A model generated the notes under the pieces. The model searched no databases. It saw only the letters and a program-made list of their open reading frames with translations, and was not told the DNA's origin. Position numbers and translations under genes: made by a program. Shown here one piece after another: positions 1 through 64,000 of a stretch of 64,000 nucleotides of DNA. The stretch is from a candidate division WOR-3 bacterium (GTDB lineage Bacteria > Hydrothermota > Hydrothermia > Hydrothermales > JAJRUZ01), in the NCBI GenBank assembly GCA_024277525.1, contig JAJRUZ010000008.1, positions 20,091-84,090 of the forward strand. The letters run 5' to 3'. The stretch's first letter is position 1. The number at the start of each line of letters is the position of its first letter.

Positions 1-1076
1 CCTGTTTAAGAATATCTTCAATATTTTTCATATAAGAACCCATGAATTTTTCAACAATTTGTTCGGAAGGGAAAGCTTCCTTTCGCGGGGCACCCCATGG
101 CTTCTGCTCTATGACTCTCCCCTCTTTTACCTTTACCTTTTCAACTTCAGTTCTTTTAAAAATATTAATATAGGAATAAGCAGGTCTCTTAACTGCCTTC
201 TTTCTTCTCACATATTTCCTCTTAGGCGGGGGATTGTATTTTTTCAATAAATCAAGAGCGGTTAAGGGCGGCTCTATCAAAGTATCCTCACCCGGTACTT
301 TTATTTCCCTTACGGACCTCAATGCAAGACGAATATCCGCAATTTTATCAAGTAATGCTATTTCTTTTGCAATATCCTTGGGTACAGCAAGTGTAACAGA
401 GGAAACTTGTTCCGTTCCCGTTATTTCCGGCAGTTTTTCAAGAAATCCCTTTTTCTTAGCCTGAAAGGTAGGAGGAAGGGCAAGCATAGACTTTCCCACC
501 GCCAAAACCCTTAATCCCTTATATGTAATTGTGGTGAAAGAAGAAAATTTCCCTGCTGTTCTGTAAAGACCAGGACTCCTCAAATATTTTTTTATTTCAC
601 TTTCGGGAATAAATCTCCTTATCTCCTCGGTAGAGAAGGTAGCAATTACATCCACTTCATCACCGGGTAATATCAGTCCTCCTACACCCGAAACTTCATC
701 AACATGAATTGTAATTGCTCTGTATCCTTCCGGAATAAAGGATGAAAGAACGGTCCATGTTGTAAGCGGAATCAGAAGGTTTTTTGTAATCTGCTCTCCC
801 TTTTTTATATCAGTGATTGCAACAAGTCCTATCACATCTTCAATTCTTGTCACTGCAAGAGGCTCAATGTAAGGCTTCGGTATTTTCTGATACTCAAGCA
901 AATCCTCTGTTATAATTGTTCTTGCAGGAATGTCTTTTCTTGCTACCAAAACACTCTCAGGAGCAGCTTTCATCAATACCTTTCTTTCAACATCCTGAAG
1001 ATAGCTTATGAGTAAAAGGGAAGCAATGCCCGCAAGGGCAAAAGCAATTAAAAGCCTTCTTACATTTGGTCTCATT
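1..1076 (-). CDS. cpaB: Flp pilus assembly protein CpaB/RcpC (SAF domain), partial. ATG at 1076-1074; the ORF runs off the window start.
   Basis: Hand translation of the reverse complement gives a continuous ORF of more than 358 aa (MRPNVRRLLIAFALAGIASLLL...) with an N-terminal TM helix and the SAF-like motif VLVARKDIPARTIITEDLLE. It lies at the distal end of the tad locus. Confidence 0.6.
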
Positions 1077-1078
1077 TT

Positions 1079-3652
1079 TTAACCTCCTTTATAAATCTCA
1101 AGACCATAAGTATCCGAAATTAAATAATAGTCTCCCATTTTATTAACATCCTGAGCATTACCCGGGGTATCAATATGATTCAAATATGAAACATCCCCGT
1201 TTTCTTTTATCTCATATTCAATAACTCCGTATGCACCGCATATTGCAAACAACCTGTCTCCGAGGACTTTAAGTCTGTAAACAGGAAAACCCGGGTTAAT
1301 TCTCTTTCTTATCCTCGGAAAATGAGGAATACTCATATCAATCACTGCTAAACCTTCGTCTCCGAGGGCAAGGTAAGCGATTTTATTAAATGTCTCAATA
1401 TCAAGAATAGGCACATCAAATTCCGTAAGCTGGGAAATCTGCGAAAATACACCTCCCCTTAGGTCAAATACCCTAAGGGCTCCTGTTCTATCTCCTGCAA
1501 GAAGAAAGGAATTTTCAAGGACATCTATGGTAAGCACATCTCCTTTTATTCTTGTAAAAAATTTGGGATTTTTCTCTGAGATAAGTTCAAAAACTTCTAT
1601 TCCTCCCTCAAGATTTGCTGTAATTAAAAATCTTCCGACCCTTAATATATCGTATGTAGAGCCCTCCTGAGGTCTGTGTTCAAAAAACATCTTCGGTGAG
1701 TAAATATTTGAAACATCTATTCCCAATATTCCCGATGAACCCCCTGCAATATACAATATTTTAGCATCTCTTATGGGTAAAGCCCTGTATAATTCTCCGT
1801 ATGTCAGATAATAAGAAATCTCGGTAGGAGTTTCAAATCTGTAAAATCTGAAAGTCTCTATATAACCCTTCTCACCTACAAATATTCCGTCTTCGGAAAA
1901 GTCTAAGGATCTTATAATTTTCTTCGTTCTGATACTGTTTGTAAACTCGGGAACATCTTTCCCAACAAAGTATATAAAAATTCTGTCCCTTTTACCGTAT
2001 AAAAATATATAAGGATATTTGATATCAACAAAATATATGGATTCGGGTAAATCAATCTCATGTTTAAGAGCACCGGTTGTAATAGAATATACTTTTAATT
2101 TATTGCTTCCATCCGTTACATAGAAATTATTCTTTCCCACAACAAAATCACTCACAGGCGGTTTGAGTGATGCTATTCTATTCAAGTTTGCAAGTGTCTT
2201 TTCAAATTTATAAATCTTGCCCCTTATATCACAGATAAAGATTTCAGAGCCCCTTATTGAATAAAGTATCGGAGTAATATTTATTTTGTGTTCAATAATT
2301 TTTCCATCCAGGTCATAGATAAAGATACCGTTTTCCTGAAGTGCTCCGAACTTCTCTCCTAAGTTGAAAAGTTTAAAAACTTTTGCTTCTGTATTGATAT
2401 CAAAGTAAAAATTAAATGCACCGTTTTCGTATTTCAAACCTATAATCCCTTTATCCGTTGCCACAAAAATTTTATCTTTTACACTGATTATATCATTCAG
2501 TTTTCCTTCAATGGGATAAAAACCTTTTATAACCCCGACATCTTTTTGTGAAAGAATCCAGAAACCTCCTTCCCTTATTGCAGCCAAAACATTATCTTTA
2601 AATTTTAATATCCTGATAAATGTTCCTGAGAGGGGAACCTCTTTTTCTTTTTCCGGATTAAAAGGGGAGAAGAAGGAAATGAATCTGACACCCAATAATG
2701 GGTCGAGAAGATAAAGAACTTCTTTACTCATCACACCCGCGGAAACCAAGGAACCGAAACCTCCTATTGTTTTAATTTCTTCAAGGGAAGGAGTTTTGAG
2801 AACCGATATACCTGCTCTCCCGACAGACACTATAAGGATATTTCCGATTGCATTAAAATCATTTATCTGACCGATAAGCTGGGCACTTGAAACAACCTTA
2901 AAATCAGGATATCTCAGAAGATATAACCTTCCGTCCTCTGTTCCTGCATACACCTGAGACCCGTAAACCTGAAGACCCGTTATTATATCCTCGGGTATAA
3001 TTTCTTTTAAAACTTGTATAAAGGGCTGGGAAAATTTGCCGAGGTAAAGACCACCATCCCTTTTTCCGAATATTATGAGTGTATCAATAGCAAAGTATTT
3101 GGTTATCTTTTCGGGAAAGAAAAATTGATTTGTAAGTTTAATCTCTCCGCCTTTGAAAAATTTAATCTGAGCGAGAACAGAATCAGAAAGGAGAGCATAC
3201 AACCCTTGAGGTGCAATCTGAACAGAAGAAATGGGAAGGTCTAATTTAAGCTCCCCTTTTGACTTCACATTTTCTCCTTTAACCTCAAATATAGAAATAT
3301 ACCCATCTGATCTTCCCACATATATATAGGGTGGGATTGAAATAATTGATGTAGCATTTTTAACCTTTATTGTTTTCTTTTTTTCTTCGTCTTTTAAAGA
3401 GTAAACAATGACTCCTTCCTGTGAATCCAGAATATAAAGATAGTCACCTATAACCGTTAAGTCAAGGGAAATACCATCCGTAGGTATTTCAAGTTCTGTA
3501 AAAGGCTCAAGTGCATTTTCAACATTTATAACAGTAACTCCCCTTTGGGACACTTCAAATATATAATTACCGGACTGAACTGCTTTTATATAATCGCCCC
3601 CGGTTAAAGTTGATATGGTCTGTGCTATGAAAAACATCAAGAGCATATTCAT
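1079..3652 (-). CDS. Secreted repeat protein (signal peptide plus beta-propeller-like blades) at the tad locus.
   Basis: 857-aa ORF with an N-terminal hydrophobic signal (MNMLLMFFIAQTISTLTGG) and recurring blade-like segments (GYISIFEV, GRLYLLRY, YVTDGSNKLKVY). Confidence 0.45.
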   Translation of the reverse strand: MNMLLMFFIAQTISTLTGGDYIKAVQSGNYIFEVSQRGVTVINVENALEPFTELEIPTDGISLDLTVIGDYLYILDSQEGVIVYSLKDEEKKKTIKVKNATSIISIPPYIYVGRSDGYISIFEVKGENVKSKGELKLDLPISSVQIAPQGLYALLSDSVLAQIKFFKGGEIKLTNQFFFPEKITKYFAIDTLIIFGKRDGGLYLGKFSQPFIQVLKEIIPEDIITGLQVYGSQVYAGTEDGRLYLLRYPDFKVVSSAQLIGQINDFNAIGNILIVSVGRAGISVLKTPSLEEIKTIGGFGSLVSAGVMSKEVLYLLDPLLGVRFISFFSPFNPEKEKEVPLSGTFIRILKFKDNVLAAIREGGFWILSQKDVGVIKGFYPIEGKLNDIISVKDKIFVATDKGIIGLKYENGAFNFYFDINTEAKVFKLFNLGEKFGALQENGIFIYDLDGKIIEHKINITPILYSIRGSEIFICDIRGKIYKFEKTLANLNRIASLKPPVSDFVVGKNNFYVTDGSNKLKVYSITTGALKHEIDLPESIYFVDIKYPYIFLYGKRDRIFIYFVGKDVPEFTNSIRTKKIIRSLDFSEDGIFVGEKGYIETFRFYRFETPTEISYYLTYGELYRALPIRDAKILYIAGGSSGILGIDVSNIYSPKMFFEHRPQEGSTYDILRVGRFLITANLEGGIEVFELISEKNPKFFTRIKGDVLTIDVLENSFLLAGDRTGALRVFDLRGGVFSQISQLTEFDVPILDIETFNKIAYLALGDEGLAVIDMSIPHFPRIRKRINPGFPVYRLKVLGDRLFAICGAYGVIEYEIKENGDVSYLNHIDTPGNAQDVNKMGDYYLISDTYGLEIYKGG

Positions 3653-3653
3653 T

Positions 3654-4934
3654 TTACACCTCCTTTTTTTGTCTTAAATAAAGGGCAAGTATGCCTTCGT
3701 TTAATTTTGCCTTTTCACAGATGAATCTAAAATCTTCCCTAACTTTTTTTATTTCTTCACGGGTTTTTGAATTTACTATCTCTTTACTTATTTCTTCGAA
3801 TTTTTCCCATCTAAAGAAATTACCTGTAACTAATAAGAATTTGTCTTCAAAATCAACCTCAAAGTATTTAAGACCGAAATTTTTTGTTCTGAAATCGTAA
3901 AAATTACCCGGTTCAAATACATTGATAAGTTCTCCGTTTCTTATTCTGAATAATATATGGTCTCCGAATGAAGCACCTTTTACTTTATTCTCACCCTGAT
4001 CAAAGAATAAGATTGAGCCCTCTACAACACCTTCTCCTATATTTATTTTGGAAAACTCCCGGGTCAAACCCTGAAGAATCACATAAGGGTCTTCTTCGGT
4101 AAAAAGGTTTCTATCCAGATAAGAGTTTATAAAAGGGAATAAGATTGACCAATTGTATCCACCGCTTATAACCTGAAAACTCATTATACCCCATTTTTCG
4201 GGTGAAATTCTGAAAATTTTATAAAATAGGTTCGGTATTTTACCTTTTTCATAAAACTCATATATTTCCCAACTTTCGGGTTTATATCCTCCGGATTCCG
4301 GTATAAGAGAAGAAACATAATCCGAAAAATGAGGAGGTGAATAACTCACTTTTCTTTCTTCCGGGGTTGACAGAAACACAACTATTGCAGAAAGAAAAAG
4401 AAAGAGAGCAGATAAAGCAATTACAAAAAGAAAAAGAATTCTCCTTAAAGCATCCTTTCCTTCAAGTAAAGAGCCGGGTATCATGGACATGTAAACATAT
4501 CCCAATGTATCACCCAGGGTTGATAGGGCGGATTTAAAAACATATACTTTGTTCCCTTTTATTTTGAATTCATAACTTTTTAAATCAAAAGGGGCATCTT
4601 CCGGTAATTTGAATTTGGTCAAAATATTTTCGGTATTCGTATGAGCAATTATGGTTTTATCTTTTTGTATCAATGCTATTTCTTCTATTTCCCTATTTTC
4701 TTTTTTAATTCTGTAAATTATAGAATTCATTGTCATATCATCGCCTGTTTCCCAAGGAACTTTTATACTCTCTATTAAGCTGTTTGTAATGGCTCTTGCA
4801 AAATTTTCGGCATCCTTTGAAAGCCAACTGTATGTCTCATTCAAAATCCATCTTCCGAAAAAGTAAAGAAGAATAATCAGAAAAACCACGGAAATACTTA
4901 TACCGGTGATAATGAACCTTCTCCTGTTCATCAC
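3654..4934 (-). CDS. Membrane protein of the tad locus, unknown function (N-terminal TM, second TM mid-protein).
   Basis: 426-aa ORF in operon context; hydrophobic segments at about aa 8-28 and 165-190. Confidence 0.4.
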   Translation of the reverse strand: MMNRRRFIITGISISVVFLIILLYFFGRWILNETYSWLSKDAENFARAITNSLIESIKVPWETGDDMTMNSIIYRIKKENREIEEIALIQKDKTIIAHTNTENILTKFKLPEDAPFDLKSYEFKIKGNKVYVFKSALSTLGDTLGYVYMSMIPGSLLEGKDALRRILFLFVIALSALFLFLSAIVVFLSTPEERKVSYSPPHFSDYVSSLIPESGGYKPESWEIYEFYEKGKIPNLFYKIFRISPEKWGIMSFQVISGGYNWSILFPFINSYLDRNLFTEEDPYVILQGLTREFSKINIGEGVVEGSILFFDQGENKVKGASFGDHILFRIRNGELINVFEPGNFYDFRTKNFGLKYFEVDFEDKFLLVTGNFFRWEKFEEISKEIVNSKTREEIKKVREDFRFICEKAKLNEGILALYLRQKKEV

Positions 4935-5692
4935 CTTCTCCTCCTGAGTCTTTCTTCAACAACCGCAAGATTTCTTCTTACTTTTGTATTTTGGGGGTCA
5001 AGCCGCAGTATTTCACGAAAGACACTTCTGGCTTCTTCCAATTTCCCCTCGCTGTAAAGGGTTATACCTCTTTTGTAAAGTTCCTGAATTTTCGCTTTTA
5101 CATCTTCAACCTTTACTTCTTTTTTCTCCTTTTTGACTACTTTCGGAACCTTCTTTATCACCACCTTCTTTTTAACTTTTTCTTTCTTTACCACTTTCGG
5201 AATTTTTTTGTAATAATAATTTATCTTTTGATCTATTTCAGGATAAGCGGGATATACCTCCTTAATATCCAGACAAATCTTATAAGCAAGGGAGTAATTC
5301 CTTGTTCTCTCTGCTTTATTTAAAGAAAAATACAATTTTCTCAGAGTGTCAATGGTCCACATGCATTTCTGATAAAAATTCATTACATCGGGTTCATAAT
5401 AGAATTTCTCATACAGGAGTTTAATAAAATAAAGGGCGGAATCAAGTTCTCCGGATGTATAATTGGAAACAGCCTTTTCAAATAATTTTTTATCCAGATT
5501 TTCCCTGTTTAATTCTATATATCTATCCGCACTGAAAAGCAATTTTTCCCTTACCGGATTGTTTTCAGGATTTTCCTGCAGAAGTTCCGAATAAGTGGTA
5601 AGGGCATTTTTATAATCAGCGAGTTCCATATATAACTCGCCTTTTCTTTCCAGTCCCTGAGATATAATTATTAAAAAAATTAAGTATTTCAT
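4931..5692 (-). CDS. tadD: TPR-repeat protein, TadD-like, with a lysine-rich KKEK tract. Likely start MKYLIFLII, internal to the listed ORF.
   Basis: TPR-like helices (YSELLQENPENNPVREKLLF, ARSVFREILRLDPQN), a signal-peptide-like N-terminus, and position after tadC. Confidence 0.45.
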   Translation of the reverse strand: MKYLIFLIIISQGLERKGELYMELADYKNALTTYSELLQENPENNPVREKLLFSADRYIELNRENLDKKLFEKAVSNYTSGELDSALYFIKLLYEKFYYEPDVMNFYQKCMWTIDTLRKLYFSLNKAERTRNYSLAYKICLDIKEVYPAYPEIDQKINYYYKKIPKVVKKEKVKKKVVIKKVPKVVKKEKKEVKVEDVKAKIQELYKRGITLYSEGKLEEARSVFREILRLDPQNTKVRRNLAVVEERLRRRR

Positions 5693-5693
5693 T

Positions 5694-6599
5694 TTACATC
5701 CCTCCTCCGTAAAGTAAATATAAAACAAAAGGACCGAATAAAATTATAAAGATCGTCGGCAAAATTAAAAGAATTGTCGGGATAACAATCAAAACAGGTG
5801 TTTTTGCTGCCTTTTCCTCCGCTTGGTCCCATCTTTTCAGTCTTACCTCTTCCGCCAATGTTGCAAGTGTCTGGGTTATGGGGGCACCCAGTTCTTCTCC
5901 GTGTGCAATTGTTATTGCCACAAGTGTTAAATCCGGGTGTTGCGTTCTTTCCGCCAGGTCCCTGAGTGCCTGAGATCTTTTTTTACCGAGTCTTAACTCG
6001 GAAAGCATAAGTGAAAATTCTTCCTTTAAGGGACAGGGATGCATTGATTCGGTCACATATTGAAGGGCTGCATTAAATCCCAAGTCAGCCTGAACAGCAG
6101 TATTTAATTGATCAAGAGCATCCCCTAAATCTTTTTGAATTAAATAATGTCTTTTTTTGATCTCTCCGGATAAATTTATGTCTTTAAAAAAGAAACCGAT
6201 AAAAAGAAATACAAGGGAAAGAACAAGAGAAAAAGAGAAAGGAGCAGAGAATATTATAGTAAGAATTAAAAAGCTTATCATAAATAACACAAATCCGGAG
6301 ACAACCTTTTCTGTTAAAACCGCATCTATGCTCTTTCCCCTTTCACCCGCCATTTCCATTTTCATTTCCAGTGTTTTTAAATAATCCTCCGGAATAAACC
6401 TTTTTATACCCTTAACCACAAACTCAAAAAGAGGAGCAAGGGCAGAGACTATTTTGGATGCGAATTCAATCCTTGCTCTCCTCCTTCTTAACCTCTCAAG
6501 ACGGGATGAAATTGCGACTTCTTCGGGTGAGGGCAAAAAGGCAAGAACCAAATAATACACTGCAACAAAAGACAATATAAATACAAGTAATATTATCAT
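5694..6599 (-). CDS. tadC: Tight-adherence protein TadC (T2SS-F domain).
   Basis: 301-aa polytopic membrane protein, paralogous to the upstream TadB-like ORF, with a GspF-like cytoplasmic domain. Confidence 0.6.
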   Translation of the reverse strand: MIILLVFILSFVAVYYLVLAFLPSPEEVAISSRLERLRRRRARIEFASKIVSALAPLFEFVVKGIKRFIPEDYLKTLEMKMEMAGERGKSIDAVLTEKVVSGFVLFMISFLILTIIFSAPFSFSLVLSLVFLFIGFFFKDINLSGEIKKRHYLIQKDLGDALDQLNTAVQADLGFNAALQYVTESMHPCPLKEEFSLMLSELRLGKKRSQALRDLAERTQHPDLTLVAITIAHGEELGAPITQTLATLAEEVRLKRWDQAEEKAAKTPVLIVIPTILLILPTIFIILFGPFVLYLLYGGGM

Positions 6600-7432
6600 A
6601 TCTCTATTGTAATTATTTTTTTAATCCACAATGCAGCAATTAAGTCAAGTAAAAAAGCAACAAAGAGCATTATTATCCCCACTATGGTTTCCAGCATGGG
6701 GGCAAAAAGTTCGGGTTGCATGAGCCTCAAAAGAATTAAAAGAAAAAGGGGAAGAAGTGTTAAAACGATTGCTGATAATTTACCTTCAGCGGTAAGTGTA
6801 TCTATTCTTCTTTTAAGTCTTCTTCTTGCTTTTATCGTATCAGCAATACCTGATAAAACATCAACAAGTGAACCGCCCGTTTTTCTCTGCAAAAGAACTG
6901 CACTTGTAAAAATTTTAAGCTCCCTTGAGGGAATTCTATCTTGTAAATGTGAAAGTGCTTCATCAAGCGGGACACCGAGGGAAACCTCATCAAGCACCCT
7001 CTTGAATTCCGTAGAAATCGGATTAGGCATCTGTTGTGTTACAATTTTCAAACAGTGACTGAAACCGAGTCCTGCCTTTAATCCACTCACAATCAACCTT
7101 AAAGCCTCCTCAAGCTGGTCATTAAACTTTTCTATCCATTTATTCCTTATTGTATAAGCATATTGAGGGAAAAATGCTATTATAACTATTGCTCCGAGAG
7201 CTATAATAAATATTTTCATTCCCAAACCCTTTCCGAGAAACAAATAAGTCAAAATCGCAAATCCGAATAAAGCACGCAATTCAAGTAAAATAAAATTTTT
7301 AACGGGGTAATCCGATGGTTCAAGTTTTTTAGCAATACTTTTTATATAATAAATGAAAAAGTCCTCCAAGAAAATTATTATCATGTATATAGCAAATATT
7401 ATTGAAAGAATTATTAATACAATCTTCACCAT
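6596..7432 (-). CDS. tadB: Tight-adherence protein TadB (T2SS-F domain).
   Basis: 278-aa membrane protein with a T2SSF-like domain, directly downstream of the CpaF ATPase. Confidence 0.6.
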   Translation of the reverse strand: MVKIVLIILSIIFAIYMIIIFLEDFFIYYIKSIAKKLEPSDYPVKNFILLELRALFGFAILTYLFLGKGLGMKIFIIALGAIVIIAFFPQYAYTIRNKWIEKFNDQLEEALRLIVSGLKAGLGFSHCLKIVTQQMPNPISTEFKRVLDEVSLGVPLDEALSHLQDRIPSRELKIFTSAVLLQRKTGGSLVDVLSGIADTIKARRRLKRRIDTLTAEGKLSAIVLTLLPLFLLILLRLMQPELFAPMLETIVGIIMLFVAFLLDLIAALWIKKIITIEI

Positions 7433-9618
7433 ACCTTTTCCTCCACTCCCTTATAATATATATCCTGCGGGATTTTAAGACCTTTAATCTCAAACTCTTC
7501 ATGAACTTTCGGTCTTATCCCTGCTCCGACAAATTTCCCTATTATCTCACCCTTTTCACTCACCCCCTCCTGTTTGAAATAGAATATGTCTTGCATTGTA
7601 ATAATATTTCCTTCCATTCCCGTAATTTCGGAAATTTTTGTTACCCTTCTTTTTCCATCCCTCATTCTTTGAGTAAATACTATAAAGTCAATTGCTGATG
7701 CAATATAATTCCTTATTGCTGAGACAGGTAATTCGGTTCCTGCCATCAAAACCATTGTCTCCAGTCTTGAAAGTGTATCACGTGGAGAATTAGCGTGAAC
7801 CGTGGTTAATGAACCTTCGTGACCGGTATTCATTGCCTGAAGCATGTCAAGTGCCTCACCTCCTCTACACTCACCCACAATTATTCTATCCGGTCTCATC
7901 CTCAAACAGTTTTTTACAAGGTCCCTTATCGTAATCTCACCTTTGCCTTCAATATTAGGGGGCCTTGCTTCGAGTCTTACAACATGAGGTTGCTGTAATC
8001 TTAATTCTGCGGTATCTTCAACCGTCACAATTCTTTCATCTTCCGGTATAAAAGAGGATAAAACATTTAAAAGGGTTGTTTTACCGGAGCCTGTTCCACC
8101 TGCCACAATTATATTCTTCTTTGCTATAACACATGCCTTTAAAAACTCAACCATAAAATCGGCAATAGAGCCAAAATTTATAAGATCCTGATAGGAAAAA
8201 GGCTCTTTTCTGAATTTTCTTATGGTTATTGTAGGACCATCGATTGATACAGGGGGCAAAGTGATATTTACCCTTGAGCCATCAGGCAATCTTGCATCAC
8301 ATAAGGGATTTGCCTCATCAACCCTTCTTCCTATCGGTGATACAATTCTTTCTATCACAAGGCGCAACTGTGTCTCATTAAAGAATTTTCTATCGGTTAA
8401 ATAAATCTTCCCTCTTTTCTCTACATAAATTTTGTCCACCGCATTAACCATTATTTCGGTAATTTCAGGGTCTGCAAGCAGGTCTTCAAGCGGTCCGAGC
8501 CCCAGTATCTCCTTTATCATATCCTCTACAAATTTTTTCCTCACTTCCTGTGTAGGAAAAGGAATATCAAATTCGTCAAGTTTCTCTATAATGAGCCGTT
8601 CAACCTTTTTTCTTATTTCCTCTTTTTGAGCAGGAGAATCTACGGTTGCGGACAATTCGCCTGAAAGGGTCATCTCCTTTATTATATGAGCATGAATGAG
8701 TCCTTTAATCTCATGCGGAACTTCCTCCAGCTTTTCTTCAATCTCTATTTTGGCTTTTTCCATTAATTTTTCTTTTCTCTCATCAATAATTTCCTCCTTC
8801 TTTTCTTCTTCTTTTACCTCTTTTTCCTCTTTTTTCTTTCTCCTGAAAATTGAGAAGAAGTCTTTTTTGGTTTCTTTCCTTTTTCTTAAAATATCCTCCC
8901 TTTTTATTTCTCCTTCAATAAACTTGCAGATCTCTTTTATTTTTTCTTTAAAAACAGAGGAGAGTTTATCCTTACCTGCATCAAAGCCCAGGTCCACAAT
9001 CTGATTCACACTCTCGTCTTCGGGTAAAATAAAAAGTGCTTCTTTCTCAATAATTTCTTCAATTTCATTTAAAGGAATCCCTTCTTCTTTGTAAGAATTT
9101 ATGATAAATTCAATCTTCTGAGGGGGGTAATACCTCAATTTAAATACTTCTCTCAAATTTTTGGATTGTGCTATGGATAAAAAGTCATTTTTTAAAACAA
9201 CAAAAATGGTATCGGTAATATCAAGGAAATTCAAAACTTTTTCATCAACAATATGACCGCAGTCAAAGATTACATATTCATAATCATTTTCAACTTTTTT
9301 CAAAAAAGGGGGAACCATTTCATATTCCTTATCCCAGTTTTCTCCTGTTTTTGAAAATATAAGATGAAGTTTTGATGGATAAGAAGAATAAGGATAAATA
9401 TATTCTCCTCTGAATTTCTTATCTTTTTTAAAGGATGAAAGGGCTTCCCTTAAAGTTTTCCTTATTTCTGCTCCGAAAATGTAAGATAAATCTCCGTGAT
9501 TCTCTGCTTCAATTAAAAGGACATTTTTTTTATTCTGAGCCAATTCATACGACACAAGTGAGGCTAAGATTGATGTTCCGACACCTCCTTTTGTGCCAAT
9601 AAATGCAAATCTTTTCAT
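7426..9618 (-). CDS. cpaEF: Fused CpaE/TadZ-like ParA-type ATPase (N-terminal) and CpaF/TadA secretion ATPase (C-terminal).
   Basis: The N-terminus has the deviant Walker A of MinD/ParA/CpaE (FIGTKGGVGTS). A K/E-rich linker follows. The C-terminus has the VirB11/CpaF core: Walker A GGTGSGKTT, RLEARPPNIEGKGEITIRDLVKNCLRMRPDRIIVGECRG, and TGHEGSLTTVHANS. Confidence 0.8.
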   Translation of the reverse strand: MKRFAFIGTKGGVGTSILASLVSYELAQNKKNVLLIEAENHGDLSYIFGAEIRKTLREALSSFKKDKKFRGEYIYPYSSYPSKLHLIFSKTGENWDKEYEMVPPFLKKVENDYEYVIFDCGHIVDEKVLNFLDITDTIFVVLKNDFLSIAQSKNLREVFKLRYYPPQKIEFIINSYKEEGIPLNEIEEIIEKEALFILPEDESVNQIVDLGFDAGKDKLSSVFKEKIKEICKFIEGEIKREDILRKRKETKKDFFSIFRRKKKEEKEVKEEEKKEEIIDERKEKLMEKAKIEIEEKLEEVPHEIKGLIHAHIIKEMTLSGELSATVDSPAQKEEIRKKVERLIIEKLDEFDIPFPTQEVRKKFVEDMIKEILGLGPLEDLLADPEITEIMVNAVDKIYVEKRGKIYLTDRKFFNETQLRLVIERIVSPIGRRVDEANPLCDARLPDGSRVNITLPPVSIDGPTITIRKFRKEPFSYQDLINFGSIADFMVEFLKACVIAKKNIIVAGGTGSGKTTLLNVLSSFIPEDERIVTVEDTAELRLQQPHVVRLEARPPNIEGKGEITIRDLVKNCLRMRPDRIIVGECRGGEALDMLQAMNTGHEGSLTTVHANSPRDTLSRLETMVLMAGTELPVSAIRNYIASAIDFIVFTQRMRDGKRRVTKISEITGMEGNIITMQDIFYFKQEGVSEKGEIIGKFVGAGIRPKVHEEFEIKGLKIPQDIYYKGVEEKVW

Positions 9619-9622
9619 TGCT

Positions 9623-10921
9623 TCATTGTGTTTCTTTTAAGGTTTCAAGTACATAAAAATCATTTGTATAAGGATCCCAGAAGGCTTCAAGTCCTATACT
9701 TTCAAAAAAGGAGAAAGGAACATAGATTACCCCGTTTTCAACCTTTACTTCTGGTCTTATAGGATAAGCAACTCCGTCTCTTTCTATGGTAGAAGTTTCA
9801 ACGGAAAGATAAGTTTTCTTTTTCCCGAATTTAACCTCTGCCAGCTTTCCTTCCTCAACCCATTCATAGTCAATATTCAGTCTTTCTTTAAAGACCTTTG
9901 AGAGCTCAAAGTAAATTGTTCCATCAAAGGATTTGGTAGGAATATAGAAATCTTCCCTCTTCTCACCCCTGAAAATATGAATCTCTGCCGCCCCCCTTTC
10001 ATAAGGGATTACATAAGGTGTAACTATAAATACTAAGTCTTTTATCACATCGTCGTGTTTTATTCTCGTAAAAAACAACTTTCCGAGTATAGGAATTTTA
10101 CCCAGAATAGGAATTGAGGAGCGAAACTCTTGTTTTGTTTTTTTAATGAGCCCGCCTATTAATATGCTTTCTCCCGGAAAAACCTTTACCTCAACTTTTG
10201 CGTTATTTTTTCTTATTGCAGGAACAATGTATCCCCCGAAATTGACAGCATTTGTCCAATCAAGGTCAGAAACTTCTGGTTCAAGGTCCAACACAATGTG
10301 CCCCTCATCATCAAGCTTAGCCTTCAATTTCAACTTCACACCGTACTCCTTCCATTCTATACTTGCGGTTCCCATTGCTTGAGCTGTAATAATCGGTATT
10401 TCTCCGCCACTCAAAAATTCGGATGTTTTATCTTCAAGGACTACCAATGTAGGGTGTGATAAAATCTTAAGAAACCCTTTCTCTTCAAGAAAATGTAAGG
10501 TGCTTGAAAGATTGGTAATTCTTTTAATAGGACCTATATCAAGGGGATAAGTTTGAGGAATATTACCTTCTTCAAACCCTAATTCTTTCATCCAGTCCCA
10601 TCCATAGTCGCTATTATATGTCCTTTCCACCTCCAGGACCCACACATCCGCTCTTATTGTTTTAGGCTGGTAGAATTGGAGAGGGTCCCTTTTTTTAATT
10701 ACACATTCAATTTCCTGTTCTCCTTTATCCGTGAAAATAATTATATTTGTAACACCTTCCTTCATCGCATTAAGTAATACTTCCCTATCTGAAAGAAGAC
10801 GCATTCCCAGAATATCAGGATTACCTACTGCTACACTCTTTACAGGTCTTACAAATTTCAAAAGTTTGGAATATCCCTCATGTAAAAGGAGATAAGAGAA
10901 TAAGAAAATTTTAAGTATCAT
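9623..10921 (-). CDS. cpaC: Secretin (CpaC/RcpA family) with a C-terminal extension.
   Basis: Conserved secretin C-domain motif (SSIPILGKIPILGKLF...DLVFIVTPYVI) and an N-terminal signal. Confidence 0.75.
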   Translation of the reverse strand: MILKIFLFSYLLLHEGYSKLLKFVRPVKSVAVGNPDILGMRLLSDREVLLNAMKEGVTNIIIFTDKGEQEIECVIKKRDPLQFYQPKTIRADVWVLEVERTYNSDYGWDWMKELGFEEGNIPQTYPLDIGPIKRITNLSSTLHFLEEKGFLKILSHPTLVVLEDKTSEFLSGGEIPIITAQAMGTASIEWKEYGVKLKLKAKLDDEGHIVLDLEPEVSDLDWTNAVNFGGYIVPAIRKNNAKVEVKVFPGESILIGGLIKKTKQEFRSSIPILGKIPILGKLFFTRIKHDDVIKDLVFIVTPYVIPYERGAAEIHIFRGEKREDFYIPTKSFDGTIYFELSKVFKERLNIDYEWVEEGKLAEVKFGKKKTYLSVETSTIERDGVAYPIRPEVKVENGVIYVPFSFFESIGLEAFWDPYTNDFYVLETLKETQ

Positions 10922-11304
10922 TTTTCCTTAGCTTTTTCAAGATAGAAGCTGACAGAAACATTCTGCACCGCATTCACTTCTTTTGTGGTCTCTTTATATC
11001 CAGGAGCTATAAATTTTAATCGATACCTTCCGGGAGACAAAGTAATTTTACCCTTCCCGTTTTTAAAGGTATAAGGAGGTAAAGGGGAACCCACAATTAT
11101 TACTTTTACATCTTTCACAGGGTCAAAAGTTTTGGCATCCAGTAATTCAATTTCAAGAGAAACTCTTTTTACTTCGGGTTTTGCAGTTTCTGTGATTGTT
11201 TCTGTTGCTTCATATGTTCTGTATGGATCCTCCTCGGGGTTGTAATAGAAACAACCCCAGGATAATAGGATTATTAAAGGTAATAATTTTAAAGTTTTCA
11301 TCAT
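10918..11304 (-). CDS. Lipoprotein, first gene of the tad operon; Ig/carboxypeptidase-regulatory-like fold.
   Basis: Signal peptide plus lipobox-like LLSWGC; a GGAGG RBS immediately upstream. Confidence 0.4.
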   Translation of the reverse strand: MMKTLKLLPLIILLSWGCFYYNPEEDPYRTYEATETITETAKPEVKRVSLEIELLDAKTFDPVKDVKVIIVGSPLPPYTFKNGKGKITLSPGRYRLKFIAPGYKETTKEVNAVQNVSVSFYLEKAKEK

Positions 11305-11383
11305 TCCTCCCTCTTTTTAATAAGTCTTAAATTTTAAAAAAAATTTCCAAAAAAGTCAAATAAAAAAATTTTTTTTCTTAAAC

Positions 11384-11412
11384 TTGAAATTTTGAAAAAA
11401 AAATATTATAAT
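11384..11412 (+). promoter_or_regulatory. Near-consensus sigma70 promoter, TTGAAA-N17-TATAAT, for the ribosomal-protein operon.
   Basis: TTGAAA at 11384-11389 and TATAAT at 11407-11412 with a 17-bp spacer; the ATG of rpsQ is at 11445. The surrounding 140 bp is very AT-rich (UP-element-like). Confidence 0.45.
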
Positions 11413-11444
11413 AAAACTCCTTTAAAAAAAATTTAAAAAATCCC

Positions 11445-11720
11445 ATGCGCGGAAAAAGGAAGGAACTTATCGGTGCGGTTGTTTCAAACAAGATGGATAA
11501 AACCGTCGTTGTGCTTGTTGAACGACGGGTTCGTCATCCATTGTATAAAAAGGAAATAAAAAAGAGGAAAAAATTTTATGCCCATGATGAAAATAATGAA
11601 TGCAGAATAGGTGATATTGTGCGAATAATGGAAACACGCCCCCTTTCAAAGCTCAAAAGATGGAGAGTTGTGGAAATATTAAAAAGGGCTCCGGGTTTTA
11701 GTGAGGAAAAAGAGAAATGA
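11445..11720 (+). CDS. rpsQ: 30S ribosomal protein S17.
   Basis: 91-aa protein with the conserved S17 core ([24 protein letters not shown]); first gene of the cluster. Confidence 0.9.
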
Positions 11721-12085
11721 TACAGCAGCAATCAAGACTTAAAATTGCTGATAATACCGGTGCACTTGAAGTTATGGTGATAAGGGTTTTGGGAGGAAGT
11801 GCAAGAAAATACGGTTCGGTAGGAGATATTTGCAGAGCAACTGTCAAAAAAATCGGAACAGGTTCACAGGTGAAGGAAGGAGAAAAGGTATGGGTCGTAA
11901 TTGTAAGAACAAAAAAGGAAATAAAAAGAAAAGACGGGTCCACAATAAGGTTTGATGACAATGCAGGGGTTATAATAGACCCTGCGGGTGAACCCAAGGG
12001 TACAAGGGTTTTCGGTCCTGTGGCAAGAGAATTAAGGGAAAAAAGATTTATGAAAATTGTTTCACTTGCTCCGGAGGTTTGGTGA
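11717..12085 (+). CDS. rplN: 50S ribosomal protein L14.
   Basis: [16 protein letters not shown]...IRFDDNA; overlaps the rpsQ stop by 4 nt. Confidence 0.95.
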
Positions 12086-12405
12086 TGGCTGCTAAGATTA
12101 AAAAAGGAGACCAGGTAATGGTGATTTCGGGTGATGATAAAGGGAAAATAGGAAAAGTTATAAAGGTCTTTCCGAAGAACCAAAGGGCTATTGTTGAAGG
12201 AGTCAATATTGTGAAAAGGCACAGAAGATTTGTAAGTGCTGACAGACCTCACGGAATAATTGAAATGCCTGCTCCTGTTCACATTTCAAACCTTGCTCTT
12301 GTTTGTCCGTCTTGTGGGAAAAGGACAAGGGTCGGGTTCAGATTCGAAGGAGATAAAAAAGTGAGATATTGTAAAAAATGCAATGACACGATAGATAAGG
12401 ATTGA
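12085..12405 (+). CDS. rplX: 50S ribosomal protein L24 with a C-terminal zinc-ribbon (CPSCG...CKKC) extension.
   Basis: [11 protein letters not shown]... KOW domain; the ATG overlaps the rplN TGA. Confidence 0.9.
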   Translation: MAAKIKKGDQVMVISGDDKGKIGKVIKVFPKNQRAIVEGVNIVKRHRRFVSADRPHGIIEMPAPVHISNLALVCPSCGKRTRVGFRFEGDKKVRYCKKCNDTIDKD

Positions 12406-12406
12406 T

Positions 12407-12976
12407 ATGGCGAGATTGCTTGAACATTATAAGAAAAATGTAATTCCGAAATTAATGAAAGAATTTAAATATAAAAATCCGTTTGAGGTCCCTAAAATAG
12501 AGAAAGTGGTTGTAAATGTAGGATACGGTGAAGCGGTAAATGATCCGAAATTAATAGAACTTGTTCAAAAAGAACTTGCTCAGATTACAGGACAATGGCC
12601 TTGTATAAGAAGGGCAAGAAAGCATGTTGCTGCATATAAGGTAAGAAAAGGAATGCCCATCGGTGTGAAGGTTACATTGAGGGGAAAAAGGGCTTACGAA
12701 TTCCTTGACAGAACAATAACATTTGCACTTCCGAGGGTAAGGGACTTCAGGGGATTAAAAAGAAATTCTTTTGATGGAAGAGGGAATTATAATTTCGGAC
12801 TCGAAGAACATATTGTTTTTCCGGAGGTGGATATAGATAAAGTGAAAGTTCAGTTCGGGATGGACATAGCAGTTGTAACTACTGCAAAAACCGATTATGA
12901 AGCATTAAGGTTACTTGAAGAACTCGGATTTCCGTTTGAAAGAAAAAAGGAGGTGAAAAGTGGCAAGAAAAGGTAA
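12407..12976 (+). CDS. rplE: 50S ribosomal protein L5.
   Basis: 189-aa protein with conserved L5 motifs ([29 protein letters not shown]). Confidence 0.95.
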
Positions 12977-13148
12977 ATTTATGAGATGGTTAATGTATGA
13001 ACCGAAATTTAAGGTCAGGTACAGGAACAGATGTAAGAGATGCGGAAGACCCAGGGGTTATATAAGGAAATTCGGTTTGTGCAGGATATGTTTCAGAGAA
13101 CTCGCTGTTCAGGGTTTGATTCCCGGTGTTAAAAAGGCAAGCTGGTAA
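12960..13148 (+). CDS. rpsZ: 30S ribosomal protein S14 type Z (zinc-binding); GTG start.
   Basis: 61 aa: [25 protein letters not shown]...GVKKASW. Confidence 0.9.
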
Positions 13149-13149
13149 A

Positions 13150-13545
13150 ATGGTAAATGATCCTATAGCGGACATGCTCATAAGAATAAAAAATGCTGTA
13201 ATGAGAAGAAAAGAGGAAGTTAAAGTACCCCATTCAAAGTTAAAAGAAAGAATTGCCCAGATTTTAAAGGATGAAGGATTTATTGAGGAATATAAAATTG
13301 CGGGAGAAGGTGTGAAAAAGGAAATAGTAATTCTTCCCAAGTACGACAATGAAGGGAATCCTGTTTTAACGGATGTAAGAAGGGTTTCAAAGCCGGGAAG
13401 AAGGATATATGTCAAAAAAGATAAAATTCCTTGGGTTAAAAACGGTACGGGAATTGCAATTATTTCCACCTCAAAGGGTGTTGTTACCGACAGGGAGGCA
13501 AGAAGATTAAAAGTGGGCGGTGAAGTCTTATGTGAGGTATGGTAA
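13150..13545 (+). CDS. rpsH: 30S ribosomal protein S8.
   Basis: MVNDPIADMLIRIKNA...; the internal start at 13150 fits better than the ORF-track start at 13126. Confidence 0.9.
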   Translation: MVNDPIADMLIRIKNAVMRRKEEVKVPHSKLKERIAQILKDEGFIEEYKIAGEGVKKEIVILPKYDNEGNPVLTDVRRVSKPGRRIYVKKDKIPWVKNGTGIAIISTSKGVVTDREARRLKVGGEVLCEVW

Positions 13546-13546
13546 A

Positions 13547-14098
13547 ATGAGTAAAATCGGCAAAAAACCGGTTTTGATTCCCGAGGGTGTAAATATAAGG
13601 CTTGAAGGGAGGAAACTGATCGTAAAAGGACCGAAAGGAGAACTTTCCCTTGAAATTCATCCTGAAATAGAACTTGAAATAGATGAAAAAGAAATAAGGG
13701 TTAAGAGAAAAAGTGATGAAAAGTTTGTCAGGGCAATGCACGGCACAACCAGATCCCTTATTAACAACATGATTAAAGGAGTAAAAGAGGGTTTTTACAA
13801 AGAGCTTCTTGTGGTGGGTACGGGATATAAGGCTGATTTAAGGGGAAGGGAGCTTATTCTTGATGTAGGGTATGCCGAACCTAAGAAATATATTTTGCCG
13901 GAGGGTATAAAGGCTGAGGTGAAAAAGGAAGGAGCAAATTTCAAAATCAGAATTGAGGGAATTGATAAGCAAAAAGTTGGACAAGTTGCTGCTGAGATAA
14001 GAAAAATCAGGGAGCCTGATTTATATAAAGGAAAAGGTATAAGATATGCTGATGAAGTGATTAAATTAAAACCGGGTAAAGCAGGAGTGGCAAAATAA
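13547..14098 (+). CDS. rplF: 50S ribosomal protein L6.
   Basis: [21 protein letters not shown]...; the start is internal to the listed ORF. Confidence 0.9.
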
Positions 14099-14475
14099 TG
14101 GAAAGGGAAGAAAAAGTATTAAGGAGAAAAAGAAGGCGTTTGAGAGTAAGAAAAAAGGTATTCGGAACACCTGACAGACCACGACTTTGTGTATATAAAT
14201 CTTTGAAGCACATATATGCACAAATTGTGATAGACCCCCCGCTCGGTCCTTGTAAGGTTCTAACAGGTGCTTCTACCCTTTCCCCTGAAATCAGAAATGA
14301 GGTCAAAAGATTAAAAGGGAAAATAGAGAAGGCAAAACTTGTAGGGAGATTAATAGCAGAAAAGGCTTTAAAATTAGGGATAAAAAAAGTGGTCTTTGAC
14401 AGAGCAGGATATAAGTATCACGGAAGAGTAAAGGCTTTGGCAGAGGGAGCAAGGGAGAAAGGACTTGAATTTTGA
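14098..14475 (+). CDS. rplR: 50S ribosomal protein L18.
   Basis: 125-aa protein with a basic N-terminus ([12 protein letters not shown]) and the conserved L18 C-terminus ([22 protein letters not shown]). Confidence 0.9.
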
Positions 14476-15620
14476 GAATATCTCTAATCTCACAGAATTT
14501 TGATAAATATTCAAATGGTGAATCGCGGACAAATTACGAAATAGCAAAATATCTCCTTTCAAAAGGGCATGAGGTGCATATTTACGCATATAAAATTGAA
14601 AAGGAACTCTTTGAAAAAGGCTCTAAAATTTACAAAGTACCTTTAATAATAGAAAGACCCGCTATTTTAAAAAGCATCATTTTTTTTCTATGGGTATCTT
14701 TGATTATAAGAATGAAAAAGAATAAATATGACATAATATATCAATCCGGACCATCGGCATTTGTATCTCATAATTTAAATGTGTGTCAGTTTTGCCATTC
14801 AGCATACAGAAAAAAAATATTGAAATTTAAATTTCCCATCCTAAGAAAAATTTATTATTACATTAATTATACAGTAGCATCTTTCATGGAAAAGATCGTT
14901 TATAAGAAAGCCAAAATAATAGTTGCTGTTTCAGAAAAAATAAAAAAAGAACTTATCAAGTACGTAAAAATAAAAAAAGATAGGATCGTAATAATACATA
15001 ACGGAGTGGATATTGAAAAGTTTACTCCCAAAAAAGCAAATGAAAAGTCGGTATTATGCAAAAAATTAAACATAAATGAGAATAAAAAAATATTTTTATT
15101 TGTAGGAGACTTGAATTCTCCGAGAAAAGGATTTTTAAATTTGATTAAGGTGTTTGAAGATTTGGAGGAAAATTGCATTTTATTAGCTCTGGGAAAATAT
15201 GAAAGGGGTATTTTTCATAAATTAGTGGAAAAAAAGAATTTAAAAAGAAAAATTATTTTTCTCGGTTTTCAAAAAGATACCCCCTTTTTTTACAGATCAG
15301 CAGATTTTATGATATTTCCTACTTTTTATGACCCTTGTCCGCTTGTTGTTATGGAATCTCTTGCAAGCGGTACCCCCTGTATTGTATCACATTCACGATA
15401 CTGCGGCAGCACCGAAATTATAGAAGACAAAAAAGAAGGCTTTATAATAAAAAATCCTCATAATATAGAAGAAATAAAAGAAAAAATTAATTATGCAATA
15501 ACTTTAAACAAGAGAGAATATTTAAAGATGTGCTTTAATGCCCGTAAAAAAGCTGAAAATTTTTCTTGGAATAAAATCATCGAAAAATATTACAAAACAT
15601 TGTTATCAAGAAAATGTTAA
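14472..15620 (+). CDS. Glycosyltransferase family 4 (GT-B). TTG start overlapping the rplR stop (TTGA).
   Basis: The N-terminus resembles GT4 ([10 protein letters not shown]...[24 protein letters not shown]). The C-terminal EX7E-type region reads [22 protein letters not shown]. Confidence 0.8.
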
Positions 15621-15621
15621 T

Positions 15622-18258
15622 TTATATCACCACCTCTTTCTTTCTGGGATAAAGTTTTCCATATACCTTCTCCACATCATCCACAATTATCAAAATAAGT
15701 GCCTCCTTGTTTTCCGCAAGTTGAAAAGCACAGAAAATTGCCTCTTCTTCATCATCCATTATAAAAATCCTATCCTCACTTACTCCCTTTTCTTTAAGCA
15801 CATTTTTCATCATAAGCGGAACTTCTTTCGGCTTTCTTCCCCTTAAATCCCAATCATCCCTTATCACAAAATAATGAACATCAGAATTACCGGCAATTTC
15901 TGCCATCTTTCTTATATCAATATTCCTCCTATCTCCCGGTGCTCCTATTACCGCAATCTTAAACTCATAAGGAAGTGAATTAATTAAACTGAATATCATC
16001 TCATAAGCCTTCGGATTATGAGCATAATCAAGAATAATCTTCCATTTACCGATGGAAATGAAATTGGCTCTTCCGGGATTTTCATGAAAAGAGGAATGAA
16101 ATGTCCTTAATCCCTCTGCTATGGTCTCCAGGGGAACGCCGAGAAGATAAGTAATAAGAGAAGCAGCAAGAGCATTTTCTATATTAAACATTGCCCTTCC
16201 TTCAAAAGCACTCGGAATTTCACTTATATTTATTACCGGTATCCTCAAATCCCCTTTACAAAGGCATATTGTATCTCCGTCAAGAAGCATTCCTATTCCC
16301 CCTATTTGAAGATGTTTCTCAAAAAACTCATTTCTTTTCAAGCAAAAATAAGCCGGTTTTGCTATTGTATTTTTATGAAGATTTCTTACAACCTCATCAC
16401 ATGCATTTAAAACAGCAAAACCTTCTTTTTTAACAGCCTCTATGACCACGGATTTAACTTCAGCCATTTCTTCAACCGTTTCAATACCCCTTAAACCGAG
16501 ATGGTCCTCCGAGACATTTAAAACACACCCTATATCAGCATAATCATATCCCAGCCCTTCCCTTAAAATTCCTCCTCTCGCTGTTTCAAAAACCGCAACT
16601 TCAACAGATGGGTCCTTTAAGACAACTTTTGCGCTCCACGGACCTGTTGTATCTCCTTTAACAATCCTTTCATTACCTATGTAAATTCCCTCTGTTGTTG
16701 TAAAACCTACCTTCTTACCCGAAATTCTCAATATATGGGAGACCATTCTCACTGTTGTCGTTTTTCCATTCGTTCCTGTTATTGAAACAATCGGAATTCT
16801 CGAAGGTACCCCCGGAGGAAATAACATATCCAGGACGAACACTGCAACATTTCTGCTTTTTCCTTTTGACGGATAAAGATGCATTCTGAATCCGGGAGCA
16901 GCATTTACTTCAACAACTTTCCCTTTTATTTCATGAAGGGGCTTTGTTATATCCTTACAGATAAAATCAATACCCGCTATATCAAGCCCTGTTATCCTTG
17001 CAACCCTTTCTGCAAGTCTTAAATTTGAAGGATGGGCTATATCGGTAACATCTTCCGCTTCTCCACCTGTTGAAAGATTGGCTGATGTCTTTAAATAAAG
17101 AATCTCACCTTTCGGAAGAACAGAATCAAGGGTGTAACCCTTTCTTTTTAATATTTCATGAGTAATTTCATCTATTTTAATTTTTGTTAAAGGTTTCTCA
17201 TGTCCTATTCCCCTTCTTTCATCGCTGTTAATTTTTTCAACAAGTTCCCTTATTGTGCTTTTTCCATCTCCTATTACATGAGCAGGGGTTCTTCTGGCAC
17301 ATGCAACCGCCTTTCCGTTTATTACCAGAATTCTGTAATCTTCTCCTTCAACATGTTCTTCAATAATAACTTTTTTTGAATAATTCTTAGCATATTTGAA
17401 GGCTTCTTTTAATTCATCAAAGCTTCTTATATTGGTTGTGACTCCCTTTCCCTGATTTCCATCAAGGGGTTTGCAAACAACCGGAAACCCTATCTTTTCC
17501 GCAATCTCTTTTGCGGATTCGTAATCATAAACAACGCCTCCTTCGGGTACAGGAATTCCTGAATCTTTCAAAATCTTTTTTGTTATATCCTTATCACAGG
17601 CTATTTCAACAGCAATGTTTGATGTATTGTTCGTGGTTGTAGCCCATATTCTTTTGGAATATTTTCCGTATCCGAGTTGCACAAGATTTCCATCTTCCCA
17701 TAATCTAATAACAGGAATATTTCTTCTTTTTGCTTCATCAATTATTGATTGAGTCGAAGGACCGTATGCCCACTTTTCTCTTATCTCAAGTAATTCATTT
17801 ATATATGGTTTAATATCGGGAATCCCCCCGTCTATAATTTTTTCAACAATTTCAACAGCAAATTCTCCTGCTTTTTTACCTGCTTCTTCAACCACATAAG
17901 AGTAAATGATCTTATAAACACCTTTTTTCTTTTCACTTCTCGCCTTTCCGTATCCTGTTTCCATTTTAGCAAGACATTGAAGTTCAAGTGCAACATGCTC
18001 AACAACATGCCCCATCCATGTACCTTCTTCAACTCTTTTTAAAAACCCGCCCTCAAAGTCATAAGAACATCTATGGGAATAAAGAGTAGGAATTGTCTTC
18101 TCTATTCTCTCTTTAAAACCTTTTATTTTATTTGTGGGTTTATCTTCAAGTTCTCCTATATCAAGTGTCATACATATACAGGGTTTTCTTAAATGATAAA
18201 TATTCGGACCCCTGAAAGCCCTGATTTCAAGAATTTTCATATATTTAAACTTTTTCAT
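15622..18258 (-). CDS. cphA: Cyanophycin synthetase (ATP-grasp plus Mur-ligase domains).
   Basis: 878 aa. The N-terminal CphA-specific domain reads MKILEIRAFRGPNIY. An ATP-grasp core and a C-terminal Mur-ligase P-loop (ITGTNGKTTT) follow. It is adjacent to a cyanophycinase gene. Confidence 0.85.
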   Translation of the reverse strand: MKKFKYMKILEIRAFRGPNIYHLRKPCICMTLDIGELEDKPTNKIKGFKERIEKTIPTLYSHRCSYDFEGGFLKRVEEGTWMGHVVEHVALELQCLAKMETGYGKARSEKKKGVYKIIYSYVVEEAGKKAGEFAVEIVEKIIDGGIPDIKPYINELLEIREKWAYGPSTQSIIDEAKRRNIPVIRLWEDGNLVQLGYGKYSKRIWATTTNNTSNIAVEIACDKDITKKILKDSGIPVPEGGVVYDYESAKEIAEKIGFPVVCKPLDGNQGKGVTTNIRSFDELKEAFKYAKNYSKKVIIEEHVEGEDYRILVINGKAVACARRTPAHVIGDGKSTIRELVEKINSDERRGIGHEKPLTKIKIDEITHEILKRKGYTLDSVLPKGEILYLKTSANLSTGGEAEDVTDIAHPSNLRLAERVARITGLDIAGIDFICKDITKPLHEIKGKVVEVNAAPGFRMHLYPSKGKSRNVAVFVLDMLFPPGVPSRIPIVSITGTNGKTTTVRMVSHILRISGKKVGFTTTEGIYIGNERIVKGDTTGPWSAKVVLKDPSVEVAVFETARGGILREGLGYDYADIGCVLNVSEDHLGLRGIETVEEMAEVKSVVIEAVKKEGFAVLNACDEVVRNLHKNTIAKPAYFCLKRNEFFEKHLQIGGIGMLLDGDTICLCKGDLRIPVINISEIPSAFEGRAMFNIENALAASLITYLLGVPLETIAEGLRTFHSSFHENPGRANFISIGKWKIILDYAHNPKAYEMIFSLINSLPYEFKIAVIGAPGDRRNIDIRKMAEIAGNSDVHYFVIRDDWDLRGRKPKEVPLMMKNVLKEKGVSEDRIFIMDDEEEAIFCAFQLAENKEALILIIVDDVEKVYGKLYPRKKEVVI

Positions 18259-19034
18259 ACTTTTATTACTTTCCTATTTTTTAAATCATATTCTCCTTCT
18301 GGAGAGAGAATATGAATTTTAACATTTTCCACCCCGAAGGGTCTTCCTGGTCTTAACCCGGAAATATTTGTCTTTTTTATGTCTCTTCCGTCAATAACCG
18401 TAACAACGCCTCTGCCCACAACTTCAAAAAAATCTCCTTTCACAAAAATTGCAGTATCTTCTGAAAGTCCTATACCTAAAACAGAGGGATTTGACACAAC
18501 AACCTGAATCAACCTCAAAAGCCTTCTTCTCCTGTGAAAATGAGTATCAATCACTATATCTTTTAAAAGACCAAGACCTTTTGTAAGTTCTACTTTCCCT
18601 TTAAACGCACCTTTATCAGCAGAGCCTTCATAAATCATCAAATCACCCATAAATGCAGCGCCCGCACTTGTTCCTATTATCATAACATCTCTTTTTTTCA
18701 AATTTTTAAGCACATCAAAAATCTTTGTTCCACCCAGCATTGTGGTTAATTTAAGTTGATTCCCCCCTGTAAAAAATATAATCTCCGCTTTTTCTATATG
18801 TCTTTCCAATTTTTTAACATTCAACCTATCCCTTTCAGAAGGAGCAAGGAAACTTATAAGATTTTTAATTCCGTATTTTTTAAATATCTCCGCATAATGA
18901 AAATATGTATCAAAGGGAACACTTGAAGCATAAGGAATTATAAGAACTTCCCCTCCTTTATAATTTTCTGCAATTTTTTTCAGTATGGGGGAATCTTTTT
19001 TTAAATTTCCGCCAATTAAAATAAGATTTTTCAT
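18255..19034 (-). CDS. cphB: Cyanophycinase (peptidase S51).
   Basis: 259-aa S51 fold with Ser-nucleophile context (GTSAGAAFMG); overlaps the cphA start by 4 nt. Confidence 0.8.
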   Translation of the reverse strand: MKNLILIGGNLKKDSPILKKIAENYKGGEVLIIPYASSVPFDTYFHYAEIFKKYGIKNLISFLAPSERDRLNVKKLERHIEKAEIIFFTGGNQLKLTTMLGGTKIFDVLKNLKKRDVMIIGTSAGAAFMGDLMIYEGSADKGAFKGKVELTKGLGLLKDIVIDTHFHRRRRLLRLIQVVVSNPSVLGIGLSEDTAIFVKGDFFEVVGRGVVTVIDGRDIKKTNISGLRPGRPFGVENVKIHILSPEGEYDLKNRKVIKV

Positions 19035-19047
19035 AAAATTAAATTAT

Positions 19048-19539
19048 ATGAGAAAAAAAATTGAATTTAAAATTTTATTCTTCGGTTATGTTATTTTTTT
19101 ATTTCTATCACTCCCCTTTGCCGGTCCTTTTGCAAGGTATTTAAGAAAAGAAGTTTTCGGACCCGATTTAATGGGAAAGATAGTTATAATATTTCTTTTC
19201 ATCGTTTTTTTGATAACCCTTTTTTTTATATTTAAAAACAAAGGATTTAAAAAATTTTTAATAAGTTTTTTAATTCTTTTATTTCTTTTTATCTTCAGTT
19301 TTTATGTAAAAACTCCAGAAGAGAAGTTACATCTTTTTGAGTATTTTTTACTGGGTATATTGTGTTATAAAAGTTTCAAAAATCCTTTTTTAATTATTTT
19401 TTTAATATTTACAATTGCATTAGCAGATGAATTTGTTCAATATTTGCTTCCGATGAGATACGGAGATTTAAAAGATGTCTTAAGTAATATAATAGGAGGA
19501 GGGGCAGGATTTTTAATATGTATTGTATTTAAAAAATAA
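19048..19539 (+). CDS. VanZ-like family membrane protein.
   Basis: Four TM helices and the C-terminal VanZ signature (LADEFVQYLLPMRYGDLKDVLSNIIGGGAG). The ATG at 19048 (MRKKIEF) is more plausible than the upstream start. Confidence 0.6.
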   Translation: MRKKIEFKILFFGYVIFLFLSLPFAGPFARYLRKEVFGPDLMGKIVIIFLFIVFLITLFFIFKNKGFKKFLISFLILLFLFIFSFYVKTPEEKLHLFEYFLLGILCYKSFKNPFLIIFLIFTIALADEFVQYLLPMRYGDLKDVLSNIIGGGAGFLICIVFKK

Positions 19540-19611
19540 AATTTGATATGAAAATCAGACAACCGTTATTTATTCATCTCATAGTTTCATGATTTCAACC
19601 TCCTGATTTCA

Positions 19612-20448
19612 TTAATAGACAAATATTCTCGTTTTCCTTATATGATCAAGCCCGAGAAGGTACTTTACCATTCTTTCAATTCCCAGTCCGAATCCTGCTG
19701 AAGGTTTTAATTTCCTTTCCTTTGCATATTCAAGATATTCTTTAAAGAGGGAGAGGGGAAGTCCTTTCCTTTTTATTCTATCCACAATACGTTCATATTC
19801 GTACTCTCTTTCACCACCTGAAAGTCCTTCCCCGAATCCGAAAGGATAAATCAGATCATAATCAAGAAGAATTCCGTATCTTTGAGGGTCTTCCCTATCA
19901 TAGAACTCTCTTTCTTCCTCCAAGAAATCAACCAAAAAATAAGGTTCCTTTATACTTTGGGATAAATTTAGCATGTTTCCGTATTTTTCCTTCATTTCTT
20001 TCACACTTATTCTTTTAAAAGGCTTTTCAGGCACAGGTACTTTTATGAGTTGCGGATATTTTTCTTTAAGATTTCTTATGATATATATTACAAGGTCTTC
20101 TATAAATTCCATTACCTTTTCTTTTGTTACATTTCGCATCTCTACATCCAATTGAACAAACTCAACAAGATGATGAGGGGACTCTTTTTCTATTCTTATA
20201 TTTGGAGAAACTATGAATATTTTTTCAAAATAGTTCATCAGTATCTGTTTTTGAAAGATCATGCTTGTTGTGAGGAAGTACTCTTTATCATAAATTTTAG
20301 TTTTAGCATATTTTGTTTCAAGCAATGGATCAGAGAGTCTTGTGAGAATGAGGGGGAGGATTTCAACAAAACCTCTTTCCAGCAAGAAATCCCTTGCCTC
20401 TTTTAATACCCCTGAACAAATAAGGGTACTTTTTAATTTTTCATCCAT
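19612..20448 (-). CDS. Class-II aaRS-like catalytic-core protein (archaeal-type asparagine synthetase A / AsnRS-like paralog).
   Basis: 278 aa with class II motif-2/3-like segments (FQKQILMNYFEKIFIVSPNIRIEKE; SAGFGLGIERMVKYLLG). There is no anticodon-binding domain. Confidence 0.55.
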   Translation of the reverse strand: MDEKLKSTLICSGVLKEARDFLLERGFVEILPLILTRLSDPLLETKYAKTKIYDKEYFLTTSMIFQKQILMNYFEKIFIVSPNIRIEKESPHHLVEFVQLDVEMRNVTKEKVMEFIEDLVIYIIRNLKEKYPQLIKVPVPEKPFKRISVKEMKEKYGNMLNLSQSIKEPYFLVDFLEEEREFYDREDPQRYGILLDYDLIYPFGFGEGLSGGEREYEYERIVDRIKRKGLPLSLFKEYLEYAKERKLKPSAGFGLGIERMVKYLLGLDHIRKTRIFVY

Positions 20449-20478
20449 GGGGGACCTCCTTTTTGATTTTCGAACGAT

Positions 20479-20498
20479 CCCCCCTTTATTTCAGGGGG
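20479..20498. other. GC hairpin CCCCCC-tttatttca-GGGGG, a member of the recurrent C-run/G-run hairpin family.
   Basis: Seen directly in the sequence. Related hairpins are at 28630, 47774, 49332 and 53235. Confidence 0.4.
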
Positions 20499-20667
20499 TT
20501 ATTATTGGAAGAATTAAAAGAAGAATTTATAAAAAGAGAATCATATTTAATTCTTATAAGGACAGAAGAACAAAATTTTATTTTCATATGTTAAATTATA
20601 ACATAATCCACACTCACTTTCAAGTTTTAAATATAAACAAATTGTTATTACAAATAATTAAAAAGTC

Positions 20668-21372
20668 CTATTCTGCTTCTTCCCCCGGTTTTAGCACAAT
20701 TACATCAATGTTAAGGGATGGGTCAATCAGTTTTTTGAATTCCTCAGGAGTTCCTGTTAAAACAGGAAATGTGCCGTAATGCATGGGTATCACAAACTTG
20801 GGCTTTAAAAGTTTACACGCATATGCAGCTTCTTCAGGTCCCATCGTGTAATGTGAACCTATTGGAAGAAGCACAAGATCAGGTTTGTAAAGTTCACCTA
20901 TCATCTGCATTCCCACAAAAACACCGGTATCACCCGTATGATATATCTTGAATCCATTCTCCATTTTTATCACAAATCCCGCAGGATCACCTCCCGGAAT
21001 CAAGTTATCGCCTTCCTGAATACTAGAGGAATGCGTTGCCTCTGTCTGTATGATTTCAATATTCCCATCCTTAACATGTCCTCCGATGTTCATTCCTATT
21101 GCATTTTGAATCCCCTTTGATTGCAAATATACGGAAATTTCATGAATTGCATATACTCTTGCACTTGTATTTCTGGCAATTTCCAGAGTGTCTCCGAGAT
21201 GGTCTCCGTGAGCATGTGTGAGTAGGATTATGTCTGCTTTATCATACTCTTTACCCGGTGAAGAAGGATTTGAGAGCCAAGGGTCAATGAATATTACTTT
21301 TCCTTCAGGGGAGGTAATTTTAAAAGCAGAATGTCCGTAATATTTTACTTTTATTCCATTAAATTTTGCCAT
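20668..21372 (-). CDS. MBL-fold metallo-hydrolase.
   Basis: HAHGDH motif (LTHAHGDHLGD) and a beta-lactamase-fold layout. Confidence 0.75.
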   Translation of the reverse strand: MAKFNGIKVKYYGHSAFKITSPEGKVIFIDPWLSNPSSPGKEYDKADIILLTHAHGDHLGDTLEIARNTSARVYAIHEISVYLQSKGIQNAIGMNIGGHVKDGNIEIIQTEATHSSSIQEGDNLIPGGDPAGFVIKMENGFKIYHTGDTGVFVGMQMIGELYKPDLVLLPIGSHYTMGPEEAAYACKLLKPKFVIPMHYGTFPVLTGTPEEFKKLIDPSLNIDVIVLKPGEEAE

Positions 21373-21432
21373 CTCCGTTCCTCCTTTTTAAACAATAAAT
21401 TTTACACAAAATATGTGTTAAAATAAAATGTA

Positions 21433-22794
21433 ATGGAACTTTTTATTTTTATATTTATAAATTTCCTTCTTTATTTCTCCTGCGTAAAAGTAATCAATTT
21501 TATCAAAAAAGACATAAGTTTTGCAGATAATTTAATTTCCGCATTTTTATTTCATCTTTTCTCCTTATTTTTCATTTTTTCAATTTTCGGATACTTGCAT
21601 CTTATAGATTTTAAATTTCTTCTGCTTTTTTATTTTATGTTCATTGTGATTTACTCCCTCATAGGGGGAAATGTAAAAAAGGGATACAGGGAAATATTTT
21701 TAAGATTTGTAGAAAAATTTAAAGAATTTATTAAAATTTTAAAAGAAAACCCCTACTTAAATTTAATCTTTATTCTTTTTCTTATTCAATTAATTTTTAT
21801 TTTAAGGTTTATTTTTCTATATCCTCCTCAGGGCTGGGACAGTTATGCTTATCATCTTCCTGTTGCTTCAAGGATAGTTATAGAAAAAGGGATGCCTTCT
21901 TTTGATAATTTTTTAAAAGCACACACCTTTTTCATGTTTCCTAAGAATATAGAATACATTTTTTCTCTTTATTATATTTTCATAGGTTCTGACAAAGGAA
22001 TGATGATAATTCACATTCCTTTTTTAATTTTTGGGATAATCGCATGTTATTCAATATTAAGAAAATTAGGAGCAAGTAAAGAGAGGTCCCTTTTTGTTTT
22101 TTGTCTTTTATTTACACCTATTATCCCTCAACAATTAGGGGTTGCATATGTAGACATAGAAGTTAACATGATGTTTATAATATTTATGAATTTTGCTTTA
22201 ATTGAAAACCCGTACTTTACTCTTTTTTCTCTTATTGCCCTTTCCATAGGTGCTGGGATAAAATTAAGTATCTTTCCTTTTTTTATAATTTATTTATTTG
22301 TTTCAATTATAAAATTTATAAGAAGAAGAAAAATAATTTTTTTAATCCTTTCTTTTATAATAATATATATAACCTCAACTCATTATTATTTGTTTAATTA
22401 TATAAAAACCGGGAATCCTTTTTATCCCCTAAAGATTAACATTTTCGGATTTGAGATATTTGAAGGAAAAATAAATCCTTTTACAATAGACCCTCGTTTC
22501 TGGATTTTTAATCCTTTTTTTATTATTAAAAAATGGCTGGAGTTTCCTTACGGTAACGTGAGCATTTATAAACATGATAATTTATCTGCTGGGTTTGGGC
22601 ATCTTTTTATTTCTTTTTCCTTTCTTTCATTATTTTTAAATTTGATCTCTTTGAAAAAAAATAAAAATTGGAAAAAATTTTATTTTTTTTTTAATATACT
22701 TTTTAACAATGCCTTACAAATGGTATTCAAGATTTATCATATATATTCCATTTTTATCTTTCATATGTTTTATATATCTATGGGAAATACTTAA
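21433..22794 (+). CDS. Polytopic membrane protein, likely a GT-C-type (ArnT/PMT-like) glycosyltransferase, N-terminal portion. The reading frame appears to shift at a poly-T tract near 22683-22692.
   Basis: More than 10 TM helices with a loop motif (YPPQGWDSYAYHLP). The ORF continues in the +1 frame as 22709..23209 after a T(~10) run. Confidence 0.5.
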   Translation: MELFIFIFINFLLYFSCVKVINFIKKDISFADNLISAFLFHLFSLFFIFSIFGYLHLIDFKFLLLFYFMFIVIYSLIGGNVKKGYREIFLRFVEKFKEFIKILKENPYLNLIFILFLIQLIFILRFIFLYPPQGWDSYAYHLPVASRIVIEKGMPSFDNFLKAHTFFMFPKNIEYIFSLYYIFIGSDKGMMIIHIPFLIFGIIACYSILRKLGASKERSLFVFCLLFTPIIPQQLGVAYVDIEVNMMFIIFMNFALIENPYFTLFSLIALSIGAGIKLSIFPFFIIYLFVSIIKFIRRRKIIFLILSFIIIYITSTHYYLFNYIKTGNPFYPLKINIFGFEIFEGKINPFTIDPRFWIFNPFFIIKKWLEFPYGNVSIYKHDNLSAGFGHLFISFSFLSLFLNLISLKKNKNWKKFYFFFNILFNNALQMVFKIYHIYSIFIFHMFYISMGNT

Positions 22795-23209
22795 ACAGAA
22801 AAATATTGCTCCTTTAATTCTGTTTTTATCTCTTCTTTCACTTTTTGAAGGTCTAAACAATCGTTTTTCACCTTATCCTTTTTCTGATTTTTTTACTTAC
22901 AAAGAAAATACCTTCTCTGTAACCCTGCCTAAGAGGTCCCTTTATTCATTCTCCCAACTCTCTTTTTATTTAAAAGAAAACGATACTTTATGTATTTACT
23001 TCACAGATTGGAAGAAAAAGAAAAATTTTGATTATATCGTTGTATTAAACGGAGGACTCTTGAGAAGAAGTTTCAGAATCAGATATGACTTTATTGATGA
23101 TTCAAGATATAAACTCTACAAAAAAATTATCTCCTCTGTTTACGATACTTTTCCGGGTTACAGAGTAGTTTATTCTGATAAAAACTGCATTTTATGGATT
23201 AAAAAATGA
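22709..23209 (+). CDS. Probable C-terminal (periplasmic) portion of the same GT-C-like protein after a frameshift.
   Basis: This frame is open from about 22655. It encodes a further TM segment and then a soluble domain. It overlaps the previous ORF by 85 nt. Confidence 0.4.
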   Translation: MPYKWYSRFIIYIPFLSFICFIYLWEILKQKNIAPLILFLSLLSLFEGLNNRFSPYPFSDFFTYKENTFSVTLPKRSLYSFSQLSFYLKENDTLCIYFTDWKKKKNFDYIVVLNGGLLRRSFRIRYDFIDDSRYKLYKKIISSVYDTFPGYRVVYSDKNCILWIKK

Positions 23210-23805
23210 AAAATTATATATTTTTTATAATCGGTCTCATCCTTTTTATCCTGCATATCCTTTACTCACCCTATCCTATTGAAAGCCTTAGAGTATTTCA
23301 AAAAGAAATTCATTTATACTTTGCATCAAGAAAAATCATAAAAGATTCGGTGATATCACAGAGAAGAGGTATTAAATTTTACATATTGTCTTGCGGTTTG
23401 AGGGGATTAAAAAACCATTACTTTCTTTTTCAAATCGGAGATTATATAAGAATAATAAAGAAAAAAAGAGGACTATGGGCTGTAATTGTTCCTTCAAGAA
23501 ATTATATTGATTTTGAAATCCAAAACTTTGATACATTTAAATCCGAAGAGGAAGTTAATAAATTGTTAAATTTTTTAAACAATCTCCCTGATTCCTGTTT
23601 GATATTCTTTGCAGTTGAAGACGAAGCATCAAGAAAATGGAATGAAAACATTGAGAGAAAATTCAAACAAATGGGAGCAAAGATAAGTTTAAAAGGGAAA
23701 TACAGATGGAGTTATATATTTGTGGTTAAGAAATTAGGAAATAATTTTATACCTTTATATGAAAAAGCCTTGAAAAATAATCCCTTGCTTCTTCTTTTGA
23801 AATAA
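23206..23805 (+). CDS. Hypothetical secreted or membrane-anchored protein.
   Basis: 199 aa with an N-terminal TM/signal segment; overlaps the upstream gene by 4 nt (operon). Confidence 0.4.
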   Translation: MKNYIFFIIGLILFILHILYSPYPIESLRVFQKEIHLYFASRKIIKDSVISQRRGIKFYILSCGLRGLKNHYFLFQIGDYIRIIKKKRGLWAVIVPSRNYIDFEIQNFDTFKSEEEVNKLLNFLNNLPDSCLIFFAVEDEASRKWNENIERKFKQMGAKISLKGKYRWSYIFVVKKLGNNFIPLYEKALKNNPLLLLLK

Positions 23806-23846
23806 TTTGATTTTATATTATTATCATAACTTAAAATTTTTGATTA

Positions 23847-24818
23847 ATGAGATTTTTTATAATTTTTACCGCACTTATCCTTTATATTTTATTCGGAACA
23901 TTTTTTTATATGTATATTGAGGGGTGGAGAGATTTTGTTGAATCTTTTTATATGTCCATTATTACATTAACAACTGTCGGATACAGGGAAGTTCGCGAAT
24001 TGTCCACTAAAGGAAGAATATTCACCTCTTTTTATATTTTATTCGGACTCGGTTTTTTCTATTATGCATTTTTTACATTATTCGAAGTTGTATTCAAAAG
24101 GACTTCTTTCGTATGGTATAAAAGTAAAATGGAAAACAAAATTAAAAAATTAAAAAATCATTACATAGTTTGCGGTTTCGGAAGGATGGGGAGTTATACC
24201 GTTAACAGATTATTGCTCGAAAAAAAAGACTTTGTGGTAATAGAAAACAATCCCGAAGCAATATCAGAACTTAAAGAAAGGGAAATACTCTTTATAGAAG
24301 GTGATGCAAGGGAAGAGGAAATTTTGATAAAGGCAAATATTAAAAATGCTAAGGCTATTGCTTCGCTCTTACCCGATGATGCGGATAATCTCTATGTTAT
24401 TATCACTGCAAAAGAACTTAATCCGGATATATTTATAGTAACAAAGGCATCTGATAAAGATGGTGAAAGAAGACTGACAAAAGCAGGTGCTCACAGGGTT
24501 ATTTTGCCGTATGAAGAAGCAGGGTCAAAAATTGCTCTTTCCCTTTTAAGGCCGAATCTGAGGGAATTTATAGAACTTGCCCACAGGGGAACACATCTTG
24601 AATATCAGGTTGAAGAAGTTTATATTGATGAAAAATCTCCCTTTAACAATAAATCTCTTAAGGATTCCGGTTTAAGAAAAGATTACGGAATGATTGCTCT
24701 CGGGATAGTTAAAAAGGGCAAACTCATTTTCAATCCCGAGCCTGAAATTAAAATTGAAAAAGGAGATGTATTAATTCTTCTTGGTGAAAGGGAAAAATTT
24801 GAAAAACTGATAGCATAG
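23847..24818 (+). CDS. MthK-like 2TM potassium-channel homolog (pore plus TrkA-N/RCK plus TrkA-C) with a non-canonical filter, TVGYRE.
   Basis: Two TM helices, a pore-helix signature (ITLTTVGYREV), an RCK Rossmann motif (IVCGFGRMG) and a C-terminal TrkA-C domain. Confidence 0.7.
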   Translation: MRFFIIFTALILYILFGTFFYMYIEGWRDFVESFYMSIITLTTVGYREVRELSTKGRIFTSFYILFGLGFFYYAFFTLFEVVFKRTSFVWYKSKMENKIKKLKNHYIVCGFGRMGSYTVNRLLLEKKDFVVIENNPEAISELKEREILFIEGDAREEEILIKANIKNAKAIASLLPDDADNLYVIITAKELNPDIFIVTKASDKDGERRLTKAGAHRVILPYEEAGSKIALSLLRPNLREFIELAHRGTHLEYQVEEVYIDEKSPFNNKSLKDSGLRKDYGMIALGIVKKGKLIFNPEPEIKIEKGDVLILLGEREKFEKLIA

Positions 24819-24819
24819 A

Positions 24820-25881
24820 TTGAGAATCCTTGTCTCTCCTTTATACGGAATAGGTGATACCCTTATGATGACTCCTGCAATTGAAATCCTTAAAAAAAAT
24901 TTGAAAAATTCAGATATAACTGTTTTTACAATGTTTGAATCAACAAGGGATGTGTTACTGAACAACCCTTATATAGATAATTTACTTTATTTCCCTCTAC
25001 TTAAAAATAAAATAAGAAGTTTTTTTTACATATTAACTCAAATTCGTAAAAAAAAATTTGATATTACGATAAATTTTTATCCTACAAACAGAAAAGATTA
25101 CAACATTTTTTCTATTTTAACCGGCTCTAAAATCAGAATAGGACATTCTTATTCTGTGAGAAATATAAGAGAACTCAATTTTTTAAAAAATAGAAAAATA
25201 AAGGAAAAAGAAAAATTGCATAATGTGCTTGAGAATATGAGGCTTTTAAGGAAATTTTTCGGAATAAAGGAGAAAAAAATTCCGCCTTTAAGAATTTATC
25301 TTAAAGAATATGAAATTGAAAAGACAGAAGAATTTATCAGAGAAAAAAATTTGATGGATAAATTTTTAATAGGCGTGCATGCGGGTTCAAGTATTTTTAA
25401 AGGACACAGAGGTAAAAGATGGGCTTTGGATAAATTTGAAGAGCTTTTTAAAAAAATTAAAAATAATTTCAAAGATGCCTTTTTTCTATTTTTCGGTGCA
25501 AAAGATGATAAGGATGCAAATGAATATCTTGAAAACAAAATAAATTTCGGGATTAAAATTGAAGGTAAAAATATCAGAGAAGTTGCGGGAATAATAAAAA
25601 AATGTAAAATTTTTATAACAAACGATTCGGGTATCATGCATCTTTCTGCTGCGTGCGGTGTTCCTACCCTTGCACTTTTCGGACCCACATCTCCTTATAA
25701 ACTTCATCCATGGGGTGTGAAACATAAAATTTGTTTCTTGGGGCTTGATTGTTCACCCTGTTTTAAGTATTCTCCAAAACCTTTAAATTGTGTAAAAAAC
25801 ATCAACTTCAAATGCATGATGGATATGAGTGTTGACTTTGTTTATGAAAAATTTATTGAACTTCTTAGAGAAGTTAAATAA
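24820..25881 (+). CDS. Glycosyltransferase family 9 (ADP-heptose:LPS heptosyltransferase-like).
   Basis: N-terminus MRILVSPLYGIGDTLMMTPAIEILKKN and a C-terminal GT9 region (NDSGIMHLSAACGVPTLALFGPTSP). Confidence 0.7.
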   Translation: MRILVSPLYGIGDTLMMTPAIEILKKNLKNSDITVFTMFESTRDVLLNNPYIDNLLYFPLLKNKIRSFFYILTQIRKKKFDITINFYPTNRKDYNIFSILTGSKIRIGHSYSVRNIRELNFLKNRKIKEKEKLHNVLENMRLLRKFFGIKEKKIPPLRIYLKEYEIEKTEEFIREKNLMDKFLIGVHAGSSIFKGHRGKRWALDKFEELFKKIKNNFKDAFFLFFGAKDDKDANEYLENKINFGIKIEGKNIREVAGIIKKCKIFITNDSGIMHLSAACGVPTLALFGPTSPYKLHPWGVKHKICFLGLDCSPCFKYSPKPLNCVKNINFKCMMDMSVDFVYEKFIELLREVK

Positions 25882-25890
25882 AATTTTAAA

Positions 25891-26592
25891 ATGAAATGGG
25901 AAGATTTGAATGAAATTGAATTTAAAGAAAAAAAATTTAAAAGGGCTTTTCTACCTGTCGGAACCATTGAATCTCACGGAATAGGACCCCTTGGAACAGA
26001 CTGCATTGTGCCGTATAACTTGTGTATTGACCTTGCTCCATTGTTTGACGGGGTTGTTCTTCCTCTCCTTCCCTATGGAATAACTTCCGGATTATACGGA
26101 AGACCTGGTTCAATTTCTTTGAGTTCTGATACTTTTGAAAGGTTAATTTTTGAGATAATCACCTCTGTTTATAAGAACGGAATAAAGGAACTTTTCATAA
26201 TGAACGGACACGGAGGGCAGATAACAGAATTAAAAAATGCATCAAAAAGAGCACATTTTGAAACAGGTATAAAAATTTGTGTGCTCAACTGGTGGATATG
26301 TGCAGAGGAAATTTCTGATAAATATTTCGGGAATATGACAGGGCACGGTGGAGCGGATGAAATTGCAATGGTTTATGCAAAAAAATCTTTTAAAATTGAT
26401 TTTAAAAATGCAAAAAGTTTTTCAAAATTAAAAGGTATAGACATTTTTCCATATCCTTACGGAATGTTATTATATAAAAAAGGAAAAATTAAAAAAGGAT
26501 TTGAAAAGTTAAGCAAGAAATATTACAGGGAGGTGCTGGAGTATCTCAAAAAATTAATAAAAGAGATAATAGAGGGCTGGGAGAGTATGTAA
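25891..26592 (+). CDS. Creatininase-family amidohydrolase.
   Basis: LPVGTIESHG...NGHGGQ metal-binding motifs typical of the creatininase/ArfB/MftE family. Confidence 0.65.
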   Translation: MKWEDLNEIEFKEKKFKRAFLPVGTIESHGIGPLGTDCIVPYNLCIDLAPLFDGVVLPLLPYGITSGLYGRPGSISLSSDTFERLIFEIITSVYKNGIKELFIMNGHGGQITELKNASKRAHFETGIKICVLNWWICAEEISDKYFGNMTGHGGADEIAMVYAKKSFKIDFKNAKSFSKLKGIDIFPYPYGMLLYKKGKIKKGFEKLSKKYYREVLEYLKKLIKEIIEGWESM

Positions 26593-26674
26593 TCCTTTAT
26601 TGTTTTTTTCAATTTCTCATTGTATAATAAATTCACGGGTTGGAGCCCCTTTTAATTCTATTTAAAAAATAAAA

Positions 26675-27997
26675 ATGACACAACTTGAATATGCAAAAAA
26701 CGGTAAAATTACGGATGAAATGATTTTTATTGCAAAGGAGGAGGGTAAGAAACCCGAGGAGATAATGGAACTTGTTGCTTGTGGAAGGGTCGTTATTCCG
26801 CGAAATATAAATCACACGAATCTTGAAAAATTTTGCGGAATAGGTGAAGGTTTAAGAGTTAAGATAAATACGAATATCGGAACTTCTTATGAATATGTAA
26901 ATATTGAGGAAGAAATTGAAAAAGCAAAAACTGCGATAAAATACGGAACAGACACTTTGATGGACTTATCCACGGGCGGAGACCTGAAGTTAATAAGGCA
27001 GAAGATTCTCGAAATCTGCACCGTTCCCTTGGGCACGGTTCCGATTTATGAGGTTGAATTTAAAGTTGCAAAAGAGAAGGGTTCTATTTATGAAATGACT
27101 GCTGATGATTTATTTAAAGTAATTGAAGAACACGGAAGACAGGGAGTTGATTACATAACGGTTCACTGTGGAATCACATGGGAAACTTTAAAGAGATATC
27201 AGAATTCAAAGAGATTAACAGGTATCGTTTCAAGGGGAGGAGGTTTAATTGCTGCCTGGATGCTTGAAAACAGGGAAGAGAATCCGCTTTATAGGTATTA
27301 CGACAGATTGCTTGAAATTGCAAGGGAATATGATATGACACTTTCACTCGGAGACGGTTTAAGACCGGGGTCACTTCATGATTCAACCGATAGGGCTCAG
27401 ATTGCAGAGCTTATGATAATCGGGGAACTTGTTGAAAAGGCAAGAAAAGCAGGGGTTCAGACAATGGTAGAAGGTCCCGGGCACATTCCTTTGAATGAAA
27501 TTGAGATGAATGTTCAGATTCAGAAAAAATTGACAAATTATGCTCCTTTTTATATTCTCGGAATGGTTCCTGCGGATGTTGCGGCGGGTTTTGACCACAT
27601 TGCAGGGGCAATAGGCGGAGCGGTTGCAGGATGGCATGGTGCTGATATGTTATGTTATGTTACACCTGCTGAGCACCTCGGACTCCCTACGATTGAGCAC
27701 GTAAAACAGGGGGTTATTGCCTTTAAAATTGCTGCTCATATTGCAGATATCGCAAGAGGAAACAAGGAAGCAATTGAGAGAAACAAAAAAATGAGTGAAG
27801 CGAGGTATAAATTGGATTGGGAGAGACAATTTGAACTTGTTTTATTCCCTAAGGAAGCGAGGGAGATTTACAATCAGAGAAAAAGCGGGACAGAAGCATG
27901 TTCAATGTGTGGTCCCTTTTGTCCGATGAATCTTGTCGAAAAGACCTTAAAGAAACACAAAATAGAAAAATTTGAAGAAAAAAAAGTGAAAATTTAA
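26675..27997 (+). CDS. thiC: Phosphomethylpyrimidine synthase ThiC.
   Basis: 440 aa with ThiC hallmarks, including the C-terminal CxxC-X4-C radical-SAM-like cluster (CSMCGPFCPM). Confidence 0.9.
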   Translation: MTQLEYAKNGKITDEMIFIAKEEGKKPEEIMELVACGRVVIPRNINHTNLEKFCGIGEGLRVKINTNIGTSYEYVNIEEEIEKAKTAIKYGTDTLMDLSTGGDLKLIRQKILEICTVPLGTVPIYEVEFKVAKEKGSIYEMTADDLFKVIEEHGRQGVDYITVHCGITWETLKRYQNSKRLTGIVSRGGGLIAAWMLENREENPLYRYYDRLLEIAREYDMTLSLGDGLRPGSLHDSTDRAQIAELMIIGELVEKARKAGVQTMVEGPGHIPLNEIEMNVQIQKKLTNYAPFYILGMVPADVAAGFDHIAGAIGGAVAGWHGADMLCYVTPAEHLGLPTIEHVKQGVIAFKIAAHIADIARGNKEAIERNKKMSEARYKLDWERQFELVLFPKEAREIYNQRKSGTEACSMCGPFCPMNLVEKTLKKHKIEKFEEKKVKI

Positions 27998-28134
27998 GTT
28001 TGACAGCCATTTATTCTAAATACTGAGAGGGTGTTTGAATAAGAGAAGTTGACATAAGATTCTTTAAAATCGAGATAAAAACCTCTATCGGATTTAAAAG
28101 AAGCAGGATGGGCAAAAAGACAGCAGGGTTATTA

Positions 28135-28250
28135 TGTTTATTGAGTTTACCAGTGTCCTTGTGTTAATCGTGTTTATTGGGTTTGTCGGGTTTATTGTGT
28201 TCTTCGCGTTTGTTGGGATTAATTGCGTTCATTGAGTTTAAAAATTTATT
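28135..28250 (+). repeat. Tandem array of degenerate 9-bp units (TTTATTGGG, TTTGTCGGG, TTTATTGTG, TTCTTCGCG, TTTGTTGGG, ...), about 12 units.
   Basis: Direct reading shows a strict 9-nt period with G at unit positions 7 and 9. Confidence 0.8.
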
Positions 28251-28261
28251 TTACGCGATGA

Positions 28262-28548
28262 ATCATCGCTACAAATCAGATAGGAGGGAAAATAAATCTT
28301 TGATGATATAAACTCCAGATAATCAGAGAATCTATCATTCATTTTTATCCTGTCAAGGAAACTCTTTAAAACATACATTCCCTTTTTCAATCTTATAACC
28401 TTTCCACTTTTCTCCAGCCTTGATAAAGCAATTTTAAGATAATAATTTCTTATCCCAGTATCTCCAGATTTTTCTTTGAAAAATAGGGCAAATCTTTAAC
28501 ACAATCAATTATTTCATCCACAATACTTTTAAAATCTTCATTTCTCAT
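28262..28548 (-). pseudogene. Decayed AbiEi-like (type IV TA antitoxin, wHTH) gene remnant with multiple frame breaks.
   Basis: Hand translation gives MRNEDFKSIVDEIIDCVKDLPYFSKKNLEILG, a stop, IRNYYLKIALSRLEKSGKVIRLKKGMYVL, and further breaks. This resembles the AbiEi N-terminal domain (...L..LG.s...lsrL.kkGkl.rl.rGvY..). No intact ORF exists. Confidence 0.35.
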
Positions 28549-28600
28549 GGTATACAAATATTGTATACTATTGGAAATCAATTTTCAAGTTTCCTTTTAA

Positions 28601-28632
28601 TTGGGTTTTTTGCGTTCATTGTGCTTGTTGGG
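28601..28632 (+). repeat. Short copy of the 9-bp repeat family (TTTTTTGCG TTCATTGTG CTTGTTGGG).
   Basis: Direct reading. Confidence 0.6.
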
Positions 28633-28648
28633 TAGAAACTCCCCTTTC
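28630..28648. other. Hairpin CCCCTTT-cttta-AAAGGGG, followed by GGGGCAGGGGA.
   Basis: Perfect 7-bp stem. Confidence 0.5.
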
Positions 28649-28753
28649 TTTAAAAGGGGGCAGGGGATGTTTAAATTCTCTTGAACTAAAGTCATTTTTT
28701 ATTACACTCTAAGGGTGTAATTAGAGTTAGGGGTCTTCAGAAATTACAACAGT

Positions 28754-28963
28754 TTATTTACTTGTGGTGGGTATAATTATATTAAGTTCTCCTGTGGGAA
28801 TGAGATTATGTAAAGAAGCATTTAAAAACTCTATACTTACTGGCTCACCTTTTTCATTATAACTAACAATTACACCTCCAGGTTCTTCAATAGCATCTAC
28901 GGGTGGATCATCTTTAAATACAATCATTAAAACATCTGACTCGGGATCATACTTTATTTTCAT
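28754..28963 (-). CDS. DUF2283-family protein (predicted antitoxin partner of DUF4258).
   Basis: MKIKYDPESDVLMIVFKDD...GVIVSYNEKGEPVSIEFLNAS matches the DUF2283 pattern (MKI.YD.e.D.lyI...). Confidence 0.7.
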   Translation of the reverse strand: MKIKYDPESDVLMIVFKDDPPVDAIEEPGGVIVSYNEKGEPVSIEFLNASLHNLIPTGELNIIIPTTSK

Positions 28964-28964
28964 A

Positions 28965-29222
28965 TCATTCCTCCTTAAAGTATTTTTTAATTTTGGTAGT
29001 ATAATAAAAAGTTATTATTTTTTTCTCATTTCCTGAAGATGTGAATATTACCCTTAATAGCCCTTTAGTCCACTTTTTCTGAGCTATTACAGTATTCATA
29101 TCACCTGCCACTACTTGAGCAGGATTTTTAAGCACATTTTCTACAATTTCTTTTGTAATTCCCATTTTTTTCTCCCATTCTTTTTGGCGTTCTTTCGCAT
29201 GTTTGGCCCATATAATTTTCAC
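28965..29222 (-). CDS. DUF4258-family protein (predicted toxin of the DUF4258/DUF2283 pair).
   Basis: 85 aa, MKIIWAKHAKERQKEW...; separated from the DUF2283 gene by 1 nt. Confidence 0.6.
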   Translation of the reverse strand: MKIIWAKHAKERQKEWEKKMGITKEIVENVLKNPAQVVAGDMNTVIAQKKWTKGLLRVIFTSSGNEKKIITFYYTTKIKKYFKEE

Positions 29223-29291
29223 TCAAAATATTATATTCCTTCAAGTCAAATTTTTCAAATATATTCAAATTGCAATTTTTATACTTCTGAG

Positions 29292-29450
29292 GTGTTTATC
29301 GCGTTTTTTTGCGTTTGTCGCGTTTGTTGGGTTTATAAATATGCGGGACGAGCGGGACGGGCGGGAAAAGCGAGAGGGGTTTGTTGCGCTTTTCGGGCTT
29401 ATCGTGTTCATTGGGTTTTTCGTGTTTATTGGGTTTTTTGCGTTGATTAT
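29292..29450 (+). repeat. Composite repeat element. A left arm of 9-mers (TTTATCGCG, TTTTTTTGCG, TTTGTCGCG, TTTGTTGGG) is followed by a TTTATAAATAT core. Then come four GCGRGANNN units (GCGGGACGA, GCGGGACGG, GCGGGAAAA, GCGAGAGGG), a right arm of 7 units (GTTTGTTGCG...TTTTTTGCG) and a TTGATTAT terminus.
   Basis: Direct reading. The layout is the same as the copies at 29587, 47062 and 49372. Confidence 0.85.
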
Positions 29451-29586
29451 ATTCTGTTTAAGCTCCATTTACAGTTTATCTTCCTTTAAATAATAAAAGC
29501 TGGCATAGAGCTCTTAAAAAGATTTTGAAATCTAAATAAAGGCTTCTGTTTTTAACATAATAAAGGTCATATTCCTGTCTATATAT

Positions 29587-29664
29587 GTCTATTGCGTTTA
29601 TAAATAGGCGAGAAAAGCGAGAAAGGCGGGAAACGCGAGACGCGTCTATTGCGTTTTTCATTTG
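29587..29664 (+). repeat. Compact copy of the same element: GTCTATTGCG, TTTATAAATAG, GCGAGAAAA, GCGAGAAAG, GCGGGAAAC, GCGAGACGC, GTCTATTGCG.
   Basis: Direct reading; it abuts the 3' end of the wecA-like gene. Confidence 0.85.
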
Positions 29665-30710
29665 AGATTTTTTAACTCTTCCTGTTTCTGGTAAGGGAAT
29701 TTTTCGAATATTCTTATGAGAATTAAGCCTGTTATGATTATTAAGGCAAAAATTGTATAGGAAATCCAGAATTCCACCCTGTAAATAAATACTGAAAACA
29801 TTCCACCCAAAAATCCCAGAAAATACATTAAAAGAACCGTTGTTTTCTGGCTTAAGGAAAGATTGTATAATCTGTGATGCACATGGTCTTTTCCGGGATG
29901 TAAAAAGGGAATTAGTCCTCTTTTTGCTCTTGAAATTGTTATTAAACTTGTGTCAAATATCGGAACAATAAGTATTAAAATCGGTATCATCCATCGTGTC
30001 AAAACAGGTAAAGTTTCCGAATTTGCAACTCTTAATCCAAGGGCAGCAAGTAAAAATCCCAGAAATATTGCTCCTGAATCTCCGAGAAAGATTTTTGCAG
30101 GATGAAAATTATAAATAAGGAATCCAAGGGAGGCTCCCATGAGTGCAAGGGAAAGGGTTATAAGAATAATATCTCCTGTTTTTAATCCGAAAACAAAATA
30201 AAAGGTTGAAGCAATCACTGCAATACCTGAAGAAAGTCCATCCATTCCGTCAAGAAGGTTATATGCAGCGGTTATTCCAACAACCCAGAAAATTGTGAAT
30301 AAGTAATTTAAAATTGAAACATTAAAAATTTTTAAATGAAGGTTAAAAAATATCAAAATTAATCCTGCAATGGGCATACCCACCATCAATTTTATCTGGG
30401 GATGAATTTTCCCCATATCATCAAAAAGTCCTATCACAAGAAGCATAACAGCACATCCGAAAATAACAAAGAGTTCTTTATTGAAAGGATTATGAAAAAA
30501 CAAAGGAAAAATACCCGCAATAACACCAAAAAATACAGCAACACTGCCGAGGAGGGGAATGGGAGTTTTGTGGATTTTTCGGGGATTGTCAGGATGGTCA
30601 TAGATTTTGAAATGGATGGCAATACTTTTTACCACAGGAACAAGAATTAAACTTGTCAGAAAAGACAGAATAAGAGAAATCATATTCATATTCATATTTA
30701 TATTATTCAA
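29658..30710 (-). CDS. wecA: UDP-HexNAc:undecaprenyl-phosphate HexNAc-1-P transferase (WecA/MraY-type polyprenyl-phosphate glycosyl-1-P transferase).
   Basis: 350 aa with 10-11 TM helices and MraY/WecA loop motifs (DDMGKIHP, NLLDGMDGL). Confidence 0.7.
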   Translation of the reverse strand: MNNINMNMNMISLILSFLTSLILVPVVKSIAIHFKIYDHPDNPRKIHKTPIPLLGSVAVFFGVIAGIFPLFFHNPFNKELFVIFGCAVMLLVIGLFDDMGKIHPQIKLMVGMPIAGLILIFFNLHLKIFNVSILNYLFTIFWVVGITAAYNLLDGMDGLSSGIAVIASTFYFVFGLKTGDIILITLSLALMGASLGFLIYNFHPAKIFLGDSGAIFLGFLLAALGLRVANSETLPVLTRWMIPILILIVPIFDTSLITISRAKRGLIPFLHPGKDHVHHRLYNLSLSQKTTVLLMYFLGFLGGMFSVFIYRVEFWISYTIFALIIITGLILIRIFEKFPYQKQEELKNLK

Positions 30711-31813
30711 TTCTTGGTAAAAAGTTTAAAAATTTTTTCATATTTTGAAATTACCTTTTCCCAACTATAAACCTTTTTCACTCTTTCAATTACCTTTTTT
30801 TCTATATCTTCTAAAAACTTCCCATTTTTTTCTAAATGTTCGATTTTTGATAATAAATCTTTTTCTTTCTTTGTAAAACTAAATCCACAATTTTCTATAA
30901 CTTCAAGATTATAAGGCACCTTCAGAACTATGGGACATTTCCCAGCAGCCATTGCCTCTAATAAGGCGGGATTTGTTCCCCCTGCTTCATGACCGTGTAT
31001 ATAACAATATGCATTTCTTAGGATTACTTTATAATCTTCTCCATACACAGCTCCCAGAAATTTAATTTTATGATTTGCCATTCTTTTAAGTTTGTTTTTA
31101 TATTCAATACTATGAGGTGTGTCCCCAATAATCACGAGTTTTTTCTCACCCTTATACTTAATGAATTCTCTAACCGTAATATGAGGGTTATTTTCAGGTT
31201 CAATACGACATACCTGAAGAAAATATTCTCTCGGCTTTAAACCATATTTTTTTAAAACTTCCAGATCTTTACCACTGGAATTATTATTTATATCTGCTCC
31301 ATAGGGAATATATACAGGTTCTTTTTTATATTTTCTTTTAAAATATTTTTTTACGGCTTTTGAATCAGCGATTATTATATGACAAAAAACGCTGGCTAAA
31401 GCCTCAGAAAGTCTCAAAAAGAAAGAGGCAATTTTTGACCACTTCGGTCTCTTCCATTCTATTCCGTCAACATTTATTATTATTTTTTTACCCAGCAATC
31501 GCGGAAGCCAGCATAAAAGAACAGGAGAAACACCCAGTAAAAGGAGCACTTTATTTTTAGAAAATGATGCATGGATAACTGATAAAAATGAAGTAGAAAC
31601 CTTTTCCAGAAATTTCACATTAATTGAAGGAAGCCATATTCTTTTGACTTCAGGGAAATATTTATCTTTTTCAGGATTTCGATACTTCTTAAGACCATAC
31701 ACTGTAAACTCATATCCTTTATCTTTTAAACCCAGAACAAGTTTATTTACAAATGTTTCAAACCCTCCGTAACTTACAAGAAACCCTCTTGAACCAATAA
31801 TGGCTATCTTCAT
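30707..31813 (-). CDS. Glycosyltransferase, GT-B fold (DUF1972-type N-terminus: IAIIGSRG...YGGFETFV).
   Basis: N-terminal motif characteristic of the DUF1972/GT1-like family; a GT-B C-terminal domain. Confidence 0.6.
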   Translation of the reverse strand: MKIAIIGSRGFLVSYGGFETFVNKLVLGLKDKGYEFTVYGLKKYRNPEKDKYFPEVKRIWLPSINVKFLEKVSTSFLSVIHASFSKNKVLLLLGVSPVLLCWLPRLLGKKIIINVDGIEWKRPKWSKIASFFLRLSEALASVFCHIIIADSKAVKKYFKRKYKKEPVYIPYGADINNNSSGKDLEVLKKYGLKPREYFLQVCRIEPENNPHITVREFIKYKGEKKLVIIGDTPHSIEYKNKLKRMANHKIKFLGAVYGEDYKVILRNAYCYIHGHEAGGTNPALLEAMAAGKCPIVLKVPYNLEVIENCGFSFTKKEKDLLSKIEHLEKNGKFLEDIEKKVIERVKKVYSWEKVISKYEKIFKLFTKN

Positions 31814-32991
31814 TTATTTCTCCTCTTATGCAATTTTATTGCTTTTTCATAAATTTCCATAAGCATTTTATAATTTTTTTCAGGAGTATACTTTTCTTCA
31901 TATTCTTTTCTCGCATTCCTCGCCATCCTTTCCCTTTCCTCAGGGTGATTCCATAACCACAAAACTTTTTCAGCAAGGTCTTTAGGATTTCCGGGTTCAA
32001 AAAGTAAACCTGTTTCACCATGTTTTACAAGGTATTTAAGTGAGCCAATTCTTGAGGCTATAACTGGTGTACCACATTGAAAAGCTTCAATTAAAGTCAG
32101 AGGGAATCCCTCATACCAAATAGAGGGCATAATTAGAACTTTTGCTTTTTTAATGATTTTTAATAAATTTACTTTTGATTTAAAACCCAAATATGATACA
32201 TTATGTGGTAAATAAGTTTTTATTTCTTCTGACAACGGACCACTTCCTACAATTTTTAAAGTGATGTTATTAATAAAAGAAAAAGCTTTTAATAACACTT
32301 TAATGCCCTTTTCTTCAGATATTCTACCAGAGAATACTATATAATTATCTTTCTTAAAGGAAGGAGTTATAGAATCATCTAAAAAATTAGGTTTTACAGT
32401 AATTTTAGAAGAAGGTATCCCAAATTCTATGAATTTTTCCTTAGCAAATTTTGATAGAACAATATAATAAGAGGGCAAAGCAAAATAATTATTTAATTTA
32501 ATCTTTCGTAGCATAGCATAAACAGGCAGCGATTTTAAATAGGAATTTTGAAAACATTTATGCAATAATGAAAAGTATTCATTTTTTTGTGGGCATAATT
32601 CACATACATGACCTTTTCTAAATAGAAAAGCACTGGAACAGAACAATCTGAAATCATGTAAAGTATGAACAAAAGGAACTTTTTTTTCTTTTAAAGCCTT
32701 ATAGATAGAGATAGAAAAAAATGGAAATAGATTATGAATATGAACTATATCAAATTTTTCTTTTTCAAGCAATTTTTTCAATTCTTGGTAGCTGTTTCTT
32801 GACCACGGAATATTTAACGCGAATCTAATTTTTTGTTTTAAATTCATATTCTCAATAAGGTCATTTTCTTTGTAAAACAGCTTTACATAATGTCCTTTGC
32901 TTGAAAGTAACCTCACTTCATTTTTCACCACAGTATCATCACCGCTTGGAGCACCTCTCCTGTGAAAGTTATGTATTACAAGAATTTTCAT
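31810..32991 (-). CDS. Glycosyltransferase family 4.
   Basis: GT-B C-terminus (EGFPLTLIEAFQCGTPVIAS). Confidence 0.7.
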   Translation of the reverse strand: MKILVIHNFHRRGAPSGDDTVVKNEVRLLSSKGHYVKLFYKENDLIENMNLKQKIRFALNIPWSRNSYQELKKLLEKEKFDIVHIHNLFPFFSISIYKALKEKKVPFVHTLHDFRLFCSSAFLFRKGHVCELCPQKNEYFSLLHKCFQNSYLKSLPVYAMLRKIKLNNYFALPSYYIVLSKFAKEKFIEFGIPSSKITVKPNFLDDSITPSFKKDNYIVFSGRISEEKGIKVLLKAFSFINNITLKIVGSGPLSEEIKTYLPHNVSYLGFKSKVNLLKIIKKAKVLIMPSIWYEGFPLTLIEAFQCGTPVIASRIGSLKYLVKHGETGLLFEPGNPKDLAEKVLWLWNHPEERERMARNARKEYEEKYTPEKNYKMLMEIYEKAIKLHKRRNK

Positions 32992-34088
32992 TTATCAATC
33001 AAAGTCTTTAAAAATCTCAATAAGGAAAGTTTAGAAATTCTACTTTTTTCATCTCTTTCTCTTCTATTCCAAAGGCTATCATCTAATAAAAGTTCCATTA
33101 AATATAATTTTAAGATGAATAAAATAATTTCATCAGAAATATTAAGACGGACCATTCCTAGGTAAATATTTATAAAGAAATAAAATTTCTTTAACTTACC
33201 CAAAAGGGTCTCAGGAGATACTTTATTAAAGAGACTCACATAAGTAAAAATTATATAAGCAAAAATATCCCATAAGGGCAATCCTTCTAACCTCGCATCT
33301 TCCCAATCAAATAAGAAGAGTTTAGATGTTTTTAAGTTTCTCACGAAATTCCAGGGTTTAAAATCATAATGCACAATCCCTAAAGGGATTAATATATTTT
33401 TATTTTCTTCCATTTCTTTTAAAAGTTTCTCTCTTTCCTTTTCATTCAAAAATTTTACTTTCTGAAGATTCTTTTCTATTTTCTTATATAAATAAGATTC
33501 ACCTAATTCCTTCATATCTGTCTTACTCAGAAAAAGCTCGGCTGAAATTTTCACAATTTCTTCATTAAGCTCATAATTTCTGAGTAATGAATACTTCTCA
33601 GGAGAAGTAAGAAAGATAAAGAAAAGTTTGTTGTTATATTCTCCATACTTTATCACTTCCGGAACCTCAAAGGAATTAAAATTCATTTTTTTTAATAAAT
33701 TTAAAATTTTTATTTCGGACTTAAGCAATTCACTCCCCTTTTTATCAAACGAAATTTTCATAAAACCAAAAACCTTATTATGGTTAATTATTTGAACTAC
33801 AGCTTTTTTTTCCGAAGGAAAATAAAGATTTATGTCATAAGAATTGTTTTTTATTTCTTTTTTAATAATTTCATCAATTAAAAAAACTTTCTCCTGTATT
33901 TCTTTTCTTAGATTAGATTTCAGATATCTTAACAGAGGCATAGAAATATAAAGGAACATTTTCTTTACTTTACTTTTCCAAGTAAAATCTCCATATAGTT
34001 TTAATCCCATTTTAAAAACATTAAAATTGCTAATGCTAAATAAATAGCAGGGATACGAATTGGAAGGCAAAGCAATTCTTTTTTTCAT
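32988..34088 (-). CDS. Protein-kinase-fold phosphotransferase (APH/choline-kinase-like).
   Basis: Catalytic-loop HYDFKPWN (HxDxxxxN) and metal-binding DWEDA. Confidence 0.5.
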   Translation of the reverse strand: MKKRIALPSNSYPCYLFSISNFNVFKMGLKLYGDFTWKSKVKKMFLYISMPLLRYLKSNLRKEIQEKVFLIDEIIKKEIKNNSYDINLYFPSEKKAVVQIINHNKVFGFMKISFDKKGSELLKSEIKILNLLKKMNFNSFEVPEVIKYGEYNNKLFFIFLTSPEKYSLLRNYELNEEIVKISAELFLSKTDMKELGESYLYKKIEKNLQKVKFLNEKEREKLLKEMEENKNILIPLGIVHYDFKPWNFVRNLKTSKLFLFDWEDARLEGLPLWDIFAYIIFTYVSLFNKVSPETLLGKLKKFYFFINIYLGMVRLNISDEIILFILKLYLMELLLDDSLWNRRERDEKSRISKLSLLRFLKTLIDK

Positions 34089-35317
34089 ATTAATCCAAGT
34101 TTTACATATATTTCTTTAATTTGTTTTCCTTTTACATCCCAGGTGTAATATTTTTTTATCCTCTCTATAGCACCCTTACTCAATTTCATCCTGAGGTTTT
34201 CATTCTCTACAAGACTTAAAATTGCTTTAGCAAGGTTCTTAACAGTATCTTCATAAGAAGTTATATCAACTTTAATACCACAGGTTTCATCTACCATTTC
34301 TCCTGGCCCTCCATAATTCAAGCATATCACAGGTAATCCACAACTCATGGCTTCCAAAATTACCATTCCTGCTCCTTCAAAACTGGGATACAAAAAAATA
34401 TGTGAAGAAGAATAAATTGACCAAAGAGACCTTCTATCCATCCATTTCAAAATGGTAACTTTTTCTTTTAATTTATTTTTTTCGATATATCTCAGAATAT
34501 TATTCTTTTCTTTCCCTTCTCCTACCAAAATAAATCTTAAATTTTTATCGCTCTCTTTTAAAGCAAGTCTGAATGCATCTAAAGCAACAAATATTCCTTT
34601 CCATTTTAAAAATCTTCCCACAAAAAGAAGTTTAATATTTTCTGAATCTCTTCTACTCTTATAGTCTATAGATTCTACAGCAATTGCAGGTATTATTTCA
34701 ATATATTTTTTTTTCACATATATTTTTCTGTAGCTCTCCTTATTAATAACTATAACCGCATCCGCTAATTTTTTAGTTATAATAAAAAAAGGATTTAAAC
34801 GAGAAAAATCACGAAATTTTATTTTTATTTTTTCAATGACCTTATCTAAATAATTCAGTAAGAATCGAGAAGGAACTTCTGGATGACTTCCAATAGGTCC
34901 CCATATAAATCTCAAATGTTTATATTTAAGTTTAAGAAGAGAGAGGTAACAAGGTGTATAGTCATTTACAAAAGTTACGTGATGTATTGCGGTTATATTT
35001 TCCAGATTTATTATTTTGGGTATTTTAAAAAGAGCATAGATCTGCCACAGGTGATAGTATAATCTTACCCCTTTTTGTTTTTTCTTCCAAAATCTTATAT
35101 ATTGGGGAAGATCTATATAAATAAAATTTATTCTTTTATTTGGGTAATTTTTTAAATAACTCTCAATTACAGTTCTGTTATTATCTCTTGTTATAACCCA
35201 AATTTCAGCAAATTCAGACATTTTCTTTGTCCAATTCCATCCCACCCCCGGTTCTGAGCCTTTGTTAGGTTCACAAGCATAAGCTACAACTAAAATTTTA
35301 TTTTTTTTGATTTTCAT
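34085..35317 (-). CDS. Glycosyltransferase family 4.
   Basis: GT-B with the C-terminal EGAGMVILEAMSCGLPVIC motif. Confidence 0.7.
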   Translation of the reverse strand: MKIKKNKILVVAYACEPNKGSEPGVGWNWTKKMSEFAEIWVITRDNNRTVIESYLKNYPNKRINFIYIDLPQYIRFWKKKQKGVRLYYHLWQIYALFKIPKIINLENITAIHHVTFVNDYTPCYLSLLKLKYKHLRFIWGPIGSHPEVPSRFLLNYLDKVIEKIKIKFRDFSRLNPFFIITKKLADAVIVINKESYRKIYVKKKYIEIIPAIAVESIDYKSRRDSENIKLLFVGRFLKWKGIFVALDAFRLALKESDKNLRFILVGEGKEKNNILRYIEKNKLKEKVTILKWMDRRSLWSIYSSSHIFLYPSFEGAGMVILEAMSCGLPVICLNYGGPGEMVDETCGIKVDITSYEDTVKNLAKAILSLVENENLRMKLSKGAIERIKKYYTWDVKGKQIKEIYVKLGLI

Positions 35318-36485
35318 TTATATAAAGTATTGAAAACACTAACGCTAATATAAACCAAAATATTCTCATTGTGAATAAACTCAACGTCACACCTCCAAGG
35401 AGAAGATTATAATAAGCTAATCTCACAGAATCCAAATTTTTTTTCTCTCTGGTAACAAGTTCCTTTAAAGGATAAAAGAAAAAAAATAATATTGCAAAAC
35501 CAAGAGGTAATCCCATAAAAGTTATAACCTCTAAATATAAATTATGCGGGATATAAAGCCCTTTTACTCAAATTTCTTCTCCACCTATCCCTATTCCTAA
35601 AGGGAACTGAAAAATTAATGTAAGATAGTATCTCCACAATATTGCTCGTGAATCCGCAAATATTTGTGCCTTTGATAATCGTTCCAAAATTAAATTAATT
35701 TGTTCTTTTGTAAAAGGAATGAACATTAATATCAAAATACCAGATAATAAAAACAGATTAATTAAAAAATATATATTTTTTTTTCTTAATTTCATTTTAA
35801 CATTAAAAAAAGACCTTGCACCAAAATAAATTATACTAAAAAATAAAATAATCAACCCTGTCCTGGAATATGTAAAAATAATAATCCCCGTGGTGAATGA
35901 TAACAGTATCAATCTCAAAATAAAAGACAATTCTTCAATATACAAAACCATAGAAAAAATTAATACCATATATAGAGCCAAATAGTTAGGATCAGAAAAA
36001 GATAAAATCAGTCTTTTTTTCCAGGGATTCCATTCGAATATTTCTAACTTAAAAAGAAAAGGTATAGCTAAAGTAGAGAAAAAACTATAAAGAAACCATT
36101 TTTGTATCTTGATAGGTGTAAGCATTCTCATTTTAACTAAAAATAAAATTTCAAAAAAAAGAAGCAATGAAATAAAAAATCTACCTGAATGAACCATAAG
36201 GCGGAAAAAAGAGTTGATATTGGAATAGAAATTCGAATGCATTAATAAAAGAAACATATTATAAATTACAAGAAAAGTAAAAAAAATAATAATTTTAAAT
36301 ATAATACCCCCAACGGGTATATACTTATACTTTTTATAATACACTAAAATAAAAACAAATATCAAGAAAAAAAGAGAAACAATGAAAACATCGCTAATTT
36401 TAAATATTAAAATATTAAATTCATCTCTTCTAAGGGGTAAAGTTAAAATAATAAAAAAAAGAGCAAAATTAATAATCTTTTTCAT
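35298..36485 (-). pseudogene. wzy: O-antigen polymerase/ligase-family (Wzy-like) membrane protein interrupted by a single in-frame TGA at 35568-35570.
   Basis: ORFs 35568..36485 and 35298..35516 are in the same frame, with 17 sense codons between them. Multiple TM helices; the IGIGGEE region is typical of Wzy_C. Confidence 0.5.
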
Positions 36486-37843
36486 GTAATTTTCTTTTTA
36501 ATATAGTGTAACAAAAAATTAAGTATTTTTTGTCTGGATTCACAGACAGAGTTCTTAAAAGTAGGCACTATTTTAAGTCCTTTTTCTTTATACAAATAAA
36601 TTTTATATAAATTTTGTAGTAAAACAATTCTATTTAGGGACAATTCTGGTTTTCTACTTATTATTATACTACTATCGCAATCTAAATAAAATGAAATGTC
36701 AGGTTTAGGAATGAATAGCAAATAAATATAATAAAGAAATTTTCTGGGAAGAGATATACGTACTCTTTCTCTATCAATTACTATATCTAAATAGTATCTA
36801 TCAAATACTACTAAACTTTCCCTTGAAAGAAGTGGTCGTATTTTAAAAATATACCCGATAGTGTATTCTAAAATATAATACAAAACCTTTATTAAACTCA
36901 TCACTTTACTATAAGGTTCTACCACATATGGATTACCACTATCTACAATTCTACTTTTGGGTAAAAAGAAATCTATTAAAAAAGTTAAAGCATCTGGTTT
37001 AAAATGGAAAACCTTTATATCTGAAAAATAAAAAAGTTTATTAGTTTTTATAAGTTCACTTATTAAAGTACTCTTACCCGAGCCATCTGGTCCATAAAGC
37101 GCTATAAAAATACCGTCTTTTTTTAGATAAAAAAACAACATCTGTAGATAATACATCACAAAATTAATAGCAAAAACAATTGGCTCTTCTAGTATTCTTT
37201 TCAAAAAAACAGAAAATATAATTTTTTTCCTTACCTTGTATAATCTTTCCAGCGTTGCTTTTTCTGTAGTTAGTTTGGGATTTAAAAATATTGCAATAAT
37301 AGTATTACTTAAATTTAAAGTAAATAATTTTGCAAGAGATTTTTTCAAAATGCTTTTATAAGGACTTTTCAATATAGAATTAAGTTTTCTTCCATATTTA
37401 TTTAATATTCTCTTCCCTTTACCCTTTATAAGTTCTTTTATAATTATAATAAGAAACTCGAGATCAGGAGGAGCTACACATACTCCATCTTTATTCACAA
37501 TTGCTTTAGTTAAATATTTTTCTGATTCAAAAAATTTTATTCCTTTAAAATCTAATGAATATATAAAATCAAATTTTAAAAAAACAAAACTATCATTCTT
37601 ATTTACAAAAAAGCCTACTCTTCTAACACCCGGGAGACTTTTGTACCTTATTAATTCCACTTTTCCGACTCTTTTAAGGGTTTTTATCAAAATCTCAATT
37701 GCTTTGTTTATATAAGCTCTTTTTATCAATAAATCAATATCTTTAGATTCTTCTAACTGTAAATACTCTTTGGTAACAATATAAGGTATTCCTTTATTTC
37801 TTAAAGTTACTAAACATTTTTTTATCAGGCAAAATTTATTCAT
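36482..37843 (-). CDS. Hypothetical two-domain protein with a C-terminal P-loop (ALYGPDGSGKST), kinase-like.
   Basis: Walker A motif; embedded in the glycan cluster. Confidence 0.35.
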   Translation of the reverse strand: MNKFCLIKKCLVTLRNKGIPYIVTKEYLQLEESKDIDLLIKRAYINKAIEILIKTLKRVGKVELIRYKSLPGVRRVGFFVNKNDSFVFLKFDFIYSLDFKGIKFFESEKYLTKAIVNKDGVCVAPPDLEFLIIIIKELIKGKGKRILNKYGRKLNSILKSPYKSILKKSLAKLFTLNLSNTIIAIFLNPKLTTEKATLERLYKVRKKIIFSVFLKRILEEPIVFAINFVMYYLQMLFFYLKKDGIFIALYGPDGSGKSTLISELIKTNKLFYFSDIKVFHFKPDALTFLIDFFLPKSRIVDSGNPYVVEPYSKVMSLIKVLYYILEYTIGYIFKIRPLLSRESLVVFDRYYLDIVIDRERVRISLPRKFLYYIYLLFIPKPDISFYLDCDSSIIISRKPELSLNRIVLLQNLYKIYLYKEKGLKIVPTFKNSVCESRQKILNFLLHYIKKKIT

Positions 37844-37853
37844 AAGGTTTAAA

Positions 37854-38981
37854 TCAAATTAAATCTTGCCCTATTTTCTCATATTCTTTATTCATTTTTT
37901 CGGCGATTTTATTCCATAAAAAATTCTTTTCTGCTAATCTCCAAGCAGCATCTCTCATTTTCAACCATTCCTTAAAATTAAGGGTCAATATTTGTCTTAA
38001 AGTATCCCTTAATGAATGTACATCTGTGGTAGTAACAAAACCTGCGTTATGATGCTGTATAACTCTCTTTGGGTCCAAGAAATCGGATACAATTACAGGG
38101 ATTCCAAAAGAAAGCGCCTCAAGGACACTTAAAGGAAGACCCTCAAATCTAGATGTATAAATAAAAAAGAAACTTCTTTTAAGAAATTCAATTTTTTCTG
38201 AACCATACATTTCTCCCATGATAAATATTTTTTCTTTTAAATTTAGATTATTAATCAAACATTTAATTATTTTTTCGTCATTTTTAGTAAAAAATGGACC
38301 AATAAGATATAAAGATATTAAAGGAACTTCCGCCATAGCTTTGATAAGTATGTCTAATCCCTTGTTAAATACATCTAATCTCCCTATAAAAGTTAAAATT
38401 TTAGATTCAAATATTTTCTTTTGCATCAGAATAGGTGAATTTTCAAAATAAATTGATTCTACTCCGTTAGGAATTATTGTTACTTTACTTTTTTTAATCC
38501 CAAATTTACAAATGTCAATAGCTTCTGCTAATGAAAGCGCACGTATTTTTATGGCTCTTTGGGTATAAAATTTGACAATAGGAATAACAATTTTCTTTTT
38601 ATATTTACTTTGTGCCAAAGCCTTAGCCCGAAGGGAACCATGTGGTGATATTAAATATTTGATTTTATATCTGTTTAATTTTAAAGCCAAAATCAAATTA
38701 TAAATGCTAAATATGCCATGAAGATGAAATATTACATTATTTTTAGTCTTTTTTAACTCCGAATCTATATTTTTTTTGAAATTTAAAATATGTGACGGGA
38801 ATATTTTACATTTTATACCCGTATCCAGTGTATATTCTCCGGGATTTTTACGCGAGGAAATACACCATACTTCTACATCAGAATATTGTAACTCATGTTT
38901 ACTTAGATAATAGACAGACTTCACCACTCCATTAGAACTTTCAGGTTTCGGCCTCCCAACGAGAAAATGTATAATTTTCAT
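37854..38981 (-). CDS. Glycosyltransferase family 4.
   Basis: GT-B C-terminus (FEGLPLSVLEALSFGIPVIVSD). Confidence 0.7.
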   Translation of the reverse strand: MKIIHFLVGRPKPESSNGVVKSVYYLSKHELQYSDVEVWCISSRKNPGEYTLDTGIKCKIFPSHILNFKKNIDSELKKTKNNVIFHLHGIFSIYNLILALKLNRYKIKYLISPHGSLRAKALAQSKYKKKIVIPIVKFYTQRAIKIRALSLAEAIDICKFGIKKSKVTIIPNGVESIYFENSPILMQKKIFESKILTFIGRLDVFNKGLDILIKAMAEVPLISLYLIGPFFTKNDEKIIKCLINNLNLKEKIFIMGEMYGSEKIEFLKRSFFFIYTSRFEGLPLSVLEALSFGIPVIVSDFLDPKRVIQHHNAGFVTTTDVHSLRDTLRQILTLNFKEWLKMRDAAWRLAEKNFLWNKIAEKMNKEYEKIGQDLI

Positions 38982-39979
38982 GCCTTTTTCTTAAATTTTT
39001 CCTTAATCTTAATACCAAAAAAAATCAAACGATACAAAAAAGTCAAAATATTTATTTTCCAATCACTATAATTTTTATAATTTCGTAAATAATATTTTCT
39101 ACTTTTTATAAAATATTTATATAAATTTTTTGAGGGTGGGGTATGTAGATGTAAAACCTCTACGGTAGGCAAGAAAATTATTCTTTTTCTTTTTCTCTTT
39201 ATCATTGATGAAATAATTGCTTCTTCACCATATAAAAACACATTTTCATCTAACAAACCAATTTCTTTAAAAAATCTTGTATCAAAAAACATACAACATC
39301 CTGCTATTCTTTCTACCTCTACTGGATTGTTCTTATCTGTTTTGATAACAAAATTAATCTTTTTAAAAGGAGATATTAAAAGTCTAATAATTTCTTCCCC
39401 AAAATTTGGCTGTCTCAAAGGGGATTGGTCTTTACCGTATTTATCAATCACTCTAGGTCCAATACAATAAGCCTCATCAAAAATTTCTTTCGTTTTAAAC
39501 ATTTCATAAATTAAATTTTTAGAAACGATTATCACATCAGGATTGAGTAATAATACACCTTGAGCATTAATAAGTACTGCATATCTTATTCCCACATTGT
39601 TCCCTCCAGAAAAACCCAAATTTTTACTTGTTTGAATTATAACCAATCTTCTATTAGAAGGATATTTTTTTAGAACCTTCTCAAGTTTACTTATACCCCC
39701 TTTCTCTGCAGTTTCTTTATCATATTCTACATAAAAAACTGGTTTTAAGTCTTTTCTGTATTCAACATATTCAGAATCAACTTTAATTTTCCCTTCAGCC
39801 CATTCTTTAATTTTTTCTACTGACTCATTGTTTGAACCATTGTCAACTACAATCATTTGGTAATTAGGATAATCAATTTGCTGAATTGACTCCAAACATC
39901 TAATACTATCTTGCCATTTTTTGTAATTTAGAACTATTATTGCAATTTTTGGATAATTATTCATTTCACATATAACCAA
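38978..39979 (-). CDS. Glycosyltransferase family 2.
   Basis: GT-A N-terminus (IAIIVLNYKKWQDSIRCLESI...MIVVDNGS). Confidence 0.75.
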   Translation of the reverse strand: MVICEMNNYPKIAIIVLNYKKWQDSIRCLESIQQIDYPNYQMIVVDNGSNNESVEKIKEWAEGKIKVDSEYVEYRKDLKPVFYVEYDKETAEKGGISKLEKVLKKYPSNRRLVIIQTSKNLGFSGGNNVGIRYAVLINAQGVLLLNPDVIIVSKNLIYEMFKTKEIFDEAYCIGPRVIDKYGKDQSPLRQPNFGEEIIRLLISPFKKINFVIKTDKNNPVEVERIAGCCMFFDTRFFKEIGLLDENVFLYGEEAIISSMIKRKRKRIIFLPTVEVLHLHTPPSKNLYKYFIKSRKYYLRNYKNYSDWKINILTFLYRLIFFGIKIKEKFKKKA

Positions 39980-41576
39980 GCCCTTCTAACTGTCTTTTTA
40001 TTTTTTCATCTTCTGATAAAGATAACTCTGAATCTTTTTTATACTCAACAATATTTCCCTTTCTAAAACTTATAGGATGAGATTTTAAATAATTTTCTAT
40101 AAATATTTCCTTTAAAACTCTGCCTTCAATATTCGATGGTATAGGAACATCCAAGGTATAAAGTACAGTAGGTAAAATATCCATAAGTTTCACTTCTTTA
40201 AGTTTATTCCTCTTGATTTTCTTACCCTTTGCAATAAAAATACCTTCCAGTCTATGACAACCTGTGTGTCTATCTGAATAAGGTGTATTCTCGTATACTC
40301 TGCCTTCAAATTGATTTTTAGGTAAGACACATCCCCAGTCATTTATACTTATTAAAATATCTGGTATATCTGAACTATCAGAAAAAGATTTAAAAATTTC
40401 TAATTTAAAATTTTGCTCTTTAGCAATTACTCTGAGGTCTCTTATAATAGAATTAATCATTCCCTCTCTGTTAATACCAGAATTTTCCAAATATTTTTTG
40501 TTAAGGTATATTCCACCAAAAGGAATTGTGTGCCCTGGGTCAAATGCAATTGTATTTTGCCAATCAATCTCATCCAAAATACGAGGTTTAAATGAATTTA
40601 CTGTTTTTTTACCCCATTTATAAACCTTTGGAAAATATTTGTAGAATTTTAATTTATTTGAAATTTGGGTTAAAAAATAAAGAAAAGTTTCTTTTATAAT
40701 TTTGATATTACAGTATTTTTTCTTTCTTTTTAAATAACGTTGTTGTTCTAGCCAGTAATTAAGTCTAAAAACAGAAGTATTTGGACCAAATCCGTGATCA
40801 GAAATAATAAAAAATTCCCCTCCTTCATCAACTATATCATCAAGAAATCCTATAATTTCGTCTATTTTTGCCCAAAATTTCTTAATTTTAGAATTATACT
40901 TATTAGTTTTTCTTTCATTAGTTGTATCAATATATTTCCACATACGATGTTGAAACCAATCAGTTTCAGAAAGTACTATAAATGCTATTCTCCATTTCTT
41001 ATTCATAAGAAGATATTTAATAATTTTATACTTATTCTCTAAAGTTTTAAAGAGATCATTTAAAAATAAAGTCACATCATCGTATTTAGGATGATGGTAA
41101 TTTACTATAAAATCAAACCCATTGCTTACTATTCTTAATATTTCTTTTTTTAAATACGAAGGAAAAGTGAACTCATCTTTTATTGTAGCAGGAAAACCTG
41201 AGATTATAATACCATCAATCTCATAAGGAGGATAAAGAAAAGGATAATTCACAATAATTGGACGCATACCATATTCTTCAACATAATCCCATAAAGATCT
41301 ATTTTTAAAGAAAGAAGAATCAATAGGTTTCATCTTGTTATTCTTTTCATCAAAATACATAAAATCAAAGATACGGAGAGAAAAGGGAGATAATCCAGTA
41401 GCAATAGACAACCAAGCAGGTGCAGTTACAGGAGGAATAACACTTTTTAAAATTCCCAAAGCACCCTTTCCCATTATCCTTTTTAAATTGGGCATTACTC
41501 CTTCTTTAATTAAAGGAGAAATTACATCAAAAGTTGCTCCATCTAAACCTAGAACAATTATTTTATTTGTTTTCAT
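39966..41576 (-). CDS. Alkaline-phosphatase-superfamily protein (type I phosphodiesterase / nucleotide pyrophosphatase family).
   Basis: N-terminal LGLDGATFD...PAWLSIATG metal-site motif. Confidence 0.55.
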   Translation of the reverse strand: MKTNKIIVLGLDGATFDVISPLIKEGVMPNLKRIMGKGALGILKSVIPPVTAPAWLSIATGLSPFSLRIFDFMYFDEKNNKMKPIDSSFFKNRSLWDYVEEYGMRPIIVNYPFLYPPYEIDGIIISGFPATIKDEFTFPSYLKKEILRIVSNGFDFIVNYHHPKYDDVTLFLNDLFKTLENKYKIIKYLLMNKKWRIAFIVLSETDWFQHRMWKYIDTTNERKTNKYNSKIKKFWAKIDEIIGFLDDIVDEGGEFFIISDHGFGPNTSVFRLNYWLEQQRYLKRKKKYCNIKIIKETFLYFLTQISNKLKFYKYFPKVYKWGKKTVNSFKPRILDEIDWQNTIAFDPGHTIPFGGIYLNKKYLENSGINREGMINSIIRDLRVIAKEQNFKLEIFKSFSDSSDIPDILISINDWGCVLPKNQFEGRVYENTPYSDRHTGCHRLEGIFIAKGKKIKRNKLKEVKLMDILPTVLYTLDVPIPSNIEGRVLKEIFIENYLKSHPISFRKGNIVEYKKDSELSLSEDEKIKRQLEGLGYM

Positions 41577-43075
41577 TAAAAACCAATTTTATACTTTATA
41601 TATTTTATAAACTCGTGATCCTTTTTATCAAATATTTTAAATTTATACAAATAACCTATATAAAGAAAAGTAAGTATAAATGTACCTACAATAATTAGAA
41701 TCAAGGGTGGAAAAATCTTATTACAAAAATTTACAAAAAGATACATACCCCAGCCGATACTAAGCATACCCAAAATATATTTGAAATATTCCGGCCTAAA
41801 AGGATTAAGACGATATAACCACAATATTTCAATAAAACCACATAATCCACCTATTATGGGAGAAATAGAGGCTACTATGGATGCTCCAATAAGCCCATAA
41901 CGAGGTATTAACATGTAACTTAATATAAAATTAATCCATAAAATTATAAGAGAATTCAACATACTTAATTTGGTATTACCAAAGGCTTCCAAAGTCATCC
42001 CTTCAGGCCCAAAACATGAATTTATAAATTTGCCTCCGGCAAGTATAAAAAGTGCAAGAGGAGCAAGAAGATATTTATCAGTAAATAAAATTTTTACTAT
42101 CTCCACACCAAAAAGTAAAATTATCATAAAGCCTAAAGCGTTTATAAGAAATATCCATTTAGAAATCCGTTTATATATATTTCGGACCTCATTAAGTTCT
42201 TTTTGTGCTATCAATTCTGAAATAACAGGTTTGTAAATCTGGGCAAAAGATGACATAACAAGACTTATAAAAAATGTTAAATACATATAAATCCTGAAGA
42301 CTCCTACTTCAGCAGAGTTACGAAAATAACCTAAAAATAGAATAGAAATCTGCCCTGTTAAAAGTATAAGGATACTATTAACACTCAAAGGCCAAGAGTA
42401 AGATATAATTTCTTTAAAATTAATCTTTTCTGATGATACATTTGATAAAGAATTTAATATATGCTTTTTCAAAAAAATAAACGCAAAAAAGGAAGTTAAA
42501 GCTAAGGAAATAATATAAGCCCATACCCATCCTAAAAGTTTAAATCCAAGTATAAAAACAATAATTGCAAAAATAATTTGAAATAGTGGAAAAATAAATT
42601 TTTGAATATAAACTTGATATCGTAACTCTTTAAATCCTATAAAAGAAAAGACAATAATTTGTATAAGCGCAAGCATCGGGATACTAAGAATCATGATTTT
42701 AAATACTGGAATTAACATCTGTTTTTTAAATATAGAAATAGAAATATATTCAGAACTTAATAAAAAAATACTTCCAATAATAATACTCAAAAATAAAGAC
42801 CACTTTACTATAGAATAAATCAATGTTTTTATTTTACCTCTATTTCCAGAACTATTATAAAAAGGTATAAACCTATCCAAGGCTTTATGCATCCCTAAAA
42901 GAACAAAAATCAATGAAACATTAATTACCGTTTGAGCTAAAACAAATGTTCCAAATTCTTCTGGGCTTAAAAACCGAGTCAATATCATCAACAAAATATA
43001 ATTCAATACCATCCCAATAATTGAACCGAAGAAGTTTATCCCAGATTCTTTTAAAATTTTCAGCAAATAATTCAT
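41576..43075 (-). CDS. wzx: Polysaccharide flippase (Wzx, MOP superfamily).
   Basis: 499 aa with about 12-14 TM helices and a Wzx-like N-terminus. Confidence 0.7.
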   Translation of the reverse strand: MNYLLKILKESGINFFGSIIGMVLNYILLMILTRFLSPEEFGTFVLAQTVINVSLIFVLLGMHKALDRFIPFYNSSGNRGKIKTLIYSIVKWSLFLSIIIGSIFLLSSEYISISIFKKQMLIPVFKIMILSIPMLALIQIIVFSFIGFKELRYQVYIQKFIFPLFQIIFAIIVFILGFKLLGWVWAYIISLALTSFFAFIFLKKHILNSLSNVSSEKINFKEIISYSWPLSVNSILILLTGQISILFLGYFRNSAEVGVFRIYMYLTFFISLVMSSFAQIYKPVISELIAQKELNEVRNIYKRISKWIFLINALGFMIILLFGVEIVKILFTDKYLLAPLALFILAGGKFINSCFGPEGMTLEAFGNTKLSMLNSLIILWINFILSYMLIPRYGLIGASIVASISPIIGGLCGFIEILWLYRLNPFRPEYFKYILGMLSIGWGMYLFVNFCNKIFPPLILIIVGTFILTFLYIGYLYKFKIFDKKDHEFIKYIKYKIGF

Positions 43076-43077
43076 TT

Positions 43078-44316
43078 TTATCTCTTACAGTACCATTTTT
43101 TTACAAACTCCTTATATTCCCTATCACTCTCCCTCACCTTCCTCCACCACCATTCATTCTCCACATACCATTTAACCGTCCTCTCAATTCTATCCTCCAA
43201 CCCCCAACCCCTAACCCCTAATTCCGAATCCCCAACCCCTAACCCCAATTCCCTAATTTTACTATCATCAATACTATATCTCCTATCATGCCCCGGTCTA
43301 TCTTTTACAAATTTTATCAAAGATTCGGGTTTTCCTAAAATTTTTAAAATCATTTTTACAATTTCTATATTTTCTCTTTCATTTCTTCCTGAAATATTAT
43401 AAACTTCACCTATTTCTCCTTTTTCTATAACTAAATCAACTCCTCTGGCACAGTCTTCAACATATAACCAATCTCTTTTTTGTCTGCCGTCTCCGTATAC
43501 GGGTAATGGTTTATTATTTAAGGCATTTATGGTCATCAAAGGAATTAATTTTTCGGGATATTGATAGGGACCAAAATTGTTGGATGGTCTGATGATTATG
43601 ACAGGAACTTTATAAGTATTGTAATATGCAGAACACAACCTGTCTGCTGCTGCTTTACTTGCTGAATACGGATTTTTAGGATTTATAGGGTCTGTTTCTT
43701 TAAAACTTACACCTTCAGGAGCAGGTCCGTAAACTTCATCGGTTGAAATATGGATGAATTTCCACACATTTTTATTTTTTCTTAAAGATTCAAGAAGAAC
43801 ATAAATTCCGTATACATCGGTTTTTATAAATGCATCAGCCTTTATTATTGACCTGTCAACATGAGTTTCAGCAGCATAATGAACAATTACATCTGATAAA
43901 CTGAAAAGAATATCCGTAACCTCTCGGTCCATAATATTTCCTATTACAAAAATTAACCTTTCTTCCTGAAGTAAATCCTGAACAACATCTTTTAAATCGG
44001 ATAATTTAACAAAATTTACTTTATAACCTTCTGTTTTTAATTTTATTCTTTCAAAATCTTCATTTAAGTTTTCTATTTTTACTTTTGTCTCTTTATCCTC
44101 AAAAATTCTTTTAACATTTAAAATAGTTTCCTGTTCGAGGGGAAATATTATGTTATCTTCATTTAAATAATCTTTTAAATTATCCAGATTTCCGGCATAG
44201 GTTAAAATATCAAGAACTATTATTTTATCGTTTGAATTTTTTAATTTATACCTTACAAATTCGCTACCCATAAAACCGGCACCACCGGTGACTAACAGGG
44301 TATAAGATGTGTTCAT
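43078..44316 (-). CDS. rfbB: dTDP-glucose 4,6-dehydratase with a ~60-aa insertion and a repeat-derived C-terminal insert.
   Basis: TGGAGFMGS Rossmann motif, catalytic YxxxK (YSASKAA), and the C-terminal WY..N.WW motif. Confidence 0.85.
   Translation of the reverse strand: MNTSYTLLVTGGAGFMGSEFVRYKLKNSNDKIIVLDILTYAGNLDNLKDYLNEDNIIFPLEQETILNVKRIFEDKETKVKIENLNEDFERIKLKTEGYKVNFVKLSDLKDVVQDLLQEERLIFVIGNIMDREVTDILFSLSDVIVHYAAETHVDRSIIKADAFIKTDVYGIYVLLESLRKNKNVWKFIHISTDEVYGPAPEGVSFKETDPINPKNPYSASKAAADRLCSAYYNTYKVPVIIIRPSNNFGPYQYPEKLIPLMTINALNNKPLPVYGDGRQKRDWLYVEDCARGVDLVIEKGEIGEVYNISGRNERENIEIVKMILKILGKPESLIKFVKDRPGHDRRYSIDDSKIRELGLGVGDSELGVRGWGLEDRIERTVKWYVENEWWWRKVRESDREYKEFVKKWYCKR
43186..43262. 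repeat. G-rich (sense strand) in-frame tandem duplication GAATT(G/A)GGGTTAGGGGTTGGGG inside rfbB; G-quadruplex-prone.
   Basis: Direct reading; it encodes ELGLGVGDS-ELGVRGWGL in place of the usual ELGW. Confidence 0.7.
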
Positions 44317-44318
44317 TT

Positions 44319-45383
44319 CTAAAGTTCTATTTCTGAATAATCACCGATTGAAACCCTGTAAGCTCTGTGAGAATTTTCTTTTCTGTGTAATTTTGCATAT
44401 TTACCTATCAAACTGTCTTCAAGCCTATCAATTTTTGTTATTTCAGCAGAATCAAGAACCACAGAGTTCTGAATTACAGAATCTATAATTTTAACATTAT
44501 TCCCTATGCTTGTATAGGGTCCTATGAAGGAGTTTTCAATTATTGTATTTTCTCCGATTATCACCGGACCTTTAATTGTAGAGTTTTTGATAACGGCGGT
44601 TTCTTCAATTTTCACTCTTCCTGAGATTTTAGTTTCTCCGTCTATTTTACCTTTTATATCTTTTTTTAAAAATTCATCAAGAACTATTGTATTTGCTTCA
44701 AGTAAATCATCTTTTTTTCCTGTATCAAGCCACCAGCCTTTTAGAACATGAGGAAGTACATTTCCTCCGTTGTCTAACAGACCCTGAATAGCATCTGTAA
44801 TTTCATATTCCCCTCGCCATGATGGTTTAAGGGATTCTATTATTTCATGGATTTGAGGAGTAAAGATATAAACACCTACAAGAGCAAGGTTTGAAGGTGG
44901 TCTTTTAGGTTTTTCAATTAATTTTTTAACTTTTCCGTTCGAGTTCACAACAGCAACTCCAAAAGAAGAAGGATTTGAAACTTCTTTTAACAAAATTAAG
45001 GCATCAGGATTTTCAGCTTCAAAAGTTTTTACAAAAGAACAAATGGATTCTCCTATAAGATTGTCTCCCAGATACATTATAAAAGAATCGTTTCCTAGAT
45101 AGTCTCTCGCAACTTTAACCGCATGGGCAAGTCCAAGGGGTTCATCCTGTAATATAAAAGTAAAATTATGATTCCATGGATTTTTAGAAAGTGAATCTTT
45201 TATTAAATCACCTGTCTCAGGTGCAATGATTACTCCCACATCTTTAATTCCTGCATCTTTTAATTGGTCCATAACATAGTGAAGTATTGGCTTATTTGCA
45301 ACAGGAACAAGTTGTTTGGGTATTGTATGAGTAATAGGACGCAGGCGCGTCCCTTTACCCCCAGCCAAGACAAGCGCTTTCAT
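44319..45383 (-). CDS. rfbA: Glucose-1-phosphate thymidylyltransferase (long form with a C-terminal left-handed beta-helix).
   Basis: MKALVLAGGKGTRLRPITHTIPKQL. Confidence 0.85.
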   Translation of the reverse strand: MKALVLAGGKGTRLRPITHTIPKQLVPVANKPILHYVMDQLKDAGIKDVGVIIAPETGDLIKDSLSKNPWNHNFTFILQDEPLGLAHAVKVARDYLGNDSFIMYLGDNLIGESICSFVKTFEAENPDALILLKEVSNPSSFGVAVVNSNGKVKKLIEKPKRPPSNLALVGVYIFTPQIHEIIESLKPSWRGEYEITDAIQGLLDNGGNVLPHVLKGWWLDTGKKDDLLEANTIVLDEFLKKDIKGKIDGETKISGRVKIEETAVIKNSTIKGPVIIGENTIIENSFIGPYTSIGNNVKIIDSVIQNSVVLDSAEITKIDRLEDSLIGKYAKLHRKENSHRAYRVSIGDYSEIEL

Positions 45384-45564
45384 TTTGTTTTCTCCTTAAA
45401 TAAAATACTACATCAAATATATTTATATTTTTATCCTAACACTTCCTTTCTCCTCTCCAAAAACTCCTCCCTATCATACAATATCCTAAATCCTGCTCCC
45501 TTAAGCCATAATGTATATTTTAAATTCTCAAGGGTTTTCTCTATTACATAAATATTATTTTTTC

Positions 45565-45747
45565 TTGATTTTATTTTAAAATTCTTCTTCTTTTTGTCAC
45601 TATTACAAGATAAAGTTCACCGTTTCTGGTGTCATTATATTTTTATAAATGTTCCGAAGGCTGCAAGGGAAATGAGATTTTTTCCATAGGTTGAAACAAC
45701 CTTCTTTTTTATTTGATTGAGTATGTTAGTTTTTTTCTTGGTTTTTA
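45565..45747 (-). pseudogene. Frameshifted paralog of the MNT-like mini-protein encoded at 49497..49793.
   Basis: Hand translation gives MKNLKTKKKTNILNQIKKKVVSTYGKNLISLAAFGTFIKI, a stop, then NDTRNGELYLVIVTKRRR in another frame. Compare IKKKIVSIYGDDLVSLVAFGPSIRTNFEEKEVYLVIVTK in the intact copy. Confidence 0.4.
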
Positions 45748-45998
45748 AGTTTTTCATGGGTTTTAATTAATTTGTTTTGATCTTATTATTAAATATAAAA
45801 TTTCCCATTTCGCATTCCGAATTCCGAATTTTCCTTTTCACCATTTTATCAATCCCCCTTTATCCCCCTTTTCTAAGCTGAGATCACCCATGATTTTTCC
45901 TAATAAATCACTGTATTACTTGTATAAAATTAAAAATGAAGTTATAATTCAGTCTTTAAAAAGATATTGTTAAATTGTCACATAAATGCGACCGCTAC

Positions 45999-46057
45999 AA
46001 TAATCAATCTTTTCTCGCTTTTCTTGCCCGTCGCGCCTTACCACACATCTCGCGGTG
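45999..46057 (-). repeat. Repeat-element copy in reverse orientation: GCGAGATGT..GCGCGACGG GCAAGAAAA GCGAGAAAA GATTGATTATTG.
   Basis: The reverse complement of 45999-46057 matches the GCGAGA-array plus GATTGATTAT terminus of the family. It lies immediately 3' of the HEPN gene. Confidence 0.7.
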
Positions 46058-46489
46058 TTATCCAATCTCCAAAATCTCCTTCACTTTTACAGAGAATTTT
46101 TCGGCGGACTTGAGCAGTTCTTCTGCTCCTGTTTCTGACCATTCATCATAATAATCTGCATTTTCCCTTAAAGTTTTTGCACGCTGAAAACTCTCCACCA
46201 AGTTTAAGTCCAGCTTACCTTTTTCCACATATAAAGCCCTTAATGCCACCATTAAACAATAATGGCTTTTTTCTCTATAATTCTCAGCATAAATAAGTGC
46301 TCTTGCAAAATGAAACATGGCATAATAAGCCTGAATTGTTGCCCATTTGAATTTTTTTCTTTTAAAAGAATCCTTCGCATCTTCAAGGTCTTTTAATCCT
46401 ATGTTGTATTCTTTTTCCACAAGATATTTTCCTCTTGAAAATTCTCTTAATTTTCTTTTCTTTAAACATTTTTCAAATTCAGGATTCAT
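46058..46489 (-). CDS. HEPN-domain protein (toxin of the HEPN/MNT pair).
   Basis: 143-aa all-helical protein overlapping the 3' end of the nucleotidyltransferase gene by 11 nt. Confidence 0.6.
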   Translation of the reverse strand: MNPEFEKCLKKRKLREFSRGKYLVEKEYNIGLKDLEDAKDSFKRKKFKWATIQAYYAMFHFARALIYAENYREKSHYCLMVALRALYVEKGKLDLNLVESFQRAKTLRENADYYDEWSETGAEELLKSAEKFSVKVKEILEIG

Positions 46490-47033
46490 GAGAGTTCCAC
46501 AGGGTGATACCGTTTTCTATTTCCCTGTAAAAAACAGGGTCTTTTTTCTTTATTTCCATAAATCCAATCTCGGTAACTAATATGGGCTTGATTTTTTTAC
46601 TTGAATTTATAGTTTTTTTAATTTTCGGAATCACATCCTTATTTCTTGCAATTATCACAAGGTCAATATCACTGTCTTTCCAGTTTTCTCCTCTGGATGC
46701 ACTTCCGAAAAGCGTTATTCTTATGGAATATTTTTTTATTTTTTGAACCAGGGGAAGAATATTAATTATGTTCTTTAAAACTTTTATCTGCTTAATTATA
46801 ATGTGATTGTAACTCAATGAGTATAAAAAAATACCTCCTTTTTTTCTCCTGGTGATTAACCCGTATTTACACAATTTTCTGAGAGCATAATTAATCGCTG
46901 ATTTTGAGAGTTTGATTTTTTTTCTTATTTCCTTTTCCGTAAATTCTGTTTCCGGATAATCTATAACATACTCAAGGACTCTTTGAACCGAAGTGGCAAA
47001 TACTATATTCTTCATTTCCAAAAAATTGGACAT
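46479..47033 (-). CDS. Minimal nucleotidyltransferase (MNT) with an N-terminal wHTH; antitoxin partner of the HEPN protein.
   Basis: Pol-beta NTase motif LFGSASRGENWKDSDIDLVII. Confidence 0.75.
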   Translation of the reverse strand: MSNFLEMKNIVFATSVQRVLEYVIDYPETEFTEKEIRKKIKLSKSAINYALRKLCKYGLITRRKKGGIFLYSLSYNHIIIKQIKVLKNIINILPLVQKIKKYSIRITLFGSASRGENWKDSDIDLVIIARNKDVIPKIKKTINSSKKIKPILVTEIGFMEIKKKDPVFYREIENGITLWNSHES

Positions 47034-47061
47034 CTATCCATTATAATGGAAAGTCATAAAA

Positions 47062-47180
47062 ATAATCAATGATTGAGTTTATAAATATGCGAGGCGGGCG
47101 AGACGAGTTTATTGGGTTTATCGGGTTTATAGAGTTTATTGGGTTTGTTGCGTTAATTGCGTTTGCTGTGTTCATTGAGA
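47062..47180 (+). repeat. Repeat element: AATCAATGATTGAG, TTTATAAATAT, GCGAGGCGG, GCGAGACGA, then 9-mers GTTTATTGG, GTTTATCGG, GTTTATAGA, GTTTATTGG, GTTTGTTGCG, TTAATTGCG, TTTGCTGTG, TTCATTGAG.
   Basis: Direct reading. Its AATCAA end (reverse complement TTGATT) together with the palindrome CCATTATAATGG (47038-47049) forms a -35/-10-like pair for the MNT-HEPN operon on the minus strand. Confidence 0.8.
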
Positions 47181-47221
47181 ACATATACGATGGGTTGTAT
47201 GAATGCATTTTGTTTCTTTAA

Positions 47222-47426
47222 ATATATTTATTGAATTCTTCAGGTGATATCTGTGCCTGTTTTAAAATGCCTCTTAAAGTTCCTGTTTTTAATTCTTTAT
47301 GAAGTGGAACAACACAACCCCTTTTCTCATTACCACATGACTGCCTCTTTGTCTTACTTTTTTAAATCCCATTCTCTGTAAAATTTTTATTACTTCTTCT
47401 CCTGAAAGTTCCCTAAGTTTTGACAT
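47222..47426 (-). pseudogene. hicA: hicA-like toxin gene with a frameshift in an A/G homopolymer region.
   Basis: Hand translation gives MSKLRELSGEEVIKILQRMGFKKVRQRGSHVVMRKG, then out-of-frame VVPLHKELKTGTLRGILKQAQISPEEFNKYI. Both halves match HicA, but no intact ORF of 60 aa or more is present. Confidence 0.45.
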
Positions 47427-47625
47427 CTATTTCAAAGGTGGTAATAAGGGGACGTCCTACTTCAGGATGTCCGAATTCTTCCAGATAAAGTTCTGTTGCT
47501 TCTTTTAAATTATTGATTGTTTCCTCTATGGTATAACCCTGACTCACTGTTCCAACTTCCGGACACTCGGCAACCCACATGTCTTCTTCTTTATAAACTA
47601 CTGCTGTAAATGTTTTTGTTTTCAT
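47413..47625 (-). CDS. hicB: HicB-family antitoxin (UPF0150).
   Basis: 70 aa, MKTKTFTAVVYKEEDMWVAECPEVGTVSQGYTIEETINNLKEATELYLEE. Confidence 0.65.
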   Translation of the reverse strand: MKTKTFTAVVYKEEDMWVAECPEVGTVSQGYTIEETINNLKEATELYLEEFGHPEVGRPLITTFEIDVKT

Positions 47626-47652
47626 AATTTTTATATTACACTCCCTTTAATT

Positions 47653-47669
47653 GTGAATGCAATATTCAC
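47653..47669. promoter_or_regulatory. Palindrome GTGAAT-gcaat-ATTCAC about 28 nt upstream of hicB; candidate operator.
   Basis: Perfect 6-bp inverted repeat read directly. Confidence 0.35.
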
Positions 47670-47757
47670 GCTTTACCACACATCTCACAATTTTATCAAT
47701 CAACGCAATAATCCCGACAAACACAACAAACGCGATAAACACGACTCGCATTTTTAA
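47660..47757 (-). repeat. Repeat-element copy in reverse orientation. The reverse complement reads TTGATTAAAAATGCGAGTCGTGTTTATCGCGTTTGTTGTGTTTGTCGGGATTATTGCGTTGATTGA.
   Basis: Direct reading; it shares TTACCACACATCTC with the copy at 46036. Confidence 0.7.
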
Positions 47758-47773
47758 TCAATCCCCCTTAATC

Positions 47774-47801
47774 CCCCTTCGCCAAAGGGGAGAATTTTTT
47801 T
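47774..47801 (+). terminator. Hairpin CCCCTT-cgcca-AAGGGG followed by AGAATTTTTTT (intrinsic-terminator-like, plus strand). It is part of a 34-nt exact duplicate of 49318-49351.
   Basis: Stem, loop and T-tract read directly. Confidence 0.45.
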
Positions 47802-47846
47802 ATTTCCTTTTTCACCGTAAACCCATCCACTCACCGTTTTGCTTTC

Positions 47847-47890
47847 CTCCTTTCTCGCCTTTCTCGCATTACCACCCGTCTCGCATTTTA
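47847..47890 (-). repeat. GCGAGA-array module in reverse orientation (reverse complement: AAAATGCGAGACGGGTGGTAATGCGAGAAAGGCGAGAAAGG); it supplies the last codons (MRDGW, stop) of the DUF4143 ORF.
   Basis: Direct reading. Confidence 0.7.
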
Positions 47891-49153
47891 ACCCATTTCC
47901 AGAAAGGTAATACTCTGCAGGTTATACCTTCTTTTTTTTCTTCATATTCCTGATCACGGGTTATTATTATTCCTGATTTTAGGTTTAAAAATTTACAGGC
48001 TTTTATAAGCCCTTCTATCTCCCTTTTTTTATTTTCTGAATTTATCTCCCATGTGACCTGGATTGCCTGCAATTTGCCATTATTTTTAACCACAAAATCG
48101 CATTCGCCATCTTTATTAAAATAGTATATCTCATATCCTTTTCTTTTCAGTTCAAGAAAAACCACATTTTCCAGCAACCTGCCGTAATCTTCGGATTTGA
48201 CTCTTTTTGCAAGACCTGTATCAACAAGATAAATTTTTGGGTGGATTCCTCATTCTTTTATAGGAAGATTCGGAAAAAATCCTGCTTTCGTATACGAGCA
48301 TGCTTTCAAGAAAATATCTGTAGTAGGAAAAAAGGGAATCTTTTGAAAAAGGGAATTTACCTTTATATTTTTTATAGAAAGAAATAAGGGAAAATCGGGA
48401 TGAAAAGGAGGAGAAAAGGTTCTCCTGCAGGGTTTTCAGCAGGGTTATATTTGTTATATTGAATCTTTCCACAAGGTCTTTGAAGAACATTGCATCAAGA
48501 TATTGGCTTAAAATCTTTTTTCTCATGAATTTTTCTTCAATAAAAGAGACCTCAGGGAAACCACCCCATTCAAGATACTCATTAATATAAGCTTTTAAAA
48601 TTGACTTTTTTCTCCCATAAATCTCTTTTGTTTCAAATTTTTTTGCTCTTAGAAATTCGGTGAAGGAAAAGGGGTAAACCTCATATGTCCATGCCCTTCC
48701 CCTTAAAGAAGCATGTATTCTGGAAGGAGTTATCTCCGAAGAGGAACCTGCAACATAAACATCTATGTTCTCCCTTTCAACCAGTCTCCTGACAAATTTT
48801 TCCCATCCCTTTATATTCTGTATTTCATCAAATAGAAAAATTACTTTTTTTTCTTTAACAAGGCGGGAATTGAGTTCAAAGAAAATATCCTTGATTTTTT
48901 CAAGGTCATCCAGGGTTATTCCCTCAAGTCTTTCATCTTCAAAATCTATATAAAGGGCTTTTTCAGGATTTTTTTTAAATACACTGTAAAGCACAAATGT
49001 TTTGCCACTCCTTCTGACTCCATAAATGACTTTAACTTTTTTGAGTTTTTGAGGGAAAACAATACCTTCCCTCTCTATTATATTTTTTATTTCATTATTT
49101 ATAAATTCTCTGCCCGTAAGTATTATTTCTTTTATTGTATCAGAACTGACCAT
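47869..49153 (-). pseudogene. COG1373-type AAA ATPase (AAA_14 plus DUF4143) split by a frameshift into 48221..49153 and 47869..48177.
   Basis: The N-terminal ORF has a Walker A (GVRRSGKT) and Walker B (VIFLFDEIQ). The C-terminal ORF is a DUF4143-like domain. The two are in different frames. Confidence 0.6.
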
Positions 49154-49217
49154 TTTATTTTGTCCTTTTCAGAAGTATATTTTAAAGAATTTTTGTCCTT
49201 TTTTCAAGGAAAATTTT

Positions 49218-49462
49218 GGTTTATAAAAAGGCGAGACTGGCGAGAAAAGTTATTTTCATATCTTTTATTTTTTCCTTTCTTGCGTTTCTCGCATTACAAC
49301 CCGTCTCGCAGTTTATTCAATCCCCCTTAATCCCCCTTCGCCAAAGGGGAATTTGTGCGATAAATCGCACCGCAACATAATCAATCTTTTCTCGCTTTTC
49401 GCGCACGTCTCGCCTTTCTCGCATACTTGTAACACGATAAACACGATAAATACGTTAACATG
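49218..49462. repeat. Cluster of repeat modules in mixed orientation. Forward GGTTTATAAAAAG, GCGAGACTG, GCGAGAAAAG (49218-49249). Reverse GCGAGA module (49276-49312). Hairpin duplicate (49318-49351). Palindrome GTGCGAT-aa-ATCGCAC (49354-49369). Reverse full element (49372-49462).
   Basis: Direct reading. The reverse complement of 49372-49462 reads ...TTTATCGTG TTTATCGTG TTACAAGTAT GCGAGAAAG GCGAGACGT GCGCGAAAA GCGAGAAAA GATTGATTATGTT. Confidence 0.8.
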
Positions 49463-49496
49463 TTTCACGGTTTTTGCTCTCACACTCTTCCGGTTT

Positions 49497-49793
49497 TCAC
49501 CATTTTTTTATTATGTCCTCAAAAAATTTGTCCTTGTCATAAAGAATTTTTAACTCCGCACCTTTGAGCCACAAATTTTTTATTTTAATGGATTCCGGCT
49601 CTTTATGGATGGTAAATATTTTATAAGGAGAAAAATTCAACTCCGCCTTTTTTTCACTGTTCTTTGTCACAATAACTAAGTAAACTTCTTTTTCTTCAAA
49701 ATTTGTCCTTATGGAAGGACCGAATGCAACAAGAGATACTAAGTCATCTCCGTATATAGAGACAATCTTCTTTTTTATTTTATCCAGCACCAA
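49497..49793 (-). CDS. Small MNT-like protein with a degenerate, probably inactive nucleotidyltransferase motif.
   Basis: LVSLVAFGPSIRTNFEEKEVYLVIV aligns to the hGSxxRG...DhDhhV NTase motif but lacks the catalytic residues. A decayed paralog lies at 45565-45747. Confidence 0.4.
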   Translation of the reverse strand: MVLDKIKKKIVSIYGDDLVSLVAFGPSIRTNFEEKEVYLVIVTKNSEKKAELNFSPYKIFTIHKEPESIKIKNLWLKGAELKILYDKDKFFEDIIKKW

Positions 49794-49860
49794 ACCCTTA
49801 TTACCTTTTTTTTCTTATAAAAACCGACATTTTTCATCAATTTACCTCCGATTTAATATT

Positions 49861-52338
49861 TCATTCTTTTCCATAATATTTTGAATAATATTTGTAATAA
49901 TAGTAATAATAATGGCTCCCCCTTTTCTTAGGAACCGCATTTATAACAACTCCTATGATATCGGATTTTGAAGACAATAAAATATCCCTTGCTTCCTCCA
50001 CTTCTTTAAAGTTTGTTTTTCCGTATCTTATTGTGAGAATTACACCATCCGCATAATTTGCAATATAAGCAGAATCCGCAAATAAAAGAACAGGAGTCCC
50101 GTCAATTATTACATAATCATATTCCTCTTTTAAATCCTTAATTAATTTTTTCATTTTTTCTGATTCAAGGAAAATTAAAGGATTTGCAGGAATTTTCCCA
50201 ACAGGTATCACATCTATTTTTATATCAAGCTTATCATTATGATGAGAAACATCCGTTATTGCATTTTCAATTTTTTCCTCCCCTGTTAATATGTCAAAAA
50301 GACCGGCTTCCTTTTTTATTTCAAAAATATCGGTTATATGTCCTTTTTTCTTTCTGAAATCACTGTCAATAACAATTACTTTATTTCCTTTTGAGGCATA
50401 AACAAATCCGAGATTTAACGCTACAAAGGTTTTTCCTTCTTCAGGACTCGGTGAAGTGACATAAATTACTTTGTATTTTTTATCAGGATGTGCAAATTCA
50501 AGATTTATTGAAAGCTTTCTGAAAGCCTCAAACTCCGCTGAAGAAAGGTCAGGTTCGATTATTTTTAATTCGGAACTCAAACTGTTCTTTTTAAAAATTT
50601 TACTAAAAAATCCATTCCGGTTATTTTCAATTAAAGGTATTGAGGTGTAAACAGGAAGCCCTGTTTTTAATTTTAAGATTTCAGGGTCTTTAACTGTATT
50701 ATCAATATATTCTACAATAAAAACCGTAAATCCACCTATCAATATGCTGATTATAAAAGAAAGAATAAGAATCAAAAGGGGCTTTCTTGCATTCACAGGT
50801 CTGTATGAAACAAGGGGAGGGTTTATAATTTTTAAGTCCGAAGTAACACCTGCCTCCTGTACCCTTGTCTCTTCAAGCTTCTAGGCAAAAAAGGTGTATA
50901 ATTTTTCCGTTGTCTCTCTATCCCTTTCAAGTCTTGCAAGCTGTAACTCATCCTCGGGAACATTTTCCAATTTAAGCTTTAAAGCGCTTATTTGACTTTT
51001 AACACTCTGGATTTCTGTTTTTATTGTTGATATTCTTTTTGTTATTTCTTCTTTCATCTGTTCTCTTAAGCCTTCAAGTTTTGCCTTTACCTCATAAACT
51101 TTCGGATGATTAGGAGAATAGGATTTTAATCTGCCTTTAAGTTCTGCCTCTGTTTGTAATAATTGAGAGTAAAAATTCTGAAGAACCGGATCCGAAAGAA
51201 GCGCAGGAGCAAAGTTAACGGTTGTGTCAAGTTCCTTTCCCTTTGCAAGATACTCTCCCAAATTTTTTAAAATACTCTGCTCAATCTCGAGTTGACTTTT
51301 TTTTGTTTCAAGACTCGAAATTTGGGAAATTAATGCCTGAGTAGAAGCTTTTAAATCCGCTATTTTTTTCTGCTCTTTAAAAGTCTTTATTTTTTCTTCC
51401 AGTTCAGAAAGTTTATTTTTATAAAATTCGAGTTGGGACTCGATGAATTTTCTGGACTGAATGTATTGAAGGGATTTTTCTTTTATATCTTCTTTGATTA
51501 TTAAGTCGGAAAGCACCTTTGCTATCTCATAAGCATCCTGAGGATTTCCCCAGAAAACATCTATTCTTAAAATCCCGAGAAGATTAACCCCCGGAAAGAT
51601 TGTTTTTGCAGTTACAAGCTTTTTTGAGGCTCCTTCTCCTGAAAAAGGAACACCTCCGAGTGCAGGCTCTTTTTCTATTTTATCAGCCTCCAAAACCTTT
51701 ATTGAGAGAGAATTTCTCAAAGCAAGGGCTATTCTGTCTCTGGGATAAAATGTTATGGTATAAGTTCTCTCTTTAAACTCTTTCTTTAAAGGAATTACCT
51801 TGAACTTCAAAAAGCCGATATCAAGAGATTCACCAATTTTGCCATCCAGAACCTTCTTACCATCACTTGTAAAAAGCTCCACACTATTATTTGATATTTT
51901 TAATTTAAAAGGACCGACGGGGTTCTCAAAATCCCTTATAATTTTTGTTTTTATCTTTATATCAGGCAATCCATCTTTTATATGGGTATAAAGTGAAAGG
52001 GAATCCGCAATTTTTTGAGCAAGCCTGACACTCAGGAGGTTTGATATAACTCTTTGTGTCACAGAACCGATTTGAAGGGTGGGAGTCTCCTGAACCGGTG
52101 AAAAAACACCTTCAATGGGTTTTTCATTTGAAACCCCTATGTCAAAGGTTGCCTTATAAATGGGAGTATAAGGTTTTAGAAATTGATAGAGGAGTATTAT
52201 AAAAAATGTAACCACTGCGGTTGTAATAAAAAGCCCCAGCCTTCTCAGGAATATGTTTATTATATCGTTTAAACTCAAAGTTTCTTCTTCATATGAATTT
52301 TGAAAATAAATATGATTTTTGATTTTACCTTCTTTCAT
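49861..52338 (-). pseudogene. wzc: Wzc/GumC-type polysaccharide co-polymerase fused to a BY-kinase. It has a single in-frame TAG (50881-50883) between the periplasmic/coiled-coil domain (50881..52338) and the TM2 plus kinase part (49861..50796).
   Basis: The same reading frame holds across the stop. The 28 codons between the ORFs encode the conserved pre-TM2 motif (DLKIINPPLVSYRPV). The kinase has Walker A (SPSPEEGKT) and a C-terminal Tyr cluster, YYYYYYKYYSKYY. Confidence 0.6.
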
Positions 52339-52339
52339 T

Positions 52340-52969
52340 TTATTTAAGTCTCTGAAGTGTTATGTAAAAATTTAAGACCGAGGCTGTTAAGGCAAGGGCA
52401 TTCAGCACAAGCCCCCAATTAATGGTGAACTTCTCCGGTACGTACACTACATCACCGGGCTTTAATTCTATGTTTTTGACAAAATCTCCTTTTTTAAGTA
52501 TCTCTTCAACATTCACCTCAAATGAGACCGGGTTTTCTTTTCTGAATATAACAACTTTTACCTTTTTAAGGTTAGCCTTCTGTGTGGGTCCACCTGCAAG
52601 TGCAATGTAATCGGTGAGCTTCAATCCCCTCTGGTACTCCACAGCACCGGGTCTTAAAACCGCTCCGAATACCGAAACATAAGGCAAAGAAGGACTTTTT
52701 AATATTACGGAAACAAGGGGATGAGTGAAATATTTTGAGAGCTTTTCCGAAATAAGCCTTGATGCTTCCTCGGTTGTTAAACCAACAACCTTTACTTCAC
52801 CTATAAGGGGAAAGGATATTGTTCCGTTTCTCATCACCATTACGGTCCTTGATAGATTTTCCTCACCTACAACAAGAATTTCAAGAACATCCCCTGTTTC
52901 AATTTTATATGTTGAAGATTGCGAAAACAAAGGAAAAAATATAAATAAAAATATCAAATTTTTTTTCAT
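52340..52969 (-). CDS. wza: Polysaccharide export protein (Wza-like: Poly_export plus SLBB).
   Basis: Signal peptide plus YKIETGDVLEILVVGEE...; a second beta-grasp-like domain (KPGDVVYVPE). Confidence 0.7.
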   Translation of the reverse strand: MKKNLIFLFIFFPLFSQSSTYKIETGDVLEILVVGEENLSRTVMVMRNGTISFPLIGEVKVVGLTTEEASRLISEKLSKYFTHPLVSVILKSPSLPYVSVFGAVLRPGAVEYQRGLKLTDYIALAGGPTQKANLKKVKVVIFRKENPVSFEVNVEEILKKGDFVKNIELKPGDVVYVPEKFTINWGLVLNALALTASVLNFYITLQRLK

Positions 52970-53065
52970 TTCTATAAAATTATAAGATTAAATGTATGTT
53001 ATTTAAAAAATTGTAAAAAAATACAAAAAGTGTAAATTTTTTTTGACATTTTAATTTGCACAGGC

Positions 53066-53099
53066 TCCGCCCCTCCTCCCTTTTACGGAGGCTTTTTAT
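53066..53099 (+). terminator. Hairpin (CTCCG...CGGAG, or CCTCC-cttttac-GGAGG) plus a T-tract in the long AT-rich intergenic region.
   Basis: Read directly. A second, related two-stem hairpin lies at 53221-53254 (TAGAC...CCCCT-ttttc-AGGGG-GTCTA). Confidence 0.3.
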
Positions 53100-53554
53100 A
53101 TTTGCACATATCAAAAAGTTATGCAAATTGTATTCCAATAAAATTAACACATCATTTAAATTTTACACCTTTATTTCTATGTCTAACAACTTATCAAAAT
53201 AATTTATTTTAAAAATTTGATAGACTCCGTCCTTCCCCTTTTTCAGGGGTCTATATTTGAAATTTAAAAAATTTTGCAAATTACAGTTTAACAATTATAT
53301 TTTTAATTAAAAATTATAATACTATTTTAAATCATATTACCTTATGGATGCAAAAATTTTAAACCTTATGAAATTTTATGACTCTTTAAAAAATGAAAAA
53401 TACGAGAAATTGCAAGCTGTCGAAAATTTTCCTCACTCTCAATGAGAATCGGTAAAAACGAAATTCCATGTTACAACAAAATTTCTCTCCTTCCTCAAAG
53501 GAGAATCACAATTTTTAAACAGCTCTGCCCTCAGTGTGTCCGCATATTAATTTT

Positions 53555-54721
53555 TTAAACCAAATATTTTTTTAACATCACGTTTGAAATGATATATCTC
53601 ATTATTTCGGATGTTCCCGCGCCTATGTCCATTAATTTTGCATCCCTTAAATATCTTTCAACAGGATACTCTTTTGTATAACCGTAGCCTCCGAGAATCT
53701 GAATTGCATCAAGAGAGGCTTTAACCCCGAGCTCTCCTGCAAGCAACTTCGCAGTCGCGCTCTCAACCCGATTGTCTTTGTTAACATCATAATTTTTGGC
53801 AAGAAGATATATGTAAGTCCTCACAACCTCAAGTTCTGCGGTAGTATTCGCTATTTTTTCTCCTATCATCTGAAATTCGGAAATAGGAACACCGAACTGC
53901 TTCCTTTCCCTTGAATACCTTATCTGCCATTCCAAAGCAGAAATAGCAATACCTAAGGAAATTGCTGCAATTGTAATCCTTTCAACTTCAAAACATTTCA
54001 CAAGGATGTTAAAACCCTTATCTTTTTCGCCCAGCAGATTTTCCTTCGGACAGGGGGCATTTTCAAAAAATAGAGTAGAAGTCGGAGAACCCCTCATTCC
54101 TATTTTTTCAAAATTTTTACTGACGGAAAAACCCGGAACATTTGTTTCAAAAATAAAAGCAGATATTCCATCTTTACCTTTTTCCGGCGAGGTCTTTGCA
54201 TAAAGGATAACAAGACCAGCAATTGAACCGTTGGTGATGAATATTTTGCTCCCTGTTATAATAAACTTATCATCTTCCTCCTTTGCAATTGTTGTAATAC
54301 TTGCATTGTCAGAACCTGCATCAGGTTCTGTTATAGCAAGTGCCCCTATCATTTCACCTTTTGCAAGTTTGGGAAGATATTTTTTCTTTTGCTCAGGATT
54401 CCCGAATCTTGTAATTGGATGGGCACCAAGCACAGAATGAGCAAGCAATGAAAGAGCCAATGAAGCACTTTCTCTTGCAATTTCTTCAAGAACAATCACC
54501 GCAGACAACACATCGTCACCAAAACCTCCGTATTCTTCCGGAATAAGAATACCCGTTATTCCGATTTCAGCCATCTCTTTGAATATATCTTCGGGAAATT
54601 CATCCTTTTCATCAATTTCAGAAGCCCGGGGAGCAACTTTATCCTTCACGAATTTCCTCACGGTCTCCCTTAAAAGTCTGTGTTCATCGGTTTCAATTAA
54701 ATTTATGAGATTTCCAAACAT
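53555..54721 (-). CDS. Acyl-CoA dehydrogenase.
   Basis: 388-aa ACAD fold with conserved C-terminal segments (ILGGYGYTKEYPVERYLRDAKL). Confidence 0.85.
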   Translation of the reverse strand: MFGNLINLIETDEHRLLRETVRKFVKDKVAPRASEIDEKDEFPEDIFKEMAEIGITGILIPEEYGGFGDDVLSAVIVLEEIARESASLALSLLAHSVLGAHPITRFGNPEQKKKYLPKLAKGEMIGALAITEPDAGSDNASITTIAKEEDDKFIITGSKIFITNGSIAGLVILYAKTSPEKGKDGISAFIFETNVPGFSVSKNFEKIGMRGSPTSTLFFENAPCPKENLLGEKDKGFNILVKCFEVERITIAAISLGIAISALEWQIRYSRERKQFGVPISEFQMIGEKIANTTAELEVVRTYIYLLAKNYDVNKDNRVESATAKLLAGELGVKASLDAIQILGGYGYTKEYPVERYLRDAKLMDIGAGTSEIMRYIISNVMLKKYLV

Positions 54722-54782
54722 AATAGAAATTATATTTTATTTAATTTTGTTTTTGAAAATACATTGTCTTAAAATTTTAAAT

Positions 54783-55574
54783 ATGAGAATCTTATCAGCA
54801 TTATTAATATTCATTTCAAACTGTGTATTTTTCGGATTAAAAACACATAATCTGTTAACACTCTCATTTAACAAACCCGTTGAATTTAACGGATTGAAAT
54901 TTATCCTTGCTGATGTACTGAGCGACACAAGATGTCCTGAAAATGTTGTATGCAAATGGGAGGGAAGGGTTGATTTTATTATAAAAGTGATTAAAGATAA
55001 AGATACAACCGAACTGCTGGTAGCCAAGCCGAAAAACAAAAGGGTAAAACTTTACTTTTATGATTTTTGTATTGAGATTATCGATGTCTTGCCCCATCGC
55101 CGAAGCACCTTAGAAAACATTAAAAGAGAAAAATATAAAGTTATATTTGAATTAAAAAATGTTGAAAAAGAAAACAACAGGGGAAAAGAAATTAAATTTG
55201 AAAACTTTAAAAAAGGTATTTATTGCAATTTCACAGAAAAGAAAGATTTTGTGATAGACAATAAGGAGGATTTTTTAAATTTATTAAGTAAAGTATCAGG
55301 CAAAATATCTTCATTACCTTCTCAAATTGACTTTGATAAATATATACTCATTGCAACTTTTATGGGTCAAAAATCTTCAGGAGGTTATGAAATAAAAATT
55401 GAAAAAATAGTTGAATTTGAAAAAGAAATAAAAGTTTTTGTAAAAGAAATAATTCCTGGCAAAAATTGCATAGTCACAATGGCATTAACTCAACCCTATC
55501 ATATAGTAAAGATAAAAAAGAGTTATAAAAGGATAAAATTTTATCACGAAACATATACCCGAAACTGTAAGTAA
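54783..55574 (+). CDS. Lipoprotein with a PrcB_C-like C-terminal domain.
   Basis: Signal plus lipobox (LIFISNC); C-terminal MGQKSSGGYEIKIEKI resembles the PrcB_C signature. Confidence 0.45.
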   Translation: MRILSALLIFISNCVFFGLKTHNLLTLSFNKPVEFNGLKFILADVLSDTRCPENVVCKWEGRVDFIIKVIKDKDTTELLVAKPKNKRVKLYFYDFCIEIIDVLPHRRSTLENIKREKYKVIFELKNVEKENNRGKEIKFENFKKGIYCNFTEKKDFVIDNKEDFLNLLSKVSGKISSLPSQIDFDKYILIATFMGQKSSGGYEIKIEKIVEFEKEIKVFVKEIIPGKNCIVTMALTQPYHIVKIKKSYKRIKFYHETYTRNCK

Positions 55575-55650
55575 ACCTTTAAAAGTAGAAATTCTTCATA
55601 ACTACATAAAGAATTTGAAAATTCTGATAGAAAAATAATAAATTTTATAT

Positions 55651-56049
55651 ATGAAAAAACTAAAAGATTTTTTTTATTTTGTTTTCTATCCATCGGAAAC
55701 CGAAAGAAAAGCAATCTATTTATTTATTTTCATGATTTTGATCGGTGATGTTTATATGAGATTTTTTACCGGGAAAAACAAAGAAAGGGAAAAGATAGAA
55801 AAAATCGATATAAATCTTGCAGATTTTGAAGACTTTGTAAATGTTCCGGGTATCGGTTCAAGAATTGCTGCAAAAATTCTGGATTACAGGGATAAAAAAG
55901 GAGAAATAATGTATCCGGAAGAACTGAAAGAAATAAAAGGAATAGGTGATAAAAAAATAAATATTTTAAAAAAATATTTTAAATTCCCTTATGATTATGA
56001 GACTGATAGTAAAAGTAAAAAAAATTTTACAAAACAAAATAACAGTTAA
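55651..56049 (+). CDS. comEA: ComEA-like helix-hairpin-helix DNA-binding protein.
   Basis: N-terminal TM, then tandem HhH (INLADFEDFVNVPGIGSRIAAKILDYR...ELKEIKGIGDKK). Confidence 0.65.
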   Translation: MKKLKDFFYFVFYPSETERKAIYLFIFMILIGDVYMRFFTGKNKEREKIEKIDINLADFEDFVNVPGIGSRIAAKILDYRDKKGEIMYPEELKEIKGIGDKKINILKKYFKFPYDYETDSKSKKNFTKQNNS

Positions 56050-56083
56050 ACCGGTCGGTATATTCCCGGAGGATACGGGATTT

Positions 56084-56893
56084 ATGAAAAGATTGAAAAA
56101 TAAAGAAATTGAAATTAAGGAATATGAAAAAGATATAAAAAAAGACGATTTGTTAATACTTGATGAAAGTAAAACTCAGGAAATAATTTTTAAGAATTTA
56201 AAAAAGAAAAAAGGGATTCATTTCTCTCCCAAAAGGGGCAAATTCTACGCTTGTATTGAAAATGAATATATGAAGATTTTAATTGATCCTTTAAAATCAG
56301 GCAGAATAGACTATCTTTTTCATAAAGAGAATAACTTTGAGTGGTTTTTTGACGATTATATATTTTTTAAGGGAAAAGTTTCACATTGCGGAATAACTCA
56401 AGGTATTAAAGGCGAAGAATTTTATGAAAAAAAGATGAACTTTAATACAAATAAAAATAAATTTGTTGCAAAAAGAAAGGATAGAAAATTTATATTTGAA
56501 AAAATTATAAGTTTGGAAGGTAAGAAAATAAATGTTTATTTCAAAATATCCGCAATAAAGGATATTGAAATAAATCCGTTTTTTGATTTAAAGGTTTTCT
56601 GTGGCAATGAAAAATTATTTTATGAAATTTATGTATATAGGGGTAACAAAATAACTTTACCGAACCCTTATTATCCTTTCTCAAGATGGCATCATAATTT
56701 CAATTTCGGTAAGGTCAATTGTTTTTTAATTTCAAAAGAAAAAAATAAGATGAAGATAATCCCGGGTAAAAAAGACCTTCTTAATTCTTCTGTTGTACAT
56801 GCGATTGACTATATTCTGTTCAGGTTCCGATATAAAAAATTGAAATTGAATAAAAATAAAAAAAGAGAGTATAAAATGGAGATTTTGTTATGA
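56084..56893 (+). CDS. Hypothetical protein (ATG at 56084 preceded by GGAGGA), co-operonic with the downstream ligase.
   Basis: ORF with a 4-nt overlap (ATGA) to the next gene; no recognisable motifs. Confidence 0.4.
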   Translation: MKRLKNKEIEIKEYEKDIKKDDLLILDESKTQEIIFKNLKKKKGIHFSPKRGKFYACIENEYMKILIDPLKSGRIDYLFHKENNFEWFFDDYIFFKGKVSHCGITQGIKGEEFYEKKMNFNTNKNKFVAKRKDRKFIFEKIISLEGKKINVYFKISAIKDIEINPFFDLKVFCGNEKLFYEIYVYRGNKITLPNPYYPFSRWHHNFNFGKVNCFLISKEKNKMKIIPGKKDLLNSSVVHAIDYILFRFRYKKLKLNKNKKREYKMEILL

Positions 56894-58089
56894 AAATAAC
56901 CTTTTCATACGAATGGGAGATTCCTTTGCTTTCGGAAAAATTTGTTCCGCTCAAGATGGAAGAAATAAAAGAGATAGCATATGAAATAAATAATTCAATA
57001 AAAGGAGTAAATGCAGGTGCAGATTTCCTCCATTATTTTGAAACGGGAATGCTTGAATTCAGAACAGGTATTCGGGATAACTTGAAAGAAATCGGTGAAT
57101 TAACGGAAATTTTTTTTGAAAAATTAAAAAAATTAAAAAAGAAAAACATAATTATCTTTTCCTCGGGAACATTTCCCCTTTCGGGTGATACTGTCGGTTT
57201 TCATGTTCATTTGGGTAGTTTTTTCTCTTTTGAGGAATCTTATAAATATGATTTAAATTTTTTGGTTCATGTTCCCTTTTTTGTCGCTCTTTCTTCAAAC
57301 AGTCCGGTATACACTCAATATATTTACGGAAAATTTAAAAGCTACAGGGTATTTTTCAGGGCATGGGGAGCATCTTCCCCTTCCTTATATATGAGAAATA
57401 ATTTCAGGTTTTTTAACTGGGGAAGGGATGTGTGTAATAAGGTAAATATGAAACCTACGGTTGAGATAAGGGTCATGGATGCTCCTGTATGTTACGAGTT
57501 TATTACCGAATGTGTCGGGCTTTTGATTTATTTATTTTTTAATAATAAGGAAAAAATAAATGAAATGAGATACAGGGAATATCTCACAAACAGGTTAACT
57601 GCAAGTAAATTCGGTCTTCAGGCGGTATTTCTTTGGAACGGTAAAGAAAGAGAAATTAAGGAAATTTATCTTGATGTTATTGATAAAGCGGAGAGATATT
57701 TAAAGAAAAAATACGGTTTCAGATTCAAATTAATTCCGGAAATGGTTGAAAAAAGAATTTCACAGGCTGATTTTTCAAGGAAAATTTTTGAAGAATCAAA
57801 AAAGGATATTTTGAATTACATATTAAAGACCGAAAGATATTTTTTTAAAAACAGATTTCCCGAATTTTTGAGAGAATCAGAGCCTTTAAATACCTGCAAT
57901 TTTCCGGACATCCCGAGTATCATTCTTGAGTTCATAGGTAAAAGGACAGATATCGGTTCTCTTGTAAATATAGTAAATTTTCCTTTTGCCGAAGTTGAAA
58001 AAATATTAAAAAAATTACAAACCGAAGGGAAGATTAAATCGGAAAGGAATTTTGAATACGGAACACTTGTTTCAAGAAAGGGAAAATAA
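56890..58089 (+). CDS. GCS2-family carboxylate-amine ligase (YbdK-like) with a C-terminal extension.
   Basis: SGTFPLSG...GFHVHLG motifs resembling the gtHPf / HvHvG signatures of gamma-glutamyl-cysteine-ligase family 2. Confidence 0.5.
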   Translation: MKITFSYEWEIPLLSEKFVPLKMEEIKEIAYEINNSIKGVNAGADFLHYFETGMLEFRTGIRDNLKEIGELTEIFFEKLKKLKKKNIIIFSSGTFPLSGDTVGFHVHLGSFFSFEESYKYDLNFLVHVPFFVALSSNSPVYTQYIYGKFKSYRVFFRAWGASSPSLYMRNNFRFFNWGRDVCNKVNMKPTVEIRVMDAPVCYEFITECVGLLIYLFFNNKEKINEMRYREYLTNRLTASKFGLQAVFLWNGKEREIKEIYLDVIDKAERYLKKKYGFRFKLIPEMVEKRISQADFSRKIFEESKKDILNYILKTERYFFKNRFPEFLRESEPLNTCNFPDIPSIILEFIGKRTDIGSLVNIVNFPFAEVEKILKKLQTEGKIKSERNFEYGTLVSRKGK

Positions 58090-58204
58090 AACAGGTTGTC
58101 TGAAAAGTCTCCTTGATGGAGAAGGTGAAATGGAAGTTTATGTGTCACAACAAGATTTTCACCTCGTAGCAGGGTCCCCGGTTTGCTCTCAAGATTGATC
58201 TAAA

Positions 58205-58807
58205 TCATATTTTTATTTTTCTCCAGAATTCTGTTGCGGATGGTCCTTCTTTTAAAACTATATATTTTGAATAAAGATGTTTTATTACAATTCCTTCATA
58301 TCCCTTTTTATTTGCCTCAATTAAATATTTTCTAAGGTCTTCTTTATTTTTTATTCTTTTATATTCTATTTTTGTAAATGGCTTTATGAAATTAATTTCA
58401 TCAAGAATTTGCTTTCTCTCTATTAAAGGAATTTTTCCGACATATTTTCCCTTATAAATTATTACATCAAAGACATACACAACAGGGTTTCCTCCCTTTT
58501 TTGTAAATAATGAAGGAATAAATCTTCTTCCCCTTTTGTCATAGAGTTCTGAATCAAGTATTGTTCCCTGTGGTAAAAATTTTTCTGCAATTTTAACAAG
58601 ATAGGAGAGTTTTTGTGTCCAGTTGGGATTTTTTTCAAGGCGCCTTCCCCAGAATTCTATTCTTCCGTCAAAATATCTTATTATCTGCATTCTCCATCCA
58701 TCGATTTTCGGTTCACATATCCAGTTTTCAAAATCAAGGTCTTCACCTAAGTAAGGTATCGGTTGCATAAGATAAACGGGTTTTATTTCCATTTGATAAA
58801 AAATCAA
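58205..58807 (-). CDS. Minimal ATP-dependent ligase-like nucleotidyltransferase domain protein (200 aa; KxDG motif).
   Basis: Motif I EPKIDGWRMQI (KxDGxR), a motif IV/V-like EGIVIK, and no OB or other accessory domains. Confidence 0.5.
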   Translation of the reverse strand: MIFYQMEIKPVYLMQPIPYLGEDLDFENWICEPKIDGWRMQIIRYFDGRIEFWGRRLEKNPNWTQKLSYLVKIAEKFLPQGTILDSELYDKRGRRFIPSLFTKKGGNPVVYVFDVIIYKGKYVGKIPLIERKQILDEINFIKPFTKIEYKRIKNKEDLRKYLIEANKKGYEGIVIKHLYSKYIVLKEGPSATEFWRKIKI

Positions 58808-58810
58808 AGA

Positions 58811-60019
58811 TTATTTTTTATTACTGAACTTAGGTTTTTTTGTATAAAATACACTTTCATCAACGATACAATATTTATACTTACCTTTCACCGAAGGTAA
58901 TCTGTATATTGCATCAAATAAAAGGTTCTCTATAAATACCTTTAAACCCCTTGCTCCCATTCCGAGTTTTTTGGCTTTTCTTGCTATTTCTTTTTTTACT
59001 CCATCTTTAAAAATAAGTCTTATTCCCTCACTCTCAAAAATCTTTTCATATTGCTTTAATATGGCATTTTCCGGCTCTTCAAGAATTTTCAAGAGCTCAT
59101 CCTCGGTTAATTCCCTTAAATGCACAATAACGGGTAATCTACCCACAAATTCTGGAATGAATCCGTACTCAATTATATCCTCGGGCAAGATTTCAAAATC
59201 ACTTTCTTCTTTTTCCTCTTCTTTTAAAAAACCTAATTTGGTTTTCCTTCTTCTTTTTTCAATCACTTTATCAAGCCCGATGAAGGTGCCTCCGCATATA
59301 AAGAGAATATTTGTGGTATCCACGGGAATGAAAGACTGTTCAGGATGTTTTCTTCCACCTTGAGGAGGTACATTTGCTATCGTTCCCTCAAGGATTCTCA
59401 GAAGAGCCTGCTGAACACCCTCTCCCCCAACATCCCTTGTAATTGAAGGTGAATCTCCTTTTCTTGCAAGTTTATCTATTTCATCTATATATATTATCCC
59501 TTTCTCCGCTTTTTTTATATCATAGTCTGCTGCTTGAAGCAATCTTAAAATTATGTTCTCCACATCCTCTCCTACATAACCCGCCTCTGTTAAAGGGGTT
59601 GCATCCACATGAGCAAAAGGTACATTTAAGATATTAGCAAGTGTTCTGGCAAGAAGCGTTTTGCCCGTTCCTGTAGGTCCTACAATTAAAACGTTACTCT
59701 TTTCAATACTTTTATCATTTAAATGAATCCTCTTATAATGCTGATAAACTGATACCGATAAAATCTTCTTTGCTTCTTCGTGTCCGACTACAAATTTATC
59801 AAGCTCTTTCTTTATCTCCTGAGGAGTGGGAACTACATAAAAGGAATCGGTTTTAACCCCTGTTCCCTCTTCATCAAAAAGTAAATCATAACAGAATTTG
59901 ACACAATCATCACATATAAAAGCTCCTGCACCTGCAAACATTCTCTTTACCTGAGCCTGTGCTCTTCCGCAAAAGGAACACCTGTCTTTTTTCTCCGGAT
60001 ACAATTTCTTTTCTTTCAT
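58811..60019 (-). CDS. clpX: ATP-dependent Clp protease ATP-binding subunit ClpX.
   Basis: N-terminal C4 zinc finger (CSFCGR...CDDC), Walker A GPTGTGKT, and sensor motifs. Confidence 0.95.
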
Positions 60020-60615
60020 TTTATCTCTTTTCTTGAAGAAATTATTTCATCAATTAATCCGTAAGTAAGAGCCTCATTGGGAGACATGAAATAGTTCCTG
60101 TCCGTATCTTTTTCAATCTTTTCCTTGGGTTGTCCTGTATGTTTTGAAAGTATTTCATTTATTATATCTCTCATTTTCATGATTTCCTCTGCATGAATTT
60201 TGATATCAATTGCCTGACCCTGAACACCACCCATCGGCTGATGAATCATGATTCTTGAATGAGGCAAAGCATACCTTTTACCTTTTGTTCCCGCTGCTAA
60301 AAGTACAGCAGCCATACTTGCTGCCATTCCTATGCATATTGTATTAACATCCGGTCTTATATATTGGATGGTATCGTATATCGCAAGTCCTGAGGTTATA
60401 TAACCACCGGGACAGTTTATATAAAGGTAAATATCCTTTTTCGGATTCTCTGCTTCAAGATATAAAAGCTGTGCTATAACAAGATTTGCAACCTGATCAT
60501 CTATCGGCATTCCCAGAAACACAATTCTGTCCTTTAGAAGTCTGGAATATATATCATACGCCCTTTCGTATCTTCCTGTTTGTTCTATCACAAAAGGAAT
60601 GGTCTGACCCTTCAT
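60016..60615 (-). CDS. clpP: ATP-dependent Clp protease proteolytic subunit ClpP.
   Basis: Catalytic Ser context GMAASMAA, plus His and Asp motifs. Confidence 0.95.
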
Positions 60616-61802
60616 TCTATAATCACCTCCATTTTTACCTGAGATTTCAAAAACTCCATTGCTTTTCTTCTTTTAATACTTCTTTCAACCTCCTTAATTG
60701 CGCCCCTTTCTTCTAAACTCCTTCTTAAATTTTGGGGGTTCATTCTGTAAATAGAAGCAAGACTCTCAATTTCCCTGTCAACTTCCTCCTTTTTTACCTC
60801 AACTTTTAGCTGTTCTGCTAACCTGTCAAGCAATAGACGCCTTCTGATTTTCTCTTCCGCAACCTTTATAAGTTCCTCACCCATCTCCTTAACCTCTTCT
60901 TCCCTCAATCCGTACCTTGCAATAATATTCCGTACTTCTTCTTCAATATAACTCCTGGGAACAGGAACAGGATTTAATTTTGACAGTTCTTCAAGAATTC
61001 TGTTTTCAAGCTCCTCCTCGGATTCCCTCTGTAAGTCTTCGTTTATTTCTTCTGAAATCTTTTTTCTGAATTCCTCCATGTTTTCCATCTCAAACATCTT
61101 TGCAAATTCATCATCAAGAGGGGGAAGAATAACCTCTTTAACAGACAGAACCTTACCTTCATAAATTAATGTTCCCTGTTCTTCGTTTCTTGCAATTTTA
61201 AAACTCTCTCCCCTTTTTTTACCCTCAAGCTCATTATAAAAATCAGGAGGAACATTTTCCTTTGTAAATTTAAAGGACTCGGTTTTATCTTTTACCAATT
61301 GCCTTCCGCTTATATCCGAGACATTATATTTAAGAACAAGAAAATCACCCTCCTTTGCTCCCCCTTCTTTATCTTTCAATTCCGCAACCGATTCCTGATA
61401 TTTTTTTATTCTTTTCTCAACCTCATCGGGTGAAGCCCTTTTTATTCTCTTTTCAACCTTTATACTTTCATAACCTTTAACTTCGAAGGGAGGGAGGACT
61501 TCATACAAAACAACAATTTCAAACCCATCATCTTTTTCTTTTTTTTCTTTAAGATAAATAGGCGAGGCAAGTTTTGAATTTTCCTTTTCAACTTCCTTTA
61601 AAACTTTTTCCCTTACATATTCTTCAATAGCATCTTCCTCTATTTCCTTTGCAAATTTTGTTTTTACAATTTCAAGCGGAGCTTTACCCGGTCTGAAACC
61701 CTGGATTTTCACATTTTTCTGATAATCTTTGGCAATCTTTAAAAGAAGATCTTTTAAATCTTCTTTTTTTATTTCAAGTTTTAAAGTTCTTTCAGTGTCC
61801 AT
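60612..61802 (-). CDS. tig: Trigger factor.
   Basis: Ribosome-binding signature GFRPGKAP in the N-terminal domain; canonical tig-clpP-clpX order. Confidence 0.9.
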
Positions 61803-61808
61803 TTAAAA

Positions 61809-62903
61809 TTATTTACCAAAATTGTTCCTTTTTTCAAACCACTCTTTAAATTTTAAGATACCTTCCGCAATCGCCTTTGCTATTTTCTTCTGAAAAGATT
61901 TACTTCTTAACAGTTTTTCTTCCTTAGGAGTTGTTATAAATCCCATTTCAATCAAAACAGCAGGAGAATAACATCCGTTTAAGACATAAAAACCAGCCTG
62001 TTTCATTCCCCTGTCCGCAAGTCCGGTATTTTTTGAGACCGTTTTTTGTAATATTTCCGCAAGTTTTTGTGATTCGTATAAAAATTCCGCCTGTGCCATA
62101 TCCATCAAAATTGCCTCAATTACACCATCAGGCACTTTTTGCTCCGGGAATTCATATTTTAATGAAGCATTCTCAAGAGCAGCAACAGCCCTTTCCCAAT
62201 CGGTCTTTGCCTCTGAAAGGAAATAAACCTCAACACCGTTTGATGTCTTTGTTATCCTCCTTGAAGCATTACAATGCAAAGACAGAAAAAGGTCCGCACC
62301 GACTCTATTCGCAAATCTTGTCCTGGCTCCGAGTGTAATAAAAGTATCTTTTTCTCTTGTTAGATAAACCTCTAACCCTCTTTTTTCAAGCTCCTTTTTT
62401 AAATATTTTGCAACTGCTAAATTAACATCCTTCTCCTTTGTTCCCTTTCTTCCGATAGCCCCCGCATCCCTGCCACCGTGTCCGGGATCAATCACAATCT
62501 TTTTTATTTTCCTTATAACCCTCTTTGTCTCAATCTCCTGAGGAATATTTATTTTCTTTTCTTTATTCAAAGTATCAGGAATACTGCCTGTCAAAAAAAT
62601 GGCAAAATATTTCTTTTTATTCTCTATTCTGTATTTATTGCAAAAAACCCCCAGATTTAACTCCAAAATCCCGTAATTTCCTTGTTTTTTTATTGAAATC
62701 CCGTCCAAAATCGGATGAGAAAGTTTTGACGAAAAACTCAAAACAGAGTCAACTCCGTAAAATCTGATTAAAATCTTATAATTTTCAACTTGTTTTTCAT
62801 ATTTTAAAGGACCGTTTACAAAAAATGTAACCTTTACGGTATCCCTTAATTTATAAATTTCAGGAGGATTCAAAACAAAAGAAGTCAAAATTAACCCAAT
62901 CAT
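61809..62903 (-). CDS. N-acetylmuramoyl-L-alanine amidase (Amidase_3) with an N-terminal AMIN-like domain.
   Basis: IVIDPGHGGRDAGAIG...LSLHCNA zinc-site motifs. Confidence 0.8.
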   Translation of the reverse strand: MIGLILTSFVLNPPEIYKLRDTVKVTFFVNGPLKYEKQVENYKILIRFYGVDSVLSFSSKLSHPILDGISIKKQGNYGILELNLGVFCNKYRIENKKKYFAIFLTGSIPDTLNKEKKINIPQEIETKRVIRKIKKIVIDPGHGGRDAGAIGRKGTKEKDVNLAVAKYLKKELEKRGLEVYLTREKDTFITLGARTRFANRVGADLFLSLHCNASRRITKTSNGVEVYFLSEAKTDWERAVAALENASLKYEFPEQKVPDGVIEAILMDMAQAEFLYESQKLAEILQKTVSKNTGLADRGMKQAGFYVLNGCYSPAVLIEMGFITTPKEEKLLRSKSFQKKIAKAIAEGILKFKEWFEKRNNFGK

Positions 62904-63355
62904 TTCAAAATATATTTCTTCAATTCCCTTTCCATTTCCCTTCTTTTAATTGCTTCTTTTTTTTCATATTTTTTCTTCTTTTTTGCAAGGGCAATTTTTA
63001 TCTTTACCCATGGTCCTTTGAAATAAACTTTTAAAGGAATTAACACAAATCCCTTTTCCTTCCATTTACCGATCAATCTTTTAAGTTCTCTTTTTGTGAG
63101 TAAGAGTTTCTTTTTTCTTTCCGGATCAGGAAAAAATTTTCCCGCAGGAGGATAAGGTGCAATATAAAATCCATAAATAAATGCCTCTCCGTTTTCAATC
63201 TTAACATAGGCTTCTTTAATGGATGCGGTTCCCTCCCTTATTGACTTTACCTCTGCTCCTTTGAGAACAATGCCACAATCGTAAGTTTCAAAAATTTCAT
63301 AATCACTCTTTGCTCTTTTATTCTCAATTACCGGTGCTTTTCTTTTTATTTTCAT
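62900..63355 (-). CDS. smpB: SsrA-binding protein SmpB.
   Basis: NKRAKSDYEIFETYDCGIVLKGAEVKSIR... Confidence 0.9.
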   Translation of the reverse strand: MKIKRKAPVIENKRAKSDYEIFETYDCGIVLKGAEVKSIREGTASIKEAYVKIENGEAFIYGFYIAPYPPAGKFFPDPERKKKLLLTKRELKRLIGKWKEKGFVLIPLKVYFKGPWVKIKIALAKKKKKYEKKEAIKRREMERELKKYILK

Positions 63356-63361
63356 CTTTAA

Positions 63362-63751
63362 TTATACAAGAATTTTGAGAAAATAACCAAAAAATTCATC
63401 GGGTGTATCACCCGGCAAAACAAAATTTAACTCTTTTCTTATGCCGAAAACAGGAAAATCCTCTGAAAGATATTTATAAAATATTCCCCTGTCTTTTTTC
63501 CTTATATCAACGATTAAGTCCCTTTTACTTAAAATACGAAGGAATTCATCCTCATTTTCCTTATTTTCTTTTATAAGAATGAATCTTTTCTGAAATTTAA
63601 TTTTTTTCAAAACATTTTCCAGTGATTTCCTGTCTCCGTCGTATATTATAATTAATTTATCAAAGTTTTCAAGATTCAAAGGAAAAGAAATCAGTCTTTT
63701 TTCCGGTTTTATTTTAAAAATCCTTAAAAAAAACTTTTTAATAACATTCAT
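63362..63751 (-). CDS. Hypothetical protein.
   Basis: 129-aa ORF in operon context upstream of smpB; no recognisable motifs. Confidence 0.3.
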   Translation of the reverse strand: MNVIKKFFLRIFKIKPEKRLISFPLNLENFDKLIIIYDGDRKSLENVLKKIKFQKRFILIKENKENEDEFLRILSKRDLIVDIRKKDRGIFYKYLSEDFPVFGIRKELNFVLPGDTPDEFFGYFLKILV

Positions 63752-64000
63752 TAAAAGACCAAAAATAAGCCCAGTTTAAAAAAAGTGATAAAAGTTTTGT
63801 CATCAAAAAAACTTTTTAATCCTATGGAAGGAGATATTTGATTGGGTATTCTCAGGAAAAAATTCAGTGACGAGAAGTATCCGCTTTCTTTGAATTCGTT
63901 TTTCTCTTTCACAGCATAAACAAAGCCCGGAGAAAATTGTAAAATTAAATATTTTCTTATTTTTTTTGAAAAACAGAGATTTAATTCGTAATTCTTCAGG

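Follow-up and report, generated by a model that had tools for sequence, protein, structure and literature searches.

What a pair of perfect direct repeats on either side of a broken ATPase gene represents, whether the duplicated ends of a mobile cassette, a pair of terminators or scattered copies of a more widespread element, is the question raised by this locus. The window, that is the entire stretch of 64,000 nucleotides that was analysed, holds two exact forward-strand matches to the 34-mer TCAATCCCCCTTAATCCCCCTTCGCCAAAGGGGA, at 47758-47791 and 49317-49350; a preliminary description had recognised the identical pair, with the second copy placed one position off. A third match was not found in the window even with three mismatches allowed, and shuffled sequence gives an expectation of zero. 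The features concerned are the following.

45384-49860, minus strand: accessory island (ORFs, Pfam, frameshift analysis)
47758-47791, minus strand: putative triplex-motif copy 1, the 34-mer (exact match, class II triplex-rule match, hairpin fold)
47869-49153, minus strand: AAA_14/DUF4143 (COG1373-type) ATPase gene (Pfam matches, frame analysis, repair)
49179-49207, minus strand: candidate sigma-70-like promoter of the ATPase gene (TTGAAA and TAAAAT, 17 nt apart; consensus scan, 10/12)
49317-49350, minus strand: putative triplex-motif copy 2, the 34-mer (exact match; class II match at 49320-49349 on the minus strand)

That the ATPase gene is split and bracketed by the repeats, as described before, was confirmed on both counts by frame analysis, Pfam and exact matching. 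The ORF at 48221-49153 encodes the AAA_14 domain and the ORF at 47869-48177 the end of DUF4143; the break is a +1 frameshift, the A5 run at 48234-48238 being one A too long, and deletion of one A restores a continuous protein of 427 amino acids with AAA_14 (6e-35) and positions 2-159 of the 160 of DUF4143 (6e-15). Copy 1 is located 77 nt past the 3' end of the ATPase ORF and copy 2 is located 164 nt 5' of the start codon, equally 5' of the promoter-like site at 49179-49207, which is a candidate by consensus match only and lies downstream of the repeat modules. Recombination between the two copies would delete 1559 bp and leave the junction ...GACTCGCATTTTTAA-[34-mer]-ATTTGTGCGATAAATCGC... behind.

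The surrounding island is bounded by a glucose-1-phosphate thymidylyltransferase-like gene and a Wzc-like kinase gene, and all its genes are encoded on the minus strand. It consists of an NT-like pseudogene, a HEPN and MNT pair, a frameshifted HicA with HicB, the frameshifted ATPase gene and an NT-like ORF, with repeat-mosaic spacers between these cassettes, and in each cassette that was scanned a promoter-like site of its own follows the repeat modules. Pseudogenes cluster in the island according to frame analysis.

The architecture of the 34-mer provides a first answer. On the minus strand, read from 47790 to 47761, copy 1 proceeds from a pyrimidine arm CCCCTT over the loop TGGCG to a purine arm AAGGGG, and from there over a second loop to a domain GGGGGAT that mirrors the purine arm. 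The CCCCTT/AAGGGG hairpin recognised earlier is real in both copies, with 6 bp (7 with a T-G wobble) and a loop of 5 nt, and is weak when considered alone. In copy 2, it is prolonged to 10 bp via the flanking AAT/ATT (-7.0 kcal/mol), and folded as DNA with ViennaRNA the hairpin ranges from -5.4 to -7.0 kcal/mol with z-scores of -0.5 to -2.0. The additional segment GGGGGAT(T) 3' of the purine arm follows the mirror rule for a third strand with 0 mismatches. Such an order defines the class II purine motif (ITxF/PIT), with 6-15 triads in the stem and 1-6 nt in each loop, where at least 8 triads are required to exceed chance clearly. With 6-7 triads, 5 nt in the first loop and, according to the register, 5-7 nt in the second, the window copies are at the lower limit of this class, and stems of 6-7 nt arise often by chance (Holder et al., 2015, NAR 43:10126, PMC4666352). 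It is the near-identity to a consensus of 9 triads, not the length of the stem, on which their class membership is based. The triplex is a predicted fold; ViennaRNA computes Watson-Crick pairing only and returns a modest hairpin. Class II motifs are in excess in the window, where three were found, while 100 dinucleotide shuffles gave 0.01 on average and 1 at most.

Further C-run/G-run hairpins in the window had been considered before as recurrences of the same element. This holds for one of them, which is of the same structural class as the 34-mer, and in a decayed form for a second; the hairpins at 20479 and 53235 are plain, with C-run/G-run pairing and no third domain.

28641-28669, plus strand: third putative triplex motif, a different variant, CCCCTTT cttta AAAGGGG gc(a) GGGGATG (class II match)
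45852-45882, minus strand: decayed copy (repeat family D7, 74% identity; sequence reading)

The third motif, previously placed at 28630, has 7 triads with 1 mismatch and a hairpin of -6.5 kcal/mol and is located in the other small toxin-antitoxin island of the window; all three triplex motifs fall within these two toxin-antitoxin islands with short-repeat mosaic spacers. At 45852-45882, the tandem ATCCCCCTTTATCCCCCTT is kept and the purine arm is mutated (AAGCTGAG instead of AAGGGGGA); since both C-runs are present at 45852-45871 with a mutated 3' arm, the sequence is regarded as a decayed copy, and folding predicted no hairpin at this site.

A broader basis is provided by the sequence family outside of the window. 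A collection of genomes was scanned with the two C-runs only (ATCCCCCTTNATCCCCCTT), the purine arm not being part of the query, which gave at least 134 instances at at least 120 loci in metagenome-assembled genomes (MAGs) of approximately 20 phyla. Among the matches listed, a complementary AAAGGGG arm follows within 9 nt in 116 of the 134 instances, and outside of the unit no conservation of the flanks was found. The unit itself comprises 34-37 nt, and in more than 100 other genomes it is situated between genes that are unrelated and mostly of the housekeeping type. A 19-mer of the family is likewise found on 45 IMG/VR viral contigs, with the closing arm in 39 of 48 instances. The motif had been thought to be specific for one genome, which is not compatible with the same C-run tandem and hairpin in MAGs of approximately 20 phyla and on viral contigs. 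Ubiquity at unrelated loci, the first half of what the preliminary description had named as speaking against its own reading, is seen for the motif family, though not for the exact 34-mer. Read on the same strand, the family consensus consists of TCCCCCTTT, a loop of 3-4 nt, AAAGGGGGA, a loop T-N-A and AGGGGGATT, with 9 bp between TCCCCCTTT and AAAGGGGGA and 9 triads in total, the 9-triad version of the G-rich strand being TCCCCCTTTGAAAAAGGGGGATTAAGGGGGATT. The AA that is conserved ahead of the unit is complementary to the ATT tail, by which, as the sequence reads, the third strand is continued across the AAA/TTT portion of the stem. The two window copies are a slightly degenerate form with 6-7 triads and have private deviations from this consensus in common, which makes them close relatives of each other.

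The triplex reading is also supported by the behaviour of family members with interrupted C-runs (CCTCCC, CCCCTC, TCTCCC, CTCCCC and others). In these variants, the two arms of the hairpin co-vary, and the mirror rule describes the third domain in 68 cases versus a direct-repeat rule in 11, most of the latter being ambiguous sub-windows. A reading of the two C-runs as a direct repeat was considered and abandoned, as the canonical core is symmetric and uninformative and the asymmetric cores follow the mirror rule. Opposite the interrupting A-T pair, the third domain of the G strand has an A in 48 and a T in 31 cases; both bases fit the purine motif, whereas a pyrimidine motif compatible with RNA would allow only one of them. 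The rule for a triplex, with a complementary arm, a mirror domain and A or T opposite A-T, has been recovered by a search in which no triplex was presupposed, and the comparison argues for the G-rich DNA strand, not RNA, as the folding partner.

A bias in strand or gene function was not apparent among the matches listed, where all four combinations of gene orientation occur around the instances (25/18/14/14), neighbours are diverse housekeeping genes and several copies are present per MAG. The unit is mostly intergenic; 39 of the 134 instances overlap an ORF, a number that derives from crude ORF calls, some of them perhaps spurious. Pfam domains of 140 flanking and 140 distant ORFs are equally ordinary and diverse, the sole small signal being DUF559 with 4 versus 0, and a tie to toxin-antitoxin or mobile genes in other genomes was dropped as the two sets are alike. 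A literature search for the literal sequences yielded no paper, Rfam gave nothing relevant for 45300-49900 at E<=10 and no relevant family for 12 motif-bearing loci at gathering score, and a metagenome scan for the lineage-specific hairpin ATCCCCCTTCGCCAAAGGGGA recovered only three unrelated contigs with a GC content of 43-72%.

Taken together, the 34-mer most probably represents one copy of an intrastrand-triplex repeat, non-coding and dispersed, of the kind of the PIT/BoxC/TM_ECO elements (Hoyne et al., 2000, as referred to in Holder et al., 2015). On the G-rich strand, here the minus strand, the pyrimidine arm would pair with the purine arm to form a hairpin, and the third G-rich segment, the mirror of the purine arm, could fold back into the major groove with reverse-Hoogsteen triads of G on G-C and A or T on A-T. 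The literature suggests that the triplex would form only while the G-rich strand is briefly unpaired, during replication, transcription or repair, that the element would have no role as promoter or terminator and that its main effect would be to render its surroundings prone to indels and rearrangement. The G strand of such motifs forms a triplex in vitro, and in E. coli sequence variability is raised around the motifs (Holder et al., 2015, PMC4666352). In vivo footprinting in E. coli did not detect a stable triplex, and the link between motif and instability is correlative and restricted to E. coli (PMC4666352). The copies would then flank the ATPase pseudogene by being scattered through the island, not by delimiting a mobile unit.

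A function of the hairpins as intrinsic terminators, possibly bidirectional ones that insulate the cassettes, as had been proposed before, can be assessed directly at the two copies. Copy 1 has on the plus strand a stem of 6 bp followed by AGAATTTTTT, detected as terminator-like by the consensus scan, and the copies are located between genes. This T-run is, however, found where no gene ends; on the minus strand, which encodes all genes of the island, neither copy is followed by a T-run, and copy 2 resembles a terminator on neither strand. Equally, the family consensus has no T-run immediately after the stem, as its T and A runs are situated in the stem or the third domain, the third domain co-varies although a terminator would not need one, and divergent and convergent gene pairs are equally frequent (14 vs 14 among the matches listed). 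According to work cited in Holder et al. (PMC4666352), PIT elements are inactive as terminators. Upon the scan of the copies and the family consensus, the terminator reading was rejected, and we consider it highly improbable.

Even less credible is an action at the RNA level, by which the minus-strand C-run would sequester one of two Shine-Dalgarno-like AAGGGGGAU before a small hydrophobic ORF, as in the leader of a type I toxin, or by which a C-rich RNA would form a triple helix of the pyrimidine motif. Copy 1 is indeed followed on the minus strand by an ATG at 47750 and a hydrophobic ORF of 34 codons, as read from the sequence, and GGGGG is able to pair with the anti-Shine-Dalgarno sequence. 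Copy 2 lacks such an ORF, though, and among the matches listed a start codon 2-13 nt past the G-run is absent from 93 of the 134 units, the few ORFs found in the remainder being unrelated, for which reason the sequestering leader was discarded. Of the third-domain bases opposite A-T pairs, 39% are incompatible with the pyrimidine motif, and no Rfam family was matched; furthermore, purine-motif triplexes are stated not to form in RNA in work cited in PMC4666352.

The reading as an insertion or excision boundary with duplicated ends, one of two options named in the preliminary description, could not be upheld either. More than 100 genomes carry the unit at unrelated loci, and Pfam identified neither a recombinase nor a transposase in the island ORFs that were scanned (HEPN, MNT, HicA, HicB, ATPase); likewise, nothing resembling a recombinase or transposase was seen when the translations of the NT-like ORF and the flanking genes were read. 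The same observations bear on a role of the repeats as sites of site-specific recombination, which would be either attC-like, as in integrons, or the att sites of an element that has integrated. The island resembles a cassette array in its row of small cassettes on one strand, most of them toxin-antitoxin genes, with structured repeats between them. However, the 34-mer has no R''/L''/L'/R' organisation and no GTTRRRY core, no integrase was found in the island ORFs by Pfam or was evident in the adjoining translations, cassettes have promoter-like sites of their own, and the same unit adjoins housekeeping genes in other genomes, all of which renders this reading exceedingly unlikely.

More can be said for the unit as a tiny mobile element, similar to a REP or MITE and copied by the action of a transposase in trans, which would explain the near-identity across phyla and viral contigs. 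The unit is multi-copy, dispersed and free of orientation bias, the same 19-mer is present in approximately 20 phyla and on 45 IMG/VR contigs, and copies within a genome are near-identical, as for the 34-mer here and for TM_ECO (PMC4666352). On the other hand, beyond the 34-37 nt no conserved flanks, target-site duplications or terminal inverted repeats are found, the REP hallmark GTAG is absent from the unit, the 25 most frequent Pfam families of the neighbours hold no transposase, and TM_ECO shows no association with mobile elements (Holder et al., PMC4666352). As the triplex rule already covers every conserved position, convergent selection or drift is an alternative to mobility, and we regard the mobile element as unlikely.

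The triplex repeat is not the only repeated sequence in the spacers, as a 25-mer is shared by the same two regions, at 47861-47885 (M=C) and 49286-49310 (M=A). Its swapped order relative to the hairpin had been described correctly, with coordinates off by 3-6 nt: it is situated 70 nt 3' of copy 1, but 7 nt 5' of copy 2. The modules to which it belongs and the arrays around them are listed below.

47700-47745, no strand assigned: period-9 array of the AAYNCNATA type (families D1/D2, TRF period-9 arrays)
47838-47890, plus strand: TCTCGC-array module with 25-mer copy 1 (family D3, 25-mer match, translation)
49227-49417, no strand assigned: inverted GCGAGA/TCTCGC arrays (inverted repeat I1)
49263-49315, plus strand: TCTCGC-array module with 25-mer copy 2 (family D3), directly 5' of triplex copy 2

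The two D3 modules (47838-47890 and 49263-49315) are 53 nt long and 85% identical with the 25-mer as their core, and the last codons and stop of the ATPase ORF (MRDGW*) extend into the first of them. The arms of the inverted repeat, 49227-49249 and 49395-49417, are 87% complementary and enclose the second 25-mer module together with triplex copy 2; an interpretation of these arms as the ends of a MITE was rejected, as they are opposed GCGAGA nonamer arrays and not unique terminal repeats. Period-9 arrays of the same family as that at 47700-47745 are found at 28124-28235, 29296-29450, 47100-47180 and 49430-49458 and belong to the mosaic spacers, not to the triplex motif. As a side observation, the short-period arrays of the window are nonamers, plus one in-frame heptamer array, and the motif-bearing loci of other genomes are also rich in tandem arrays of 7-9 nt; among the 68 strong arrays, 43 are heptamers.

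At least four module types are common to the spacers around 46000, at 47700-47890 and at 49215-49458, in differing order. From the modular recombination invoked earlier, the modularity of the spacers is thus retained, and the repeats as an insertion or excision boundary are not. A related proposal is that the spacer modules (34-mer, TCTCGC and period-9) serve as portable homology for the insertion, swap or deletion of accessory genes, with the two 34-mers as footprint or future substrate, which is compatible with their identity as triplex repeats. The mosaic of the same modules in different orders and the promoter-like site of each scanned cassette downstream of them are in line with this proposal. 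The sole comparison available for the lineage, the distant relative L124 with a Wzc-like protein of 64% identity, equally carries a different AAA ATPase (ATPase_2/DUF234) directly after the Wzc-like gene, preceded at the syntenic spot by the same AACNCAATA period-9 array; it aligns with the window ATPase in part of the ATPase domain only, at approximately 21% identity and a weak E-value of 0.004. Furthermore, triplex motifs are tied to rearranged regions in E. coli (PMC4666352). Against the proposal, no allele with or without the ATPase gene was found, the only relative, L124, is distant and has lost synteny with the window beyond the Wzc-like gene, and the layout of the modules (P-T-gene-T-P) differs from that left by a simple duplication or a single crossover. 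An identity of 34 bp is moreover near the lower limit for efficient RecA-dependent exchange. Cassette shuffling is possible, then, if doubtful.

For the 34-mer as a triplex repeat, several consequences follow. The perfect direct repeats give no ground for regarding the ATPase gene as a mobile cassette whose ends were duplicated, and at the sites of the 34-mer annotation of neither an insertion boundary nor a terminator is warranted. The known range of intrastrand-triplex repeats is extended past Proteobacteria and Cyanobacteria. Should the motifs promote local rearrangement, their position in the spacers might be relevant to the turnover of islands with toxin-antitoxin and ATPase genes. A wider speculation, which we put forward with considerable reserve, is that the C5T3-core element (AA-ATCCCCCTT-N-ATCCCCCTT-N4-AAAGGGGGA) might constitute a distinct family of triplex repeats across bacteria, in approximately 20 phyla and on viral contigs, and might mark hot spots of accessory-cassette exchange here together with the period-9 arrays. 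If true, the three-way co-variation, in which the variants keep all three domains in register, would be comparative evidence for in vivo selection on the triplex fold, beyond the reach of the experiments in E. coli, and some unrecognised way of spreading would be implied, such as a trans-acting enzyme or carriage by phages.

Comparison with known systems places the element more precisely. With H-DNA, it shares the mirror repeat of a purine tract and third-strand binding of the Hoogsteen type, but H-DNA arises from duplex under supercoiling, where a mirror repeat is sufficient, whereas the strand of the 34-mer also carries the complementary pyrimidine arm, so that one strand could supply all three segments. 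The cyanobacterial STRR sequences are heptamer repeats; motif-bearing loci resemble them in carrying many short-period tandem arrays of varied sequence, but these arrays are separate from the 34-mer and merely co-occur with the triplex motif. Rho-independent terminators equally present a G+C-rich hairpin between genes, and one copy has a T-run on one strand, yet the family has neither a consistent T-run nor an orientation rule and possesses a co-varying third domain. The REP elements and BIMEs of Enterobacteria are likewise short structured intergenic repeats that form mosaics with other modules, and their presence beside toxin-antitoxin loci in decay has been reported (Mine et al., 2009, cited in PMC4666352); REPs have no mirror third domain, though, and here the unit has no GTAG-type head and a RAYT transposase was not seen among the island ORFs scanned.

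The closest relatives are the TM_ECO, BoxC and PIT elements, with the identical order of pyrimidine arm, loop, purine arm, loop and mirror G-rich domain of a class II purine motif. TM_ECO elements are intergenic without bias in strand or function, their pairs are inverted and their common second loop is TTA (Holder et al., 2015, PMC4666352), and promoter or terminator activity is absent from the motifs as far as summarised in that work. Alike are the 9 / 3-6 / 9 / 3 / 9 layout of the family consensus with T-T-A as the most common second loop, the tolerance of A or T opposite A-T pairs, the frequent inverted pairs and the intergenic, multi-copy distribution free of strand or gene-function bias. 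Unlike TM_ECO with its CCCTCNCCC...GGGNGAGGG, the family described here has a C5T3/A3G5 core (TCCCCCTTT...AAAGGGGGA...AGGGGGATT), and is found in a low-GC WOR-3-like genome and approximately 20 mostly uncultivated phyla versus Proteobacteria, with window copies shortened to 6-7 triads. The pattern of TM_ECO/BoxC proper, CCCTCNCCC N3-6 GGGNGAGGG N3 GGGNGAGGG, is not matched by the window core of C4-5 T2-3, and TM_ECO-type sequences were seen in some MAG loci of the scan (L009, L068, L084). Judged by their sequence, the window copies share the TM_ECO architecture but belong to another sequence family; the 34-mer-type element is an already known kind of bacterial repeat, of which the window copies are a new member.

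Within the 64-kb window, positions 47758-47791 and 49317-49350 carry the 34-mer TCAATCCCCCTTAATCCCCCTTCGCCAAAGGGGA in exact form; there is no third copy even at three mismatches, and chance alone would be expected to give none. The two copies flank a split, minus-strand ATPase gene. The 25-mer TTCTCGCATTACMACCCGTCTCGCA (47861-47885 and 49286-49310), core of a 53-nt module (47838-47890 and 49263-49315, 85% identical), lies 3' of the first copy and 5' of the second. A perfect direct repeat around a frameshifted ATPase gene and a 25-mer in swapped order, as claimed in the preliminary description, are thus borne out, with coordinates corrected by a few bases and all else in the observation standing. 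The cause of the ATPase split is one surplus A in an A5 run (48234-48238), upon deletion of which a single 427-residue protein is obtained that AAA_14 and DUF4143 match end to end. At about 32%, the G+C content of the window is low, and among named homologues of its Wzc-like kinase the nearest is annotated as candidate division WOR-3. The ATPase is part of a 4.5-kb island (45384-49860) within a polysaccharide-synthesis cluster, flanked by a thymidylyltransferase-like gene on one side and the Wzc-like gene on the other, in which every gene is accessory and on the minus strand.

Genes of the two accessory islands
45430-45757, minus strand: frameshifted nucleotidyltransferase-like remnant with at least two frameshifts, paralogue of 49497-49793
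ATPase island, minus strand: HEPN-MNT pair
47222-47426, minus strand: HicA, frameshifted near a AAAAGGGG run, with HicB
ATPase island, minus strand: frameshifted ATPase, comprising the following two ORFs
47869-48177, minus strand: ORF matching the C-terminal end of DUF4143
48221-49153, minus strand: ORF matching AAA_14
49497-49793, minus strand: second small nucleotidyltransferase-like ORF
28000-29660: second small island, with DUF2283 and DUF4258 genes

Three genes of the 4.5-kb island (nucleotidyltransferase-like, HicA, ATPase) are frameshifted, each at or near homopolymers, while the window's long housekeeping ORFs remain intact. The island appears to be decaying, and genuine decay is a more probable cause of its broken genes than errors in the assembly.

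Scanning the window with the triplex rule retrieved three class II motifs (47761-47790 and 49320-49349 on the minus strand, 28641-28669 on the plus strand), all of them within the two accessory islands, against a mean of 0.01 per shuffle in 100 dinucleotide shuffles. Among hairpins previously listed as related, the one at 28641-28669 is hence class II, the one at 45852 is a further copy that has lost its purine arm, and those at 20479 and 53235 have no third domain and do not belong to the triplex family.

The motif had also been considered genome-specific, which does not hold. A pattern consisting of the two C-runs only (ATCCCCCTTNATCCCCCTT) was found in the GTDB collection (one genome per species) at no fewer than 120 loci in at least 134 instances, where about 17 are expected (18 fixed bases, 596 Gb, uniform composition). 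The matches listed come from MAGs that span about 20 groups at phylum level, including Hydrogenedentota, Desulfobacterota, Nitrospirota, Nitrospinota, Chloroflexota, Patescibacteria, Planctomycetota, Elusimicrobiota, Cyanobacteria, Chlamydiota, Bacteroidota and WOR-3. The complementary arm AAAGGGG, absent from the search pattern, follows the C-runs within 9 nt in 116 of the 134 instances among the matches listed, across which no flank conservation extends beyond the unit. The consensus of this C5T3 family reads AA-ATCCCCCTT-N-ATCCCCCTT-t-nnn-AAAGGGGGA. In both 34-mers the arm is one C shorter than in this consensus (four, not five) and a C replaces the T beside the loop, leaving 6-7 triads; they are mildly degenerate consensus units and, because the same private deviations occur in both, close relatives of each other. 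Equally, 45 predicted viral or proviral contigs of IMG/VR carry the motif, with the closing purine arm in 39 of 48 instances. Several of these contigs have a common left flank, atttc[ag]gtta[ag]gt[tc]cat[ag]at[tc]tcaa, beside the motif, and such conserved left flanks suggest that one phage group bears it at a fixed site. This very wide distribution, viral contigs included, gives the family significance past the ATPase locus.

On the G-rich strand, pyrimidine arm, loop, purine arm, a loop T-N-A and a mirror purine domain follow each other, and by this order the C5T3 unit is a predicted class II purine-motif intrastrand triplex motif. Many variant units with an interrupted C-run are present in the same loci; in them the two arms of the hairpin change together, and the additional copy upstream reads as the arm reversed.

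Interrupted variants
AATCTCCCC-tga-CCCCTCTTT-tcc-AAAGAGGGG
AATCCCTCT-cgc-TCTCCCTTT-att-AAAGGGAGA
AATCCCCTCT-gt-CTCCCCTT-taca-AAGGGGAG

With a perfect hairpin plus third domain required, interrupted cores in the loci listed followed the mirror rule in 68 cases versus a direct-repeat rule in 11, most of the latter being ambiguous sub-windows. Neither ordinary base pairing nor a duplex-binding protein has any use for a mirror repeat, which is what a third strand in the major groove requires. The conserved ATT(T) past the last G-run would extend this third strand across the AAA/TTT end of the stem, which would explain why, on the opposite strand, AA is conserved ahead of the unit. The third-domain base facing an interrupting A-T pair is A in 48 and T in 31 cases in the loci listed. 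Reverse-Hoogsteen geometry permits both, the RNA-capable pyrimidine motif only one, and with both present the folding species is probably the G-rich strand of the DNA. That all three domains co-vary so cleanly is an argument for the triplex rule itself shaping C5T3 sequences, a point that likewise extends past the ATPase locus.

Other roles were considered. As terminators, and bidirectional ones as once proposed, the units fail, since only copy 1 is terminator-like, solely on the plus strand where no transcription runs toward it; copy 2 is not, and units of the family among the matches listed lie between convergent, divergent and tandem genes in 14, 14 and 43 cases. A ribosome-binding site formed by tandem G-runs was rejected, as 93 of 134 units among the matches listed have no start codon in range. 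Neighbour genes elsewhere are ordinary (HisG, GcpE, TIM, DnaB, SRP54, radical SAM and others), with no toxin-antitoxin or mobile-gene family among the most-matched neighbour families in other genomes. Endonuclease-like DUF559 adjoins the motif at four loci, L104 among them (4/140 flanking versus 0/140 distant ORFs), and two motif-flanking ORFs have MTES_1575 restriction endonuclease-like domains; neither number is large enough for interpretation. A mobile-element boundary was likewise discarded: the Pfam scan of island ORFs gave neither recombinase nor transposase, and translations of the nucleotidyltransferase-like ORF without Pfam assignment and of the flanking genes showed no likeness to either. 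The 34-mers bracket the ATPase because the unit is scattered among the spacers of the island, and not as the limits of a mobile segment; duplicated insertion ends can thus be dismissed, while the suggested modularity is retained in the mosaic spacers.

In both islands the spacers are mosaics built from short modules that recur in differing order, and the 34-mer is one module among several.

Spacer modules
period-9 GNGTTTATT arrays
period-9 GCGAGAnnn arrays, both orientations
TTGnGTTTATAAA box
C-run unit of the 34-mer type

Degenerate GNGTTTATT arrays occupy spacers of both islands in plus (28124-28235, 28597-28636, 29296-29450, 47100-47180) and reverse orientation (AAYNCAATA; 47700-47745, 49430-49458); as to their role, one may only guess at phased A/T tracts ahead of promoters or at iterons that bind a protein. 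The second period-9 family, (GCGAGAnnn)n, which includes the 25-mer, is often in phase with them and runs in GCGAGA (29343-29375, 29606-29645, 47088-47103, 49231-49247) and TCTCGC orientation (46007-46059, 47838-47890, 49263-49315, 49386-49425), preceded by the TTGnGTTTATAAA box at 29327, 29592, 47073 and 49215. Short GCGAT...ATCGC palindromes stand beside modules (49351-49376, 28250-28276, 45985-46000), with GTGCGATAAATCGCAC immediately after 34-mer copy 2; in Hydrogenedentota loci, a second conserved hairpin of gcacaacgctttgcgttgtgc type directly follows the triplex motif. Furthermore, a heptamer array (CCCCAAC/CCCCTAA type, 43197-43256) resembling cyanobacterial STRR repeats lies in frame within the minus-strand, dTDP-glucose 4,6-dehydratase-like ORF 43078-44316 and encodes an extra GLGVGDSELGVRGWGLE stretch, inside which an aligned SDR homologue has an 8-residue gap. 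Strong short tandem arrays in motif-bearing loci of other phyla (L001-L123) are heptamers of many unrelated sequences in 43 of 68 cases, with some octamers and nonamers (GAGTAAG x25, L105 7261-7439; TCAGGTG x8.7, L076 5345-5405). STRR-like arrays and triplex motifs co-occur far beyond Cyanobacteria.

A distant relative (JGI contig Ga0209426_1000255, L124) encodes a Wzc-like protein 64% identical to that of the window, beyond which synteny is lost. Immediately past this gene follows a different AAA ATPase (ATPase_2/DUF234) preceded by the AACNCAATA period-9 array also seen in the window; this ATPase gene has a promoter-like site, and the GNGTTTATT-type array at 11300-11360 lies right upstream of that site. 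C6-core triplex motifs occur elsewhere on the contig, and no (GCGAGAnnn)n array was found in L124. This one distant comparison agrees with an accessory-gene hot spot that has such repeats on its flanks, and also with the association of triplex motifs with local rearrangement in the literature. If the two 34-mers recombined, 1559 bp including the ATPase pseudogene would be lost.

No Rfam family matches the C5T3 element, and a literature search for the literal sequence returned no paper. Intrastrand-triplex repeats of the PIT/BoxC kind, to which the C5T3 element belongs by its layout, are already known: Hoyne et al. (2000) gave the first description, and Holder et al. (2015; PMC4666352), where the C5T3 core is not described, revisited them as TM_ECO. 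TM_ECO, CCCTCNCCC N3-6 GGGNGAGGG N3 GGGNGAGGG, has 9-nt domains of the class II purine type and T-T-A as commonest second loop; it is always intergenic, commonly with two units in inverted configuration and without strand, distance or gene-function bias (PMC4666352). Its single strand forms a stable triplex in vitro, in vivo footprinting gave no detectable folding, neither promoter nor terminator activity was observed, and raised sequence variability among E. coli strains is an association (PMC4666352). TM_ECO/BoxC-pattern sequences (CCCTCTCCC...GGGAGAGGG-tta/tca-GGGTGAGGG) are present in some of the C5T3 loci (L009 4602-4640 and 4693-4730; L068 2700-2740; L084 3973-4010), in Schekmanbacteria, Thermodesulfovibrionia and Deltaproteobacteria MAGs. 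These lie beyond the range given in 2015, which was limited to Proteobacteria (PMC4666352). The C5T3 family shares with TM_ECO the 9 / 3-4 / 9 / 3 / 9 layout, a second loop that is mostly TTA and inverted pairs, but differs from it in its core, C5T3.

Follow-up and report, generated by a model that had tools for sequence, protein, structure and literature searches.

An in-frame TAG codon interrupts a wzc-type co-polymerase/kinase gene in the exopolysaccharide locus of a candidate division WOR-3 bacterium

A single in-frame TAG codon interrupts a Wzc-type gene in the 64-kb stretch of DNA from an uncultured candidate division WOR-3 bacterium that we analyzed (referred to here, at its full length, as the window). 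Translation of the minus-strand frame 52338-49861 gives 485 codons, the TAG, 339 further codons and a terminal TAA (Table 1). This bears out the original prediction, which had described a 485-aa ORF stopped by TAG at 50881-50883 and a frame continuing beyond it into TM2, the kinase and a tail. All the sequence details quoted in that prediction (i.e., the KLEETRVQEAGVTSDLKIINPPLVSYRPV segment, TM2, Walker A and the YYYYYYKYYSKYY tail) are indeed present, and the tyrosine-rich C terminus of wzc, SHYYYYYYKYYSKYYGKE, is a putative autophosphorylation cluster. In a six-frame scan of the 64-kb window, wzc was the sole case of a single TAG lying between two open segments that each run for 80 codons or more. 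Since the two pieces of the gene, of 485 aa and 311 aa, are recorded as separate singleton proteins on one NCBI contig of 93,929 bp, the stop belongs to the deposited assembly. The upstream part is identical to entry P0024 of our protein search.

Table 1. Position of the interrupted wzc, its motifs and the neighboring features, in window coordinates.
Feature	Position	Strand	Remarks
wza-type outer-membrane polysaccharide export gene	52340..52969	-	Poly_export 81.7 bits, plus SLBB domains; immediately upstream of wzc
wzc upstream part, 485 codons	50884..52338	-	TM1, periplasmic coiled-coil domain, first half of GNVR motif
TM1 of wzc	52239-52177	-	upstream part
First half of GNVR motif, LARLERDRETTEKLYTFFA	50940-50884	-	end of wzc upstream part
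In-frame TAG of wzc	50883-50881	-	plus strand reads CTA
Conserved segment KLEETRVQEAGVTSDLKIINPPLVSYRPV	50880-50794	-	immediately 3' of wzc stop
TM2 of wzc	50781-50713	-	downstream part
Walker A of wzc, SPSPEEGKT	50454-50428	-	downstream part
Walker A' of wzc, VIVIDSDFRK	50379-50350	-	downstream part
Walker B of wzc, YVIIDGTP	50115-50092	-	downstream part
Tyrosine tail/cluster of wzc, YYYYYYKYYSKYY	49911-49873	-	downstream part
wzc downstream part, 339 codons + TAA	49861..50880 (codons 50880-49864)	-	rest of GNVR with proline motif, TM2, kinase, tyrosine cluster
Island, 4.5 kb	45384..49860	-	separates wzc from sugar-nucleotide and biosynthesis genes
AAA_14/DUF4143 ATPase gene, frameshift near 48240, context CCACCCAAAAA	47869..49153	-	one-base repair restores DUF4143 profile 2-159/160
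hicA toxin gene, frameshift near 47330, context AAAAGGGG	47220..47426	-	repair restores HicA_toxin 1-58/58, 68.2 bits
Polysacc_synt flippase	43075-41576	-	Wzx component of locus
wzy, O-antigen/EPS polymerase, in-frame TGA at 35568-35570	35301..36485	-	Wzy_C domain

As for family membership, several profiles extend over the stop without a break. The upstream segment is matched by positions 297-393 of TIGR01005 and the downstream segment by positions 400-735. When the stop is replaced by X, the Pfam GNVR profile covers residues 466-541 (profile positions 5-79 of 82) with a score of 34.6 bits, above its cut-off of 27.7, and the part after the stop scores 18.5 bits on its own. Since the profiles continue over the stop, the two segments are joined by homology and not by chance, and the view that one Wzc-type gene has been cut inside its conserved GNVR/pre-TM2 segment stands. 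The N-terminal part is matched weakly by Pfam Wzz (about 20-21 bits, below the cut-off of 25.5), and the upstream part also matches TIGR03007. The downstream part scores 146.6 bits against TIGR01007 (cut-off of 108.05), is matched by the NCBIfam equivalog profiles for Wzc and Etk from about position 394 to their end, and aligns with residues 347-720 of Escherichia coli K30 Wzc (7NHR; phmmer E = 1e-43), its kinase domain aligning with 7NHR, 3LA6 and 3CIO. The features expected of the family are thus present, namely two TM helices, a GNVR/proline motif, a kinase of the P-loop type bearing the three Walker motifs (A, A' and B), and a tyrosine cluster. What sets wzc apart is that PCP-2a proteins are made as one polypeptide, and a TAG stands here at codon 486. 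Judged by its sequence, wzc is a member of the Wzc/BY-kinase (PCP-2a) family by descent, predicted to yield no full-length product under the standard code.

Among 5.8 billion proteins searched, 164 homologs were retrieved; 120 of them are listed, and those that carry a name are mostly from candidate division WOR-3. Among the 120 listed, 119 are uninterrupted (771-1144 aa), the sole truncated entry being the 485-aa fragment of the window itself. In the listed homologs, the column that holds the stop is occupied by Glu (110), Gly (3), Gln (2), Lys (2) or Asp (2), and its flanks, LYTFFA-x-KLEETRVQEAGVTSDLKIINPP, are nearly invariant. In the alignment to 7NHR, the stop falls on residue N393 of E. 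coli K30 Wzc, which is ~35 residues short of TM2. The original prediction had treated the TAG as a nonsense codon, and comparison with relatives agrees, as a sense codon occupies the site in all five orthologous DNA loci: CAG in L001, GAG in L008 and L009, and GAA in L002 and L010. The closest relative among the matches listed (P0001, on contig L001, 78% identity) reads GCC CAG AAA where the window reads GCC TAG AAG. Given this CAG (Gln) in L001, the TAG is one C>T transition away. The base in question is plus-strand 50883, which is an A here; a G would give CAG (Gln) and a C would give GAG (Glu).

Comparators from the same species were sought in several collections. Except for the window's own fragments, the matches listed in the protein search include nothing above 78% identity, and a scan of GTDB genomes gave Ca. 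Hydrothermus pacificus as the only close relative (65%). In JGI metagenomes, no exact match was found to a 31-nt pattern in which the stop codon was replaced by NNN, and the sole find of a peptide-pattern scan was a 26%-identical relative. When compared with L001, the upstream and downstream parts of wzc show Nei-Gojobori dN/dS values of 0.09 and 0.066, respectively, with a saturated dS of 1.7-2.1, so that these values reflect past constraint and not constraint since the stop arose, and precise dating is impossible. The 339 downstream codons are free of a second lesion. Since the downstream half is undamaged and shows purifying selection equal to that on the upstream half, a constraint that would have acted over almost the whole of the divergence from L001, the stop is young, i.e., the lesion must be recent.

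The gene lies in a Wzx/Wzy-type context, with wza, a flippase, wzy (broken) and glycosyltransferases. The transferases of the locus comprise five of the GT1/GT4 type, one GT2, and one initiating transferase (Glycos_transf_4). The stop codon of wza abuts the start codon of wzc, and a wza is found beside or near wzc also in L001, L002, L008 and L010. The claim that wzy carries a single nonsense codon as well proved correct, its TGA falling inside Wzy_C. Once repaired, wzy matches this profile across the stop (positions 3-148 of 149) with 36.2 bits, and the upstream piece alone scores 25.9 bits. A word-based search for the ancestral residue at the TGA matched only the window's own protein, and HMMER, run in full over 1.84 billion representatives, returned that protein and one match with E = 9e-4; with so few relatives, the ancestral residue is not recoverable. 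We also found, as had been predicted, that the locus is split by an island, which places 4.5 kb between wza-wzc and the biosynthetic genes. This island is absent at the matching position in L009 and L010, where wzc is followed directly by GT, wzx and wzy genes. It contains an MNT-like gene, an AAA_14/DUF4143 ATPase gene, hicBA, and an HTH-nucleotidyltransferase + HEPN pair (toxin-antitoxin-like modules), which are separated by shared intergenic repeats.

Four inactivating lesions fall within 15 kb (35.5-50.9 kb), i.e., the TAG in wzc, the TGA in wzy, and the frameshifts in hicA and in the AAA_14/DUF4143 ATPase gene. Outside this region, no truncated Pfam domain was found among the Pfam-matching ORFs (~2/3 of ~40), on which ground we rejected pervasive assembly noise. 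Genes that are intact by Pfam coverage include those for ClpX, ClpP, trigger factor, SmpB, ThiC, ribosomal proteins L5/L6/L18 and cyanophycin synthetase. Lesions thus number 4 among ~17 genes versus 0 among 43 (Fisher p = 0.005), a rough figure that takes all 43 as intact; gene integrity was checked as Pfam domain coverage, and ~1/3 of the ORFs have no Pfam match. That four lesions cluster in 15 kb of accessory DNA is consistent with selection on the region being relaxed or negative.

The original prediction had left a choice between locus-wide decay and an ON/OFF switch. The first part fits, the two frameshifts adding to the decay, but the second found no backing. No tandem repeat was detected at the wzc stop, and no inverted repeat pair closely brackets it. 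We consequently found no support for the possibility that wzc is a phase-variable polysaccharide gene, the change being a plain substitution with no repeat tract, invertible element or recoding signal. Since there is no switch element at the site, reversion would need a specific back-mutation.

A second wzc ortholog, that of Ca. Hydrothermus pacificus JdFR-72 (L002), is disrupted too, at a different site. Its reading frame shifts after SDPVLQSFY, and the residues SQ, which are present in essentially all homologs, are absent. The lesion appears to be a 13-nt deletion between CTTCTAC direct repeats. A close relative of this gene (P0002, 79-89% identical) is intact. With one wzc lesion in each of two MAGs, recurrent loss is suggested but not proved. 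We consider it doubtful that wzc knock-out is both recurrent and selected in the hydrothermal WOR-3 lineage, or else that the TAG allele is slightly leaky (through Gln read-through). Were this so, natural populations could be polymorphic for exopolysaccharide production, for example under phage or attachment trade-offs.

Several readings would spare the gene a loss of function. A natural split of the CpsC/CpsD type was rejected because the break in wzc comes before TM2, and natural pairs break after it. Positions 391-468 of TIGR03007 (498 positions) match residues 11-89 after the stop, which means that TM2 is part of the modulator in natural pairs, yet it is 3' of the TAG here. The original prediction had raised the case of homologs naturally split at this very position, but the other listed homologs show no such split (119 of 120 are fused). 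These facts also weigh against a real mutation with partial function, in which EPS would be lowered but not abolished, either because a near-cognate tRNA reads through the UAG or because the 485-aa fragment works with a TM2-kinase piece restarted at GTG 50796. We consider this improbable, although Gln insertion at UAG, known for E. coli, would restore the residue of the closest relative, and the downstream part is intact. Moreover, UAG followed by A, as in wzc, does not rank among the strong termination contexts of E. coli. A restart agrees with the 311-aa product predicted by the gene caller of the protein collection, but there is no convincing start codon downstream of the TAG. No in-frame ATG occurs within 130 codons 3' of the stop, and the first in-frame GTG (50796, 85 nt downstream) has no purine-rich or Shine-Dalgarno-like motif. 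Since a recognizable Shine-Dalgarno motif is found in only 14 of 40 window genes, its absence before this GTG is weak evidence and not decisive. The 141 nt of RNA around and after the stop are not more stable than shuffled sequences (z = 0.65), and the broken wzy would be a second block in the pathway. Programmed recoding, in which TAG is read as pyrrolysine or as a suppressor-inserted residue in the organism or in wzc, is scarcely credible and, within the window, effectively excluded. TAG is admittedly the rarest terminator there, ending 4 of 57 ORFs of at least 100 aa, plus hicB. However, as had been claimed, it is a genuine stop elsewhere, since at least four other genes in the window end in TAG (the K-channel gene, hicB and two others among them), and the TrkA_C domain of the K-channel gene ends 2 residues before its TAG. 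Neither a tRNA gene nor a match to an Rfam family was found in the 64-kb window, which leaves the suppression that had been envisaged without a candidate tRNA in this stretch. In addition, orthologs have Glu or Gln codons at the site, no other long coding segments in the window are separated by an in-frame TAG, and the second interrupted gene, wzy, uses TGA.

The main rival to a real wzc lesion is an assembly or base-calling artefact. The organism's wzc would then be intact, with CAG or GAG at the site, and the TAG, perhaps together with the other three lesions, would be an error in the consensus of an accessory region of the MAG that varies among strains and has uneven coverage. We hold this to be possible, although unlikely. 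The sequence is carried by one contig from one source only, and mixed-strain assemblies are least reliable in accessory regions. The perfect preservation of the downstream half, whose first 24 residues are the commonest sequence of the family, is also what an artefact would leave. Both frameshifts lie in or beside homopolymer runs (AAAAGGGG in hicA and CCACCCAAAAA in the ATPase gene), a typical error context, but no other Pfam-matching ORF is broken despite the many homopolymers in this AT-rich sequence. Furthermore, half of the four lesions are base substitutions, each of which happens to yield a stop, and it is uncommon for substitution errors to persist into a consensus. Finally, the L002 ortholog, which comes from an independent MAG, is broken by what seems to be a direct-repeat deletion, a natural type of mutation.

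The reading that we favor, with a probability of about 0.6, is that a recent single-base nonsense change has created a loss-of-function wzc allele, within an accessory region that is decaying. One base change would have turned CAG (Gln) or GAG (Glu) into TAG in an otherwise intact full-length gene, and under the standard code translation would end at codon 486. As far as the biology of Wzc allows prediction, the resulting fragment would retain TM1 and the greater part of the periplasmic domain but lose the end of GNVR, TM2, the kinase in the cytoplasm and the tyrosine tail. It would probably be unable to build the octameric ring that couples Wzy-dependent polymerization to export through Wza. 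With wzc reduced to a fragment and wzy carrying a nonsense codon, the sequenced genotype probably has no working Wzx/Wzy-dependent exopolysaccharide pathway. A premature stop in wzc is a known kind of event, with no sign of a new mechanism, capsule-negative Klebsiella clones arising when wcaJ, wzc or rfaH acquires a frameshift or a premature stop (PMC9376106).

For annotation, the two ORFs are better described as one disrupted wzc than as a chain-length determinant and a separate kinase, and metabolic or ecological reconstructions of WOR-3 bacteria are best made without treating the exopolysaccharide locus of this genome as functional. If the allele is real, it offers a small example, in uncultured thermophile-like bacteria, of the rapid capsule-like loss-of-function turnover seen in cultured pathogens. 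Beyond annotation, the wzc stop is of little importance.

The known systems to which wzc can be compared are of three kinds. Like E. coli K30/K-12 Wzc and Etk (PCP-2a; 7NHR, 3LA6 and 3CIO), it has two TMs, a periplasmic coiled coil and, ahead of TM2, a GNVR/proline motif; the cytoplasmic portion is a P-loop kinase that carries Walker A, A' and B and has a tyrosine cluster at the C terminus. As in E. coli, the gene has a Wza-type exporter for a neighbor and shares its locus with Wzx and Wzy. In contrast to E. coli Wzc, the WOR-3 gene is interrupted by TAG at the equivalent of N393, its match to 7NHR is distant, its periplasmic domain is barely recognized by Pfam Wzz, and its host is uncultured. 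On paper, the two pieces also resemble the membrane modulator and kinase polypeptides of split pairs, i.e., CpsC/CpsD and CapA/CapB in Firmicutes, EpsF/EpsG, and the PEP-CTERM pairs (TIGR03007/TIGR03018 and TIGR03017/TIGR03029). However, the modulator of a natural pair retains TM2 together with a short tail in the cytoplasm, and its partner kinase is a soluble protein with a start codon of its own, whereas the WOR-3 wzc breaks ~35 residues before TM2, in its most conserved motif, and has no proper downstream start. The closest parallel in kind of event is provided by the Klebsiella wcaJ, wzc and rfaH alleles (PMC9376106), in which, as is probably the case here, a nonsense or frameshift mutation inactivates a Wzy-dependent pathway in one step while the rest of the locus is intact; unlike those alleles, the wzc lesion described here is known only from the metagenome-assembled sequence of an uncultured thermophile-like lineage.

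As for the wzc gene, the interruption in the window has a counterpart in a related genome. In Ca. Hydrothermus pacificus JdFR-72 (locus L002), the wzc ortholog is likewise disrupted, its frame shifting after SDPVLQSFY. Judging from the sequence, the loss of 13 nt between two CTTCTAC direct repeats would account for this shift and for the missing conserved SQ. A relative with 79-89% identity (P0002, 873 aa) is intact. We also observed small four-helix-bundle genes of the 23S_rRNA_IVP/bAvd type close to wzc in two WOR-3 relatives (L008 and L009); no wza was called in the L009 locus.

Other genes in the window are broken as well. An in-frame TGA interrupts wzy, the polymerase gene of the same polysaccharide locus, within the Wzy_C domain. 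The Wzy protein is a sequence orphan: when all 1.84 billion representatives were searched with HMMER, the only matches were the protein itself and one at E = 9e-4, so the ancestral codon at this TGA could not be inferred. The hicA gene and the AAA_14/DUF4143 ATPase gene are each frameshifted by one base, within or next to a stretch of identical bases, and in each case repair restores a full-length Pfam match.

Elsewhere in the window, a ribosomal-protein run (L5, L6 and L18 identified by Pfam; L14, L24, S14 and S8 assigned from ORF position only) is preceded by opposite-strand Tad/Flp pilus genes and directly followed by a GT4 glycosyltransferase, the usual continuation, S5-L30-L15-SecY, being absent after it. 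This ending could reflect an unusual operon break or possibly a misjoin. TPP riboswitches are common upstream of thiC; at the gathering threshold, neither this nor any other Rfam family was found across the whole window, including the region upstream of thiC.

Coordinates of the features discussed (L002, Ca. Hydrothermus pacificus JdFR-72; L008 and L009, WOR-3 relatives)
Feature	Sequence	Position	Remark
Ribosomal-protein run	window	11717-15620	
thiC	window	26675-27997	upstream region 26593-26674
wzy	window	35301-36485	TGA at 35568-35570
Island	window	45384-49860	wzc to biosynthesis genes
hicA	window	47220-47426	
AAA_14/DUF4143 ATPase	window	47869-49153	
AAGGGGGAT(T/A)AAGGGGGATTGA copies	window	45849-45870; 47758-47779; 49317-49338	
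AAACCCAAT arrays	window	47105-47164; 47717-47742; 49431-49458	island spacers
wzc ortholog	L002	9980-12474	
CAAAAAACG array	L002	12056-12110	
AAACCCAAT array	L002	12536-12597	6.9 copies
23S_rRNA_IVP/bAvd-type gene	L008	9493-9900	between wza and wzc
23S_rRNA_IVP/bAvd-type gene	L009	7933-8328	~1.7 kb upstream of wzc

The island consists of four modules, all on one strand: an MNT-like gene, the AAA_14 ATPase, hicBA, and an HTH-nucleotidyltransferase + HEPN pair. These are set apart by related intergenic spacers of higher G+C, mostly 190-340 nt long (one is 674 nt). Three spacers share the motif AAGGGGGAT(T/A)AAGGGGGATTGA, and two also contain the hairpin CCCCTTCGCCAAAGGGG. The motif has no further copies in the window and is absent from all 11 compared loci. 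Repeated 9-mers of the GCGAGA type occur in the spacers too, as do arrays of a 9-nt tandem repeat (unit AAACCCAAT on the gene strand, ~6 copies). The same unit recurs in Ca. Hydrothermus pacificus directly downstream of wzc, where it precedes an ATPase gene. A different 9-nt unit, CAAAAAACG, forms an in-frame array within the kinase domain of that organism, encoding the peptide NANNAINPENPTNSINAINA. The island has no match in Rfam. In its overall organization, it resembles an array of cassettes with repeats at their boundaries.
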